Made by a program: the position numbers and the translations under genes | The notes under the pieces: model-generated | What the model saw: the letters and a program-made list of their open reading frames with translations, nothing else | What the model was told of the DNA's origin: nothing | The model's database searches: none | Assembly (NCBI GenBank): GCA_963716765.1 | Contig: CAVQUO010000018.1 | Location: 59,951-123,950, forward strand | Origin: an uncultured Bacteroidota bacterium | GTDB taxonomy: Bacteria; Bacteroidota; Bacteroidia; Bacteroidales; GCA-2748055 | DNA: 64,000 nucleotides | Direction: 5' to 3' | In this document: positions 1 through 64,000 of the stretch, one piece after another | How positions within the stretch are numbered: position 1 is the stretch's first letter | Layout of the letters: every line of letters starts with the position of its first letter

Positions 1-2112
1 ATGGCAAAACCATCGTCAAAGAGTGGATTTACCAGCTACTTGCACCCTCTTTCGATATTCATCGCAGTCCCAAAAGTTTCAACAGCCAGGTGGGTGTCCC
101 GCTGTCAGTCCTGATGCTAGAGGACCATCATCAAATAGGCCTTTTTGAGGCCGGGATTTCTCTTCCTGGGGAGATGGAAAGACTTGAAAGGATTATCTCA
201 CCTGATGTGGGGGTATTTACAAACCTGGGTACGGCTCACCAGGAGAATTTTGAAAGCCTTGAGGAAAAACTGAAGGAAAAACTGTTTCTTGTTCAGACAT
301 TGCAGCAGAATCATATTCAGGGTGGATCAAAGGGGAGGACTTTTGTCTGTGGGTCCTTTCCTGGATGAGTTACCTGCAGAGAAGATCACCTGGAGCCTGG
401 ATGGGGAGGGCCTCTACAACTATGTTAGCACCGAAATAGGAGCGATCGGGAAGATGGATAGAAGCCCATACTCCAGGCAAAGGATGCAGATTCTGGTTGC
501 CCTTCAGTGACGAGGCATCCATCGAAAATGCACTTCATGCCTTTACCTTTGCCCTGGTGGCTGGTTTGCCCGAACAGGTGGCAGCCGAGCGAATCGGAAG
601 TCTTGAGCCGGTCTCCATGCGCATGGAGATTCTGCGGGGGATCAATGGATGCATGCTGATCAATGATGCATATAATTCGGATATTGGTGGACTCTCAGCT
701 GCCCTTGATCTGGTGGATCAGCAGAAACAGTATGATAAAAAGATATCTGATCCTTTCGGATCTGTTTCAAAGCGGACTGGAGGAGGAGGAGTTGTACCGG
801 GAGATAGCCACACTGGGTGAAAAAAGGGGAATCACATTTTTCGTGGGAATCGGACCGGCCATGATGCAGACAGCGAAAGCTCTTTCCTGCCAACAGCCTT
901 TTTTACTCTGATACAGAGGAGTTCCTGAAAAGGATGGACCGGACACGGTTCCGTGATGCCATGGTACTGATCAAGGGCTCCAGAAAATTTGGATTTGAGA
1001 GGATAGCCGCCGAATTGCAATTAAAAAGTCACCAGACCTTGCTTGAGATCGACCTGGATGCCATGGTAAGCAATCTTAACCACTTCCGTTCGCTTTTAAA
1101 AGAAGATGTGAAAATTATGGTGATGGTAAAAGCCCTGTCTTATGGCAGTGGTAACATTGAGATTGCAAACATGCTGCAGTATCAGCAGGTGAATTACCTG
1201 GCTGTTGCCTTTATCGATGAGGGTATTGAGCTTCGTAAGTCGGGGATTCGGCTTCCCATTATGGTGCTGAATCCCGACCCATCCGGTTTCGGGCAAATGA
1301 TCGACTTCAACCTGGAGCCTGAGATCTATAACCAGAGGGGACTTGAGGTGCTTGGGCGCATTCTAAATTACAGGGAGATTAAGCACTATCCGGTTCATAT
1401 CAAGCTGGATACCGGTATGCACAGGCTTGGATTTCAGGAAGAAGAAATGGGAGAGCTTATTCCCCTTCTTAAAAAGGAGCAGTTCAGGGTATCTTCGGTT
1501 TTCTCTCACCTTGCAGCCAGCGATGAACCGGAGTAGGATGATTTCAGCCGGGAACAATTCAGACGCTTCGACCAGATTTCCGGGATGCTTGAAGAGGCTC
1601 TGAATTACGCTTTTGACCGGCATATTCTGAATTCGGCAGGTATTGAACGATTTCCGGAGGCACAGTACCAGATGGTCAGACTGGGGATTGGACTGCATGG
1701 AATAGGGTACCAATCCGGGCCTGGTTCCGGCAGGCTCTTACAGGAGCTCCATTTCCCAGGACGCTCATGTGAAGAAAGGGGAGACCATAGGTTATTCAAG
1801 GGCCGGAAAAGCCGATACAGATCTGATTGTGGCCACCATTCCGGTGGGATATGCCGATGGAATGGACCGAAGGCTTGGTAAGGGGAAGGGTATGGTATGG
1901 GTGGCAGGAACCCTGGCACCAACCATAGGTAATATTTGCATGGATATGCCATGATAGATGTGACAGGCCTGAATGTTGTTGAAGGGGATGAGGTTGAACT
2001 ATTTGGAAAGAATCTGTCAGTGCAGGATGTAGCCCTGAGGGCGGGGACCATTCCCTATGAAATTCTTACCTCCATTCCCGAGCGGGTGAAAAGAGTATAT
2101 TTGCAGGAGTAA
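1..2112 (+). CDS. alr: Bifunctional MurF ligase / alanine racemase (5' end outside window; several frameshifts and one in-frame TAG at 1534-1536)
   Basis: MurF motifs (NSQVGVPLSV, EAGIS.PGEM, LINDAYNSD, KGSR) followed by Alr motifs (MVMVKALSYGSG, HIKLDTGMHRLG, GYADG, ICMDM, TIPYEILT); this fusion is typical of Bacteroidota. Confidence 0.93.
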
Positions 2113-2114
2113 CT

Positions 2115-3964
2115 ATGGAAGTCAGAATCTCAGCAGTTATTATCACCTTTAACGAGGAACGTAACATCGGAAGATGTCTTGAGTCACTGGTGGGTGTGGC
2201 CGATGAAATTGTCGTGGTGGACAGCTATTCGACCGATCGTACCGAGGAGATTTGTAAATCTTTCGATGCGAAGTTTATCAGGCATCGTTTTTTCGGACAC
2301 ATCGAACAGAAGAACTGGGCCATCCTTCAGGCATCCTCTCCCTATATCCTCTCCCTTGATGCCGATGAAACCCTTTCTGACGAGCTGAGAAAGTCGATTT
2401 TGCAGGTAAAGAAGGATTGGACCCATGATGGTTACAATTTTAACAGGCTTACCAATTACTGCGGAAAGTGGATCAGGCATACCAGCTGGTACCCTGCAAG
2501 GAAATTGCGCCTCTGGGACTCAAGAAAAGGTCATTGGGGAGGGTATAATCCCCATGACAGGTTCCTGCTGACTGAGAAAAGCAGCCGAACAATTTCTTTA
2601 CGGCGATATCCTGCACTACTCTTACTATTCGGTATCGGAACACGTTGAACAGATCAACAAGTTTTCTACCATCATGGCGAGCACCTATTTCCATACGGGT
2701 AAACGCTTTTATATACACATGATTCTTTTGCATCCCCTGTGGCGATTCATCAAAGATTTTTTGGTGAGGGGTGGATTCAGAGATGGTTTTTATGGCTTTA
2801 TTGTCAGTATTAATTCATCCTACGAGGTTTTTCTGAAGTATATTAAGCTCAGAAACTTATATACTGAACAGAGGCTGGTCCAAAGGCAAACCATTTGTCT
2901 TTTTAATTCGGAGCGTGCCTGGGGCGGGGGAGAAAAATGGCACGCGGATGTGGCATCCCACTTGCTTAAACGAGGTTTTAAGGTTTTGTTTATTTCTGCT
3001 CCCGGCGGTCCACTGGCAAAACGAATGAAGGAGATTGGTGTACCCGGGTACCATCAAAGAATCTCAAATCTAAGTTTTCTGAACCCCCTGAGGGTATTTC
3101 GATTGGCTCTTATATTCAGAAGAGAGGGCGTAAAATCATTGGTTACCAGCCTTCCAAGCGATATGAAAGTGGCCAGTAGTGCAGCCCAACTCGCCGGGGT
3201 CCCCAATATTATTTACCGAAGGGGAAGTGCAATTCCAATCAGGAACACCTTTATCAACCGCTATCTGCTACGAAAGGTTGTGACAAGAATCATAGCCAAT
3301 TCAAAGGAGGTAAAAAGAACCGTCCTGGCCATTAACAGCAGGCTGGTTCCCGAGGAGAAGATAAGCATTGTATATAATGGTGTGAACCTCGACTGGTACA
3401 ATTCGGGTGGCACTCCTCTGTATAAAGCCAGGGCGAAGGAAATTGTACTTGGAAGCGCAGGAAGGCTGTCAGAGGAAAAAGGACATCTGCATCTTTTGGA
3501 CCTTATGAAAGTGCTGGATAAAAGCACTTACAAGTTTAAACTGTTGATTGCAGGACAGGGAAAATTACTGGATAATCTACAGAATAAAGGCCAGGGAATT
3601 GGGCATGGATAAACAGGTTGAGTTTCTTGGTTTTGTTTCGGATATGCCCTCTTTCTTTAATTCAATTGATATTTTTCTTCTTCCGTCGCGATATGAGGGA
3701 TTCAGTAATGTAGTTATTGAGGCCATGGCCAGTGCGAAACCAGTCATTTCCTTTGATGTGGGCTCGACCCGGGAAATCATTGACCACCGAATCACGGGCT
3801 TTATTGGCAAGGTAAATAGCGTTGATGAGATGGCCCGTTGGATACTTGAGCTGGCAGCAGATGAATCAATGCGAAATGAGATGGGGCTGAAGGCCAGGGA
3901 ACGGATTGAGTCTGCCTTCTCCTTTGAAAAAGGCCTTGAAGAGGTTATTACTTTGCTTAATTAG
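2115..3964 (+). CDS. Glycosyltransferase, GT2 domain fused to GT4 domain (frameshifts near 2595 and 3590)
   Basis: GT2 motifs IITFNEE, VVDSYSTD, LDADE, HYSY; runs in frame into GT4 motifs WGGGEK, GRLSEEKG, PSRYEGFSNVVIEAMA. Confidence 0.85.
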
Positions 3965-3975
3965 GGAATAGGAAC

Positions 3976-4894
3976 TCAGGCTTCGTCCTTTGCTTTGTCG
4001 GAGTCTTTGTCTGCAAGATATCGATCATAGGAATGTTTCCACCTGCGATGGGACCAGAGCCAGTATTCAGGTGCTTCCCTGATCAGGTCTTCCAGGATCC
4101 TCACATGTGCATCGGTAATGGCAAAGGGTTCAAGTTTTTTTGGTTCCGTACATATCAGTTCAAACTCCACCTCATATCTTCCCCTTGTTTTTTTCCTGAT
4201 TTTAATAAAGACTACTGCAGCATCCAGTTTTTTGGCCAGTTTCTCGGTACCCAGGTAAACAGGAGTATCTTGTCCAAGGAATTTGGTCCAATACTGGATC
4301 TGTTGGTAGACGGGTCGTTGATCACCCAGGAAAAGCGTAAGGATGGGTTCTTTCCGCCTTTTATAATCCATTAATACCCTGGCAATTTTCTCCATGGGGA
4401 CAACCTGACCGCCGAAGGTGCTCCTGTTGCCTTGAACCATACGGTCAAAATACTTGTTCTTCAGCGGTTTATATATTCCAATAAAGGGGTAGTTTGAAGC
4501 CAGTTAAATGGTTGACAGATATTCCCAGTTCCCATAATGCCCCAGAACGGCCATGACCTGTTTGCCCGTGCTGTAAATTTCATCCAGCAATTCAGGATTT
4601 TTGTAGGTTATTTTTTTCAGAGCCTTCTCCTTTGAGTAGAAATGGGAGACAGCCGATTCCAGGAAGAGATCAGAGAGGTGGCGATAAAATTTCTTTGCAG
4701 TTCGCCGGATTTCTTTCTGATCGTATTCCGGAAACGCTCTCCGGAGGTTGTCAAATACTACTTTTTTCCTGTAAGCTGCCACATGATACATGAGCAGATA
4801 TAAGAAAGTCGGAGAGAAGGAAAAGAATGCGTTCCGGCAAGAGGTGGAGCAGCCATACCAAGCTGTAGGTAAGGATATAGCCAAGCCAATTCAT
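3976..4894 (-). CDS. lpxL: Lipid A acyltransferase, LpxL/HtrB family (frameshifted)
   Basis: GHYGNWE, GDQRP, PEYWLWSHRRWK motifs; start MNWLGYILTY at 4894. Confidence 0.85.
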
Positions 4895-4897
4895 CAC

Positions 4898-5600
4898 TTA
4901 TCCCAGATCGCTGATGCGTTCCAGTTTGTGCAGATCCAGGATGCGGATTTTTCTACCGTCAATGGAGATTACACCCTCCTGGGCAAAGGTTGAGAGTGTG
5001 CGGATGGCGTTTGAAGTGGTCATGTTGGATAGATTGGCCACATCCTCTCGTGAAAGATAGATTTTGATTGTTTTTCCATCATCCTCATATCCGTAAGTGT
5101 TCTTCAAAAAGATAAGTGACTCGGCCAGACGACCCCGGATATGCTTTTGGGTCAGAGTAACAGTCCTGTCGTGTGAGAAACCGAGTTCTGAAGCAAAGGA
5201 CAGCGATAATGCTCATACTTAGTTCGGCATTGCTTCTTATGACACGGTATACACTCTCCTTATCGACAATGCAGGAGACGCAATCTTCAATGGCCACAGC
5301 CGTGGCTGTGTGATTTTCTTCTGCAAACAGCGCCCTGTAACCAATAAATCCAACAGGCTTGGCCATCCTGACGATTTGTTCACTTCCTCCGACACCCTCC
5401 TTAAATATTTTCACTTTCCCTTCCGCCAGAATCATCAGTCCCATGGGTTTGTCACCCTCCTTGAAAATGATTTCTCCTTTTTTGTAAAATGCGCAGGTGT
5501 AATTTTGCTTGAGGAATTCCTTTTCTTTGGGAGTAAGCACTGTAAATACAGATTTCGGATTGTCTATGCAATCATCTGCATTGTAGTTCCTTTCCTGCAT
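4898..5600 (-). CDS. Crp/Fnr family transcriptional regulator (one frameshift)
   Basis: cNMP-binding domain (YKKGEIIFKEGD, GKVKIFK) and C-terminal HTH (LSREDVANLSNMTTSNAIRTLS). Confidence 0.9.
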
Positions 5601-5678
5601 TATAGTTTAGTTGTTTTACGTAAAATGTTGAATAACACACAAAATTAGAAAAAATTATCAATCCCCAAGCCTCATTCG

Positions 5679-7344
5679 CTAACCATACCTTGCCACCAGT
5701 GGAAGACGCCTCCCGACACCAAATGCTTTTGAGGAGATTCTAAGGATGGGAGGTGTCTGGTAGCGCTTGTATTCATTCTGGTCAACCATTTTAATAATCC
5801 TGCGTATCAGCTTGATGTCAAGACCCGATTCTTCCATTCTGCTTGGGGATTGCTGTTTTTCAATGTATAACTCAAGTATATGGTCCAGGATGTCGTAAGG
5901 GGGTAGAGAGTCGGAGTCCTTCTGATCGGGTCGTAGTTCGGCCGATGGAGGTTTAGTGATGATATTTTCAGGAATCACCTCTTTTTCATTATTCAGATGC
6001 CTTGCCAGGTCATAAACATCGGTTTTGTATACATCACCCAGCACTGAAAGTCCCCCGCTCATATCTCCATAGAGTGTCCCATAACCCACGGCCGTTTCAC
6101 TTTTGTTGCTGGTATTTAAAAGGATATTTCCGAATTTGTTGGAAAGGGCCATGAGCAGGGTGCCCCTGATCCTGGCCTGGATATTCTCTTCGGTAAGATC
6201 TTCGGGCTGTCCCAGTGAAGAGCTTCTGGAGTGATTCCCTGTATTCATTAAAAAGGGCTTCGATGGGAATAATATCGTAGGCCACACCAAGATTTTCAGC
6301 CAGTTTTATGGAGTCATTCACACTGTGATCCGATGAATACTGCGATGGGAGCAGAAGTACATGCATATTCTCCGGTCCAAGTGCTTCGGCAGCCAGCACA
6401 AGGGTCACTGCCGAATCGATACCTCCGGAAAGTCCCAGGGTAGCACTTTTAAAACCCATTTTCCCAAAATAATCTTTGATCCCCAGTACCAGCGCTCCAT
6501 GAATCATTTCCATTCGATTGGGGATCTTCGCCGATGGCCGAGTCAGGATTTGACTCCACCAGATCCGCCAGATCCACCACTTCAAAATCTTCGTGAAAGA
6601 AGGTAAGTCTGCTCACTACCTGGCCTGAGGAAGAGATGGCCATGGAGCCGCCTTCGAAGATGAGCTCTGTCTGTGCTCCGACCTGGTTACAGTAGAGTAG
6701 CGGGAGGGAATGCCGGGCTGCCTTCCCGGTGAAAATGGATTGTTTTACTTCCATCTTCCGGTGTGAAAAGGGCGATGCTGCAAGGTTGATGATGGCATCG
6801 GGTTTAAATTTCATCAATTCGTCAAGCGGACTGGTGGTGTAGAGCCGGCTTCTGGAGAATTCGCTCTCAAATGGCTGTTCATCCCACAGATCTTCACAAA
6901 TGGTAACAGCCAGTTTTTTCCCTTTAAATTCAAGGACATTAAATTCTCTGTTGGGCTCAAAGTACCTGTATTCGTCAAAGATATCATAGGTGGGAAGGAG
7001 GGTTTTCCTGAACACCTGCTTTATTTCCCCACCCAGCAGGAAAAAGACGCTATTATAAAGTAATTTCCCGCTTTTTTCAGAATTATATTCGGGTCCTCCT
7101 ATCAAAACGCCTGTTTCCGGGTCTATGGTCTTGGCCAGCTGGTCAATGGATTGAAGGCTATTGGCTATAAATTCCTTTCGTTCCAGCAGGTCGAGTGGCG
7201 GATAACCACAGATGGAGAGTTCAGAGAACAAAACCAGATCTGCTCCTTCCCGGGTGGCTCGGCTGTACGGCCCTGTTGATATTTGAACAGGTTACCCTCG
7301 AAGTCGCCTATCAGGTAGTTTAGCTGAGCAAGTGCAATTTTCAT
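5679..7344 (-). CDS. nadE: Glutamine-dependent NAD+ synthetase (frameshifted)
   Basis: MKIALAQLNY nitrilase-type N-terminus, ICEDLW, GLSGGIDSA, ENIQARIRG, NKSE..VGYGTLYGD, PPSAELRPDQKD. Confidence 0.95.
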
Positions 7345-7350
7345 GAGCGA

Positions 7351-8027
7351 TCAGAAAAGAAGTCCAAGGTGAATGGAAATGGCATTCGGACTGAGATTTG
7401 CGCCGTCGTTTTCGCGTTACATTGGTTAAGTCCGGAGGTCCACCTGACCCCTCCGATGGCCGCCGTATTTCCTCCCAGACGGTATTCAAACCCGGCCTCC
7501 ACATGGTAACCCAGGCCGAATGTTGTGATGCTTTCCTTTATATACTCTTTGTCAAAAGATTCCGTCTTCAGATGCTAATATGTGCGTTAATGTTGAACAT
7601 GGGATTAAATCCAAGCTGCAGGAAAAAGGTGCCGTATCCCAGCTCCTCGGTCTTCAGTTTCAGTCCCAGGGGTATGTCCAGGTACTGAAGGTTCATCTTA
7701 ACACTCTGACCTGGATCGATGATAATAGACTGATTGTCAGTTGAATAGGTGGTGGCAGTACTCTCCATAAAGGAGATTCCCTCCCAGGTTGTTGATTCCG
7801 AAGCCCAGTACAAAGGCGTAGTTTTCCTGGAAAAAGTAGTCCATCTGAAGCCCTGCCTGAATATGAAAGATGGATCCGTTGGGATCAATCTTATCATGGT
7901 CGGTCGATTTGAGCCAGGCAAATTGAGGGTCGACTTGCACATTAAAACGGATTTTACCCTGCCCTTGTATGGCCTGGAAAGAGCTAAAGAAGGCAATGAT
8001 CATAAATATGCGGCTAATCCATTTCAT
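7351..8027 (-). CDS. Outer-membrane beta-barrel protein, PorT-like/porin family (frameshifted)
   Basis: Signal peptide, amphipathic strands, LQYLDIPLGLKLKT motif, C-terminal HLGLLF. Confidence 0.7.
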
Positions 8028-8073
8028 ATTTTCTAATTTTGTAAGCAGAATCAAGATTTCAAATTTACATATA

Positions 8074-9097
8074 ATGATGAGACCTGTTCATTGGATGCCT
8101 GCTTTTTCTGTTGGGATTTTTCCTTTTGCTGACCGGCTGCGGAAGGAACCCTCTGGATGTGGATGTGTCAGGGATAAAAGCAGATCTCCAGGTGGAACGT
8201 TTTGATATCAGGCTATTCGGGATTCCTTCCTGACTTCACCTCGAAAGCGCCATTGGATCCATCTATTCGGATTATGGTGATTTCTTCGATGTTTTTAATG
8301 TATATGTGATCAATATCGGGAGCGCATCTGAGAAGCGATATCCCTCCTACCTTTCCATGTTTATCAATGACCCTCTCAACAGGGAGGTCTTTGAGTATAC
8401 CAGCAAGATATTCGGTGATATGGATGACATCAATGCCCAGCTCAGCGACGGATTCAGGCACTATCTCTATCATTATCCGGATTCGACCCTGCCCAGGGTT
8501 GTGGCATATGTGAGCAGGTTCAACCAGGGGCTCTTTACGGTGGACCATTTTGTGGGAGTGGGACTGGACCAGTATCTCGGATCGGATTGTCCCGTATTAT
8601 AATCAGATGGGAACCCCCCAGTACCTCACTAGAAAAAAGGTGCCGGAAAGGATTCCGGTGGATGTGATGATGGCCTGGGCCACTCAGATTTATCCCTATA
8701 ATGATTCCAGTGGATAATGTTCTGAACAGGATGATCCACAAGGGGATGCTGGCCTGGTTTGTGGATGCCATGTACCCGCAAGATGGAAGAGCATTTCAAA
8801 ATGGGTTTTACCGAGGATCAGATGAAGTGGTGCAGGAACAACGAAAAGCAGATGTGGACTTACCTGGTGGAGGAGAAATTGCTTTTTTCCACGGACCAGA
8901 TGACCATCCGGAAACTGACCGAGGATGCTCCAAGTACCCAGTTTTTTACAGCTGAATCGCCGGGACGGGCGGCTGTATGGCAGGGGCTGCAGATCATCCG
9001 GGCCTTTGCCGACCGAAATCCGCATCTCACGCTTAGCCAGATTATGTCACAGCGCGATTACCAGGAGGTACTCAGGCTATCGAAATATAATCCCTGA
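8074..9097 (+). CDS. gldB: Gliding motility lipoprotein GldB-like (frameshifted)
   Basis: GVGLDQYLG, MIHKG, WCRNNEKQMW, ESPGRAAVWQGLQI, SKYNP C-terminus; divergent from porin-nadE. Confidence 0.8.
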
Positions 9098-9149
9098 TCA
9101 GGTCCTGTTAATTCAGGATGATCACCAAAAGCTGCTGTTCCGCTCGCGA

Positions 9150-9691
9150 TCATTTTGAAACAGTATCCTTGTAAGAGACCGCCGGGCCGAGTCCTGCATT
9201 CCAGTACCATCGTTTCCCAAATGTACACTGGAAGCCCATCACGGTTCCCATGGTAAAATCGAGTTCGGGAATATCCAATGGTGAATGGAAGTCCAAAGTA
9301 CCAGCCTGAATAATAGTCGGTTCGCCTTCCACTTTGTCTGCGGTGAGACTGTCCGAAAAAATACCTGGGTTCAAGGTGTGATGCGGGGATTGAGTGAGGG
9401 ATGATAAAATCTTTGCCCTTGGTCATTCTTTTCATAAAAAGTGGGCCATATCCTGACTCCGGTTGAAAATATGAAGTGTTCCACAGGGGCAAATTCCAGG
9501 ACGAACATGGGTGCAATAATGCTTATTCTTGCGATCACAGAAGGAGAGGATGAAGGCTTAGTATTAAGGGGCTGGCCCCGTGATCCCTGGGCTTCCGCGT
9601 TCAGATCCATATATTTATATGGGCTCTCTTCCTGCGAAATTAGCGGGAGTGCAGGCAGGAGGACAAGGAGTATGATTATCAACTTTTTCAT
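9150..9691 (-). CDS. Hypothetical exported protein, possible small beta-barrel (frameshifted)
   Basis: Signal peptide MKKLIIILLVLLPALPLIS; beta-strand-like C-terminus (GFQ..FGKRWYWNAGLG). Confidence 0.55.
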
Positions 9692-10508
9692 GCCTCTTTT
9701 TCTGGAAGTGGTGCTCCGCAGATTTTACAATGATTGGCATCTGTTTCATGATGCAGATGTCCACAGCCCTTGCAAACTCTTTTTGTGCCTCCTTTCCCCG
9801 ATTTAACAGCTCTGCCAATTTCTACCGAAATAATACCGGTGGGCACAGCAATAATGGAGTAGCCTGTAAGCATGGCTATGGAGGCCAGGGTTTTTCCCAG
9901 GACCGTTGCCGGGGCGATATCGCCATAACCTACCGTGGTAATGGTTACGATGGCCCAGTAAATGCTCTGAGGGATGGAGGTAAATCCGTTTTCTTCCCCC
10001 TCAATTACATAGAGTAAGGATCCCAGGATAAGTACCAGGGTAAGCACAGCCCCAAAAAAAACGGCAATCTTGTGGATGCTCATCTGAAGGGCCTCGATAA
10101 GTATTGTTGCCTCCTTCAGGTAGCGCCCGAGTTTGAATAACCCTGAACATGCGGAATAGGCGCAGGGCCCTGATGGTGAGAAGGAAGGTGGGCTGATCGA
10201 AAAAGATTCCCAGGTAGGTGGGCAGAATGGCCAGCAGGTCGATCACCCCGAAAAAGGAGGTGATATATTTCATGGGATGGGGTGATGAGTAAATCCGGAG
10301 CAGGTACTCAATGGTGAATATGATGGTGAAGAACCATTCTGTGGTCAAAAAGAAACCAGGGAGTATGTCATGCATGGATGGCACACTCTCAAGAATAACG
10401 ACTAAGAACACTGATCAGGATCAGGTAAAGCAGAACCACATCAAAAGCTCTCCCTGCAGGGGTATCTGTTCCAAATATGGTGACGAAGATCCTTTTTCTG
10501 AGATTCAT
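9688..10508 (-). CDS. Voltage-gated potassium channel / ion transporter (frameshifted)
   Basis: TTVGYGD selectivity filter, RALRLFRMFR S4-like segment, C-terminal CxxC..CxxC. Confidence 0.92.
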
Positions 10509-10540
10509 AGTTCTACCAAAGTTAGAAGGATTCATTGCAA

Positions 10541-10572
10541 AAAAAAAGACCACCCAAAGGGCAGTCTTTTTT
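10541..10572. terminator. Intrinsic terminator downstream of the ferredoxin gene
   Basis: AAAAAAAGAC...GTCTTTTTT hairpin flanked by A and T runs. Confidence 0.6.
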
Positions 10573-10590
10573 ATGGTTGTTTTTCTGACC

Positions 10591-10758
10591 CTATTCGGGG
10601 CTGATCGCCTCAACCGGACAAACGTCGGCACATGCGCCACAGTCAGTACAAAGCTCAGGGTCAATCACATAGATATCTCCTTCACTGATAGCTTCAACTG
10701 GGCATTCGTCGATACAAGTCCCACAGGCAGTACACTCATCTGAAATTACGTAAGCCAT
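10591..10758 (-). CDS. 2[4Fe-4S] ferredoxin, 55 aa (absent from ORF track)
   Basis: Manual translation MAYVISDECTACGTCIDECPVEAISEGDIYVIDPELCTDCGACADVCPVEAISPE with two CxxCxxCxxxCP motifs. Confidence 0.96.
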   Translation of the reverse strand: MAYVISDECTACGTCIDECPVEAISEGDIYVIDPELCTDCGACADVCPVEAISPE

Positions 10759-10835
10759 ATTTTCTAGTTTTGAAATTCAATGGTGCAAATTTAACGGAAT
10801 TTCCAGAACCGCCAATCAGGAGTGAAAAAAACTTC

Positions 10836-12036
10836 TTAACCGAGTTCAGTTTGGAGCAGTTCTATTGAAAGATAAGCCATCAGGGCCACTCCTGTTTCCA
10901 GGGCTGACTCATCGGCCCTGAATGTTGGAGTATGAAGGTTGAAAATTTTCTCCTGTCCCGGTTCTTTCACGCCCAGACGATACATTATTCCCGGAACGGC
11001 CTGTGTGAACCAGGCAAAATCCTCGGCGGTCATCCTGATATCCATATCCTCCACTCTTTCGGCTCCCAGGAAGTCCAGGGCCTTCTCTTTTGCAAAGAGG
11101 GCTATCTTCTCATTGTTATGCAGGACAGGGTAACCGTGACGGATCTCCACCTGGCAATTGCCCCCCATACTTTTTGCGATCCCGTCTGAAATTTGCTCAA
11201 TGAGGCCATGGGCCTTTTTTCTCCACTCCTCATCCATGGTTCTGAAGGTCCCTTCCAGCTTCACCTGGTCAGGGATCACATTCACGGCGCCGTCGGCGAC
11301 CACTTTCCCAAAAGAGAGAACCGTGGGTACACCACTGGGGGATTTTCGGTGTATCTCATGCTGAAGGGCGATCAGGATATGAGAGGCCATCAGCACAGGA
11401 TCATTTATTTTTTGCGTCAGGGCTCCATGTCCTCCTCTGCCGTTGACAGTGATGTAAATCTCATCGCTTGAAGCCATGTACCTTCCTGCCCTGAAGCCCA
11501 CATGACCTGCATCCATCTCGGGCAAAACATGTTGGGCAATAATAGCATCGGGCAAGCCCTCATTAAAAATACCTTCCTTCAGCATCAGACTGGCTCCACC
11601 CGGCAACTTCTCCTCGCCGGGCTGAAAGATGAAGAGCAATTCACCCTTGAAGTGAGCTTTCAGCTGATCAAGCACCCGGATGGCTCCCAGCATGGAGGAC
11701 ATATGAATATCGTGTCCGCATGCATGCATAAGCCCCTTTGTCCCGGACTGGAAATCAAGCTCGGAATTCTCAAGGATGGGAAGGGCATCCATGTCGGCCC
11801 TGACTGCCACACGCCTTCCGGGACCACTTCCTTTAATGCGTGGCCACAAGTCCTGTTTGCACTACCGGATAGCGGTAAGAAATCCCCCAGTTATCAAGCT
11901 GTTTCCTGATAAATGCAGAGGTTTGATGCTCGCCAAATGAGAGTTCTGGATGCTGATGCAGATGCCTTCTGATCTTGATGATCTCGGTTATGAAATCAGG
12001 TCCTGTCAGCTTGTTTATATCTTGTTTAAAATTCAT
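10836..12036 (-). CDS. M20 family amidohydrolase (one frameshift)
   Basis: RRHLHQHPELSF, RADMDALP, MHACGHD, FQPGEE, GGHGA, AEDF. Confidence 0.93.
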
Positions 12037-12041
12037 ATTTA

Positions 12042-15000
12042 TTAAAAATCGAGACTCAGTGAAAGGTAGAACATTCTTTGCTGAACCTCCATATTTTCCA
12101 AACCCCAGGCCCAGTCGAGTCTTATAAAGTAGCCCAGGAGCATGGCTCTTATTCCCACTCCGTATCCTGCTACAATGGGGTCCCTGTTTGCATCCAGCGT
12201 AATGGTCATGGGACCATTATAGATCACTTCCTTATCCCAGGCATTGTCGCCCGAGTAGGGGTGTGGCCCGGTCCAGGCTGTCCCTATGTCGAAAAAACCA
12301 ACGATCTGAAAATTGTTCAGGAAACCCGATGAAAGAGGGTGTCCCGCCAGGTAACGAAAAAGGGGCAATCTCAATTCAGAATTGAATACTGCAAAATTGC
12401 TACCATTCCGGATATTTTGGGAGAATCCCCTCACGTTGGTCGCAAGGGCCTGGTAGGCGTAGTTTTTTGTACGGTCGATGGCAACAAAAGGATTAAAAGT
12501 GGGCACGTTTGACTGGTTGAGATTGATCCAGTTGTCCACACTTCCCAGGTAGTAGATCAAAGGACTTCTGCCAAATGATGTACTGGCGGCAAAACGGTTC
12601 GCCCAGATGAGGGTCCTGTGTATCCGGATATAGTGTCTGAAATCGCCTCCGATGACAAAGAGATCTGATTTGGCCTGGTTGATCTGGCGATAGGCTTCTC
12701 CGAATATTTTCAGGCGGGTTCCGCTATAGAGGTTGGTCCCCAGTACCCGTGTATTGTCAAAAATAAGTTCTGCCTTTAATCCCCCCCACACTTTGGAGAT
12801 GGGAGGTTCATTGAGGTTGTTAATATCAGTGGAAAGAAATACCGTATTATCGTGTCTGAAGGAGACTGTTCCTTTTAATGCAAGCGTCTGGCTAAAGGGG
12901 TATTTCACAACTCCCAGTAACTCGTGGGTGTAGGTCTTTATATAGGATTCGTAGGTGTAGTTCTTAAACACCTGTCTGTGAAATATCAGCTGTTTATCCA
13001 GACGTTTTTTTACATTCTCAAAACTGAGCAGATATTCGTTGCTGTCAAAGTCAGTGGCAAAGCGTACCCCTCCCGTGAGCCTGTAATCTTCAAAAATATC
13101 ATTGGCACCCACTTTGAACAGCAGGTTCAGCCCGGGATTATAATAAAAGGCTCCTCCGGTAAAAGCCTGGTAGGAAGCATTTAAGAAACTGAAATCGATC
13201 TGGCTTACCAGAAGATCTGGATAAAATGCAACCTGGTAGTCGATATACATCATCCTGTCATTGGTTGTGGAATCCAATACCAGGTTCAGGCTCCTGCTTC
13301 TCAGCTGGTTATTGTAATAGTTTAGTTTCTCCCGCTCAAAAATGTAATTATTAATGTCGATTCTAAATTCCTGCAAGGAGATGGTATCCCCCTTGTGAAC
13401 CAGCTGATTGTCTGCAATATCCTTCAGGGAGATTACCTTCTTTTCTATGTGATGCACTGAATCCTCTTTCATCAGGCGATCCACATGTCTGTCCCTGTAT
13501 TCGGTTTCTGGGAGTTTATCCCCGTGAACAGGGCTCATATCCATGGGATAGCGATACATCTGGTACCTCTTATCGAAATAAACAATCTCTGCAATTTCAC
13601 CTGTGGTAGGTATTAATATCATGGGACAGAATGTTCCGGTCGTAGTTGGTGAGAGGATAAGAATTGGCAAAATAGCGATAGTGAACAGTGGTGTCCACCA
13701 GGCAGATCAAACTGTCGTATTCTGCGTAATAACGGTTTACAATGCCATTTTTATCGCTCAGGTAAAAGAACTTGTTTTTGCCGGGAGAAAGGCTTTGGGT
13801 ATGATTGATGTACTCCCCTTCTGAGATTTTCTGCAGTTCCGGACTTTTCCCTGCATAATCATATACAAATACTGAATAAGCAGTGGTGGTATTGTTTTCC
13901 GGATCATCCTTGTAGTAGAGTTCGTTAAACCGGCGGTTAGATACAAAGGAAATATTGTTCATGTCGTTCATGAACCGAGGGTAAAAGTCATCCGCCAGAT
14001 CGTTGGTAATCCGCTCGTTGGTGGACGAGGCTATGTCAAATACCCAGATATCTGTTTGTCCGTTTGTCACAGCCGAAAAGACCAGTTTCCGGGCATCGGG
14101 CGAGAAACTCATGTCCAGAACCTTTTCAAAGTTGAGTAGGTTCCGGGTTGTGATTTCTTCGGTTTCCCGATTGTAAAAATGGATTTTCAGAAAGCCCTTC
14201 TCTTCGGTGATAAAACTGAGTATTACAGAGGAAGGGTGCCAGGCAATTTCGGGGAAGGAGTAGTCATTGATCTGGTCCAGTTTATGCTCCTTTTTATAGA
14301 TCTTTTTATGTTTTACCTGAGACATGTATCCTGGATCCAAACCTTATACTGTCCTTTCTGGTTGGTGATATAAGCCAGGTGATATCCGTCGGGGCTGATC
14401 CTTATGTTCTGGTAGACCCGTTTTTTATTGGTTCTTTTGAGCACCTTCGCTTCCTCGGGCAAGCCGGCATTCTCATTGCCGGTGTTATAAAAGCCCCATG
14501 TAGTAGGCAGCCCAATCATAGGATAGCTCTTTTAATTTACTTCCCAGTACATACTGAAATCCACTCTCTGCGTTCTTATTGAGCTTGGTAATATAAAGAA
14601 TCTGGGGAATAATGCTCTGGCCGTAAAGATCTGCCACATATTTCCAGAAGGAGTGGCCTGCATAGCGAGCATCATCATCCTGTAGATTCACAAATTTCTT
14701 GTATTTACCGGAGACGATGCCATCCTTAACCCGGTTTTCAAGTGAATAATCCCAGGGGTTGGATACAAAGGAGATCAGACCTTCAATGATACCAGTCGGG
14801 CAGGTTAATGATGGTTGAGTTGGTCATGTTATCCCTGAGACCATTTCCAAACATCATTTCGTTTAAGAGAACCTCGGCAATGGCAGCCCGGATCTGCCTT
14901 TCAAAAGCTACATGGTCACCATCGAAATAGAGGAAAACCTTATTTTGAATGATGTGGGTGGTTCCCCCGATATTGTACTCTTCGTTTTCAGTGTTGAGTC

Positions 15001-15319
15001 CGATGTTGCTCTGGCGGTAATCGGACATCTTATTGTAGGCAAGGAAGATCAGTCTCCTTTCAATATCGTAGTCGAAAAACCGTTCGATCAGTTCCAGCTC
15101 TTTCTCAACAAAATCAGCCACATAGAGGGAGAGGTCTGTCCCGTTTTCATAAGAGTAGACATCGAAACGATCGAAGCGGTAGTATTTCCAGTAACGTTCA
15201 TTGTATTGAACACGGTTTTTCCCGAAATTCATTTGCATCCCATTGTAGAACTGAGCTGACAGGTTTGTAAAGCCTGTCATCAGAACCAATACGAGCCATA
15301 TGCGAAGATTGCTTCTCAT
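12042..15319 (-). CDS. Large outer-membrane protein: peptidase-MA-like N-domain, TolB/PD40 propeller and Omp85/BamA-like C-terminal barrel (frameshifted)
   Basis: FGKNRVQY N-terminus, SPDG/SPDA PD40 repeats, VRGF, ELRLP, GFFDIGTAW, GYGVGIR, RLDWAWG, terminal DF. Confidence 0.75.
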
Positions 15320-15483
15320 TTCATTCAATGCCCTAAAAATAATCATTATTAGCCATATGTAGGTTTAAAACTTCGGCCCGATGTTTGCAATTGAGTTAAT
15401 GCCTCAATAATTGTGCAACTATTAGTACTGTTTTATTGTTAAATTTGTAATCAGTTTATTCTTTAAATAATCATTCTGTAAAA

Positions 15484-16582
15484 ATGCTAGATAAAATGAA
15501 ACGCATATCAATGCTTTTGCTTGTGTCTTTATTACTGGCACCTCTGACTGCTCAAACGGTCAAGCCTAAAATATCTTTTGAAAAAGACTTGCATGACTTC
15601 GGAAAGTTTATGGAGTCCGATGGAAAGGTAACTTACCAATTTGCCTTTGTGAATACAGGTGGAGATGATCTGTTTATACAAAATGTGACAGCATCCTGTG
15701 GTTGTACGGCCCCCGAGTGGACACGCGAGCCCGTTCCTCCCGGTGGGAAAGGATATGTGGCTGCCACATATAATCCTGCAGGCCGACCCGGTCCGTTCAG
15801 GAAATATATCACGGTCGTTTCCAATTCCGACCCAGGAAGCGTCCGGCTGACCATTACCGGAGAGGTAACACCCAAGGCACGTTCCATTGAGGATGATTAT
15901 CGCTATGAGATGGGGCCCATGCGCTTGAAATCCAATCACCTGGCTTTCGGGAATATCATGAATACCAGAACAAGCGAAAAGAGCCTTGAAGTGGTCAATA
16001 CTTCGGAGGAAGCTGTTGTTATTGAATTTGTGGGTATTCCGAGTCATCTCAGCATTGAGGCTGTTCCGCCTACCCTTGCCCCTGGTCAAAAAGGGAACCT
16101 GGTGGCAAAATATAATGCTCCTCAGCGAAACGACTGGGGATTCGTGATCGACAGGATGAATCTGAAAATAAACGGTGTTTCGGAAAGGAACTACAGCCTG
16201 GTGATTAGTGCCAATATCGAAGAAGATTTCTCAGCCATATCGGCCGATGAGCTGGCCGCAGCACCTGTGCTCAGCGTGGATGATCCTGAATTTAAGTTTG
16301 GGAACATCAAAGAGGGCGAAAAAGTTGAACATGTTTATGTCCTGTCTAACTCGGGCAAATCGGATCTCCACATCCGAAAAGTAAAGGCCTCATGCGGATG
16401 CACTGCCGTACAGCCCGAGAAAAATGTGATCTGCCCCCGGCGAATCGGTAAACATTAAAACTGTTTTTAACTCTGCCGGAAAGGTAGGTAGCCAAAACAA
16501 AACAGTTACCATCATCACCAACGATCCAAAGAAGAGTAAAATGATACTGTGGGTAGGGGAAGTCGTAAGTCTTAAAGTGTAA
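15484..16582 (+). CDS. DUF1573 domain-containing exported protein (frameshift near 16440)
   Basis: Two ASCGCT Ig-like repeats, HDFG motif, signal peptide. Confidence 0.88.
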
Positions 16583-16706
16583 AGCTAAAGTCGTCAAGTC
16601 GAAAGTACATAAAGCAGTGAGCCGGTTGCAGTATGCTCCGGCTCTCTCACTTTGTACTTTCAGTACTACAGACTTTGCACTACGTACTTTACAGACTTTA
16701 CAGACT
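16559..16706. repeat. Opposed degenerate TAAAGTC-type tandem tracts flanking a hairpin between convergent genes
   Basis: Plus-strand AAGTC/TAAAG units (16559-16615), hairpin GAGCCGG...CCGGCTC, then the reverse-complement tract ACTTTACAGACTTTACAGACT. Confidence 0.8.
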
Positions 16707-17794
16707 AAGGATGCTCGATGGCTTCACGAAGCTCATCTCCATGCAGGTTCTTGGCAGTGATGATGCCGTCGCGGTCAATCAGAACAGCATGGGGGATGGC
16801 AGGAACACCATAGAGTTTGGATCCTTCGCACTCCCAGCCTTTCACGTCGGAGATGTGGCTCCAGGTCAGATGATCATCTTCGATGGCTTTTAACCAGGCT
16901 GGCTTTGTCGCTGTCAAGGGATACTCCCAGGATATCAAAGCCCTTTTCGTGGTATTCGGTGTAGATCTGAACCAGTTCAGGGTTTGCTGCCCGACAGGGG
17001 TTGCACCAGGAGGCCCAGAAATCGATGAGCAGCACTTGTCCGTTGTGTACTTCAGAAACAGTGAGCATCTTTCCTTCAGGGGTCTCCAGGCCGAAGTCGA
17101 TAAAGTGCTGCCCAATGGCCACCTTCTTTTGTTTTTCCATGATTCCATACATGTACTCATATTCTTCCATCTGCTGCACTGCAGGGTCCAGCGAGGTGAG
17201 AACCTCCTCCAGTTGATCGGTATCCAGTGCATAGAAGCTGTTCCTTAACACCAGCACAGATGCAAAAGCGGCGGGATTTTCAGCGATGTAAACTGAGTCC
17301 ATGGCCGTTTTCTCTGTGTTGACCAGTTCATAATTAGCAATGATGCTGTCTGCGGCTGCCTGGTCCTCCTTTTCCATGGCCGCATAATATGCTTCAACAA
17401 TGGCTGAAAGTTTATCGTCATATTTGGCGCTTTTCTCATTGTATGTGTTAAGGTCTTTCTGTGCCTGGCTTGAGGTTTCGATGATGGGTGCTTCGATGCT
17501 TCCGGAGATGGTGTATTCTGCATTCTCCATGAGAAGCCTGACCGATTTTCTTTGCCCTTTCACTGAAAGGTACATGGTCTGAACCCCTTCGATACTATTT
17601 GAAAGTACTGCAGGAACCCCTGCTTCAATCAGTACAGAGTCTGTAACAACATACTCCCTGTTTACCCTTGAGGTGAGGGTTACCCATTTTCCTTCGAGCC
17701 CATCCAGATTAAGGTTCACGGTATAGCTCTCAGCTGCCTTTTCACAGGAGGTGACCATCAAAAGGATAAATAGTGATAAAATAAGATTTCGCAT
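16705..17794 (-). CDS. TlpA/AhpC-TSA thiol-disulfide oxidoreductase lipoprotein with DUF4369-like N-domain (frameshift near 16890)
   Basis: Lipobox VTSC; IDFWASWCNPCR; GVSLD. Confidence 0.9.
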
Positions 17795-17853
17795 GTTTTA
17801 GGTTTTAGGTTTAAAGCGCAATTATACAACTATTTATCGTGTTGAAAAGGCCG

Positions 17854-18954
17854 TCAGGAGAATTTGTGTCCCGATTTATACTTGTTCAAAATAGTTGTGG
17901 CCGCCATATGGGATGTTATCTCGCCCGATTTAATGGAATCCTCGAGCTTTTTAAGCTCTTTCTGCAAGTCAGGATCACTGAAAACCTGTTGATAGATTCC
18001 TTCCCTTATGGTTTCATACATCCAGAACCTGGATTGATCGCTTCGTCTGGAAGCGAGAAATCCGTTTTCTGAAACGAAACGATGGTACTGCCTGACCATA
18101 TCCCAAACCTCACTGATCCCGGTTTGATAAAGAGAGGAACAGGTGCTAACCTTTGGGGACCATCCTGACACGGAAGGGGGGAAGAGGTGCAGGGCGTTGG
18201 CAAATTCGGCCTGGGCTCGTTTGGCCTTCTGAATGTTGTTTCCGTCAGCCTTGTTGATCACAATCCCATCGGCCATTTCCATAATACCCCGCTTGATCCC
18301 CTGGAGTTCATCTCCTGCCCCGGCAAGCATTAGCAGAAGGAAAAAATCCACCATGCCGTGAACGGCTGTTTCGGACTGACCGACTCCAACGGTTTCCACA
18401 AAGATGGTATCGAATCCGGCTGCTTCACAGAGAATCATGGTTTCCCGGGTTTTTCTGGCCACGCCTCCCAGGGTGCCTCCCGCAGGGGAGGGTCTGATAA
18501 AGGCTTCCTTTCTTCCGGCCAGCTCTTCCATCCGGGTTTTGTCACCCAGGATGCTTCCTTTTGATCGCTCACTGCTGGGATCAATGGCAAGTACTGCAAG
18601 TTTCCCGCCTCTGTCAATAATGTGTTTTCCCAGTGCTTCGATGAAGGTGCTTTTCCCGGCACCGGGTACTCCGGTGATCCCCAGTCGGAATGCCTTTCCT
18701 GAAAAGGGCAGACAGGCTGATATCAGTTTTTGAGCTTCGGCTTCATGGTTTGGAAGGTGACTTTCTACCAAAGTAATGGCCCGACCCAGCGAAGAGATGT
18801 CGCCATTGCGGATTCCTTCGAAGAGCAGGGATGCTGAGGGCTTGCCCTTCATCGCTTTCTTCAGTCGGCTGACAGCTTCGTTGTTCACCGCCTCAGGCTG
18901 GGGAACCCCCTTAGTCACCGAAAGGGCTGATTTATTTTTGGAGGATCCGCTCAT
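17854..18954 (-). CDS. meaB: Methylmalonyl-CoA mutase-associated GTPase MeaB
   Basis: GITGVPGAGKST, DPSS..SKGSILGDKTRM, ETVGVGQSE, GDELQGIKRG, NKAD. Confidence 0.96.
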   Translation of the reverse strand: MSGSSKNKSALSVTKGVPQPEAVNNEAVSRLKKAMKGKPSASLLFEGIRNGDISSLGRAITLVESHLPNHEAEAQKLISACLPFSGKAFRLGITGVPGAGKSTFIEALGKHIIDRGGKLAVLAIDPSSERSKGSILGDKTRMEELAGRKEAFIRPSPAGGTLGGVARKTRETMILCEAAGFDTIFVETVGVGQSETAVHGMVDFFLLLMLAGAGDELQGIKRGIMEMADGIVINKADGNNIQKAKRAQAEFANALHLFPPSVSGWSPKVSTCSSLYQTGISEVWDMVRQYHRFVSENGFLASRRSDQSRFWMYETIREGIYQQVFSDPDLQKELKKLEDSIKSGEITSHMAATTILNKYKSGHKFS

Positions 18955-18985
18955 GGCGCAGCTGTGTTTTTTTGGTCAGGCCCCA

Positions 18986-21068
18986 CTATGACTCATCCTG
19001 GCAATACTTATTCCTGAAATATTCGTAGGTGGCAATCTGTGACCTGATATCCGCTCCCCTGGTGACAATCCTGTTGTTGGTAGAGCTTTTCGTCAATTTC
19101 ACAGGCTTTCACATTGTCAGACAGCTGAATATTCAGAATATCCAGGAGCTCCTTTTTGGCATCGGGATCATAAACAGGGAATACACATTCAACCCTGCGC
19201 CTGAGGTTTCTTTTCATCCAGTCGGCCGAACCCATGAATACCCTGTGATCGCCATTATTGAGAAATACAAATACCCTGGCATGCTCAAGGAATCTGTCTA
19301 CGATTCTGATTACCCTGATGTTTTTGCTGTAGGGCTGTCCCGGTTTCAGGGTGCAGACTCCACGAATAATCAGGTCAACTTTTACGCCTGCTTCACTGGC
19401 CCTGTAGAGGGCATCCACCATTTCGCCATCCTGCAAGTCCGTTCATTTTGAGCAGGATATAGCCAATACCTCCTTTTCTGGAGATCTCTATTTCCTTGTT
19501 TATTAATTTCATGAATTCAGGAATCATATTAAAAACAGGAACCAGGATGTGTTTGAATTTTGGTTTGTAAGTCTGGTCCTCCAGGTAGCGGTAAAGATTC
19601 TTCACATCCTTTAAAATTTCAGGATTTGATGTGAGGAGTCCATGGTCCCCATAAATTCTGGCTGTTTTTTCATTGAAGTTACCAGTTCCCAGGTAGGCCT
19701 GGTCGCCATGTTTTGCCCCTTTCTCCCTAATAACCAGTGCGATTTTGGCATGGACCTTCAGATTTGGGTATACTGTAGATGATCCTGATACCCGCTTTGG
19801 TCATTTCATTGGCCCATTTAAGGTTGGCCTCCTCATCGAAACGGGCTTTCAGTTCAACAAAAACGGTAACTTTTTTCCCGTTCTCAGCCGCATCAATTAG
19901 GGAATTTACCACCACCGAGTGGTCCGAAACCCTGTATTGTGTTGTCTTGATCTTCTGTCACTGTGGGGTCAACGGCTGCCTCTCTTAAAAACCTCAGGTA
20001 GTGTTCAAAAGGCTGATAGGGGAAACTGAGCAGATAATCCATTTTGCCAATCATGGCAGCAATGGGTTTCTTCAGGTTTGAAAGTGAAGGAATGGGAATG
20101 GGTGGGAGGTTTTCAATCTCAAGCTGAGGATATACCGGATTAGGGAAACCAAAAAAGTCCCTGAAATTATGCCTGCTGCCACCCATTACCAAAAGGTCCT
20201 TTGATATGTGAAAAGAGGTTCTCAGGTACTCCAGAAGCTTTTCGGGCATCTTCCTGTCATATTGGAAACGGTTTGCCAGGCCCACTGAACGATAGGACCT
20301 GATCCGGTCGATGGCATCGATCAGGTCATCACCCTCAAATTCGTCATAATCCATATCAGCATCCCTGGTCAGCTTCAGAGAATAACTTTTTAATACCTTG
20401 TACCCCGGGAATATGGCGTCGATGTGACGCATAATAACATCCTCAAGAAACATGAGGTAATATTGGCCGTTTTCACTGGGTAGTTCTATAAATCTTGGAA
20501 ATTTATGGTCGGTGGGAATCTTTACAATGCTATAACGCTCCCTCCTTTCCTTGCCTTTGTTTTCATGGCTAACCATTTCCAGAGCCAAATAAGGGTGACC
20601 GGTTTTAAGGAAGGGCCTTACCTTCCCTTTCACCAGCAAAATTGGCTGGATGGAGGTAATAAGATCGGAGTAGAATACCTTCCTGATAAAGTCCAGCTGG
20701 GATTGGGATAGCTTGTCTTTTTCATTCACAACTACGATGTTATTCTTCCTTAGTTCGGGGAGGATCTCATCTTCAAAAATCAGGTGAAAGATCGATTGCT
20801 GATTGGTGACAATTTCGTTAATATGCCGGATAATCCTTCCCGGATCTACCTCCTTGATGTGTTGTTTCGGGAACTCATTCTGGTGGCGAAGCATTTGTTT
20901 GTAGTAACTCACCCGAACCTGGTAAAACTCTTCGGTATTGTTTGAGTATATAGCCAGGAATTTAATGCGTTCGTACAGGGGGAGTGTTTTGTCCATTGCC
21001 TCCTGCAGAACCCTGAAATTGAAAGAGAGCCAGCTGATATCTCTGTTGATGTATGTGTATTTTCCCAT
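18986..21068 (-). CDS. ppk1: Polyphosphate kinase 1 (frameshifted)
   Basis: [46 protein letters not shown]. Confidence 0.96.
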
Positions 21069-21201
21069 AGTTAGTGATCAGTTTCCAAAGGTAACGATAG
21101 TTTAGGAAAGCTCAAATCGGTATAAAATGGGGTATGTCCAATGGATTATTCAAATTGCGAATTTCGTGAAATTTCTTTAAATTAGGGGAAAATCCCAACA
21201 A

Positions 21202-21642
21202 ATGGAAATATTATCTGATCCCGCAGTTATCTGGTTCCTGATTGGTCTGGGGCTGCTTTTGCTGGAACTTGTACTACCCGGCCTGGTAATTCTCTTTTTT
21301 GGAGCTGGAGCCTGGGTAACCGCACTGGCCTGCGTCATTCATGACTTCAGTCTGAACTGGCAGATCCTGATTTTTTTGGTGGCCTCTTTGTTGGGACTGG
21401 TCTTGCTTCGGAAATACCTAAAAAGAAAGTTTTTCGACAAAAAGAAAGGGGAGATTGAAGAACAGCTGGAAGAGTTCATCGGCAAGAAGGCCCAGGCCAT
21501 TGAGGACTTCAAGGATGGGAACGGCAAGGTTGAGTTCAAAGGGACCCATTGGATGGCCCGTTGCGAGACTCCCGTGAAGAAAAACCAATGGTTAATTATT
21601 GTGAGTAAGGATAGCCTGATACTGGAAGTCAAACCAAACTAA
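21202..21642 (+). CDS. NfeD family membrane protein (short form)
   Basis: Hydrophobic N-terminus, GKVEFKGTHWMA OB-fold; directly upstream of an SPFH gene. Confidence 0.88.
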   Translation: MEILSDPAVIWFLIGLGLLLLELVLPGLVILFFGAGAWVTALACVIHDFSLNWQILIFLVASLLGLVLLRKYLKRKFFDKKKGEIEEQLEEFIGKKAQAIEDFKDGNGKVEFKGTHWMARCETPVKKNQWLIIVSKDSLILEVKPN

Positions 21643-21690
21643 CCCATCCACACCCCTAACCTCTAACCCAACTACTAACTACCTAACTAT
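21631..21690 (+). repeat. Degenerate CTAAC 7-8-mer tract after the nfeD stop
   Basis: aaactaacc...cctaacctctaacccaactactaactacctaact. Confidence 0.6.
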
Positions 21691-21691
21691 C

Positions 21692-22618
21692 ATGGAAATG
21701 AACGCATTAACCCTCGTTTATGTCGGCCTTATTTTGCTGGCACTCATTATTCTGCTATCCTCCGTTAAAGTCGTTCCCCAGAGGAGTGCCTATATTGTTG
21801 AACGTTTAGGTAAATATCGTACCACACTTACTGCGGGATTTCATATTCTTTTTCCTTTCATCGACCGAATTCGTTACAAGCATACCCTGAAAGAGCAGGC
21901 CATCGATGTGGCCTCACAAATTTGTATTACCAGGGACAATATCTCCGTTGAAGTGGACGGCATCCTTTATTTACAAGTGATGGACCCTTCCAAGGCTTCC
22001 TATGGGATTGACCATTACCAGTTCGCTTCCATTCAGATAGCCCAGACCACCATGAGGAGTATTATCGGGAAGCTGGAGCTTGATAAAACATTTGAGGAAA
22101 GGGAGACCATTAACAACAGTATTGTTGCTGCTGTGGATAAAGCAAGTGATCCCTGGGGCGTAAAAGTATCCAGGTACGAAGTTAAAAATATCATTCCGCC
22201 TCAAAGTATCAAAGATGCCATGGAGAAGCAGATGCGCGCGGAACGGGAGAAGAGAGCTGTCATTGCCGAATCAGAAGGGGAGAAGCAGGCCAAGATTAAT
22301 GTGGCTGAAGGTTCAAAGCAACAAGCCATAGCTGAGTCGGAGGGAGAGATGCAAAAAAGGATCAACGAAGCTTCTGGCCGGGCCTCAGAGATTGAGCAGG
22401 TGGCCACCGCCACTGCCAATGGTATCAGGGCCATAGCCTTAGCCATGAACGAAGAGGGAGGGAAAGATGCAGTAAACCTGAGAATTGCAGAGCAGTATCT
22501 GACCGAGTTCGGAAAGCTGGCCAAGGAGTCCAATACCCTGATTATGCCCTCCAACCTTACCGATATTTCAAGCATTATCGCCACAGCTACCAAAGTTTTC
22601 GAGACCACCAAAAAGTAA
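21692..22618 (+). CDS. SPFH/band-7 stomatin-like protein (QmcA/paraslipin type)
   Basis: VERLGKY, ITRDN, PWGVKVSRYE, MEKQMRAEREKRA. Confidence 0.93.
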   Translation: MEMNALTLVYVGLILLALIILLSSVKVVPQRSAYIVERLGKYRTTLTAGFHILFPFIDRIRYKHTLKEQAIDVASQICITRDNISVEVDGILYLQVMDPSKASYGIDHYQFASIQIAQTTMRSIIGKLELDKTFEERETINNSIVAAVDKASDPWGVKVSRYEVKNIIPPQSIKDAMEKQMRAEREKRAVIAESEGEKQAKINVAEGSKQQAIAESEGEMQKRINEASGRASEIEQVATATANGIRAIALAMNEEGGKDAVNLRIAEQYLTEFGKLAKESNTLIMPSNLTDISSIIATATKVFETTKK

Positions 22619-22680
22619 CTTTCCCATATAGCTTCCTTGAACAAAGAGCTGATAATCATGGTTACAGTAGAAATTAAGCA

Positions 22681-24840
22681 ATGAAAATGAAAAAAACCTT
22701 ATTATTACTAAGCCTGGCCATATTTCTTATTCAATGTGTGAGTGATCCGGAGAAGCCGGCACTGGCTCCGGTCCAAGTTGAGGTGAATGAGTACTGGGGT
22801 GTGGAACTTGCCGATCCCTACCAGTACATGGAGGATATGGAAGACACCATTGTTAAAAACTGGATGATTGCCAATTCAGATTATGCAAGGATCATACTGG
22901 ATGGGATTTCCGGGAGGACCGGGATCATCGAAAAATTCCAGGAATTTGATGAAAGAAGATCTGACCAGGTTTCCGACCTGACCATCCTGGATAATGATCG
23001 CTATTTTTATCTGAAAACCACACCTGAAGATGAATCTGGTAAGCTTTTTACAAGGCAAGGTTTTGAGGGTGAGGAGAAACTGCTATTCGATCCTGAGACT
23101 TATGGAGAAGATTCGCTGGATTATGTAATTGGCAGTATTTCACCCACTTTTGACGGTGACAAGGTTGCCTTTACTGTTGAGCCCAACGGATCGGAAAATT
23201 CCACACTATTGATTCTGAACCTGGAAAGTGGTGAATTTTATCCCGAAACGCTTAAGTTAACCCTGGGTGGCGGATCCTGGCTGGCCGATGGGGAGCACTT
23301 CCTCTATACAAAGGTCAACTCAGAAGATGTCTTTGACCCCACGCGTTATTTAAGCACAAAATCATATCTGCATAAATTGGGAACTGCCCAGTCGAAGGAC
23401 AAGGTCTTTTTCAGTGGAGAAAAATACCCCGAACTGGGTATTAAGCCCCAGGAGTTTCCCTTTGCATTCTATGATATCTATTCTGATCATGTTTTCCTGG
23501 GGTTCTTCAGTGTTGAGGCTTATATGAAACTCTTTGTGGCCAAGGGCGAGAAAATGTTTGATGATAAGGTGAATTGGAAGCAGCTCACTACCCTGGAAGA
23601 CCAGGTACAGAATATTTATCCAAAGGGAAATGAACTTTATGCCTATACCGCAAAGGGTGCGCCTGGTTTTAAGGTCTTGAAGACTGATATATGGAACCCT
23701 GATTTTGAAAATGCCGAGGTCTATATCCCCGAGCCTGCCGAGGGTGTCCTGGAGGACTTTGTGATGACCAGTGAGGGTACCTATTTCACTGTCAAATCTA
23801 ATGGAACTCAGACCAGGGTTTATAAAAAGGATGGTAGCGGCATTTCCGAGATAAAGCTCCCTGTAAGCGCCGGTTCAGTTTACCTGCGTTCTAAGGGATA
23901 TAAATTCTCCGATTTATGGATATCACTTACAGGCTGGACACTCGATGGAAAAAGATACAGGTACCACACTGAAGATGGCTCATTTGCTGAAGAACAATTG
24001 TCAAAAAAGGCAGAGTATCCCGAGTTCGAGGGCATGATGGTTGAAGAGCTGATGGTGCCTTCGCACGATGGGGTTGAAGTACCACTGTCGCTTATCTATC
24101 ACAAAGATCTGGTCAAAGATGGAGCTGCTCCCCTGTTGATCTATGGATATGGTTCCTATGGTTCCACCGATGATCCTGGATTCAGTTCACTACGCCTTCT
24201 GTGGTGTTCCTATGGAGGCATCTGGGCCACCGCCCACGTTCGTGGAGGAGGGGCCCTGGGAGATGAATGGAGACTGGCAGGATATAAAACCAAAAAGCCC
24301 AATACCTGGAAGGACCTGATTGCCGTCACCGAATACCTTCAGGAAGAGTCATATTCATCTCCCGGGCATACGATTATCATTGGAGGAAGTGCTGGGGGTA
24401 TCCTTGTGGGGAGGGCCATGACTGACCGCCCTGATCTATATAAGGTCGTATTGCCCATGGTTGGTGCCATGAACAATGTTCGGATGGAACTGAGTCCCAA
24501 CGGACCTGGAAACATCCCCGAATTCGGTACCGTGGAAGACTCAGTGGAATTTTTTGCCCTGCTGGAGATGGACTCTTATCATCATCTTGAAGAAGGCGTA
24601 AATTATCCTGCCACCCTGACCACTGCAGGATTAAATGATCCTCGTGTAATCGCATGGCAACCTGGTAAATTTGCAGCAAAACTTCAGGCCTGCAATGCCT
24701 CTGATAATCCTCAGCTGTTTCTGGTGGACTATAAGGCCGGTCATGGAATCGGAAACACCAAATCCAAGAACTGGGAGAATTGGGCTGACTATTTCAGCTT
24801 TGCCTTGTGGCAGACCGGGCATCCTGATTTTAAACGCTGA
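22681..24840 (+). CDS. Prolyl oligopeptidase family S9A, exported (possible lipoprotein)
   Basis: DPYQYME, YGYGSY, VRGGG, GGSAGG nucleophile, NDPRV, AGHG. Confidence 0.95.
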   Translation: MKMKKTLLLLSLAIFLIQCVSDPEKPALAPVQVEVNEYWGVELADPYQYMEDMEDTIVKNWMIANSDYARIILDGISGRTGIIEKFQEFDERRSDQVSDLTILDNDRYFYLKTTPEDESGKLFTRQGFEGEEKLLFDPETYGEDSLDYVIGSISPTFDGDKVAFTVEPNGSENSTLLILNLESGEFYPETLKLTLGGGSWLADGEHFLYTKVNSEDVFDPTRYLSTKSYLHKLGTAQSKDKVFFSGEKYPELGIKPQEFPFAFYDIYSDHVFLGFFSVEAYMKLFVAKGEKMFDDKVNWKQLTTLEDQVQNIYPKGNELYAYTAKGAPGFKVLKTDIWNPDFENAEVYIPEPAEGVLEDFVMTSEGTYFTVKSNGTQTRVYKKDGSGISEIKLPVSAGSVYLRSKGYKFSDLWISLTGWTLDGKRYRYHTEDGSFAEEQLSKKAEYPEFEGMMVEELMVPSHDGVEVPLSLIYHKDLVKDGAAPLLIYGYGSYGSTDDPGFSSLRLLWCSYGGIWATAHVRGGGALGDEWRLAGYKTKKPNTWKDLIAVTEYLQEESYSSPGHTIIIGGSAGGILVGRAMTDRPDLYKVVLPMVGAMNNVRMELSPNGPGNIPEFGTVEDSVEFFALLEMDSYHHLEEGVNYPATLTTAGLNDPRVIAWQPGKFAAKLQACNASDNPQLFLVDYKAGHGIGNTKSKNWENWADYFSFALWQTGHPDFKR

Positions 24841-24859
24841 TTTTAGCAAAATCCACTTA

Positions 24860-24899
24860 AGAAGCCGTCTCATCAGCATAAGTGAGACGGCTTTTTTCT
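24860..24899 (+). terminator. Intrinsic terminator
   Basis: AAGCCGTCTCA-loop-TGAGACGGCTT followed by a T run. Confidence 0.85.
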
Positions 24900-24939
24900 G
24901 ACTGGCCGTCAAATGTTGACAATTCAGTACGGTCAGCTC

Positions 24940-24969
24940 AATATAATTATAAATATAGTTATACATTTG
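24940..24969 (+). promoter_or_regulatory. Putative BlaI operator next to a TACATTTG -7 promoter element
   Basis: AATATAATTATAAATATAGTT (24940-24960) is identical to 26275-26295 upstream of blaI. Confidence 0.7.
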
Positions 24970-24996
24970 CAGCGGAATTTAAACGAAACAGCGAAG

Positions 24997-26265
24997 TTGG
25001 AATATTTGAAACGTAACAGTTACAGGGTCTCCCTTTTTCTTTTTTCAGCAGTCGGACTCATCGCCATGATGGTCCTTTTTGCCAGGGGCATGAAGGGTGT
25101 TGAGCCAACTCGCATAGGGGTGGTCAATTGAAGAAGAGGCGATCGATGTTATTGGTAATCGTCAGCTTATGCCCTTCCCGCTTTTCCACCATTAAGGGAT
25201 TTTGTTTCCTATCATGGATCAGGAGCTTGACAGCAGTCAGACCGTGGGTGCTGCATATACTTTTGTTCGCTCAGGAAAAGTTGAATATGCAAGTACTTTT
25301 GGGGAGCGAAAAAGGGGGAGTGGACAGGCAGGTTGATGCGCATACCATTTTCAGGCTGGCATCAGTTTCCAAGGGATTTGCCGGTGCACTGGCCTGCATG
25401 CTTGAACAGGAGGGTGTCATTTCACTGGATGATCGGGTGGCTGGACCTCTATCCAGGTTTTCGACTGAAGGATTCACTGAGTACAGAGGAGATGACCATC
25501 AAACACCTTCTGAGTCATACCACAGGTCTGGTCCCCTATGCATTTGATAACCTGGTGGAAGCAGACATAGAACTGCCAGATATCATTGCCCGACTTAATG
25601 AGGTGGATATTTCGGCCCCTCCAGGAGACCCTTTATGGTTATCAGAATGTAATGTTCAGCATGTGGGATCCCATTGTAAGGAGGGCCACCGGAACACCAT
25701 ACGAGGTACTGGTGGATGAGATGATTTTTAAGCCTCTGGGTATGAAGGATGCTTCCGTGGGGTTGATGCTGGACACTTCCAATTTAAATATGGCCTATCC
25801 CGCACGTGCAGGGACGGGGCGGCTACATTGCTCTCAAACCTCATCAGGGTTACTACAATGTACTGCCCGCAGCCGGGGTGAATGCAAGTATTTCCGATAT
25901 GGGGCAGTGGCTGCTGGCTCTGCTTGGGTATCAGGAATCTGTTTTTCCGGATACCATCAGTAAGATACTTGCCGAGCCACTGATTTATACTCCTCTCAAA
26001 TACAGGTATACCCGCAACTGGCAGTCTTTTAAGGGACGCTACTACAGTCTGGGATGGAGGATTTATCAGTACCGCGGCAGGAAAATCGTATATCACGGGG
26101 GTTATATTCGCGGATACAGGGCGGAAATAGCTTTCTGTCCTGCCGAGGATGTGGGGATCGCATTTTATACAAAACTCGCCCAATAATCTGGCCTCGAAAG
26201 TAGTTCCTCAATTTTTCGACCTTTATTTTGATCACCAGGAGAATCTTTTGGGAGCCAAAAACTAA
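24997..26265 (+). CDS. Serine hydrolase, beta-lactamase class C/PBP-like family (frameshifted; start uncertain)
   Basis: FRLASVSK (SxxK), LLSHTTG, YQN (YxN), YHGG. Confidence 0.85.
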
Positions 26266-26274
26266 AATAATAAG

Positions 26275-26324
26275 AATATAATTATAAATATAGTTGTATT
26301 ACTATTAAAATAGTTATATGTTTG
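26275..26324 (+). promoter_or_regulatory. Tandem putative BlaI operators and -7 promoter element
   Basis: AATTA-N6-TAGTT and TACTA-N6-TAGTT quasi-palindromes, then TATGTTTG. Confidence 0.65.
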
Positions 26325-26328
26325 CTTT

Positions 26329-26711
26329 ATGAAGGAGTTGACAAAGGCTGAACAACAGGTAATGCATCACATCTGGGAGTTGAAGAAGAGTTTCCTGAAG
26401 GATATTGTGGAAGCATTTCCGGAACCTCGACCCGCCTATACCACCATTTCAACGGTAATCAGGGTCCTGGTAAAGAAGGGTTTTGTGGGATACAATACCT
26501 ATGGAAAGATCCATGAATATTTCGCTAAGATCTCCAGACAGTCCTATTTCAGAACTCATGTAAAATCTTTAATTAACAATCATTTTGACGGATCGGTGGT
26601 CAGTTTTGCTTCATTTTTTACCGGTGATGAGGCACGTTGACCTGGACGAATTGGAGGAGATTAAACAACTCATAGATCAGAAAATTGAAGCGCTGAAAGG
26701 GGACCAGATAA
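26329..26711 (+). CDS. blaI: BlaI/MecI/CopY family repressor (frameshifted)
   Basis: MKELTKAEQQVM..IW, PAYTTISTVIRVLVKKGFV, FDGS. Confidence 0.92.
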
Positions 26712-28060
26712 TGGCTTATTCAGAATATATGCTAAAGGTCAACCTGGCTATTATTTATAGCCTGGTTACTCTACCGGATCGCTTTCAGACAATTAACCTT
26801 CTTTCGATGGAACCGCTTTTACCTTTTGGGTTCTGTTGTACTCTCTTTTATTCTGCCGCTGCTGAAGCTTCCCCGGGGAAGCATGCAGCTTGTGACAGAT
26901 TTGAGTGGAATTGATTGGGAATATGTGGATCAGCTGGTTCAGTCACCGGCCCCATGTTGTTCCCCAGGCCGACGGGATTTCCTTCGCCGTTCCATGATCC
27001 TGATTTTCTACCTTAGCGGTGCATGATCCTGATGTTGGCTTTATATGTCCAGGCGCTTCCTTAAAATATGGAAGCTGACCAGGTCTGCCCAGACTTATCA
27101 GTAAGGAAAAGGTGAAGGTGTTTGTACAGGACAGGAAGAGCGGATCATTCACCCTGTTTCAGGAGCATTTACCTGGACCGGCATGCATTACGAAAATCAG
27201 CTTGGGCATGTGCTCAGGCATGAGATGGTACATGCATCTCAAATTCACTCTTTCGATCTCATCGTTTTGGCAATTGTTGGTGTTTTATTGTGGTTCAACC
27301 CCTTTGTCCTTCTTCTGTTGCGATCGGTCAGGGAAAATCATGAATACCTGGCTGATGATCAGGCCCGAAGTGAACCAGGAGCTCTTGCAGGCTACCTGGC
27401 TTGTCTCAGGGATGAAACCATCCGTCGATATTCTCCTGCGGTCGCGAGCTACTTTAAAAGTTCAACCATTAAAAAACGAATTATCATGCTAACAAATCAT
27501 CATACTAAAAGTCAGAGGAGATGGAGGTATTTTGCCATTCTTCCCTGTTATCGGGTTGTTGTTGGTTGCTTTTCAGGCCCCGGCGGACCCTGCAATTCAT
27601 TCGCCCGTAAAAATGCTGAATGCTAAACCCGGAGTTTTCGAGTTTAATCCTTCGGATGAGATTCCCTCTCTATTTCCCGCTTCCTGAATCAGTTTAGGGA
27701 AAGGATCACCTGGGGCTATGATTTAAAGGCGATAAATCCCATCTACCAAAAAGGAGACGGTTCACGAGGGACTGGATATCGCTGCCCCCCAGGGGACTCC
27801 TGTTTATGCTGCTGCCAGCGGAGTTGTTAAAAAAGCTGAGCTGCTGGATGGTTGGGGAAATCTCCTGGTAATTGAACACAATGAGGGTTATTCAAGTTTC
27901 TATGCCCACCTGGAAGGTTTCAGTGTAAAAGCCGGGGATAGGGTGAAGAAAGGGGCTGTTGTGGCCACCGTCGGCAGCACGGGTCGGTCCACTGGACCCC
28001 ACCTGCATTACGAGGTAAGAAAAGAAGGCGACCCACATGAATCCTGAGGATTATTATTAA
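26711..28060 (+). CDS. BlaR1-like M56 peptidase fused to a C-terminal M23 peptidase (multiple frameshifts)
   Basis: HEMVH, WFNPF, HEYLAD, KKRIIML (M56); HEGLDIAAP, YAHL, STGPHLHYEV (M23). Confidence 0.88.
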
Positions 28061-28135
28061 TTCCTGTAAACCCTAAGTTGTTTTGGTTGTTATATTCACG
28101 TAAATTCGTGAATTATAATATAAAACTCAAGCAGA

Positions 28136-29530
28136 ATGAACTTTGATCTGATCGTTATTGGCAGTGGCCCCGGGGGTTACGTAGCAGCTATCCGTGCTTC
28201 TCAGCTTGGATTAAAAACAGCAGTAGTTGAACGTGAATCCCTTGGGGGTATTTGCCTGAACTGGGGCTGCATCCCCACAAAATCTCTGTTAAAGAGTGCC
28301 CAGGTATATGAATACTTCCTGCATGCTGCCGATTATGGAATAAAGATCGATGGATCGGTTAGACCCGATTTTGAAAAGGTGGTAGGTCGCAGCCGAACTG
28401 TAGCCGATGGTATGAGTAAAGGAATCCAGTTTCTTTTCAAAAAGAACAATATTGAGGTGATCAGCGGAACCGGGAAACTGAAGTCTCCTGGTGTTGTGAC
28501 AGTCACCGATGAAGATGGCAAGCAAACTGAAGTTAAAGCTGCTCATATTATTCTTGCCACAGGTGCACGGTCAAAGGAACTTCCAAACCTGAAACAGGAC
28601 GGGAAAAAGATCATCGGTTACCGCGCAGGCCATGACCCTCCCAAAATTACCGAAATCGATGGTGGTTGTGGGTTCAGGTGCAATTGGAAGCGAATTTGCC
28701 AATTTCTACAACACCATGGGCACCAGAGGTAACCCTGGTGGAATTTCTGCCCAACGTTGTTCCCCTGGAGGATGAAGAGGTTTCCAAGCAGCTTGAACGC
28801 TCCTTTAAGAAAGGCAAAGATGAAAGTGATGACTTCTTCTTCGGTTGAATCGGTGGATACTTCAGGCAAACTTTGTAAAGTGACCATTAAAACCCCTAAA
28901 GGGAGAAGAAGTCGTGGAGGCTGAAATAGTGCTTTCGGCAGTGGGAGTTGCTCCCAATGTGGAGAACCTGGGCCTGGAGGAACTGGAGATTGAGATGGAT
29001 AAGGGAAAGGTGAAGGTGGACGACTATTACCGACCAATGTGAAAGGTGTTTATGCCATTGGCGATATTGTGGGTGGACCGGCACTGGCTCACGTGGCTTC
29101 TGCTGAAGGAATTACCTGCGTGGAGAAAATTGCCGGACACCATCCCCAGCCGGTTGACTATGGCAATATTCCAGGATGTACCTATACCAGTCCCGAGGTT
29201 GCCTCGGTGGGAATGACAGAGAAGGCTGCAAAAGAGGCTGGCTATGAACTAAAAGTCGGGAAGTTTCCCTTTACTGCCTCGGGCAAGGCCTCAGCTGCCG
29301 GAGCCAAGGATGGCTTTGTAAAGCTCATTTTTGATGCCAAATATGGTGAATTACTGGGTGCACATATGATTGGGGCCAATGTAACTGAGATGATTGCAGA
29401 ACTGGTTGTGGCCAGGAAACTGGAAACCACCGGGGAAGAGATCATCAAGGCGATCCACCCGCATCCCACCATGTCGGAAGCTATAATGGAAGCCGCTGCA
29501 GCCGCTTATGGGGAGGTAATTCACATTTAA
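28136..29530 (+). CDS. lpdA: Dihydrolipoamide dehydrogenase (frameshifted)
   Basis: GSGPGGYVAA, GGICLNWGCIPTK, HPHPTMSE. Confidence 0.97.
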
Positions 29531-29552
29531 TAGCCACAGGCTATTAAATGGG

Positions 29553-29626
29553 AGTCTATAAAGCTTAAAGTCTATAAAGCTTAAAGTCTATAAAGCTTAA
29601 AGTCCATAAAGTCGAAAGTCTATAAA
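29553..29626 (+). repeat. 16-bp tandem repeat AGTCTATAAAGCTTAA (three copies plus degenerate copies)
   Basis: Directly visible downstream of the lpdA stop. Confidence 0.9.
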
Positions 29627-29629
29627 GAG

Positions 29630-29668
29630 GAGAGCCGCTTGCTAATGTGAACGGCTCTCTTATTTTTT
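29630..29668. terminator. Terminator between lpdA and serpin 1
   Basis: GAGAGCCG...CGGCTCTC hairpin followed by a T-rich run. Confidence 0.75.
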
Positions 29669-29718
29669 GCGCATGCCCTATGCGCTAAGCCCTGTGTGCT
29701 ATGCCTGTGTACTATGCA
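29669..29718 (-). repeat. Degenerate heptamer tract (GCATAG/ACACAG type) after the serpin 1 stop
   Basis: Minus strand reads gtgcatagtacacaggcatagcacacagggcttagcgcatagggcatgcgc. Confidence 0.6.
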
Positions 29719-30939
29719 CTAGTACGACGGTTCTGAGACCTTGCCCATGAAGAGGATGGATTTGCTGGATTTTTCAGTAATGGCAAAAAGGAAGGGGCGG
29801 TCGAAGCGAAGAATGGTGCCTGGACCGGCCGAGGTCAAGTCCATGGTGACCGCTGTAACGGCAGCGGCTTCTGTTCCTTCTTCATTAACTTTAATATAGG
29901 TTTTGTGGATCACGTCCGAAATAAGAAGGTCGATTTCGCTGATTCCTGAGAAATCTGCTTCTCCGGTAAAGGCCACATCCAGTCCCATGGCTTTCAGGTC
30001 CTCCTTAAGGGAGCGATCAAACTCAAACTCGAACCTGGGAAGTTCAATGTTGTAGTCTCTGACTTCACTGAACTTGTTCAACCAGCCGTTCCAGGTAGGC
30101 CCGTCAAGCTCTTCCGCCAGTTCATTAACAGTGGTGCCTTCATCGGGGAGGAAGAGGTACATGCTGAATTTTTTGTTTTTATAGGGTAATTCCACTGCCC
30201 TGAAATTGTCAGAATAGGCGACCCTGAAGTTGCTTTCCAGTTTCATCATATCCACCATCCCGAATTTCGTTCCGTTTTCATTGTAGAAGGGGGCGTCATA
30301 AGTATCCTTTGGGTCAAACTCCACGTCCCAGAGGCAATTAAAATAGATGGCATTGATGAGGATCATCATGGTGGAAGGGTCGATATGGTCGATTATTTCG
30401 TCGATCTTACCATGGGTTTTATTGCTGACCCAATGGTTTATGGTACTAAGCGCACTGGCCTTGCTAAAGTCGAGCTCATCAACCAGTGCGTCATAATAGT
30501 TTGAATTGAGGTCGATGAATTCCTGCTTTACAGGGAACCCTTTGTTGCTCCAAATGGAATTAGCGATTTCCAGGAGGTTGCCCTTTGAATTGGTAAGCAG
30601 GACTCCAATCAGCTCTTTGGTGATCTCATTCACTTCTTCCCGTGTTAATCCCTGGTAATTAAGAACCTCCTCGAAGGCTTCCATGGTGGTGCCTTCTGCG
30701 CCATTGTAAGTCATGCCCAGTGCAATGCTTACCGAAGCCGGGGAAATCATGATGTTGGGCGTATTTTCTGCCGCAAAAACGGTAAGCAGGAGTTCGAGCC
30801 CAAAGTTATTATTGGTCTCGATCACTTTGGCCGATTTGAGGTTGTAATCGAATACGGGATCATCGATCTCCTGACTACATGAAAGGGCGGATAAGATGGA
30901 AATGAAGATGAAGGTTGGAAGGAAGAGTTTGGGTTTCAT
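29719..30939 (-). CDS. Serpin (I4) lipoprotein, copy 1
   Basis: Lipobox ALSC, NIMISPAS, INAIYF, hinge EEGTEAAAVT, FDRPFLFAI. Confidence 0.96.
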   Translation of the reverse strand: MKPKLFLPTFIFISILSALSCSQEIDDPVFDYNLKSAKVIETNNNFGLELLLTVFAAENTPNIMISPASVSIALGMTYNGAEGTTMEAFEEVLNYQGLTREEVNEITKELIGVLLTNSKGNLLEIANSIWSNKGFPVKQEFIDLNSNYYDALVDELDFSKASALSTINHWVSNKTHGKIDEIIDHIDPSTMMILINAIYFNCLWDVEFDPKDTYDAPFYNENGTKFGMVDMMKLESNFRVAYSDNFRAVELPYKNKKFSMYLFLPDEGTTVNELAEELDGPTWNGWLNKFSEVRDYNIELPRFEFEFDRSLKEDLKAMGLDVAFTGEADFSGISEIDLLISDVIHKTYIKVNEEGTEAAAVTAVTMDLTSAGPGTILRFDRPFLFAITEKSSKSILFMGKVSEPSY

Positions 30940-30958
30940 GAGAGTTCTTTTTTTAGAA

Positions 30959-30985
30959 AGACGACGGAAGGGGAATGAGGGTTGC
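30959..30985 (-). promoter_or_regulatory. Putative ECF sigma promoter for serpin 1
   Basis: GCAACC-N16-CGTCT on the minus strand about 20 nt upstream of the ATG. Confidence 0.65.
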
Positions 30986-31092
30986 GCTCCCACTCTATTA
31001 TTTGCACGCTTTTATAAAAGGAGGAAACTTGATAGGCAGTACGCATCCAATAATTAGGAGGCCGGCTTTATGGTATGTAGATTCCTGCTCTC

Positions 31093-32310
31093 TTAATATA
31101 TGGGTTGAGAAACTTTTCCAATGAAGAGGATCGATTTGCTCGAGTTTTCGGTGATGGCAAAGAGGAAGGGCCTGTCGAAGCGCAGTACTATAACGGGTCC
31201 TCCGGCGCTGCCATCCATGGTGACTGCTGTGACAGCAGCGGCCTCGGTACCTTCCTCGTTTACTTTTATATATGTTTTGTGGATCACCTCAGAGATGAGC
31301 AGCTCTTTTTCGCTGATTCCTGAGAAATCGGCTTCACCTGAAAAAGCCACATTCAGGCCCATGGCTTTCAGGTCCTCTTTAAGGGAGCGATCGAACTCAA
31401 ATTCAAACCTGGGTAATTCGACGGTATAGCCGACCTCAGTGAAACTCTCCATCCAGACTTTCCAGGTCTCTCCGTCAAGCTCCTGTACCAGTTCATTAAC
31501 CGTGGTGCCTTCATCGGGGAGGAAGAGGAACATGCTGAATTTCTTATTCTTATAGGGTAATTCCACTGCCCTGAAGTTGTGGGAGTATGCCGCTTTGAAA
31601 GACCTTTTAAGCTTCATCATATCCACCTGCCCGAATTTCGAACCGTTTTCATTATAGAAGGAGGTGCTGCGTGTATCCTTTGGATCAAATTCCTCGTCCC
31701 ATAGGCAGTTAAAATAGATAGCATTGATGAGGATCATCATGGCGGAAGGATTTATATGCTCAATGATCTCATCGATTTTGCCATGGGTTTTATTGCTGAC
31801 CCACTCATTAATGGTGCTTAGTGCTGAGGCCTTGCTAAAATCGAGCTCACTCACCCGGGCACCGAAGTAATTTGAGTTGAGGTCGATGAACTCCTGTTTT
31901 ACAGGGAAGCCTTTGTTATTCCAGATGGAGTTTGCGATCTCCAGGAGATTGCCATTGGTATTGCTTAGCAGTACCCCAATTAACTCCCTGGTGATTTCGT
32001 TCACCTCTTCCCGGCTTAATCCCTGGTAGTTGAGCACCTGCTCAAATGCATCCCTGGTAGTGGTTTCAGCACCATTGTAAGTCATGCCCAGCGCAATACT
32101 TACTGAGGCCGGGGAGATCATGATGTTGGGTTTTTCCTCTGCTTCAAAAACGGTTTTGAGGAGTTCGAGCCCAAAGTTATTATTGGTCTCAATCACTTTG
32201 GCCGATTTAAGATTGTAATCGAATACGGGATCATCGATTTCCTGATTACATGAGTGGGCGGATAAGATCGATATGAGGGTAAAGATTGGTAGGAAGAGTT
32301 TTGGCTTCAT
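31093..32310 (-). CDS. Serpin (I4) lipoprotein, copy 2
   Basis: Close paralog of copy 1 with the same motifs. Confidence 0.96.
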   Translation of the reverse strand: MKPKLFLPIFTLISILSAHSCNQEIDDPVFDYNLKSAKVIETNNNFGLELLKTVFEAEEKPNIMISPASVSIALGMTYNGAETTTRDAFEQVLNYQGLSREEVNEITRELIGVLLSNTNGNLLEIANSIWNNKGFPVKQEFIDLNSNYFGARVSELDFSKASALSTINEWVSNKTHGKIDEIIEHINPSAMMILINAIYFNCLWDEEFDPKDTRSTSFYNENGSKFGQVDMMKLKRSFKAAYSHNFRAVELPYKNKKFSMFLFLPDEGTTVNELVQELDGETWKVWMESFTEVGYTVELPRFEFEFDRSLKEDLKAMGLNVAFSGEADFSGISEKELLISEVIHKTYIKVNEEGTEAAAVTAVTMDGSAGGPVIVLRFDRPFLFAITENSSKSILFIGKVSQPIY

Positions 32311-32453
32311 GTAAGTGCTTTTTTTGCAAAGACAACAAATGTACTAATTCTTATTCACGCAACCTTTTAGATCGTCCCTCCATCCTGTTGATGAATTCCA
32401 AGGATGTGATATCCTGCCAATTTGCATAAATTTGTCAAAGGAGGAAAACTTAA

Positions 32454-33002
32454 TTGGCAGTAGAGCTGGATATATTATTAGAGGGTTGTAGGCGGGGAAA
32501 ACCGAAGAGTCAGGAGGCTCTATATAAACGGTTCGCAGCCGCAATGTATGGGATTTGCCTGCAGTATGCCTCCAGCGAAGAGGATGCACAGGATATCATG
32601 CAGGAGGGATTCGTGAAGGTGTTCAGGAAGCTTAACCAGGTGAAAAATCCCTCTGCTTTCCCTGGATGGATTCGCAGGGTGATGGTCAATACAGCCCTGG
32701 AGAAATACAGGAGCCAGGTTCATCTTCAGCGAATCGATGATGTGAAGGAGGAGGCCGATAAGGAGATGGAAGATGGGATCTTTGAAAATCTGACCTGCCA
32801 GGAACTGGTTGCCCTGATTCAGACCCTGACTCCCCAGTACCGTTTGGTTTTCAACCTATATGCCATAGAGGGTTTCAGCCACAAGGAGATCAGCGAGGAG
32901 CTGGGCATATCTGTGGGCACTTCCAAATCGAACCTCTCACGGGCAAGGGCCATTTTGCAGGAAAAGATTAAGAATATTTATGGTACAGTAATAACGAGAT
33001 GA
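32454..33002 (+). CDS. ECF RNA polymerase sigma factor
   Basis: DAQDIMQEGF, GWIRRVMVN, VFNLYAIEGFSHKEI, GTSKSNLSRAR. Confidence 0.95.
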   Translation: MAVELDILLEGCRRGKPKSQEALYKRFAAAMYGICLQYASSEEDAQDIMQEGFVKVFRKLNQVKNPSAFPGWIRRVMVNTALEKYRSQVHLQRIDDVKEEADKEMEDGIFENLTCQELVALIQTLTPQYRLVFNLYAIEGFSHKEISEELGISVGTSKSNLSRARAILQEKIKNIYGTVITR

Positions 33003-34401
33003 ATAAGAATATTAATAGCGGCAAGGGATTTTTAAAGGATAAAATGGCTGCATACCAGGCCTGATCCTCCGCCGGAGGTGTGGGAGTCAGGTTGCTGCCA
33101 GTCTAAGGGGCCGAAGCAGGGGGCGCAAGATCATGATTATCCTTTCAGCCGCTGCCTCTCTTGCACTGGCCATTACCCTTGGGATCACCTGGTCCGGCAG
33201 AGATATGCCACAGGATGGTGAACTGGCCACCTCCTCCCAATCGGAGAGTGTGCTGCAAAGGAATGACGAACTGCAAAGGAATGACCAGGCTCCTCCTGTA
33301 ATTCACAGAAAGGAAAAGCTTGAGGAGCAAATTGTTGAGGTTTTGGCTGAGATTGCCTGCGGACCTGATCTGAGCCTGGAAAGGCGGGATCCTGGCCTGA
33401 CAGCTGGAGGCTGGAAGCTAGGGACGCGGTAACAGAACCGTCTACTAAGTGAACGCGGATCTGTCACAGACCCTGGTCGTTTTGGAAAATCTGCCAGATG
33501 TTCAGGAAGGAACTCGTGGAAGAATCCGTGGTGCTTGATGAAAATCAAATTACCGAAGATCTTTCCCTGGACGACAATCCGGATGTTGGAGATGAAGTCG
33601 ATGATGGATCTTAATCAGGTGAAGGGCAAGGATCTCAGGTGGGTTTTGGGTGCAATGGTTTCACCTCTTTATAGTTTCCGGGATGCGCAGCCAGAAGCCC
33701 TTGCCGGGACATCTGATCAGGAATCCGGGACCATATCCTATGCTGCAGGGGTTCAAGGTGGGCTATAAGGCAACCCGCAGGCTTGCCATTGAGTCGGGCA
33801 TCCTCTTTAATAAAATGGGAATTTCAATAGGAGCACCAGGTATTCAGGTGTTTTCCAAGGACCTGGATTTTGCAGCCTGCGGGACCTGAATCAGCCGGGT
33901 CACGGGTTACTGGCAGTTACCAATACGGTGGGAAATATTGTATCCAATTCGGGCGAGATCTATGTAAATAATTATCTTTTGAATGCATCCAAGGATTACA
34001 ATAGTGTTGATGCTCCATTTCCAGAAGCGCTTTATGCCGACCAGGGAATCGATCAACATCTCGATTATCTGGAGCTACCCTTTAACCTTCGGTATAACGT
34101 CCTGGACCGGGACTTTAAGATTCAAGTGCTGGGAGGCATGAGTACCAACCTTCTGGTGAATAACTATGTTACCATGGAGTCGGGGGGTGAAAGCAAGGAA
34201 ATTGGTTATCTGTCCAATATTCGCAATGTGAACTACTCCGGAAATGCAGGCCTGGGTTTTGTATATCAATTTCTCGATCAGCTTAGCCTTAGCCTGGAAC
34301 CCAGGTTTCGATATTACCTGAATTCGGTCAATGATGCCACACTTCCATCCACCCGTCCATATACCTTCGGAATTTATACTGGAATAAACTACTTCTTTTA
34401 G
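32999..34401 (+). CDS. Putative anti-sigma factor with C-terminal outer-membrane beta-barrel (frameshifted)
   Basis: ATGA overlap with the sigma stop; PPPEVWE N-terminal motif, one TM helix, barrel motifs YLELPF and EPRFRYY, terminal YFF. Confidence 0.75.
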
Positions 34402-34450
34402 TCTGTCGGCCAGAACCAATTTCCTTTTTAATTGTTTATTTTTGTGGCTT

Positions 34451-35413
34451 ATGGATAGAAGAAAGAGGATCAGAAGGGGAATATATTTCACTTTTTTTGC
34501 CGGATTGGGAATTGCGGCTGTTTTTGTGGCCAAAAATGCTTATTCGGGAGGTAGTGAAAATGATCCTCCAACAAGGGGTAACAGGGATTCGTTTACAGTA
34601 TATGGTGTGGAGTTGCCAGGAAAGGTCAACTTTGCGGGAGAACCGGTGCCCCTTGATCTTTTCGATGTAAAAGAGTCTCTTGACCGGGAGTTGCTTTCAA
34701 ATACCTATTTTCATTCACAGACCATACGACTCATCAAGCTGGCAAATCGTTATTTCCCCGAGATTGAGCCTATTCTGAAACAAAACCTGGTCCCTGATGA
34801 TTTTAAATACCTGGCTGTGGCCGAGAGTGGACTAACACAGGCGGTATCACCAGCCAGTGCTGTGGGTTTCTGGCAACTGCTTAAAGGTACCGCACAGGAG
34901 AACGGGCTGGAGGTGGGGAAGGAAGTTGATGAGCGCTACCATGTTTCCAAATCCACCCAGGCTGCCTGTAAATATCTGATTTCATCTTATCAAAAATATG
35001 GAAACTGGACCATGACTGCCGCCTCATATAATGCAGGAAGAAGGGGCATGAATGAGCAAATCGAGCGACAAAAGAAGGAAAATTACTATGATCTTTTGCT
35101 GAACGAGGAGACCGCCAGGTATCTTTACAGGGTGCTTGCCCTGAAGCTGATTTTTGAAAATCCTTCAGCCTATGGTTTTCATATTCCTGAAAATGAACTC
35201 TATCCCGTGATTCCCTCCCATAAGGTAGTGGTGGATAGCACCGTGGCCAGCTTTGCTGACTTTGCCGGGGAATATGGAACAAATTATAAAATTTTGAAAT
35301 ACCTGAATCCATGGCTGCGGGATACCAAACTGACCATTACTGGGGGTAAATCTTATGAAATTGTCGTGCCTGAGAGAGGATATCGCCGCCCCGATGCCTG
35401 GGAGTTACCGTGA
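34451..35413 (+). CDS. Lytic transglycosylase, SLT/MltD-like
   Basis: YLAVAES, AVGFWQ, DERY, ASYNAG, ETARY, LNPWL. Confidence 0.92.
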   Translation: MDRRKRIRRGIYFTFFAGLGIAAVFVAKNAYSGGSENDPPTRGNRDSFTVYGVELPGKVNFAGEPVPLDLFDVKESLDRELLSNTYFHSQTIRLIKLANRYFPEIEPILKQNLVPDDFKYLAVAESGLTQAVSPASAVGFWQLLKGTAQENGLEVGKEVDERYHVSKSTQAACKYLISSYQKYGNWTMTAASYNAGRRGMNEQIERQKKENYYDLLLNEETARYLYRVLALKLIFENPSAYGFHIPENELYPVIPSHKVVVDSTVASFADFAGEYGTNYKILKYLNPWLRDTKLTITGGKSYEIVVPERGYRRPDAWELP

Positions 35414-38242
35414 AAAGAAAGGAACAGAAAATAGAGGTTCAGGGTGCCCGGGTACATAATCTGAAGAATATTGATGTAAGTATCCCCAGGAATCAGCTCA
35501 CCGTCATTACAGGGCTGAGTGGAAGTGGTAAATCATCACTGGCCTTTGATACCATCTATGCAGAGGGTCAGCGTCGGTATATTGAAACCTTAAATGCTTA
35601 TGCCAGGCAGTTTCTTGGCAACATGGAACGCCCGGATGTGGATAAGATCACCGGTCTGAGTCCTGTCATTTCCATTGAGCAAAAAACCACAAATAAAAAC
35701 CCAAGGTCGACTGTGGGCACAGTCACGGAGATTTATGACTTCCTCCGTTTGCTCTATGCCCGGGTGGCCGATGCCTTTTCCTATGTCACCGGTGAGAAAA
35801 TGGTCAAGTATACCCAGGAGCAGATACTTGATCTGATCCTTGATTCATTCCATGATCAAAAAATCTATCTGCTTGCACCCGTTGTAAGAGGGAGAAAGGG
35901 TCACTACAGGGAACTCTTTGAGCAGGTTCGTAAAAGTGGTTACATATATGTAAGAGTGGATGGGGAGATTACTGAGCTTGTCCAGGGAATGAGGGTCGAT
36001 CGCTACAAGAACCATGACATTGAGGTGGTCATTGACCGGCTGACCGCACGTGAAAAGGAAAGGGCCAGGATGAAGAAGTCGCTGTCTGCCGCCATGAAGC
36101 AGGGAAAGGGTGTGGCCATGATTCTCGAAAAGGATGGAACAGAACCCCGATATTTTTCCAGCCAGCTGATGTGTCCCACATCTGGTATATCCTACAACGA
36201 ACCCGCTCCCCACAGTTTCTCCTTCAACTCCCCACAGGGTGCCTGTCCCCATTGCAACGGACTGGGTACCATTAATGATGTTGATCTTACAAAGATCATT
36301 CCGGATGATAGTAAAAGCATTCGTGGCGGGGCCCTGGTTCCTGTTGGTCCCTATCGAAATGCGCTGATATTCTGGCAGCTGGATGCCATTGCTACCCGGT
36401 ATAAGTTCAGCCTTGACACACCCTTTTCTGAAATTCCCGAAGCGGCTGTTCATTGTATTCTTCATGGATCGGATGAGCCCCTGAAGCTGCAAAATACCCC
36501 TTTGGGTGCCACATCCAATTATTATCTCAGTTTTGAGGGAATTATAAACCATGTTCAGAACGGATGCCCTGGAGGGGAAGAGACGGGATGAAAAACAGCA
36601 GATCAGACAGTATATCAGAAAGATAAGCTGTCCACATTGCAAGGGGACCCGCTTGAAACCGGAGATGCTTTATTTCAAGCTAAATGGAAAAAATATCGCC
36701 GACCTTTCGGCGATGGATATCAGTGCACTTGCCGATTTCCTGGAAAATATTGAGAATGATATGAGCGAAAGGCAGAATATCATTGCCCGGGATATTCTGA
36801 AGGAAATCAGGAGCCGGCTTGGATTTCTTCTGGATGTGGGCTTGAACTATCTCTCTCTGAACAGGAGTGCACGCTCCCTTTCCGGGGGTGAAAGTCAGCG
36901 GATCAGACTGGCTACTCAAATTGGTTCCAGGTTGGTGAATGTGCTCTATATCCTGGATGAGCCCAGTATCGGACTGCATCAAAGGGATAACAGGAAGCTG
37001 ATTTTATCTCTTCAAAGCCTTAGGGACCAGGGGAATTCTGTGATTGTTGTGGAACATGACAGGGATATGATTTTGTCGGCAGACTATGTTTTGGATCTGG
37101 GACCCGGTGCAGGTCGGTGTGGAGGAGACCTGGTTGATGCCGGATCGCCGGATCAGATTCTCAAGGGTAAATCACTTACCGCCCTATACCTGAATAAAAC
37201 CCGGGAGATCACAGTGCCTGAGAGTCGAAGACCCGGAAATGGTGAACAACTGGTATTAAAAGGTGCTTCGGGGAATAATCTGAAAATGGTGGATGTGGCC
37301 TTTCCCCTGGGAATGTTCATCTGTATTACCGGAGTGAGTGGCAGCGGCAAATCGACTCTGATTAACGAAACACTCCATCCGATCATCAGTCAGAAGCTCT
37401 ACCGGTCGAACCGGGATCCCCTCGCTTACGAATCTATTGAAGGACTGGAGTACATCGATAAGGTGATTGAAGTGGACCAGTCGCCCCTTGGAAGAACACC
37501 AAGGTCAAATCCAGTGACCTATACGGGCGTATTCGGGGATATCCGGAAGCTTTTTGAACAAACTTCGGATGCAAAGATTATGGGATACAAGGCCAGCCGT
37601 TTTTCCTTTAACGTAAAAGGTGGGCGGTGTGAAACCTGTGGTGGGGCAGGGCTTCAGACCATCGAAATGAATTTTCTTCCCGATGTCTATGTTCAGTGTA
37701 AATCGTGTAATGGCAAAAGATATAACCGTGAGACCCTGGAGATTCGATATAAAGGTCAGAGTATTAATGATGTGTTGAAGATGACCATTAACCAGGCTGT
37801 TGAATTTTTTGCCAGTGTTCCATCCATCCTCAGGAAATTGAAAACCCTTCAGGATGTGGGTCTTGGATATATCAAGCTGGGCCAGCCATCCACCACTCTT
37901 TCAGGAGGTGAGTCACAGCGTGTAAAGCTTTCGGCCGAGCTGGCCAAGAAAGATACAGGGAAAACGCTTTACATCCTGGATGAGCCAACCACCGGTCTTC
38001 ATTTTGAAGATGTGAGGGTGCTCCTGGATGTAATTGCCAGGCTGGTAAATCGGGGCAATACGGTAATTATGATAGAGCATAATATGGATGTGATCAAGGT
38101 GGCTGATCATCTGATCGATCTTGGGAAGGAAGGGGGTAGTCAGGGTGGCACCATTCTGGCCACAGGAACCCCTGAAGAACTGGCCCAGAAGTCAGATAGT
38201 TATACCGGTAATTTCCTGATTGAGGAGCTGTCATTGAAATAA
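35410..38242 (+). CDS. uvrA: Excinuclease ABC subunit A (one frameshift near 36560)
   Basis: GARVHNLKN, two Walker A motifs (GSGKS), LSGGESQR, zinc fingers. Confidence 0.98.
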
Positions 38243-38280
38243 TTTGATTAATTTGTAAAAACAGATCAAGAACAAGCAGA

Positions 38281-38991
38281 ATGAGCGTTAGCGAAGAAAA
38301 GATTAAAAATGCATTCAAGCATAAAACATGGAACGAGATTAAGAGCTCGGATTCATGGCAGATATTTAAAATCATGGCCGAGTTTGTGGAGGGATTTGAG
38401 AAGATGGCCACCATCGGACCCTGCGTATCAATATTCGGATCGGCACGAACATCACCCGATAACAGGTACTATAAGCTGGCAGAGGATATTGCCTTTAAAT
38501 TAACCCAGCATGGATATGGCGTGATTACCGGGGGAGGACCCGGAATTATGGAGGCTGCGAATAAGGGAGCCATGAAGGGTGACGGGATCAGTGTGGGGCT
38601 GAATATTCAACTTCCCTTTGAGCAGAGTTCAAATCCTTATATTGATCCGGATAAACTATTTACTTTCAAGCACTTTTTCGTTCGAAAGGTGATGTTTCAG
38701 AAGTATGCCCAGGGTTTTATTGTACTGCCCGGAGGCTTCGGGACCTTTGATGAGTTCTTTGAGTCTATCACCCTGATCCAGACTGAGAAGATTGGAAAGT
38801 TCCCCATTGTACTTGTGGGAAGGGATTTCTGGAAGGGACTGGTGGATTGGATCCAAAAAGTGGTTCAGCAGGAGGAGAAGAATATCAGTGTAAAGGACCT
38901 TGATCTTTTTAAATTGGTGGATACTGCAGAGGAAGCAGTTGAGGTGATTGATACCTTCTACGGGAAGTATATGCTGAGCCCCAATTTCTAA
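38281..38991 (+). CDS. LOG family / TIGR00730 Rossmann-fold protein
   Basis: FGSAR, TGGGPGIMEA, FFVRK, PGGFGTFDE. Confidence 0.93.
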   Translation: MSVSEEKIKNAFKHKTWNEIKSSDSWQIFKIMAEFVEGFEKMATIGPCVSIFGSARTSPDNRYYKLAEDIAFKLTQHGYGVITGGGPGIMEAANKGAMKGDGISVGLNIQLPFEQSSNPYIDPDKLFTFKHFFVRKVMFQKYAQGFIVLPGGFGTFDEFFESITLIQTEKIGKFPIVLVGRDFWKGLVDWIQKVVQQEEKNISVKDLDLFKLVDTAEEAVEVIDTFYGKYMLSPNF

Positions 38992-39070
38992 ATGCCAGCT
39001 AGCTTGCAGTGTTCGTAAATCCAGGAATCGTGATTAATTATTTTGTACATTTAACAAAATTCAGTATCCG

Positions 39071-40428
39071 ATGAAGAAATTTACGTCATTTTGGACTGGC
39101 ATTGCATTGGTATGTCTGTCATTTTCAGTTTCCGGCTCAGGAAGTGGATATTTCCATTGATCACCCGTCAGCTGTAAAAGCCGGAGAGGTTTTTGAAGTC
39201 ACAGTCACCATATCAAAAGGATCACTGACCGACTATTCCCGTTTCTCGCAGGATTTACCTCTGGGTCTTACCGCCACAAATGTTGAATCTCCCAATGCAG
39301 ATTTTAGTTTTGATAATCAGCGGATCAGGATTATCTGGCTTAAGCTCCCTGAGGTGGAGGAGATCAAGGTTTCCTATAACATCATGGTGGATGAAAGGTT
39401 AAAGGGCAAATTCATCCTGGGAGGTGTTTTTGCCTATGTGGTGGATGAGGAGCGGAAGTTTTTGAATTTTGAGAAAACCGATGAGATTACCATTATGCCA
39501 AGTACACACATAGATCAGGCCCTGATTGTGGATATCAAGGATTTTAAAGGAGGTCCTGCAGGAGCTCCGGTGGCAGCGACTGTTGACAAGGAGCCTTACG
39601 CCATGGCGGTCAGGCAGAAACCTGTGCTTTTGGGGTCGGGTGGTTATTTTGTAAAAATGCTCATCAAGAATCCCTGCGGGAAGTAAGTATGCAAAGTGGA
39701 GGAGATCATTCCAGCAGGCTATCTTTTTGAGAGTGTGGATCCTCATGACGGAATTGAATCTTTTTCCTCTTCAACCGTGAAATTTATCTGGATGAAATTA
39801 CCAGGAGGAGCCGGAGTTTGAAGTGTCTTACAGGCTGGTGCCCAAAAAGAGACGAACCCCAGGGTGCGATGAACATCAAGGGTCAGCTTACCTACTCTGC
39901 CGGAAATGAAAATAAGATTGTATATTAAGGAGGTGGATGTGGATATGGAGTCTCTCTCTCTTGCGGACAAAAGAAATCTCCTTGGAACCGGAGAGATCCC
40001 CGTCAGCGCAGGGAGGTCAGTAAATGCAGAGAAGACTGTTAGCACGGAAAAACCTTTACCAGTGGCAGAAAAGAAGCCACCACCGCAAAAGAAACCTGCT
40101 GTAACGCCAGTGCCCGACTCCGGCATCCGGTGAGTAATTGTTAATACGCGGGTTCTGGGAACAGAATCAGGAGTGTACTACCGGGTTCAGATTACTGCGA
40201 ACAGGAGCGCTTTTGATGCTCGTGTCCCTATACAGGCAGGCAGGAGTGGATCAGGAGGTCTTTGTTGAGCAGCATGAGAATTACTATAAATATACTGCGG
40301 GTTCATTTAGCTCTTACAATCAGGCTGTTCAGTACAGGGATCGACTTGAGGCTAGACCTGAGATTGAAGGTGCTTTTGTTGTAGCCTACCGTGACGGAAA
40401 GCGTATACCCATACCATCAAACCAATAA
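39071..40428 (+). CDS. Exported protein with duplicated N-terminal domain and C-terminal SPOR-like domain (frameshifted)
   Basis: Repeated IIWLKLP/FIWMKLP modules; YRVQI, YKYTAGSF, GAFVVAYRDGKRI. Confidence 0.7.
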
Positions 40429-41804
40429 TTCAGTCTGCACTGCTTTGTTCCGATTCTCCCCATACAGGATCTTGCTGATAAGCTTCATCATGCTTCCCCT
40501 TGTTTCCCAGGGGCAAGAAGTCGATTACGACTCACTCTTACAAAGGGTTGACACGGTGGAGAACCCGGTTTTTAAACCTGTGATTTCATTTGCCTACGGG
40601 GTATTTAATTATAGGGGTGATGTGAGTAGCAGCCTGATTACACCTTTGACCGGTACTCATGCGGGAATGGTGAATGTGGCCACCTTCATCGACCGTAAGA
40701 ACCACTATTTCATTGCTAATTTTAATTTTCTTACAGGCAAACTTACAGCCAGTGAATATTCTTATTCAGACCTGAGCCGTAACCTTAATTTTGAAACTTC
40801 TCTCTACTCTTTTGGTGCAAATGTTGAGTACAGATTTGGCCATTTGATATCTGAGGATTTTTTCCTGAGACCCTATTTTCAGGTGGGTGTGGAGAGTGTT
40901 AATTTCAGTGCCAAGGGGGACTTTTCGGACGCCTCTGGGAATCCTTACTTCTATTGGTCGGACGGAACCATTCGGGACCAGACCCAGACAAGTGGTGATG
41001 CAAATATGCTTTACAGGGATTATAGCTATGAGACCGACCTGCGAAAGCTATGAGAGCGCCGAATTCGGACTGGGTAACTATAATCAGCGATCCATTGGCT
41101 TTCCCCTTGGCGCGGGTCTTCTTTTCAGGATCAGTAACAGGACATCTTTCGGTATTGGGGCCACCTATCATTTCACACTAACTGATTATATTGATAATGT
41201 GGCATTCGAAGGGACCAGTGTCCAGGGTAAAAAGGGGAATGATGGTTTTGTTTTTTCCTATGTTTCGGTCCATTTTGATCTATTCTCGGATCCGTCGACC
41301 CGCACAGTCGACCTGCTTTACGCAGATGTGGAGTTCGATGAACTCTTCTTTGATGACGAAGACGGGGATTTTATTCTTGACGTAGCCGACCATTGTCCGG
41401 GTACCCCATATGGAATTGAAGTGGATTCTCTTGGATGTCCGCTGGATGGGGATCAGGACGGTGTGCCCGATTATCTGGATATGGAGCTGGAAACTGCAGC
41501 CGGCGTATGGGTGGATGATTTAGGTGTAACACTTAGCGAGGAGGCTTTTTACGCTTCTGTTAGAAGCAGGGAAAGCGCAATGCCCAGAGAAGAAGTGGAA
41601 GCCTACTTTGAGACCATCAGGGATGATTACGCCTTGAGAAGGTCCAACGAGATACCCGAAAAGTTCATGGCACTGGATGAAGACCTGGATGGATATATTT
41701 CCTTCGATGAATTATTAAAAGCGATCGATCTTTACTTTGATTTCCAGATCGATCTTGACATTGATGAGGTAAGGGAACTTAATGACTTCTTCTTCTCCCA
41801 GTAG
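40391..41804 (+). CDS. Beta-barrel protein with TSP3-like Ca-binding repeats and a C-terminal EF-hand (frameshift near 41045; start uncertain)
   Basis: TLTDYIDNV barrel motif, DEDGDFILDVADHCPGTP, GCPLDGDQDGVPDYLD, DEDLDGYISFDE. Confidence 0.65.
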
Positions 41805-41911
41805 CAGTGCCTGGTAGCACTAAGTTACACTTCCTCGTAAGGTGCTTGTTTTAGCTACGCTAAAAAAATGCCAGCTTACTTCGTAAGCATAACTTAGTGC
41901 TACCGGCACTG
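41805..41911. repeat. 107-bp imperfect palindrome, MITE/REP-like, between convergent genes
   Basis: Perfect 15-bp inverted repeat GGTAGCACTAAGTTA (41813-41827) / TAACTTAGTGCTACC (41890-41904) with inner hairpins. Confidence 0.75.
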
Positions 41912-41936
41912 TGTACTGTGCACTATGAACTGTGTA

Positions 41937-42389
41937 TTATTTTATTTTGTGGATTCGGTCCATCTGGCGTTGAGTATCCTTGCGTTTGATGGTTTCGCGT
42001 TTGTCGTATTCACGCCTTCCCCTTGCCAGTCCGATTTCCAGCTTTGCGTAGCCGGAACTGGAAATGAAAAGTTTCAGAGCAGCGATGGTTAAGCCACTCT
42101 CCTTTACTTTCCTTTGGAGTTTTCTCAATTCCGGCCTGTTCAGCAATAGTTTGCGGTCGCGGCCCGGAAGATGACTGTTGAAACTGGCCCATGCATAATC
42201 GGCTATTTGCATACCTCTTACGTAGAGTTCGTTATTTTCAAAAAGACAATAGGCCTCAACAAGGCTTGCTCTTCCATTACGGATGGATTTGATTTCGGTG
42301 CCTGTTAATTGTATCCCCGCAGTATAACGGTCCGTGATTTCGTAATCATGGAAGGCCTTTTTATTTCTGATGTTGATTTTACTAGCCAT
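41937..42389 (-). CDS. smpB: SsrA-binding protein SmpB
   Basis: NKKAFHDY, AGIQLTGTEIKSIR, RKLLL, DKRETIK; true start MASK at 42389 rather than 42647. Confidence 0.97.
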   Translation of the reverse strand: MASKINIRNKKAFHDYEITDRYTAGIQLTGTEIKSIRNGRASLVEAYCLFENNELYVRGMQIADYAWASFNSHLPGRDRKLLLNRPELRKLQRKVKESGLTIAALKLFISSSGYAKLEIGLARGRREYDKRETIKRKDTQRQMDRIHKIK

Positions 42390-42446
42390 GGTGGTTTCCG
42401 GGTCCAAAGGTATAAAAAACCGCTTATTTGGGTATATTTGATTTGA

Positions 42447-43389
42447 ATGGCTAAGAATACCATCAACCTGCTGACCATACTGGGTCCCACTGCAGCCGGA
42501 AAGACAGCATTTTCGGCTCAGCTGGCCTGTCGGGTTAACGGTGAAATCATAAGTGCCGATTCGAGGCAGGTATACCGGGGAATGGACATTGGAACCGGGA
42601 AAGATTATGATGACTACATGGTGGATGGCAGGCAGGTTCCCGTGCACCTTATAGATATTCTTGAAGCTGGATTTGAGTACAATGTCTACCTGTTTAAACA
42701 GGACTTTAACAGGGTTTTTCTGGATATCAGCGATAGGGGGAAAATGCCTGTATTGTGTGGGGGCAGTGGGCTGTATATCGAATCTGTTTTGAAAAATTAC
42801 AGGCTGCTTCAGGTAGCACCCAATGAAGGCTCTGCGGGCGGAACTGGAGACCAGGGATATTGGTGAGCTGGTGGAGATGCTGAAGCAATATGGTCCGCTT
42901 CACAATCAGACCGACATCACTTCAAGGAAAAGGATCATCAGGGCCATAGAGATTGCCAAATTCCAGATCAGGGGCCAACGAAACGCCAATGGGTCATTCA
43001 GCCGGTGATGAGTTGGGTTTGAATCCGCTAATTTTCGGGGTTCAGCTGGAGAGGGAATCAGGAGGAAGCGGATTACCGAGAGGCTTAAAAAGAGGTTGGA
43101 GGAAGGAATGGTGGAAGAAGTGGAGGGTTTAATGGCCAGGGGTGTGTCAAAGGAGAAGCTGGATTACTACGGGCTTGAATACAGGTATATATCTCGCTTC
43201 ATCCTTAAAGAATTGACTTTCGATGAGATGGTGCATAGACTTAACTCGGCAATTCACCAGTTTGCCAAGCGACAAATGACCTATTTCAGAGGGATGGAGC
43301 GCAGGGGAGCACATATCCATTGGATCGATGGTACCTTAAGTGTTGAGGAGATGTGCAACAAGGCCCTGTCCATCTACAGGTCTATCTGA
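42447..43389 (+). CDS. miaA: tRNA dimethylallyltransferase (frameshifted)
   Basis: GPTAAGKT, SADSRQVYRGMDIGTGK, GGSGLY, FAKRQMTYF. Confidence 0.93.
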
Positions 43390-43790
43390 ACTGCCAGGGA
43401 AGGTCCAGAATGAACCAGATCAAACCGATGGCTATCAAAATATTGAATGCTGAGATCAAATAGTTGTAGGTAACCCTCCAGGTTGTGATCCGCCTCCTGA
43501 TCATGATCCCGATATTTGGAATAAAGAATGCGAGAATACTAAAGACCGTGAGACTGTTTAGTATTTTCTCCTCATCCATCTCTTCGGCAGGTTCAGCTGC
43601 CGGGAGGAAGAAAAGAATCAGGTAGGCCATCAGGAGGAAAGCAGGCCAGGTAGACTAAATAACTGGCCTTGATAAAGATGGTGGAGACAGGTCGCTTACG
43701 GTGCATCCTGAAAGGTTTCAGAATGATAATAGCAATAATATAGATCAGCAAAAATGCTGCTATAAATATGAAATGAAGCAGAAAGGTCAT
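43382..43790 (-). CDS. Hypothetical membrane protein (frameshifted)
   Basis: About four hydrophobic segments; downstream of recA. Confidence 0.6.
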
Positions 43791-43820
43791 ACCTTCTTCA
43801 TCATTATGATTTTACTGTAA

Positions 43821-44840
43821 CTAATCGGAGGCCGCCTTAAGTTTGGCCTTGATCTTTCCTTCAATCTCTTCCGCAAGTTCCGGATTATCCTTCATCAGGT
43901 TTTTAACAGCATCCCTTCCCTGTCCCAGCCTGGTCTCCCCGTAAGAAAACCAGGAACCGCTTTTTTTCAGAATTTCCAGGTCTGTGCCCAGGTCAATCAG
44001 TTCACCGGTTTTGGAAATTCCCTGGCCGTAGAGAATGTCAAATTCAACCTTCCTGAAAGGTGGTGCAAGTTTGTTTTTTACCACCTTCACCCTGGTCCTG
44101 TTCCCGGTGATGTCTTCACCATCTTTTATTTGACCAATTCTCCGGATATCGAGCCTTATAGAGGAGTAAAATTTTAATGCATTTCCACCAGTGGTGGTTT
44201 CAGGATTACCAAACATAACCCCGATTTTTTCCCTCAGCTGGTTGATGAAAATACAGGTGGTATTGGTCCGGTTAATGTTGGCGGTAAGTTTTCTCAATGC
44301 CTGGGACATGAGCCTGGCCTGCAGACCCACTTTCGAGTCTCCCATCTCCCCTTCAATCTCTGCTTTGGGTGTCAGCGCAGCTACAGAGTCGATGACAATG
44401 ATATCAATGGCTCCGGAACGGATCAGGTGATCTGTTACTTCCAGTGCCTGCTCTCCATTATCAGGCTGAGATATATATAGGTTCTCAATATCTACTCCAA
44501 GATTCCTGGCATAAAACCTGTCGAAGGCGTGCTCGGCATCTATAAAAGCGGCAATTCCACCGTTTTTTTGTGCTTCGGCAATGGCGTGAATGGCCAGGGT
44601 TGTTTTACCGGATGACTCAGGCCCGTAGATTTCAACAACCCTACCCCTGGGATATCCCCCTATACCGAGTGCCACATCCAGCCCAATGGAGCCGGAGGGA
44701 ATGATCATTACATCTTCAATGGCATTATCACCAAGTTTCATGATGGTTCCTTTCCCGTATCCCTTCTCTATCTTATCGAGGGTCAGCTGCAAGGCTTTTA
44801 ATTTCTCCTTGTTGTCGCCGTTCCCGTTTTCTTTGCTCAT
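43821..44840 (-). CDS. recA: Recombinase RecA
   Basis: [43 protein letters not shown]. Confidence 0.99.
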
Positions 44841-44868
44841 GTTCTTTTCTTGTTAATGTGATAATTCG

Positions 44869-45318
44869 TTAAATATCTGCGTGCTGTGTTCCTTTGTATT
44901 CACTTTTTCGATGATCTTTAGTAATCATTCCCTCCTCATCAATGATGAAGGTCTTCCTAATAATCCCCATGTAGGTTTTTCCATAATTTGTTTTCTCACC
45001 CCAGGCACCGTAATCCTGCAGGACTTTCTTGTCCGTATCCGAGATCAGGCGAAAGGGAAGCTTATAGCTGGCAATGAACTTCTGATGCGAAATCTCACTG
45101 TCTGCACTTACCCCAATCACATCAAAGCCCTGCTGAAGAAACTGATCATAATGATCCCTCAGGTCGCAAGACTCTGCAGTGCATCCGGGAGTATTGTCCT
45201 TTGGGTAGAAATAGAGCACAATCTTTTTTCCCCTGTACTCATCAAGTGATATTCTTTTTCCCTCCTGGTCCACTGAATCAATGGCCGGGGCCCGGTCTCC
45301 TATTCTTAAATTTCCCAT
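44869..45318 (-). CDS. bcp: Thioredoxin-dependent peroxiredoxin Bcp
   Basis: YFYPKDNTPGCTAESC motif. Confidence 0.93.
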   Translation of the reverse strand: MGNLRIGDRAPAIDSVDQEGKRISLDEYRGKKIVLYFYPKDNTPGCTAESCDLRDHYDQFLQQGFDVIGVSADSEISHQKFIASYKLPFRLISDTDKKVLQDYGAWGEKTNYGKTYMGIIRKTFIIDEEGMITKDHRKSEYKGTQHADI

Positions 45319-45387
45319 GTTAAAATCAAATCATAAATGTACAAAAGTTGCTCCACATGCAGCTCTATTTATTGCTATTTTTGGCAT

Positions 45388-47346
45388 ATGATTAATTCCT
45401 TTCTACGCAACGCTTTTTATTCGGCTCTGATGCTGGCTATTGCATTTATTCCAGGACCACCGGTCCACGCACAAGATATGGATGCATCGGCACTTTATGA
45501 AAAGTCAATTCAGAACTTTCAGGAGGGCGATTTTCGTACTGCCCTTGACGGATTCCTCCAATTGAAAAAGAGCCAGCCCGGTAATGTTATGAATTCTTAT
45601 TATTCGGGACGATGCTTTGTGGAACTGAACGAGAAGCTGGATGAGGCCATTGAGCTTCTGTTCAGCGCATCCCGAAGGGGTGCACCTGATGATGCACTGT
45701 ATTATCTGGCCATGGCCTACCACCGTGACTACAACTTCTCGGAGGCGCAGAAAAATTACAGCAGGTTTGAACAGGTGGCCACACGCCAGCAGTTAAAGGA
45801 TCTGAGAGTAACACACATGATATCCACTTGTCGGAGTGCACAGGAAATTACAGCGACTTATAATCAATACGAAGTGATGGCAGTTACTTTACTGGATCTT
45901 TCTGACTCGCTAAGTTATTCTCAGATCAGGATGAAAGGCGGAGACTTACAGAGAAAACCATCCGAATATTTCAAATTAGGGGAGGACAGGGATGGCCTTG
46001 GCAGCCTGATGTTTATGCCAGCTGATCCGCTAAGGGGTGATTATATTTTTTATTCGGCCCAGGGAAAATCCGGGAAGGAAGGAATGCAACTATTCAGGTC
46101 AAGAAGGGGCTCAGGCAGATGGGGCGAAGCTCAGGAAGTGAAAGCTTTAAATACAGAAGGAGATGAGCTGCTTCCATACTATGATCCCATTGAAAATGAT
46201 CTCTACTATGCTTCTGATGGCGGCTCGGGAATTGGCGGATTTGACCTTTTCAGGGCCCATTATGATCCTGAACGGGATCAGTGGACAGAGCCCATTAACC
46301 TTGGATTTCCCATCAATTCAGCCATGGACGATTATCTTCTTCTTCCCGGATCGGACCTGGGTATGATGATGTTTTTTTCCAACCGGCAGGGGACAGACAG
46401 TACGCTCACTGTTTATAGAGTACATATGGTAGAGCCCAAGCTAAAAACCGATCCAAAAAACACCAGGAAGCTCAGGCAAATAGCAAACCTTGGAGGAGCG
46501 GCAGATGAAATGCTTGCTGATCTCGAAGCAATGTCAGCCAGTACTTCAGGTGGGGATGGATCTTCGGCTGAGCAAGGGGAGGCTAAAAGTTTTGATGCTC
46601 CTTCCCAGGTGTATACGCCGGTAAAGATTCTCGCAACGGAAGAGCTGGCTTCCCCAGAGGCTTCCCCTGAGACTTCCCCTGACATGGAGATTCTTTTGGA
46701 GGTCCGGATGCATCAGGTGGCATCCGATTCGCTGAATGATCTGGCAAGGGACGCACGTTTAAAGGTTCGGGAGTCGGATGACCCCAATGACAGGTGGGTT
46801 TGGCAAAAGCAGATCATGGTTTGGGAGAAAAAGGCTCATGATGAGGAGGCAATGGCCGCTTACCTCTTTGCCAGCATGGATGGAGGCAGTCAGGGAGAAG
46901 CGAAAGTTTCGCCGGTAAATTCGCCCGAATCTGTGGTTCCCCTGGCAGTGGCAGGTGAACCAGGCAATCAGCCGGAAATAAAAGTTGTTCCTGAGGGTGA
47001 TGATCAGTATATTAAGCGCTTCGATATTCTGGGCGCCTCCCCTTATTCGGCCTCCAATCCCATCCCTTCTGATGTGGCCCTTCCGGATGGTGTTTTCTAC
47101 AGGATCCAGCTGGGGGCATTTGGAACGGCCGTCGAACCTAATACCTTTGGCGGCATTAGCCCGATTACAGGTGAAAGTCTGAAGGAGAGAGGCATTATCA
47201 AGTATTATGCAGGGAAGTTTTCAAAATATGAAGATGCAACTGCAGCCCTGTCCAGGATCAGGTCTGAAGGATATGAAGACGCTTTTGTCGCTGCCTGGTA
47301 TGACGGAAGCCCTGTTTCAACACAAAAGGCTAAGCAATTAGAGTAG
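45388..47346 (+). CDS. Exported TPR + PD40 + SPOR-like domain protein
   Basis: Signal peptide, TPR helices, LYYASDG/GGFDLF/NLGFPINS, YRIQLGAF...DAFVAAW. Confidence 0.75.
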   Translation: MINSFLRNAFYSALMLAIAFIPGPPVHAQDMDASALYEKSIQNFQEGDFRTALDGFLQLKKSQPGNVMNSYYSGRCFVELNEKLDEAIELLFSASRRGAPDDALYYLAMAYHRDYNFSEAQKNYSRFEQVATRQQLKDLRVTHMISTCRSAQEITATYNQYEVMAVTLLDLSDSLSYSQIRMKGGDLQRKPSEYFKLGEDRDGLGSLMFMPADPLRGDYIFYSAQGKSGKEGMQLFRSRRGSGRWGEAQEVKALNTEGDELLPYYDPIENDLYYASDGGSGIGGFDLFRAHYDPERDQWTEPINLGFPINSAMDDYLLLPGSDLGMMMFFSNRQGTDSTLTVYRVHMVEPKLKTDPKNTRKLRQIANLGGAADEMLADLEAMSASTSGGDGSSAEQGEAKSFDAPSQVYTPVKILATEELASPEASPETSPDMEILLEVRMHQVASDSLNDLARDARLKVRESDDPNDRWVWQKQIMVWEKKAHDEEAMAAYLFASMDGGSQGEAKVSPVNSPESVVPLAVAGEPGNQPEIKVVPEGDDQYIKRFDILGASPYSASNPIPSDVALPDGVFYRIQLGAFGTAVEPNTFGGISPITGESLKERGIIKYYAGKFSKYEDATAALSRIRSEGYEDAFVAAWYDGSPVSTQKAKQLE

Positions 47347-47397
47347 CTTCTTAATGGATAAATTCTTATATTTGAAGTGAAGTGATATTCTTCCAGT

Positions 47398-47682
47398 ATG
47401 GACAGTAACTTTACAAGTCGACCGCAAAAAGTTGGGTCTGATGATACAGATAGCCTTCAGCAGGGTAAGCTCGTCCTTCACAACGACGAAATTAACACTT
47501 TTGATTACGTTATGAATACTCTTGTGGAGGTGTGTAATCACTCCCTTACCCAGGCCGAGCAATGCGCAACCATTACACATTATAAGGGCAAATGCGAGGT
47601 AAGGACGGGTAAGTTAAAGGAGATGAAAGAGCTGAGGTACAAACTCATCTCAAAGGGATTGAAAGCCACTGTAGATAATTGA
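47398..47682 (+). CDS. clpS: Clp protease adaptor ClpS
   Basis: LVLHNDEINTFDYV..L, HYKGKC. Confidence 0.9.
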   Translation: MDSNFTSRPQKVGSDDTDSLQQGKLVLHNDEINTFDYVMNTLVEVCNHSLTQAEQCATITHYKGKCEVRTGKLKEMKELRYKLISKGLKATVDN

Positions 47683-47688
47683 CCTCTA

Positions 47689-48165
47689 ATGACAGTCATC
47701 ATCATTCTAATTGTATTAGGAATCCTCTTATTTGTGATTGAATTTCTCCTGGTTCCCGGCGTTACCATTGCTGGGATAGGGGGCTTGATTCTCACTGTAT
47801 TCGGCGTCTTTAAAGCTTTCAGTGACTTTGGACCTGCGGTGGGTATATGGGTTTTGATCGGGACAGTTATCCTGAGTGTATTTGTTATTATCATGTCGCT
47901 TCGGGCCAGAACCTGGAGCCGCCTGATGCTGAAGACCAACATGGAGGGGAGTGTGGATAAAGATCTAACCGATGAGCAAATTAGGGTAGGGGATTTTGGT
48001 ACTACGCTTACACGTTTAGCACCCATGGGGAAGATCATGATCAATGATATGGTGAGGGAAGCCAAGTCCATTGAGGGATATATTGACGAGCATTCGGAGA
48101 TTGAAATTGTATCCATTGAGGGTACCAGGATATCTGTTAAGAGTCATAAAGTCGTAAAGTCGTAA
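47689..48165 (+). CDS. NfeD-like membrane protein
   Basis: IEFLLVPG..IAGIGG, TRLAPMGK; upstream of floA. Confidence 0.85.
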   Translation: MTVIIILIVLGILLFVIEFLLVPGVTIAGIGGLILTVFGVFKAFSDFGPAVGIWVLIGTVILSVFVIIMSLRARTWSRLMLKTNMEGSVDKDLTDEQIRVGDFGTTLTRLAPMGKIMINDMVREAKSIEGYIDEHSEIEIVSIEGTRISVKSHKVVKS

Positions 48166-48214
48166 AGTCAGTAAAGTCATAAAGTCGTAAAGTCGTAAAG
48201 TCGAAAGACTTAAA
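48141..48214 (+). repeat. 8-mer tandem repeat TAAAGTCG/A (about 8 copies) overlapping the nfeD stop
   Basis: gagtcataaagtcgtaaagtcgtaaagtcagtaaagtcataaagtcgtaaagtcgtaaagtcgaaagac. Confidence 0.9.
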
Positions 48215-48255
48215 GAGGAAAGAAATATATAATTACAAGATAAAAAAGATAAAAA

Positions 48256-49270
48256 ATGGAAATTATGGAATTTGACTTCTCCTGGATCATAATTGTAGTT
48301 GCCAGTATTATTGGCCTTTGGATCATTCTCTATTTTATCCCAATTGGATTGTGGTTTACTGCACTTCTCTCGGGGGTGAAAGTTTCCCTCTTACAGCTGA
48401 TCCTGATGCGCTGGAGGAAAGTTCCGCCAACGGTTATCGTCAGGTCGATGATCGAAGCTACCAAAGCTGGACTTGGCCCATATCAAGCGCGATGAACTGG
48501 AAGCGCATTACCTGGCCGGAGGTCATGTGGAGCAGGTGATCCATGCGCTGGTTTCGGCAAGTAAGGCGAACATTGATCTCACCTTCCAGATGGCAACGGC
48601 CATTGATCTTGCAGGGCGTGATGTGCTTGAAGCTGTAAAGATGTCAGTAAATCCCCAGGTGATCAATACGCCTCCTGTTACTGCAGTTGCCAAGGACGGG
48701 ATTCAGCTGATAGCCAAGGCAAGGGTCACCGTACGTGCCAATATCAAGCAACTGGTAGGTGGCGCCGGTGAAGAAACCGTACTGGCCAGGGTAGGTGAGG
48801 GCATCGTGTCCTCCATCGGTTCATCCAAGTCGCATAAGGAGGTTTTGGAGAATCCCGATTCAATATCCAGAATTGTTCTGGAGAAGGGACTGGATGCCGG
48901 TACAGCATTTGAGATACTTTCCATTGATGTGGCCGATATTGATATCGGTAAAAACATTGGTGCCGTTCTTCAGATGGACCAGGCTAATGCTGATAAAAAT
49001 ATTGCCCAGGCAAAAGCCGAAGAGCGCCGTGCTATGGCTGTTGCTACGGAGCAGGAAATGAAGGCCAAAGCACAGGAGGCTCGCGCCAAGGTGATCGAGG
49101 CAGAAGTGGAAATTCCGCTTGCCATGGCTGAAGCCTTCAGGGCAGGGAACCTTGGGATTATGGATTATTACAAATTCAAGAACATCGAGTCGGATACTTC
49201 CATGAGAGACTCTATTTCCAAGGGTACGCAAAAATCTTCCCGGATCAAGGGCACGGATGAGAAAAAATAG
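48256..49270 (+). CDS. floA: Flotillin-like protein FloA (YqfA/UPF0365; one frameshift)
   Basis: [51 protein letters not shown]. Confidence 0.93.
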
Positions 49271-49276
49271 GGTTTA

Positions 49277-49938
49277 CTAACGCTTGTGGTAACCACCTTT
49301 GGGAAATCCTCCCTTAACACCCCTGGATGCCGGATCTGATTCGGACGGATCAGGAGAAATCCATTGTCTGAGATCATCGATGGAAATCTTATTGAGCGGC
49401 GGGGCATCTGTTAGCAGAAATCCACCTGTGAGATATGCGAAGGGGTAGTCGTCTTTAAAAGCGTAAAGATGATCTTCCAGATGGTCGGTAAGTTCGCTGC
49501 TATCCATCCGCGACATCTTCAGGTAAATTGTTTCCTCTTTCATGGTTGGTATCAGGGCATAGGTGACAAGAAAGTCCTCCCCCTGGCTTAGCCATTTTGT
49601 ATTGCTGTTTGGAGTGAATTCCAACTGAATCACAATAGAATTTCTCTCATCTCCATCCATGTTCAGGTATTGGGATATTTCAGGAATCGAAAAAGTAAGC
49701 CATCCATCTTCATCTGTAGATGTGGAGGCCGAATGGTTCCATAACTCACTCTTCCCCGGTTCGGATGAGATGAGTTTGACCGCGAAATTAAAGTTTTCAC
49801 TGATGAGTGCTTCTCCGGAGGCGCTCTTTGAGTAAACCCTGGAAATTTAATTCAATTGCTGCCTGACCGAAGCCTGTCAGCAGAAAAGCAAATAGTCCAA
49901 AAAAAACCAGGGCAATTTTCTTTCTTATGAGGTTTCAT
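49277..49938 (-). CDS. Hypothetical exported protein (frameshifted)
   Basis: Signal-peptide-like start MKPHKKRKLPWFFFGLFAF at 49938 joined to the 127-aa ORF. Confidence 0.5.
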
Positions 49939-50069
49939 TACAATATGGATTTTAAACAAATTTAAGAATATCCTGATATTGATTTATACGGAAGATTCAT
50001 TTCTAAGGTTATTAACAAATTGTTAATAACCATTGTGAATGATTTGTGAATAGAGAACAGAGAGATCTG

Positions 50070-50101
50070 CTTGACTTGAATGACCTGAAGGTCTATTTTT
50101 G
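50070..50101 (+). promoter_or_regulatory. Bacteroidota housekeeping promoter for the putative ncRNA
   Basis: CTTG (50070-50073), 20-nt spacer, TATTTTTG (50094-50101) matching TTTG-N19-21-TAnnTTTG. Confidence 0.65.
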
Positions 50102-50105
50102 GTTA

Positions 50106-50628
50106 TACCGAGTAAGAGATAATAGGCCGCTCGAAGTTTCGCCCGGTGTAGTGAGCCAGTCCGATAGGATGCTGGGGAGCGAACCGGCCGGCAAAGGGAT
50201 TCCCTCCACTGCCGGAGATTCATCCAGAGCCAGGCACAAGACATGAAGCTACGCTTCAGGGTCAGTTTAGCCGGAAAGATTTCTACTAGGAAGTTCTTTA
50301 AAAGGTTGATCCTAAAGGCTGAAGAGCCAAAAAGAATCCCCTGGGGTTCCACTAAGCTTTTTCACTCTGGCACGGGTAGGTCGTACGAACTGACCGTTGC
50401 AGGGGCCTTAAGGAGCCGGTCCCGGAAATCCAGCTTTTTCGGCTGGGTGAAAGGACGGTTGCAAGTCGTTGCTCTACGGAACAAAGGCCGAGAACCAGGG
50501 TTTACGGGAAAGTAATCCTCAGGATTATTTCAAGCGGACCGGCCATAATAACTGTAGCTCGGCACTGATTGATGTCTACGGGTATCAATCAGTGAAAAGG
50601 GAGTAAACCAAAAGTTTACTCCCTTTTT
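50106..50628 (+). ncRNA. Putative large structured non-coding RNA (~520 nt), family not recognised
   Basis: Own promoter and terminator, nested 5'/3' long-range pairings, many local hairpins, no credible protein ORF. Confidence 0.65.
50595..50628. terminator. Bidirectional intrinsic terminator
   Basis: AAAAGGGAGTAAAC-caaaa-GTTTACTCCCTTTTT. Confidence 0.9.
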
Positions 50629-50664
50629 GTATTTTGCCCGGCATGGGCAATAACTCTGTGCAGC

Positions 50665-52023
50665 CTAGGATTTATATTTAGGACTCAGGAAGGGATTGAT
50701 TACAAGCCCAAGAACGATACCTGCAATGCAGAAGGCAAATGCATAGAGCACCAGGTCTTCCGAGATGCCAATAAAAATGGCCGGGACAATGACCCCCACC
50801 ATGCAAAACAGGATGGAAAGAATCACGCTTAATCGGTTGATCCTTGGGTAGATCCATATTACCAGAACGAGGAGTCCCAGCGACATGGTGAGGGATACAA
50901 AGAAGAAGGTAGCATCCACGATATCGCGCAAGATAAGGGACAGAGCGATGCCAAGAATCATCAAAACCAGCATGCTCCACCTCATGGTTTTTCTAAGATT
51001 TTCCTGCTTGGTAAATCCGGCTTGCTCAAGGAAGTCCTGGGTGACTGACGCGGAAGCAGTGAACATATAGGTATCGGCCGATGAGGATACCGAAGAATAG
51101 ATAATGACCACCGACAAGCCGGCCAGTCCCACGGGTAGCAATTTGCTGAAACCAACGATCAGGGATGTGTCGGGGGCGATATCGGGAATATCGGCACGAA
51201 TGACCAATCCGATGAGGAGGAGAATAAAACCCACGATGATGTAAAAAACAGACGACATGATAATGCTTCGCCTGAAATTCTTTTTATCCTTAATGGCATA
51301 TACCCTTTGCCACAATTCGGGCGAGGCCATTGGGATGAAGAATCCGGCCAGGAAGAAACTGATAATCTGCATGGTGGGTATGTTGAACAGGTCCATGAAA
51401 ACCACTTCAGGTTTGGTGGCTGTTGTGGAGAGCAGGTACATCATCAATACAAATAAGAGGAAGATCCCGAAGGTTTGAACAATATCTGTTTTAACCACGG
51501 CATCGAAACCGCCTGCGACCAGGTAGGCGAGGATAATGACCCCGACAATGATCACCGAAAGGTCATAGCTAATGGGTGTATACTCCGAAACCAGTTTAGC
51601 GCCAGCCGTGAAATTTAATACCACCCAACCGAACATAATAATAATGGTGATGACCGTGGCAAGGTAGCCGGCGTATTTTCCTTTAAAGAAGAAAAAGAAG
51701 TCGGGCATGGTATAAAATTTTTCCTTGTCGGCAATCTTCTTCACCTTCAGCCCGAAGAAATAAAAGACAAACAGTCCGAATACTGATCCCACGAAGTACC
51801 AAAGGGCTCCCATTCCGTACATGTATACCAGTGCGGTGTAGGTGAGCAGGATGGCAGCTCCAATCCGGCTTGAAAAAATGGTGGATGTAGCCTGCAGGGC
51901 AGTGAGTTTCCTTCCGGAAATCAGGAAGTCCTCCTTTTCCTGCTTTCTTCCGGTAAGTGCTCCAACTACAAGGATCACAAGAAAGTAGGCAGCAATAATC
52001 AGATAATCGGTCAGGATTAGCAT
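50665..52023 (-). CDS. Sodium:solute symporter (SSS) family protein
   Basis: About 13 TM segments, DFLISGR, GGFDAVVKTDIVQ, WQRVYA, SSADT. Confidence 0.9.
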   Translation of the reverse strand: MLILTDYLIIAAYFLVILVVGALTGRKQEKEDFLISGRKLTALQATSTIFSSRIGAAILLTYTALVYMYGMGALWYFVGSVFGLFVFYFFGLKVKKIADKEKFYTMPDFFFFFKGKYAGYLATVITIIIMFGWVVLNFTAGAKLVSEYTPISYDLSVIIVGVIILAYLVAGGFDAVVKTDIVQTFGIFLLFVLMMYLLSTTATKPEVVFMDLFNIPTMQIISFFLAGFFIPMASPELWQRVYAIKDKKNFRRSIIMSSVFYIIVGFILLLIGLVIRADIPDIAPDTSLIVGFSKLLPVGLAGLSVVIIYSSVSSSADTYMFTASASVTQDFLEQAGFTKQENLRKTMRWSMLVLMILGIALSLILRDIVDATFFFVSLTMSLGLLVLVIWIYPRINRLSVILSILFCMVGVIVPAIFIGISEDLVLYAFAFCIAGIVLGLVINPFLSPKYKS

Positions 52024-52389
52024 AGAGTTTAGTTTAGAACATAGATATGTAAATATATAAAAATATGCATAACATGATTTTTTGCTCCCTCAATTGGAGC
52101 GATTGGGATGAAGTGTTACTTGTCCCCTGTTTACGTGTTATTTACCCTTCACAGCGATTCATTTTGCCTGCGAATCATTCCTTCACTCAGGTCAACGCCA
52201 TGGATCAAGCCCGTGAACAACAGTTAGGAAAGGGTAAACGGAACAAAACTTAGATTTCAAGCAGTCGAAGGTTTTCAGATAGTTGTCATTGCTTGATATT
52301 ATTAGATAAACACTTTGCTTTCTGCTTTCTTCAGTTCAAAATTCTGTCAGTACGGTAGAAAAATCAAAAATTAATCTAAAACTAAGTCT

Positions 52390-55300
52390 ATGAAAAAAGT
52401 ATTATTCTTTCTGCTATTCATGGCGTTCGGTACCCTGACCATGTTCGGTCAGGCCCGCTTAGTATCCGGTGTTGTATCGAGCTCTGAAGACGGTACCCCT
52501 CTGCCGGGTGTTACGGTCGCTGTGAAGGGAACCACCGTTGGTACGATCACGGATGCCACCGGAAATTACCAGATAAATGTCCCCCAAGGGGCTGATATTC
52601 TCATCTTTAGTTTTGTCGGGCTTGCTACCCAGGAAGTTAAAATAGGCGACCTGAGCGAAGTGGCAATTACCATGGAATCAGACCTGCTGGAGATCGATGA
52701 GGTTGTGGTCACGGCCATGGGGATCCGAAAGGAGAAAAAGGCACTTGGTTATTCGGTCCAGGAGATCGATGAGAGTCAGATCTCGGGCGCCAAAAACATG
52801 GATGTTTCCAAATCCCTGCAGGGAAAGATTGCCGGGGTGAATGTGAAACAATCCAGTGGTATGCCGGGAGCAACTTCCCATGTAACCATTCGCGGCAATG
52901 TATCCCTGACTGGTGACAACCAGCCTCTGTATGTGGTGGATGGGATGCCCATTGCCTCTGACAAAGCCTTTACGGAAAATGTGGGAGAAGGAACCAACCC
53001 ATCATCCAGGATTGTGGATCTGAATCCAGAGGATATTGAATCCATTACAGTCCTCAAAGGAGCCACAGCCGGTGCAATTTATGGTTTACGAGCTTCCAAT
53101 GGTGTCATCCTGATCACCACAAAAAGTGGTTCTGCGGCCCGGACTGCAGGCAAGAAAACACTGGTTACCCTGAACAGTAGTTTCTCTTCAGACAGGATCA
53201 GCCGCCTTCCGGAACTTACAATCCACCTATGCACAGGGAAATGGAGGAGAGTTGAACCTGTGGTCGTCCGGTTCCTGGGGTCCGCGTATTGATACCCTGC
53301 AAAATTATCAGAGCCAGGAGGACAACCTCTACTTTGATAATCCTTACGAGACCTCCGACGGAGGTCCGCCACCGCAGGTTCCTGCTGTATATGACAACCA
53401 GGAGGACTTTTTCCAGAAGGGTTACACTTTTACCAACTCGGTTGATATTTCATCTGCAACTGATAATGCCCGTTATAGTCTTGGTATCGGCCGGACCGAC
53501 CAGAAGGGTATTATTGAGACCACGGGTATGGTGAGGAACAATGCAAAGTTTAACGGCTTCTTCGACCTGAGTGACAAATGGACCGCCTCGGTTTCAGCCA
53601 ATGTTTCCAATGTGGATATTGATAAAATCCCCGGAGGAAGTAACCTGGCAAATCCCTTGTTTACGGTTTACTTTGCGCCCCGGTCATACGATCTCACCAA
53701 TAAACCCTTTGAACGGGAAGAGAATCCCTATCAGCAGTATCACTATCGCTTTGCCATGGATAATCCCTACTGGGCATTAAAAAACAATTCCTATAATGAA
53801 TTCACCAACAGGTTCTTTGGGAATACGGCGATCGGCTACCAGCCTTTTGAATGGATGCGTATTAATTACAGGATCGGACTGGACAGGTTTGTAACCACCG
53901 GTCATGAGGTAATCTCCCTGGGTTCTGGCGGACAGGGCAGGGGATATCCCGAGTTTGGGGATGAACCGGCAGGTGGACAGATCGATGACTATACCTACCA
54001 GCGCCAGGAAATTAACTCAAACCTTTCCATAAGTTTCACCAAAGATTTTGGGGATTTCGGACTGGATGTGATTCTGGGTAATGAGTTCTATGATATTACC
54101 ACCCAAACCCAGCAAATGACAGGCACCAATATTACCATCGGAGGCTTTGACCATATTTCAAATACAGGTGCCCAGAATGTATTCCAGGAGCTAACCCGCC
54201 AGCGTGTGGTTGGTTTTTATGGAAGTGCAACAGCTGATTATGCTTCCATGATCTTCCTGACCGTAACCGGACGAAATGATGTTGTATCCAATATGCCTTC
54301 GGGGAACAGATCCTATTTTTACCCCTCTGTTTCAGCCGGCTTTGTATTTACTGAGATTGGTGGTCTGAAGGACCAGAAGGTACTTCCTTATGGAAAAATC
54401 CGGGCCTCCTATTCCCAGATGGGACAGGCAGGCGCGCTTTATGCTACCAGAACCCTGTATTCTGCAAGGGTTGACAATGAAGCACTTGGGAATGGATTCC
54501 TGGACAATGATTTTAACTTCCCCTACCAGGGATATCCTGCATTTACCCTGCAGCAGACCCTGCTTTCAGATCAGTTGAGGCCACAGAACATTACCACCTA
54601 TGAGGTGGGCTTAGACCTTGCGTTTTTACGAGAACAGGGTGGGAATTGATTATTCCTACTATTATGTAAATGCAACGGACCAGATTTTTAACGTTCCGCT
54701 GGCAGCCTCTTCAGGTTTCCGGGGAGAGTACGCAATGCCGGGGAGCTGGAATCCAAGGGTCATGAGATAGTGCTTTCAATTGTTCCGGTAAGAACCAGTG
54801 GAGGATTTGAGTGGGAAATTCTGACCAATTTTTCGAAGAACAAGAATATGGTTCTATCACTGGCACCTGGAGTGGAACGGGTTCAGACCGGCTGGCAGAA
54901 TTTCACCAGTGTGGGAGCCTATGCCTATGCAGGACATCCATATCCCGGTGATCTTTGGAAGCGGATATGTGAGGGATGCTGATGACCGGATTGTTGTGGA
55001 TTCAAGGGCCGACAGTTAATGGTGAACCTAATCCTTTCTACGGCATGCCACTGCAGGGTGGTGATGAAAAAATTCTGGGGAAGGTTAATCCGGATTGGGA
55101 TGCCAGTTTTACCAATTACTTCCGTTATAAAGGATTTACCTTTATGGCACAGCTTTATTACTCCAAAGGAGGATTTATCTCCAGCGGATTAACCGGATTA
55201 CTCAGGAACTATGGCGCTGCCAAGGAATGTGAGGACAGGGAAACTCCCGTTGTGTTTCCTAATACTGCCAAAGGCTACCTGGATTCAAATACCGGGGAAC

Positions 55301-55640
55301 TGGTTCTGGAAGGAGATAATGATATTGAGATGCTGAAGGGGGAGGACTATTACAGTACCGTCCTCTGGGGTATTGAAGAATCCAAGATTTTCGACAAGAT
55401 CGCTGCTCAGGTTCAAGGAGCTGTTAATCAGCTGGGATATGCCTCAACGCTGGTTTGCCAATACTTTTATCAGTGGGTATCTCTGTATTTGCCAATGGAA
55501 GGAACCTGGCCCTCTGGACCGACTATCCCAACTTCGATCCGGAATCCAGTACGGCTGAAGGGAACGGGATTGGTGCATTTGAATATGTCTCCTTACCCAA
55601 TACCCGCTCCTTTGGAGGTGGACTTAAATTAACCTTTTAA
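52390..55640 (+). CDS. susC: SusC/RagA family TonB-dependent transporter (frameshifted)
   Basis: LPGVTV, EVVVTAMG, QPLYVVDG, DIESITVLKG..A.AIYG.RASNGVILITTK, terminal LTF. Confidence 0.95.
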
Positions 55641-55650
55641 ATAAGATAAG

Positions 55651-57084
55651 ATGAAAAAATATATTTCAATATTCAGTGTACTCCTGCTCTTGCTGTTCGC
55701 CTTTTCGTGCAGCGATGAGATCATGGATGAGATCGATACCGATCCGAACAACCCCACGGACGTGCCCATAAGCATGTTGATGTCGGGTAGTACTGCCGCC
55801 ACTCCTTACTGGGTTACGGGTACGGATATAGCATGGTATAGCTCTGTATTTGTTGAACAAACCTGCGGGGCTCATGGCCAGATGAGGGATGCCGACCGGC
55901 GTGCCAATATCAATTCCCAGTTAGGGGAGAACGCCTGGGCCTTCTATATTTACCCGAGTCTTCTTCCGGACCTTAAAATCATTATTGAAAAGGGATCTGA
56001 AGGTGGAAGTGAAGAGGGGAAATGGATTGATGTGGGAATTGCCAAAATCCTTCAGGCCTATACCTATCATGGTGTCTGACGGATACATGGGGCCGGGTTC
56101 CTTATTACCGAGGCCACATTGGGGGCTGAGCAAAGAAAACCGGCCTTTGACACCCAGGAGTCGATTTACGCCTCCCTCCAGCAGCTACTGGATGATGCCA
56201 TATGCTGACCTTCAAAAGGATAATATTAGTACCACCGGAGGTGAGGACTATATCTATGGTGGCGATCCTGATGCATGGATCATGGCTGCCTATTCGCTGA
56301 AGGCCAGGGCGGCCAACCGGCTAAGTAAAATTGATGCCACAGGTTCAGCTGCAGATGCCCTTGCAGCAGCTGCCCGGGGATTTGCTTCCATGGATGATGA
56401 TTTCACCTTTGATAACTGGTCTGATGACCTGGGACATGAGAATACCTGGTACCAGGAGGAGAATGAAAGGGCTCATCACTCTGTGAGTATGACATTCTAT
56501 GATATTCTAGATGGACTGAATGATCCGACGAATTCCGCTTTTCATCACCCAGGTAAACGGCGAGTATGTGCCAGGTCAGAACGGAACCTCCGAGGAAGAC
56601 CAGGCAGGAACCATCTATTCAAAGATATCTGACAATGTGCTTAATGCCACAGCACCGCTGCCCATCATGACCTACGCCGAGTTGAAGTTTATCGAAGCCG
56701 AATGTCATCTGAGGAAAGTCAGGGCCCGATGCATCAGCTGCACTGGCTGCCTATACTGAAGGACTTGATGCAGCATTGGAACAGGCCGGGGTTGAGGAGG
56801 CTGATGCAGCTGCCTATAAGGCGCAGCCTGAAGTGCTTCCTGCGGATGCTTCTGGTTTGACCATGGATATGATCTATACCCAGAAGTATATACACTTGTG
56901 GCCATATGGATCTGTTGAGGCTTTTGCCGAGTGGAGACGTACCGGTTATCCAAGCCTTACCAATCCTTTCGAGGCGCCAAGAAGGTTCCCCTACCCCCAG
57001 AATGAAATCAGTGGAAATGCTGAAAATGTTCCGGATGTAACCGCATACAATGGTGTGTGGTGGGATGATGGAACGGAAGACTAA
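55651..57084 (+). CDS. susD: SusD/RagB family lipoprotein (frameshifted)
   Basis: Lipobox AFSC, DPNNP, YAELKFIEAE, EWRRTGYP, RRFPYP, VWWD. Confidence 0.92.
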
Positions 57085-57123
57085 TTAGTCTGTAAAGTCT
57101 GTAAAGTCTATAAAGTTAAAAGT
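57085..57123 (+). repeat. 9-mer AGTCTGTAA tract after the susD stop
   Basis: ttagtctgtaaagtctgtaaagtctataaagttaaaagt. Confidence 0.8.
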
Positions 57124-57160
57124 AAAAAAAATGGCACCTCCTTGCGGGGCGCCATTTTTT
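57124..57160. terminator. Bidirectional terminator
   Basis: AAAAAAATGGCACC...GGCGCCATTTTTT. Confidence 0.85.
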
Positions 57161-57226
57161 GTTAATGGTTAATGGGTTATTGGTTAGTGGGTTAGTGGTT
57201 AGTGGTTAGTGGTTAGTGGTTAAGGG
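57161..57226 (-). repeat. Heptamer tandem repeat CTAACCA (plus strand TGGTTAG), about 9 copies
   Basis: Begins at the stop of the minus-strand MBL gene. Confidence 0.9.
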
Positions 57227-57838
57227 TCAGTTTATGGTGATGATCTTACCGGTGCTGCCGGAGGTATAAGCCTGGCCAAAAGATTTTGCCACAACCCGTA
57301 ATCAGGATACCTCCTTTTTCTGTTTTTACAATAAGGCCCTGCTCATGAAAAGCTTCAAAATTATCTCCCGTTGAAAAGAAAGGACCATAGAGGTGGACAG
57401 GCTCTGCTATGCTTTTGCTATTAGGTGGAAGGGAGCCCCTGGCCTTGAGTTGGGCCGCATAGCCTGATGGGAGGTAGCAGTTTACCGATGGGTTTGTTTC
57501 AGTGATCCATGGAATACCTGCGGTATGATCCCCATGCTCATGGGAAATAAGAGGGTGGGTATTTCTTCTGGTCTGATCCCGAGTATGCCCATATTCTTCT
57601 TATACAGCCCGGCTTCCCTTCCTGCATCGAAAAGGAGCCTCTGTCCCATATACTCCACCAGGCAGGCAAAGCCCCAATCGGGTTTTAACCGATCGTCGAC
57701 CTGGTAGTTGTCATAGATAATGCTTACAGAAACAGCATTGTCGGGAGAAGCCAGCCCACTGGAGGCTGGTTCCCCTGCGGAAAGTGCTGACAGTTAGAGC
57801 AGGAAGCCCAATCCGGTCAGCCAGGTAAACCTGTACAT
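57227..57838 (-). pseudogene. MBL-fold metallo-hydrolase with an apparent internal deletion (absent from ORF track)
   Basis: Manual translation: IIYDN, WGFACLVE, LLFDAG, SHEHGDHTAG, HEQGL, LITGCG, then an out-of-frame jump to the C-terminal FGQAYTSGSTGKIITIN. Confidence 0.75.
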
Positions 57839-57839
57839 T

Positions 57840-58558
57840 TTATAACTCTTGTTTGTAGTGTAGTGCGCTGAATACCTGATTCTTATAGTTGCGGCCAATT
57901 CTTAGTTTGGCATTTTCCAGTTCGATGGTAGTGGCATTGAATGCCCTGATTCTGGGTATGGAGACAATGTAGGATTTATGAATCCTGATGAATTTTTCCG
58001 GGGAGAGCTTGCTTTCAATGCTTTGCAGACTGCTTTTGACAACGACCCTTCTGTTATCTGTGTGGATGCGGATGTACTCGTTCATCCCCTCAATGAAATG
58101 GATCTCTTTCAAATAAATTTTGATGACCTTTTTATTCTCCTTCACGTAGATAAAAGGTTCTTCGGATGTGCCATTTCCTCCTTCCACCTCGACCGTATCG
58201 GAATTACCCGATTGGAAATATTTGTTTATTGATTTGAAAAATCTCTCGAAAGTAACCGGTTTCATTAGATAATCCACCACGTCAAGTTCAAATCCCTCGA
58301 GGGCATATTGACTGAAAGCGGTTGTGATGATTACCTTGGGGGGGCGCTTGAGGGTCTTAAGGAAGTCAATGCCCGTCATCTGGGGCATTTTTATATCCAG
58401 GAACATAAGATCGACGGTGTGGTTGCGGAGGGATCCATGGCTTTCATAGCGTTATCGCACTCATCAACAATTTCGAAATTCTCAAGTTTCAGGATATGTC
58501 CCCGAATCAGCTCTCTGGCGAGCGGTTCATCATCGACTATCAGGCATCTTGTTTTCAT
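57840..58558 (-). CDS. LytTR family response regulator (one frameshift)
   Basis: CLIVDDEPLAR, FLDIKMP, TTAFSQYA, KPV, FIRIHKSYIV. Confidence 0.95.
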
Positions 58559-58840
58559 GCGAAATCTTATTTTCACCGGATAGGGGAGGTTGAGCTCCAG
58601 TACACCGGTTTAGGGTTCATAAAATCAAATACACGAAAACAAATCTTACCAAATCTTTATGAACATAGTAAATTTACCAGCTTTTCTTAAATCAAATCAG
58701 TAAAATGCAAATAAAAAGATGTCAACGACAAAAATAAGTCAGTGAAAACGCTTTACCGGCCTATTCTCTCATTCTGCCATTCGCTTTTGGTGAGTGATTG
58801 ATAAGAAGTGGCTTTAAATGCATCTGGTTAATTTTAGTTC

Positions 58841-59916
58841 ATGATGAAGACTTTTTGTTGATCAGAGATGGGAATTCAGGATTCTTCGCCATGTCCTCTT
58901 ATTTCTTTCGCTCGTTTTCATTTTTTCCTGGGTAGCTTATTACAGATCTGACGACGAAGGCGGATATGCCGGAGCACTTACTGGTGGTGCTGATCAATGC
59001 TGTGTTTTTCTTTGGGTATGCCTATCTGACAGTATACGTGTTTATTCCACGACTTATTGGCAAGGAAAAAAATTGGATTGTTTGTAATTGTTTTTCTGGT
59101 GAGTGGTGTGGCACTTTCTGCATTGAAATTTCTTTTCTCGGACTTTGGATTCTTACCAGGCAATTTCACCTGAAAGCGACCATCAATACAGACTCTTTCA
59201 GGCTCTTCCCTCTTTGCTGGTAAATACCAAGGATATGACATTTATTGTTGCACTATTTGCCATTGCAAAGTATGCAAGGGATCATTATCTGCTTGAATCA
59301 AATATCAGGGAAATGCAACAGAAGGGATTGGAGGCAGAAATCAAGTTGCTGGAGCATCATATGGATCCCCATGTCATATTTAATAATTTCAATAGTCTAT
59401 ACTCTATCTCCCTGAACAGACCGGAGCTTATTGAAGTGGAACTGTGAAAAAGCTTAAGTCAATTCTGCACTATCTTTTCAGGGAGAGCAAAGATGGAAAA
59501 AGTTTCGCTATCCAGGGAGATTGAGATGATCGAAAATTACATCGGCCTGGAGGCCCTGAGATATGGGGATCGTCTTAAGATAAGCTATGAGATGGAAGGT
59601 AATCCTGAGGGACTGAAGATTACCCCGCTCTCCTGTATCCATTTGTCGAAAATTGTTTCGTGCATGGAGCCGGAGAGGATCCTGACCGTTCATGGATTGA
59701 ATGTAAGCATCAACATCAAATGACACTGACCTTCAATTTCATGGCATCCAATTCTGTGTCAATCGAGTTCGATTAAACATCCGGGATAGGGGAAAGAGCG
59801 AATGAAAATCAGCGTCAGGCGGCTGGAAATTCAGTATCCCAACAGTCACCGGCTGGCAATCCTGGATCGGGAAAAAAGGCATGAGGTTAAATTAAATATC
59901 AGAGTTATCGCGATGA
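58841..59916 (+). CDS. LytS/YehU-type membrane histidine kinase 1 (frameshifted; end approximate)
   Basis: N-terminal TM helices, EAEIKLL.HHMDPHVIFNNFNSLY, EIEMIENYIGLEALRYG. Confidence 0.8.
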
Positions 59917-61019
59917 AGGAAAGAGTGAAACAAATGGTTTGCAAAAAGGAGCAGGAGGCATATTTTCTTCTGGGTCTGTTGGGTCCTGGGCTTCACGTTT
60001 ATCAAGAGTTTTGGTCAAGCCTATGAGATCTATTTCGGATGGTTTTCATATTATGTGCTTACACTTACCCATATTTGTTCTGCACACCTACCTGGTGGCA
60101 TACCTTTTAATTCCCCGCTTTCTTAACAGGAAACAATGGTCCATTTTTCTTGTCCTTGTTTGCCCTGTTATTCTATGGTTTTTCCGTAGTGTGAGCTGAT
60201 TCTCAGTAATGAGTTCATTTATATTTGGTATCCCACCGGATCCGACGTCATGGAAAACTACCTGGATCCTGGGCAATGTGATTCGAAGCGGACTCGGGAA
60301 CCTCTATATCGTACTTGTGTTCCTGGCTTCCAGAACAGTGCAGAAACTGGTATAGGCCGACAGGCAGCAGAAGGAGCTGCAGCAGGTGGAGCTGAAGCAG
60401 CAGATGGAAGACACCATCACCAGGGTTCAACCAATGATGTTACTCTACGCCATCGACAAGATTGATGAGATGGTGAGGATTTCCTCGCCGGATGTTACCA
60501 GGGCAATTGCACTTACATCAGAATTGCTGAGTGAGTTAATGATGTATCATGATGAAAAGAATCAGTGGTTTTCCGGGAGATTGAGCTTGTGAAAAAGCTG
60601 GTTGACCTGGTGGCACTGCTCAAGGGAACCAGGCCTGAAGTGGAATTCTTCATTTCTGGTGATCCCGGGAAGAATTAATCTTGCCCCCAATGATCCTGTT
60701 TTCATTGGTAGACCTGATATTCAGGAAGTTTGAAAACGAGGATATCATGCCAGAAATGAATATTGAGGCTTCGGGATTTTCCAATATGATCACTGTCCAG
60801 TTGCTGAATAGTGGAAAAGGTGATCAAAATGAGTGCCTGGATGAATGTATGCAAACCCTTACACAGCTTGAGAAACTTTACAAGGGAAGCGTATTAATTT
60901 CTCATACAAAACATACTTATGGATGTTCTCTTCTGATTCGAAGCAATCATTTGCAGACGATGAATGACACTTACACCGATATCAGTGCAGTTGGTACCGG
61001 AAAACCTGTGGCTAGCTGA
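59913..61019 (+). CDS. Degenerate LytS-like membrane protein (pseudokinase; frameshifted)
   Basis: TM region with YLLIPRFL; H-box position reads RVQPMMLLYAID and N-box position reads PPMILFSLVDLIF. Confidence 0.6.
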
Positions 61020-61081
61020 ATATGTTTTAAGATGTGGATTAGGTCACCTACTTTTGAATTGACTCTATGCACATCAATGAT

Positions 61082-61149
61082 AAACTTGCCGTCAGCAGTC
61101 TTACTTCAGAGTTTTAGGTTTAATAGGTAACTTCCCCGACGGCAAGTTT
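61082..61149. other. Long hairpin (12-bp terminal stem) between kinase genes
   Basis: AAACTTGCCGTC (61082-61093) / GACGGCAAGTTT (61138-61149). Confidence 0.6.
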
Positions 61150-61191
61150 TTCTATTTCATCCCCGTCAGATTCTCACCAAAAATTCAATAC

Positions 61192-61309
61192 TGTTCCAGT
61201 ACGTACAAGTTTGTACAGTTCCGGACAGTTTTAACACAATCCGCTTTATCAGTAAAATATTTAAAACACACATAAAGAGCTATATATGCCCTTTGGCATG
61301 ATAGATGCA
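61192..61309 (+). promoter_or_regulatory. Sigma54 promoter with two TGT-N10-ACA upstream activator sites
   Basis: TTGGCATGATAGATGCA (GG-N10-GC) at 61293-61309; UAS at 61192-61207 and 61212-61227. Confidence 0.75.
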
Positions 61310-61362
61310 AGATAAAAGTCAAGTTGTATTTGTACAGGGACGGTACAAAAAGGAGGCATAAA

Positions 61363-62013
61363 ATGATTATAGATCAATACATGGTTTCACGGAATTTTCG
61401 GCAGCAGAACGAAGAGCGACAAAATCTCGATTTGTTTAAAAACCTTCTGCAGCCACACTTCCTGTTCAACTCACTGAACAATCTCTATGCACTATCCCTC
61501 AGACAATCTGAACACACGCCTGATGCCATTGCTGGTTTATCACAGCTACTTGAGAAGGTTGTGAGCTTTTCCAGAAAAGATCTGATCAGTCTAAGCGAGG
61601 AGGTTGCACTGATTGAAGACTACATTTCACTTGAAAGGTTCTGGCTTGGAGATTACTCCTTCCTACTGGATTTTCAGGTGAAAGGTGATGTAAGCAATGT
61701 GTCAATCCCGCCCCTTGCTATCTACACGCTGATTGAGAATGCCTTCAAACATGGAATCAGAAAATGTAAGGGAGAGGGATGGATCACCATCCACCTGGTG
61801 GTTAAAAGTGATAAAGTTCTCCTTAAGATCAGAAACTCCATTGAACATTGTGAGCATCCTGCAGAAGGTGATGCTCCTGCACACTCGGGGCTTGGAATTG
61901 AGGCCGTGAGAAAACTACTTGATGGCTCATTCAGAAAATCGTACTACCTGGATGCCCGTCCCATAGGCAATGTATATGCCGTCGATTTGATTATCGGGCG
62001 TGCTGCAGCCTAA
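61363..62013 (+). CDS. Soluble LytS-type histidine kinase core lacking sensor and TM domains
   Basis: LQPHFLFNSLNNLY, YISLE, IENAFKHG, SGLGIE; only about 25 aa precede the H-box. Confidence 0.85.
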   Translation: MIIDQYMVSRNFRQQNEERQNLDLFKNLLQPHFLFNSLNNLYALSLRQSEHTPDAIAGLSQLLEKVVSFSRKDLISLSEEVALIEDYISLERFWLGDYSFLLDFQVKGDVSNVSIPPLAIYTLIENAFKHGIRKCKGEGWITIHLVVKSDKVLLKIRNSIEHCEHPAEGDAPAHSGLGIEAVRKLLDGSFRKSYYLDARPIGNVYAVDLIIGRAAA

Positions 62014-62140
62014 TCAATGTCACTGTCATTGACAGTTCAAAAAGACTCCTTTAATCTCTCTTTACCGTAGTTGATTGATAAGTTTTCTCAACGTGCATTT
62101 ATCACAGTAAATTTAGATATAATAATTAAAAGGCAAGGCT

Positions 62141-62623
62141 ATGAAAACAAAGGTTGGTATTATTAAAAGATTGGCAGCTATAACTTTAGGGCTGTTTTTA
62201 TTCACCATGTTTGCTTTTGCAGATGGTGAAACTGCTGAGGTGTTCCTAACCGGAACTTCAAACTCTTCCGCTGGTGATTTTGTGGTACAAACTACAAATG
62301 ATTTGTTTCATTTCCAGGGGAAGGAGTATGAGGTGTTCCGGGTATACTATGATGATCCTAGCATGAATATGAAAATTGCCGTTAACACAACAGATGGAAA
62401 GTGTAAATCTTTTGTTGCCTATAATGGCGAGTTCATGTTTTTTTACAATTGTAACAAGGACGGATTTGGCGTAAGGAAAGTTATGTTTTCAAATCCCTGG
62501 GTAAAGGATGGATTTGATGCTCAACAATTCCATGATCAAACGGTCCTGATGAGGGACAGGAAGGTCGAGAAGAAGGAGGCAGTTGGGCTGATAGCAGCTT
62601 ACGTTCCACAGCTGAAAAGCTAA
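62141..62623 (+). CDS. Hypothetical secreted protein, paralog A
   Basis: Signal peptide ending AFA; clearly homologous to 62916-63395. Confidence 0.8.
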   Translation: MKTKVGIIKRLAAITLGLFLFTMFAFADGETAEVFLTGTSNSSAGDFVVQTTNDLFHFQGKEYEVFRVYYDDPSMNMKIAVNTTDGKCKSFVAYNGEFMFFYNCNKDGFGVRKVMFSNPWVKDGFDAQQFHDQTVLMRDRKVEKKEAVGLIAAYVPQLKS

Positions 62624-62668
62624 GCACTTAGACCAACCTTTTAGAGTAGCAAAAAATTATCACCCGTA

Positions 62669-62707
62669 AATGGGCCGGCAGATTTCTGCCGGCCCATTGT
62701 TTTTTTT
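62669..62707 (+). terminator. Intrinsic terminator
   Basis: AATGGGCCGGCAGA-t-TCTGCCGGCCCATT-type hairpin followed by a T run. Confidence 0.9.
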
Positions 62708-62748
62708 ATAACATTCAGGTAATCAAATTTATAACATTCATTTAACGC

Positions 62749-62868
62749 CATCCGCTTTCGTACAAAAGTGTTCAGTATCGGTCGTATTTAACAATTTTTA
62801 CATTTTCTGTATACTTAGTGTAAATACCAGTAAAAGAGAAGGATAAAGTGTTTGGCACGGCTATTGAT
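62749..62868 (+). promoter_or_regulatory. Second sigma54 promoter with two degenerate UAS
   Basis: TTGGCACGGCTATTGA at 62852-62867; CAT-N10-ACA at 62749-62764 and TGT-N10-TCG at 62769-62784. Confidence 0.65.
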
Positions 62869-62915
62869 TTATGGTTGACAGATCAAAACAAAACTATAAC
62901 ATAAAAACTAAGACC

Positions 62916-63395
62916 ATGAAAACAAAAGCTAAATTACTTAAGAGAATTGCAGCACTTACTCTTTCAATGATGTTCGTTTCGACAGCCTTATTTGCAGACG
63001 GTGAAGCCAATGAAGTATTCCTGAGTGGAACTACCAATACTGCTGCCGGGGATTATGTGGTTACCGGAACCGAGGATGTTTATCATTTCCAGGGTGAGGA
63101 GTACCAGGTATTTAATGTTTATTACGATAACCCTCAGCACAATATGAAAATTGCAGTTCTGGCCGACGATGATTGCAAAAGTTATATTGCCTATACTGAC
63201 GGGTATTGGTTCAAGTACAATTGCACCAAGGAAGGATTTGGCGTTCGCAAGTCGATGTTCAACAGTGCAGCTGTCAGGGATGAGTTCAACCATTTGGAGT
63301 ACAGGGATCAGAGCTTACTGGTCAAAGGCCGCAAGATTGAGAAGGAACAGGCTATAGGGCTGATTGCAGCTTATCTTCCCAAACTTCAGAGCTAA
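62916..63395 (+). CDS. Hypothetical secreted protein, paralog B
   Basis: Signal peptide; shares ADGE..EVFL.GT, YYD.P..NMKIAV, CKS, YNC.K.GFGVRK, GLIAAY.P.L with paralog A. Confidence 0.8.
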   Translation: MKTKAKLLKRIAALTLSMMFVSTALFADGEANEVFLSGTTNTAAGDYVVTGTEDVYHFQGEEYQVFNVYYDNPQHNMKIAVLADDDCKSYIAYTDGYWFKYNCTKEGFGVRKSMFNSAAVRDEFNHLEYRDQSLLVKGRKIEKEQAIGLIAAYLPKLQS

Positions 63396-63433
63396 GGTCA
63401 AAAAATAGGGATCGATGATCCCCCGTTCAATAG

Positions 63434-63464
63434 CAAACGTCCGCTTCGGTGGACGTTTTTTTTT
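63434..63464 (+). terminator. Intrinsic terminator
   Basis: AAACGTCCGC-ttcg-GTGGACGTTT followed by a T run. Confidence 0.88.
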
Positions 63465-63542
63465 TATTAGTATTTGATCCGCGGATCATGCTTGTACAAG
63501 TGATACTATTTATTTACTTTTGTCCTGCTTTAAGCTAAACCC

Positions 63543-63631
<89 letters not shown>

Positions 63632-63771
63632 AAAGCAAAGTAGACCCTCGGCGAAAGCCGGGGGTTTGTTGTTTCGAGCCGACAGATCAAGCTTGCTTGA
63701 ATCTGGCGGCGAAGAAATAACAAACCAGGATGCGCAAAGCGTATCCCAGGGTTTGTTTTGCTTTGCAGGTC

Positions 63772-63933
63772 CCCCCTAAAGGGATCACGATAGTAATCCC
63801 CAAGGGATCACGAGCTATGGCGAGTAATCCCATATTGGGATCATGTAATCCCAAGGGATCACGAGCTATGGCGAGTAATCCCATATTGGGATCACGTCAG
63901 TAATCCCCTTAATGGATCACGTCAGTAATCCCC
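63772..63933. repeat. Array of GTAATCCC-n-GGGATCAC palindromic units containing a 51-bp-period duplication
   Basis: About 7 units; 63799-63843 is repeated at 63850-63894. Confidence 0.88.
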
Positions 63934-64000
63934 TGCAGCTTTAAGGGGTTGCTGGAGTGCCTCTCTCCTCGCAGGTCTGTCCCTTATGAAAAGTCCAGCT

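What the first reader, a model, noticed from the sequence alone, without database searches (positions are those of the whole stretch)
50070..50628. Candidate large (~520 nt) structured non-coding RNA with its own promoter and terminator
Seen: a ~720-bp gap with no credible protein, in which a Bacteroidota promoter (CTTG-N20-TATTTTTG) predicts a start near 50106. From there the 5' end can pair in nested order with the 3' end: CCGAG 50108-50112/CTCGG 50558-50562; CCGCTCGAA 50127-50135/TTCAAGCGG 50529-50537; GCCCGGT 50141-50147/ACCAGGGT 50494-50501; GTAG..AGC 50148-50156/GCTCTAC 50471-50477. The interior holds hairpins (CCGGCA..AGGGATTCCCT..TGCCGG; TGAAGC-tac-GCTTCA; GGTC..GACC; CCAGC-tttttcg-GCTGG; AATCC-tca-GGATT). 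An 11-bp hairpin (50563-50594) and a strong terminator follow. It lacks RNase P, tmRNA, SRP and intron signatures and is too long for 6S RNA. Inference: a free-standing, multi-branched RNA comparable in size to the OLE/ROOL/Bacteroidales-2 classes, possibly a new class.
Basis: partly seen in the sequence, partly recalled or inferred. Interest (0 to 1): 0.85.

Follow-up and report, generated by a model that had tools for sequence, protein, structure and literature searches.

The report
New abundant structured RNA of Bacteroidia
The gap holds a real, heavily expressed, roughly 450-530-base folded RNA gene with its own promoter and terminator, and it belongs to a widespread RNA family of Bacteroidia bacteria that no RNA database lists and whose job is still unknown.

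Summary
Window 50106-50632 (+) is a free-standing non-coding RNA gene.

- **Structure:** across 53 homologues, 91.1% of pair cells form pairs, against 31-48% in slid controls. 112 of 166 pairs show double changes.
- **Coding:** no reading frame is conserved.
- **Known families:** no Rfam 15 family matches. RNase P, tmRNA and SRP RNA lie elsewhere.
- **Expression:** contigs of four sediment or estuary metatranscriptomes lie on 50117-50581 at very high summed depth.
- **Distribution:** 30 confirmed of 151 sampled Bacteroidales genomes and 12 of 147 genomes of other Bacteroidia orders (9 inspected). None was found in 114 genomes of other families, presumably other classes. Some genomes, including this one, carry two paralogues.
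- **Shared features:** a covarying end-to-end stem, an invariant irregular helix beside it, a 3' hairpin, a terminator, and a palindrome at fixed spacing upstream of the promoter.
- **Variable part:** the interior spans about 200-550 nt.

Function is unknown. My best guess is an abundant ribonucleoprotein scaffold.

The parts
50007..50031 (.). Perfect 25-bp palindrome GGTTATTAACAA-A-TTGTTAATAACC, a probable binding site of a dimeric transcription factor
   Evidence: Read. The core TTATTAAC(N2-5)GTTAATAA is conserved in an anchored display of 37 loci. Its start lay 92-94 nt before the 5' motif in the 10 loci where I measured the distance (display). In the 65%-complete genome, exact TATTAAC-N-GTTAATA palindromes occur only before the two RNA paralogues. 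Binding is inferred.
50033..50051 (+). Two direct TTGTGAAT repeats 11 bp apart between the palindrome and the promoter
   Evidence: TGT..TGT boxes are conserved at this place in 37 loci. Their role is inferred.
50070..50101 (+). Bacteroidota-type promoter: TTG at 50071-73 and TATTTTTG at 50094-50101
   Evidence: I recall the -33/-7 consensus; it comes from no call. The predicted start is about 50106-50108.
50106..50632 (+). Predicted primary transcript, about 527 nt
   Evidence: Set by promoter and terminator positions. The strand follows from G-U pairs at 9.9% against A-C at 2.5% of pair cells.
50108..50128 (+). 5' strand of the terminal stem: P1 (50108-13), an invariant irregular helix (GAGAUAA), and P2 (GGCC 50125-28)
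   Evidence: This is the best-conserved part of the family.
50129..50540 (+). Multi-branched interior: about 20 helices here, variable in size and sequence between families
   Evidence: Helices and their covariation are. The 5'-motif-to-P1 body spans 214-564 nt in 47 sequences.
50541..50562 (+). 3' strand of the terminal stem: P2 (GGCC), AUAAUAACUGUAG, then P1 (CUCGG)
50563..50594 (+). Conserved 12-bp hairpin with a CUAYGG-type loop
   Evidence: 9 of its 11 pairs show double changes across 39 diverse sequences.
50595..50632 (+). Intrinsic terminator: a 14-bp stem plus a U run
   Evidence: 7 of 9 pairs show double changes.
50117..50581 (+). Stretch on which metatranscriptome contigs lie
   Evidence: 4 of 4 RNA runs from 4 studies. 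Summed word depth per bin reaches about 3.6e5 in X1.

Best explanation
This is the gene of a stable, very abundant, trans-acting structured RNA. It belongs to a previously unlisted family found across the class Bacteroidia.

Shown: the unit is a self-contained module made of an upstream palindrome, a Bacteroidota promoter, the RNA and an intrinsic terminator. Selection acts on RNA base pairing. The RNA is present at high depth in RNA libraries. Carriers hold one or two copies.

Inferred: a dimeric DNA-binding protein at the palindrome controls transcription. The RNA works as the scaffold of a ribonucleoprotein. Its partner recognises the only universally conserved parts: the end-to-end stem with its invariant irregular helix (5' ..AAGUGAGNGAUAAAAGG / CCAUAAUAACNGUANCUU.. 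3') and perhaps the 3' hairpin. The GNRA-hairpin-rich interior is a lineage-specific structural body.

A weaker inference is that the primary transcript is trimmed near the base of P1 to a shorter mature form of about 50117 to 50557-50581.
For: Real structured RNA:
- 166 pairs; 91.1% of cells paired against 31.5-47.7% when slid.
- 112 pairs have double changes.
- Covariation score is 0.290 against 0.055-0.094, and 0 of 500 shuffles reach it.
- The 3' module across 39 diverse sequences is 91.6% paired against 39-47%.

Non-coding: the window's ORFs are intact in only 2-12 of 53 homologues.

Expressed: contigs of 4 of 4 metatranscriptome runs lie on 50117-50581. 20 RNA runs from 20 studies hold 17-26% of the sampled words.

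Free-standing:
- The downstream gene is convergent (SSF, PF00474), and FloA (PF12127) lies upstream.
- Neighbours differ between families.

Widespread:
- 43 of 48 genomes of the genus.
- 33 of 151 order genomes, of which 30 are confirmed, 1 is spurious and 2 were not inspected.
- 12 of 147 genomes of other orders, with 9 of 9 inspected loci genuine.

Conservation is confined to the termini and the promoter module.

Two paralogues occur in G000, G226, and G021, G057, G101 and G140.
Against: - No protein partner is known.
- No gene is consistently linked to the RNA.
- The scaffold idea rests only on the pattern of conservation.
- Binding of a factor to the palindrome is not shown.
- The data behind the shorter mature form are assembled contigs, which cannot show ends properly. 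Adapter letters abut 50117 in one contig and 50557 in two contigs only.
- A ribozyme, a protein sponge or an RNA-only assembly would fit the same facts.
Confidence: 0.4

Rival explanations
1. It is a protein-sequestering (sponge) RNA. A response-regulator-type factor at the upstream palindrome switches it on, and it titrates an RNA-binding protein through many hairpin modules. This would work like CsrB/RsmZ with their upstream activating palindrome.
For: There is a dedicated upstream palindrome. Carriers hold one or two paralogues. The RNA is very abundant. Its interior varies about two-fold in size and is built of many small hairpins. The resemblance to Gac/Rsm is recalled, not tested.
Against: No recurrent loop motif stands out in 41 diverse interiors. 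The best 5- and 6-mers (CCGGA, CGAAAG) are about 3-fold enriched and occur 1-2 times per RNA. The strongest conservation sits in the terminal stem, not in repeated loops.
Confidence: 0.15
2. It is a ribozyme or the RNA subunit of a catalytic ribonucleoprotein.
For: It is large, has a multi-branched covarying fold, is enriched in C-GNRA-G hairpins (2.9 against 1.16 per RNA), and is abundant at housekeeping level.
Against: The interior, where a catalytic core would sit, is poorly conserved between families. It shrinks to about 200 nt of A-rich hairpins in the smallest members. No ribozyme family matched.
Confidence: 0.1
3. It is an RNA-only homo-oligomeric assembly, like ROOL, GOLLD or OLE.
For: It is of similar size, ornate, abundant and of unknown function. 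The abstract of PMC12286853 (search listing) says such RNAs form homo-oligomers.
Against: No sequence or structure match to those families. It has no phage context: 8 pattern hits in viral contigs were all chance. Nothing here tests oligomerisation.
Confidence: 0.1
4. It is a functional replacement of 6S RNA that binds RNA polymerase, in lineages that lack the Bacteroidales-1 type 6S.
For: No 6S model hits the genus: RF00013 0 of 5, RF01693 0 of 5, RF01685 0 of 5, though the last rang in no control genome. RF01693 found nothing in 5 further carriers. No genome has both an above-threshold RF01693 hit and a confirmed copy, among 151 searched with both models. A passage of bioRxiv 10.1101/2024.04.05.588293 equates Bacteroidales-1 with the 6S RNA of B. 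thetaiotaomicron.
Against: G101 and G130 hold confirmed copies and also rod-like 6S look-alikes. Those score 56.8 and 40.7 bits against RF01693, below its cut-off of 60. The consensus fold is multi-branched, not a rod with a central bubble. Sizes of about 290-640 nt far exceed 6S. Its sequences are unrelated to Bacteroidales-1. 119 of 151 genomes lack RF01693 in any case.
Confidence: 0.07
5. It is not an RNA gene but a conserved DNA element or the leader of a neighbouring gene.
For: The upstream palindrome is a DNA-level feature.
Against: Covariation keeps RNA pairs, with G-U favoured 4 to 1 over A-C. A terminator follows, and the next gene is convergent. RNA-library contigs lie on it.
Confidence: 0.01

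Closest known systems
OLE RNA (Rfam RF01071; accession recalled)
   Same: A large, ornate, highly expressed bacterial RNA of unknown chemistry that is thought to act in a ribonucleoprotein. The abstract of PMC3413148 (search listing) reports exceptionally high expression and a protein partner.
   Different: No match in cmscan. The phylum differs. There is no constant neighbouring protein gene. This family has a variable interior with conserved termini.
ROOL and GOLLD RNAs
   Same: Size class, many GNRA-capped helices, abundance, and orphan function.
   Different: No Rfam match. This RNA is chromosomal and syntenic within a genus, not phage-borne. Oligomerisation is untested.
6S RNA / Bacteroidales-1 (RF01693)
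   Same: An abundant free-standing RNA whose 5' and 3' ends pair, with 1-2 copies per genome. Its distribution is largely complementary among 151 genomes.
   Different: The sequence is unrelated and the fold is multi-branched. It is 2-3 times longer. It co-occurs with 6S look-alikes in G101 and G130.
CsrB/RsmZ-type sponge RNAs with an upstream activating palindrome (recalled)
   Same: A dedicated palindrome upstream of the promoter, paralogues, variable numbers of hairpins, and high abundance.
   Different: There is no repeated loop motif. The conserved part is the terminal stem.
Y RNAs (Ro/Rsr partners)
   Same: A conserved stem formed by the two ends, with a variable interior.
   Different: No TROVE/Ro gene in 5 of 5 carriers searched. 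This RNA is much larger.

Membership tests
Any Rfam 15 family (4227 models) | Covariance-model match at or near the gathering score | tested here: not met
   Whole window at gathering score: only a tRNA at 63543. Region at E<=10: best is cow-rumen-3 at 23.4 bits against 86.7, on the two 3' hairpins only. Divergent homologues and the paralogue: nothing relevant.
6S RNA / Bacteroidales-1 | Match to RF00013, RF01685 or RF01693 | tested here: not met
   0 of 5 genomes for each model. RF01685 rang in no control genome, so that result says nothing.
6S RNA / Bacteroidales-1 | Single rod-like hairpin with a large central bubble | tested here: not met
   The consensus has 27 helices in a multi-branched fold. 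The smallest members also fold branched.
6S RNA / Bacteroidales-1 | Binds RNA polymerase and templates product RNAs | not testable with these tools
   Needs biochemistry or small-RNA sequencing.
RNase P RNA | Match to RF00010; one per genome | tested here: not met
   RF00010 hits elsewhere in 5 of 5 genomes at 182-198 bits, in G000 on contig C22.
tmRNA | tRNA-like ends and a tag reading frame | tested here: not met
   ARAGORN finds nothing in 49900-50800. RF00023 is found elsewhere above cut-off in 3 of 5 genomes of the genus.
SRP RNA | Match to RF00169 | tested here: not met
   Found elsewhere in 5 of 5 genomes, 4 above cut-off.
Y RNA | A Ro/TROVE protein encoded in the genome | tested here: not met
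   PF05731 in 0 of 5 carriers; the controls rang.
ROOL / GOLLD | Family model match; frequent phage or prophage context | tested here: not met
   No match. The 8 pattern hits in IMG/VR all lack the 5' motif and the palindrome.
Riboswitch or cis leader | Lies upstream of, and on the same strand as, a regulated gene | tested here: not met
   A strong terminator is followed by a convergent gene. Neighbours vary.
Sponge RNA of the CsrB/Rsm kind | Many copies of one short loop motif | tested here: inconclusive
   No motif above about 3-fold enrichment or about 1.6 copies per RNA. A degenerate motif could be missed.
Protein-coding gene | Reading frame kept among homologues | tested here: not met
   Frames are intact in 2, 2, 5 and 12 of 53 homologues for the four ORFs tested. 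No Pfam hit for two of them.

The most novel reading that the evidence does not exclude
This is a new, class-wide RNA of Bacteroidia with housekeeping-grade abundance. It is the RNA subunit of a so-far unknown ribonucleoprotein or ribozyme. A dedicated regulator bound to a conserved palindrome drives its transcription. Its mature form is released from a precursor by cleavage at the covarying P1 and 3'-hairpin module.
Probability: 0.3. Interest if true: 0.92.

Novelty: categorically new. Interest (0 to 1): 0.85.

Why it matters
Large, conserved, highly expressed bacterial RNAs of unknown function are rare. OLE, ROOL, GOLLD and raiA are the main examples, and each has opened new RNA biology.

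This one is spread over a whole bacterial class that includes major gut and environmental lineages. It reaches very high depth in sediment and estuary metatranscriptomes. It comes with a clear regulatory handle, the invariant upstream palindrome.

Carriers include several one-contig, probably complete genomes (G130 and G547). Genetics, end mapping, pull-downs and cryo-EM would be practical if cultured strains exist. It also shows that even the newest Rfam release misses a widespread RNA in a well-sequenced phylum.

Tried and rejected
A second-iteration model, an exact 3' pattern and the 3'-module model R3 overturned that.
- **Gene links:** FloA is upstream in most copies of two genera only. 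SRAP (PF02586) and a PF00144 hydrolase flank the second paralogue type in a few lineages only. I rejected both as universal partners.
- **Phage origin** is rejected.
- **Y RNA** is rejected.
- **tRNA-like element** is rejected.
- **Sponge motif search** gave nothing clear.
- **6S replacement** is weakened by G101 and G130.
- **orf127** between FloA and the RNA has no Pfam hit and does not look like a DNA-binding protein. I did not pursue it.
- **Parts without cover:** no contig lay on 49900-50116 or 50644-50800. Depth fell to 333 or less in 50582-50612 and to 16 or less in 50613-50643. These are contigs, no DNA run was laid, and holes prove nothing. I use this only as a weak hint of a discrete and perhaps trimmed RNA.
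- **Literature:** five searches gave no description of this RNA or its palindrome. For PMC8040213 I saw only the search listing. Its candidate lists are in supplements, which are closed, and they may hold this RNA.

Full report
**What is in the window.**
- Between a flotillin-like gene (FloA, PF12127, 48473-49270 +; a small unknown gene follows on the minus strand) and a convergent sodium:solute symporter (PF00474, 50665-52023 -) lies a gap of about 1 kb.
- It carries CTTG-N20-TATTTTTG (50070-50101), the sequence from about 50106, a 12-bp hairpin (50563-50594) and a 14-bp terminator hairpin with a U run (50595-50632).
- The plus strand folds better than shuffles (z = -3.96); the minus strand gives z = -3.0.

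**It is not a listed RNA.**
- cmscan of the whole window at gathering scores finds only a tRNA at 63543.
- At E<=10 the region gives nothing meaningful.
- RNase P RNA (5 of 5 genomes), tmRNA (3 of 5 above cut-off) and SRP RNA (5 of 5) lie elsewhere in this genome or its genus.
- ARAGORN finds nothing.

**It is a conserved, structured, non-coding RNA.**
- BLASTN found one copy in 22 of 24 genomes of the genus at 71-90% identity, with FloA and the symporter as constant neighbours.
- RNAalifold on 19 copies gave 152 pairs, 48 with compensatory changes.
- After widening the set I aligned 53 distinct sequences of 49-100% identity.
  - 166 pairs in 27 helices; 91.1% of cells paired against 31.5-47.7% with the 3' partner slid.
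  - 112 pairs have changes on both sides.
  - Covariation score is 0.290 against 0.055-0.094, and 0 of 500 shuffles reach any measure.
  - The structure was derived from the same alignment, which favours it somewhat.
- G-U pairs (9.9% of cells) outnumber A-C (2.5%), so the plus strand is the RNA.
- The window's ORFs inside the region are intact in only 2-12 of 53 homologues.

- The outer helix 50108-13/50557-62 is right and covaries in at least five Watson-Crick versions.
- The other three long-range helices are not supported and are replaced by local pairings.
- The local hairpins, the 3' hairpin and the terminator are supported.

**Expression.**
- 20 RNA runs of 20 studies (sediment, estuary, salt marsh, aquatic) hold 17-26% of the sampled words of a 901-base stretch.
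- Contigs of 4 of 4 runs laid (222, 89, 14 and 123 contigs) lie on 50117-50581. Summed word depth per bin is from about 12,800 to 3.6e5 in X1.
- These depths add up relatives and are not expression levels.
- Adapter letters abut 50117 (one contig, X4) and 50557 (one contig each in X2 and X4). Several contigs end at 50557 or 50567.
- Together with much lower depth over the 3' hairpin's second half and the terminator, this hints that the abundant form is shorter than the primary transcript and is cut near the base of P1. Contigs cannot prove ends, so I rate this as weak.

**The family is far wider than the genus.**
- Model R1 (central domain) found it in 56 of 91 genomes of the family: genus g1 43 of 48, g161 9 of 13, and three more genera.
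- A scan of one genome per species for a 3' pattern gave 51 loci. All are uncultured Bacteroidales or Bacteroidota MAGs except one chance hit.
- A second-iteration model found a true homologue in another family.
- An exact 3' pattern hit 14 of 401 order genomes in nine families, with 1 hit of the reversed control. It hit 0 of 388 genomes of other orders.
- Model R3 of the 3' module (39 sequences) is more sensitive. It hit 33 of 151 order genomes, one genome per family for nearly all.
  - I confirmed 30 by the 5' motif.
  - One is spurious (G054).
  - Two were not inspected.
- In other orders of the class, R3 hit 12 of 147 genomes. All nine loci inspected carry both end motifs and a terminator.
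- In the phylum draw the only hit beside G000 was a same-class genome. 0 of 114 genomes in families not seen in the class draw had one.
- Rfam finds nothing in any of these loci.

**Anatomy of the family.**
- Shared by all members:
  - a palindrome TTATTAAC(N2-5)GTTAATAA, starting 92-94 nt before the RNA's 5' motif in the 10 loci where I measured it, followed by TGT boxes;
  - a TTG / TAnnTTTG promoter;
  - the 5' sequence ACCRRGUGAGNGAUAAAAGG;
  - the 3' sequence CCAUAAUAACNGUANCYYGGC;
  - a hairpin with a CUAYGG-type loop, GUGRAAUGGG, and a terminator.
- P1 covaries. The helix next to it is irregular and nearly invariant, which suggests specific recognition. Whether it is a loop-E-like motif is my guess only.
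- The interior ranges from about 200 to 550 nt. It is poorly conserved between families and is enriched in C-GNRA-G hairpins (2.9 against 1.16 per RNA).
- In G000 exact palindromes of this kind occur only before the two RNA genes.

**Paralogues.**
- G000 has a second, shorter copy of about 420 nt on contig C22 (389885-390305) with the same palindrome, promoter and ends.
- G226 also has two copies. G021, G057, G101 and G140 have two by R3.
- The second type often sits between an SRAP gene and a PF00144 hydrolase. In G000 both flanking genes look decayed.
- This linkage is absent in most families.

**What it does.**
- No neighbour, motif or known family gives the function.
- My best guess (about 0.4) is an abundant ribonucleoprotein scaffold whose partner reads the conserved terminal stem, under control of a factor bound to the palindrome.
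- Rivals are a sponge RNA (0.15), a ribozyme (0.1), an RNA-only assembly (0.1) and a 6S substitute (0.07).
- The 6S idea drew on several facts.
  - No 6S model hits the genus.
  - Bacteroidales-1 is the 6S RNA of B. thetaiotaomicron, per a passage of bioRxiv 10.1101/2024.04.05.588293.
  - The two distributions are largely complementary.
- Two carriers, G101 and G130, also hold rod-like 6S look-alikes. The fold here is branched, so I rate the 6S idea low.

**Novelty.**
- It is not in Rfam 15.
- It was not found in five literature searches.
- Supplements of candidate-RNA surveys were closed.
- That it is a real RNA class I hold at about 0.97. That it is undescribed I hold at about 0.75.

Noticed in passing
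G000 contig C22:389885-390305 (locus L155:3883-4305), outside the window: A second, shorter paralogue of the RNA with the same palindrome, promoter and end motifs. The flanking SRAP-like and PF00144-like genes appear broken into short frames.
   Followed up: partly
window 50117 and 50557: Illumina adapter letters directly abut these two positions in metatranscriptome contigs of different studies. Both lie at the inner base of helix P1, as if both strands were cut there.
   Followed up: partly
loci L014, L019, L021/L024, L023 (genomes G001, G006, G015, G024): Four draft genomes of the genus have contig breaks inside the RNA gene. Possible causes are strain variation or very uneven coverage at this locus.
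   Followed up: no
window 49277-49660 (-): A 127-aa protein with no Pfam hit sits between FloA and the RNA in two genera (28-80% identity), divergent from the RNA gene. Its function is unknown.
   Followed up: partly
window 52390-54649 (+): A TonB-dependent receptor N-terminus (CarboxypepD_reg plus Plug, 300 aa) is followed by an overlapping 465-aa ORF. This may be one receptor gene split by a frameshift or an ORF-calling artefact.
   Followed up: no
order-level genomes: The Bacteroidales-1 (6S) model hits only 32 of 151 sampled Bacteroidales genomes, 24 of them above cut-off. Most families of the order have no recognisable 6S RNA with current models.
   Followed up: no
genomes G018, G021: tmRNA genes sit exactly at contig ends (positions 1-397 and 1-398) in two genomes of the genus.
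   Followed up: no
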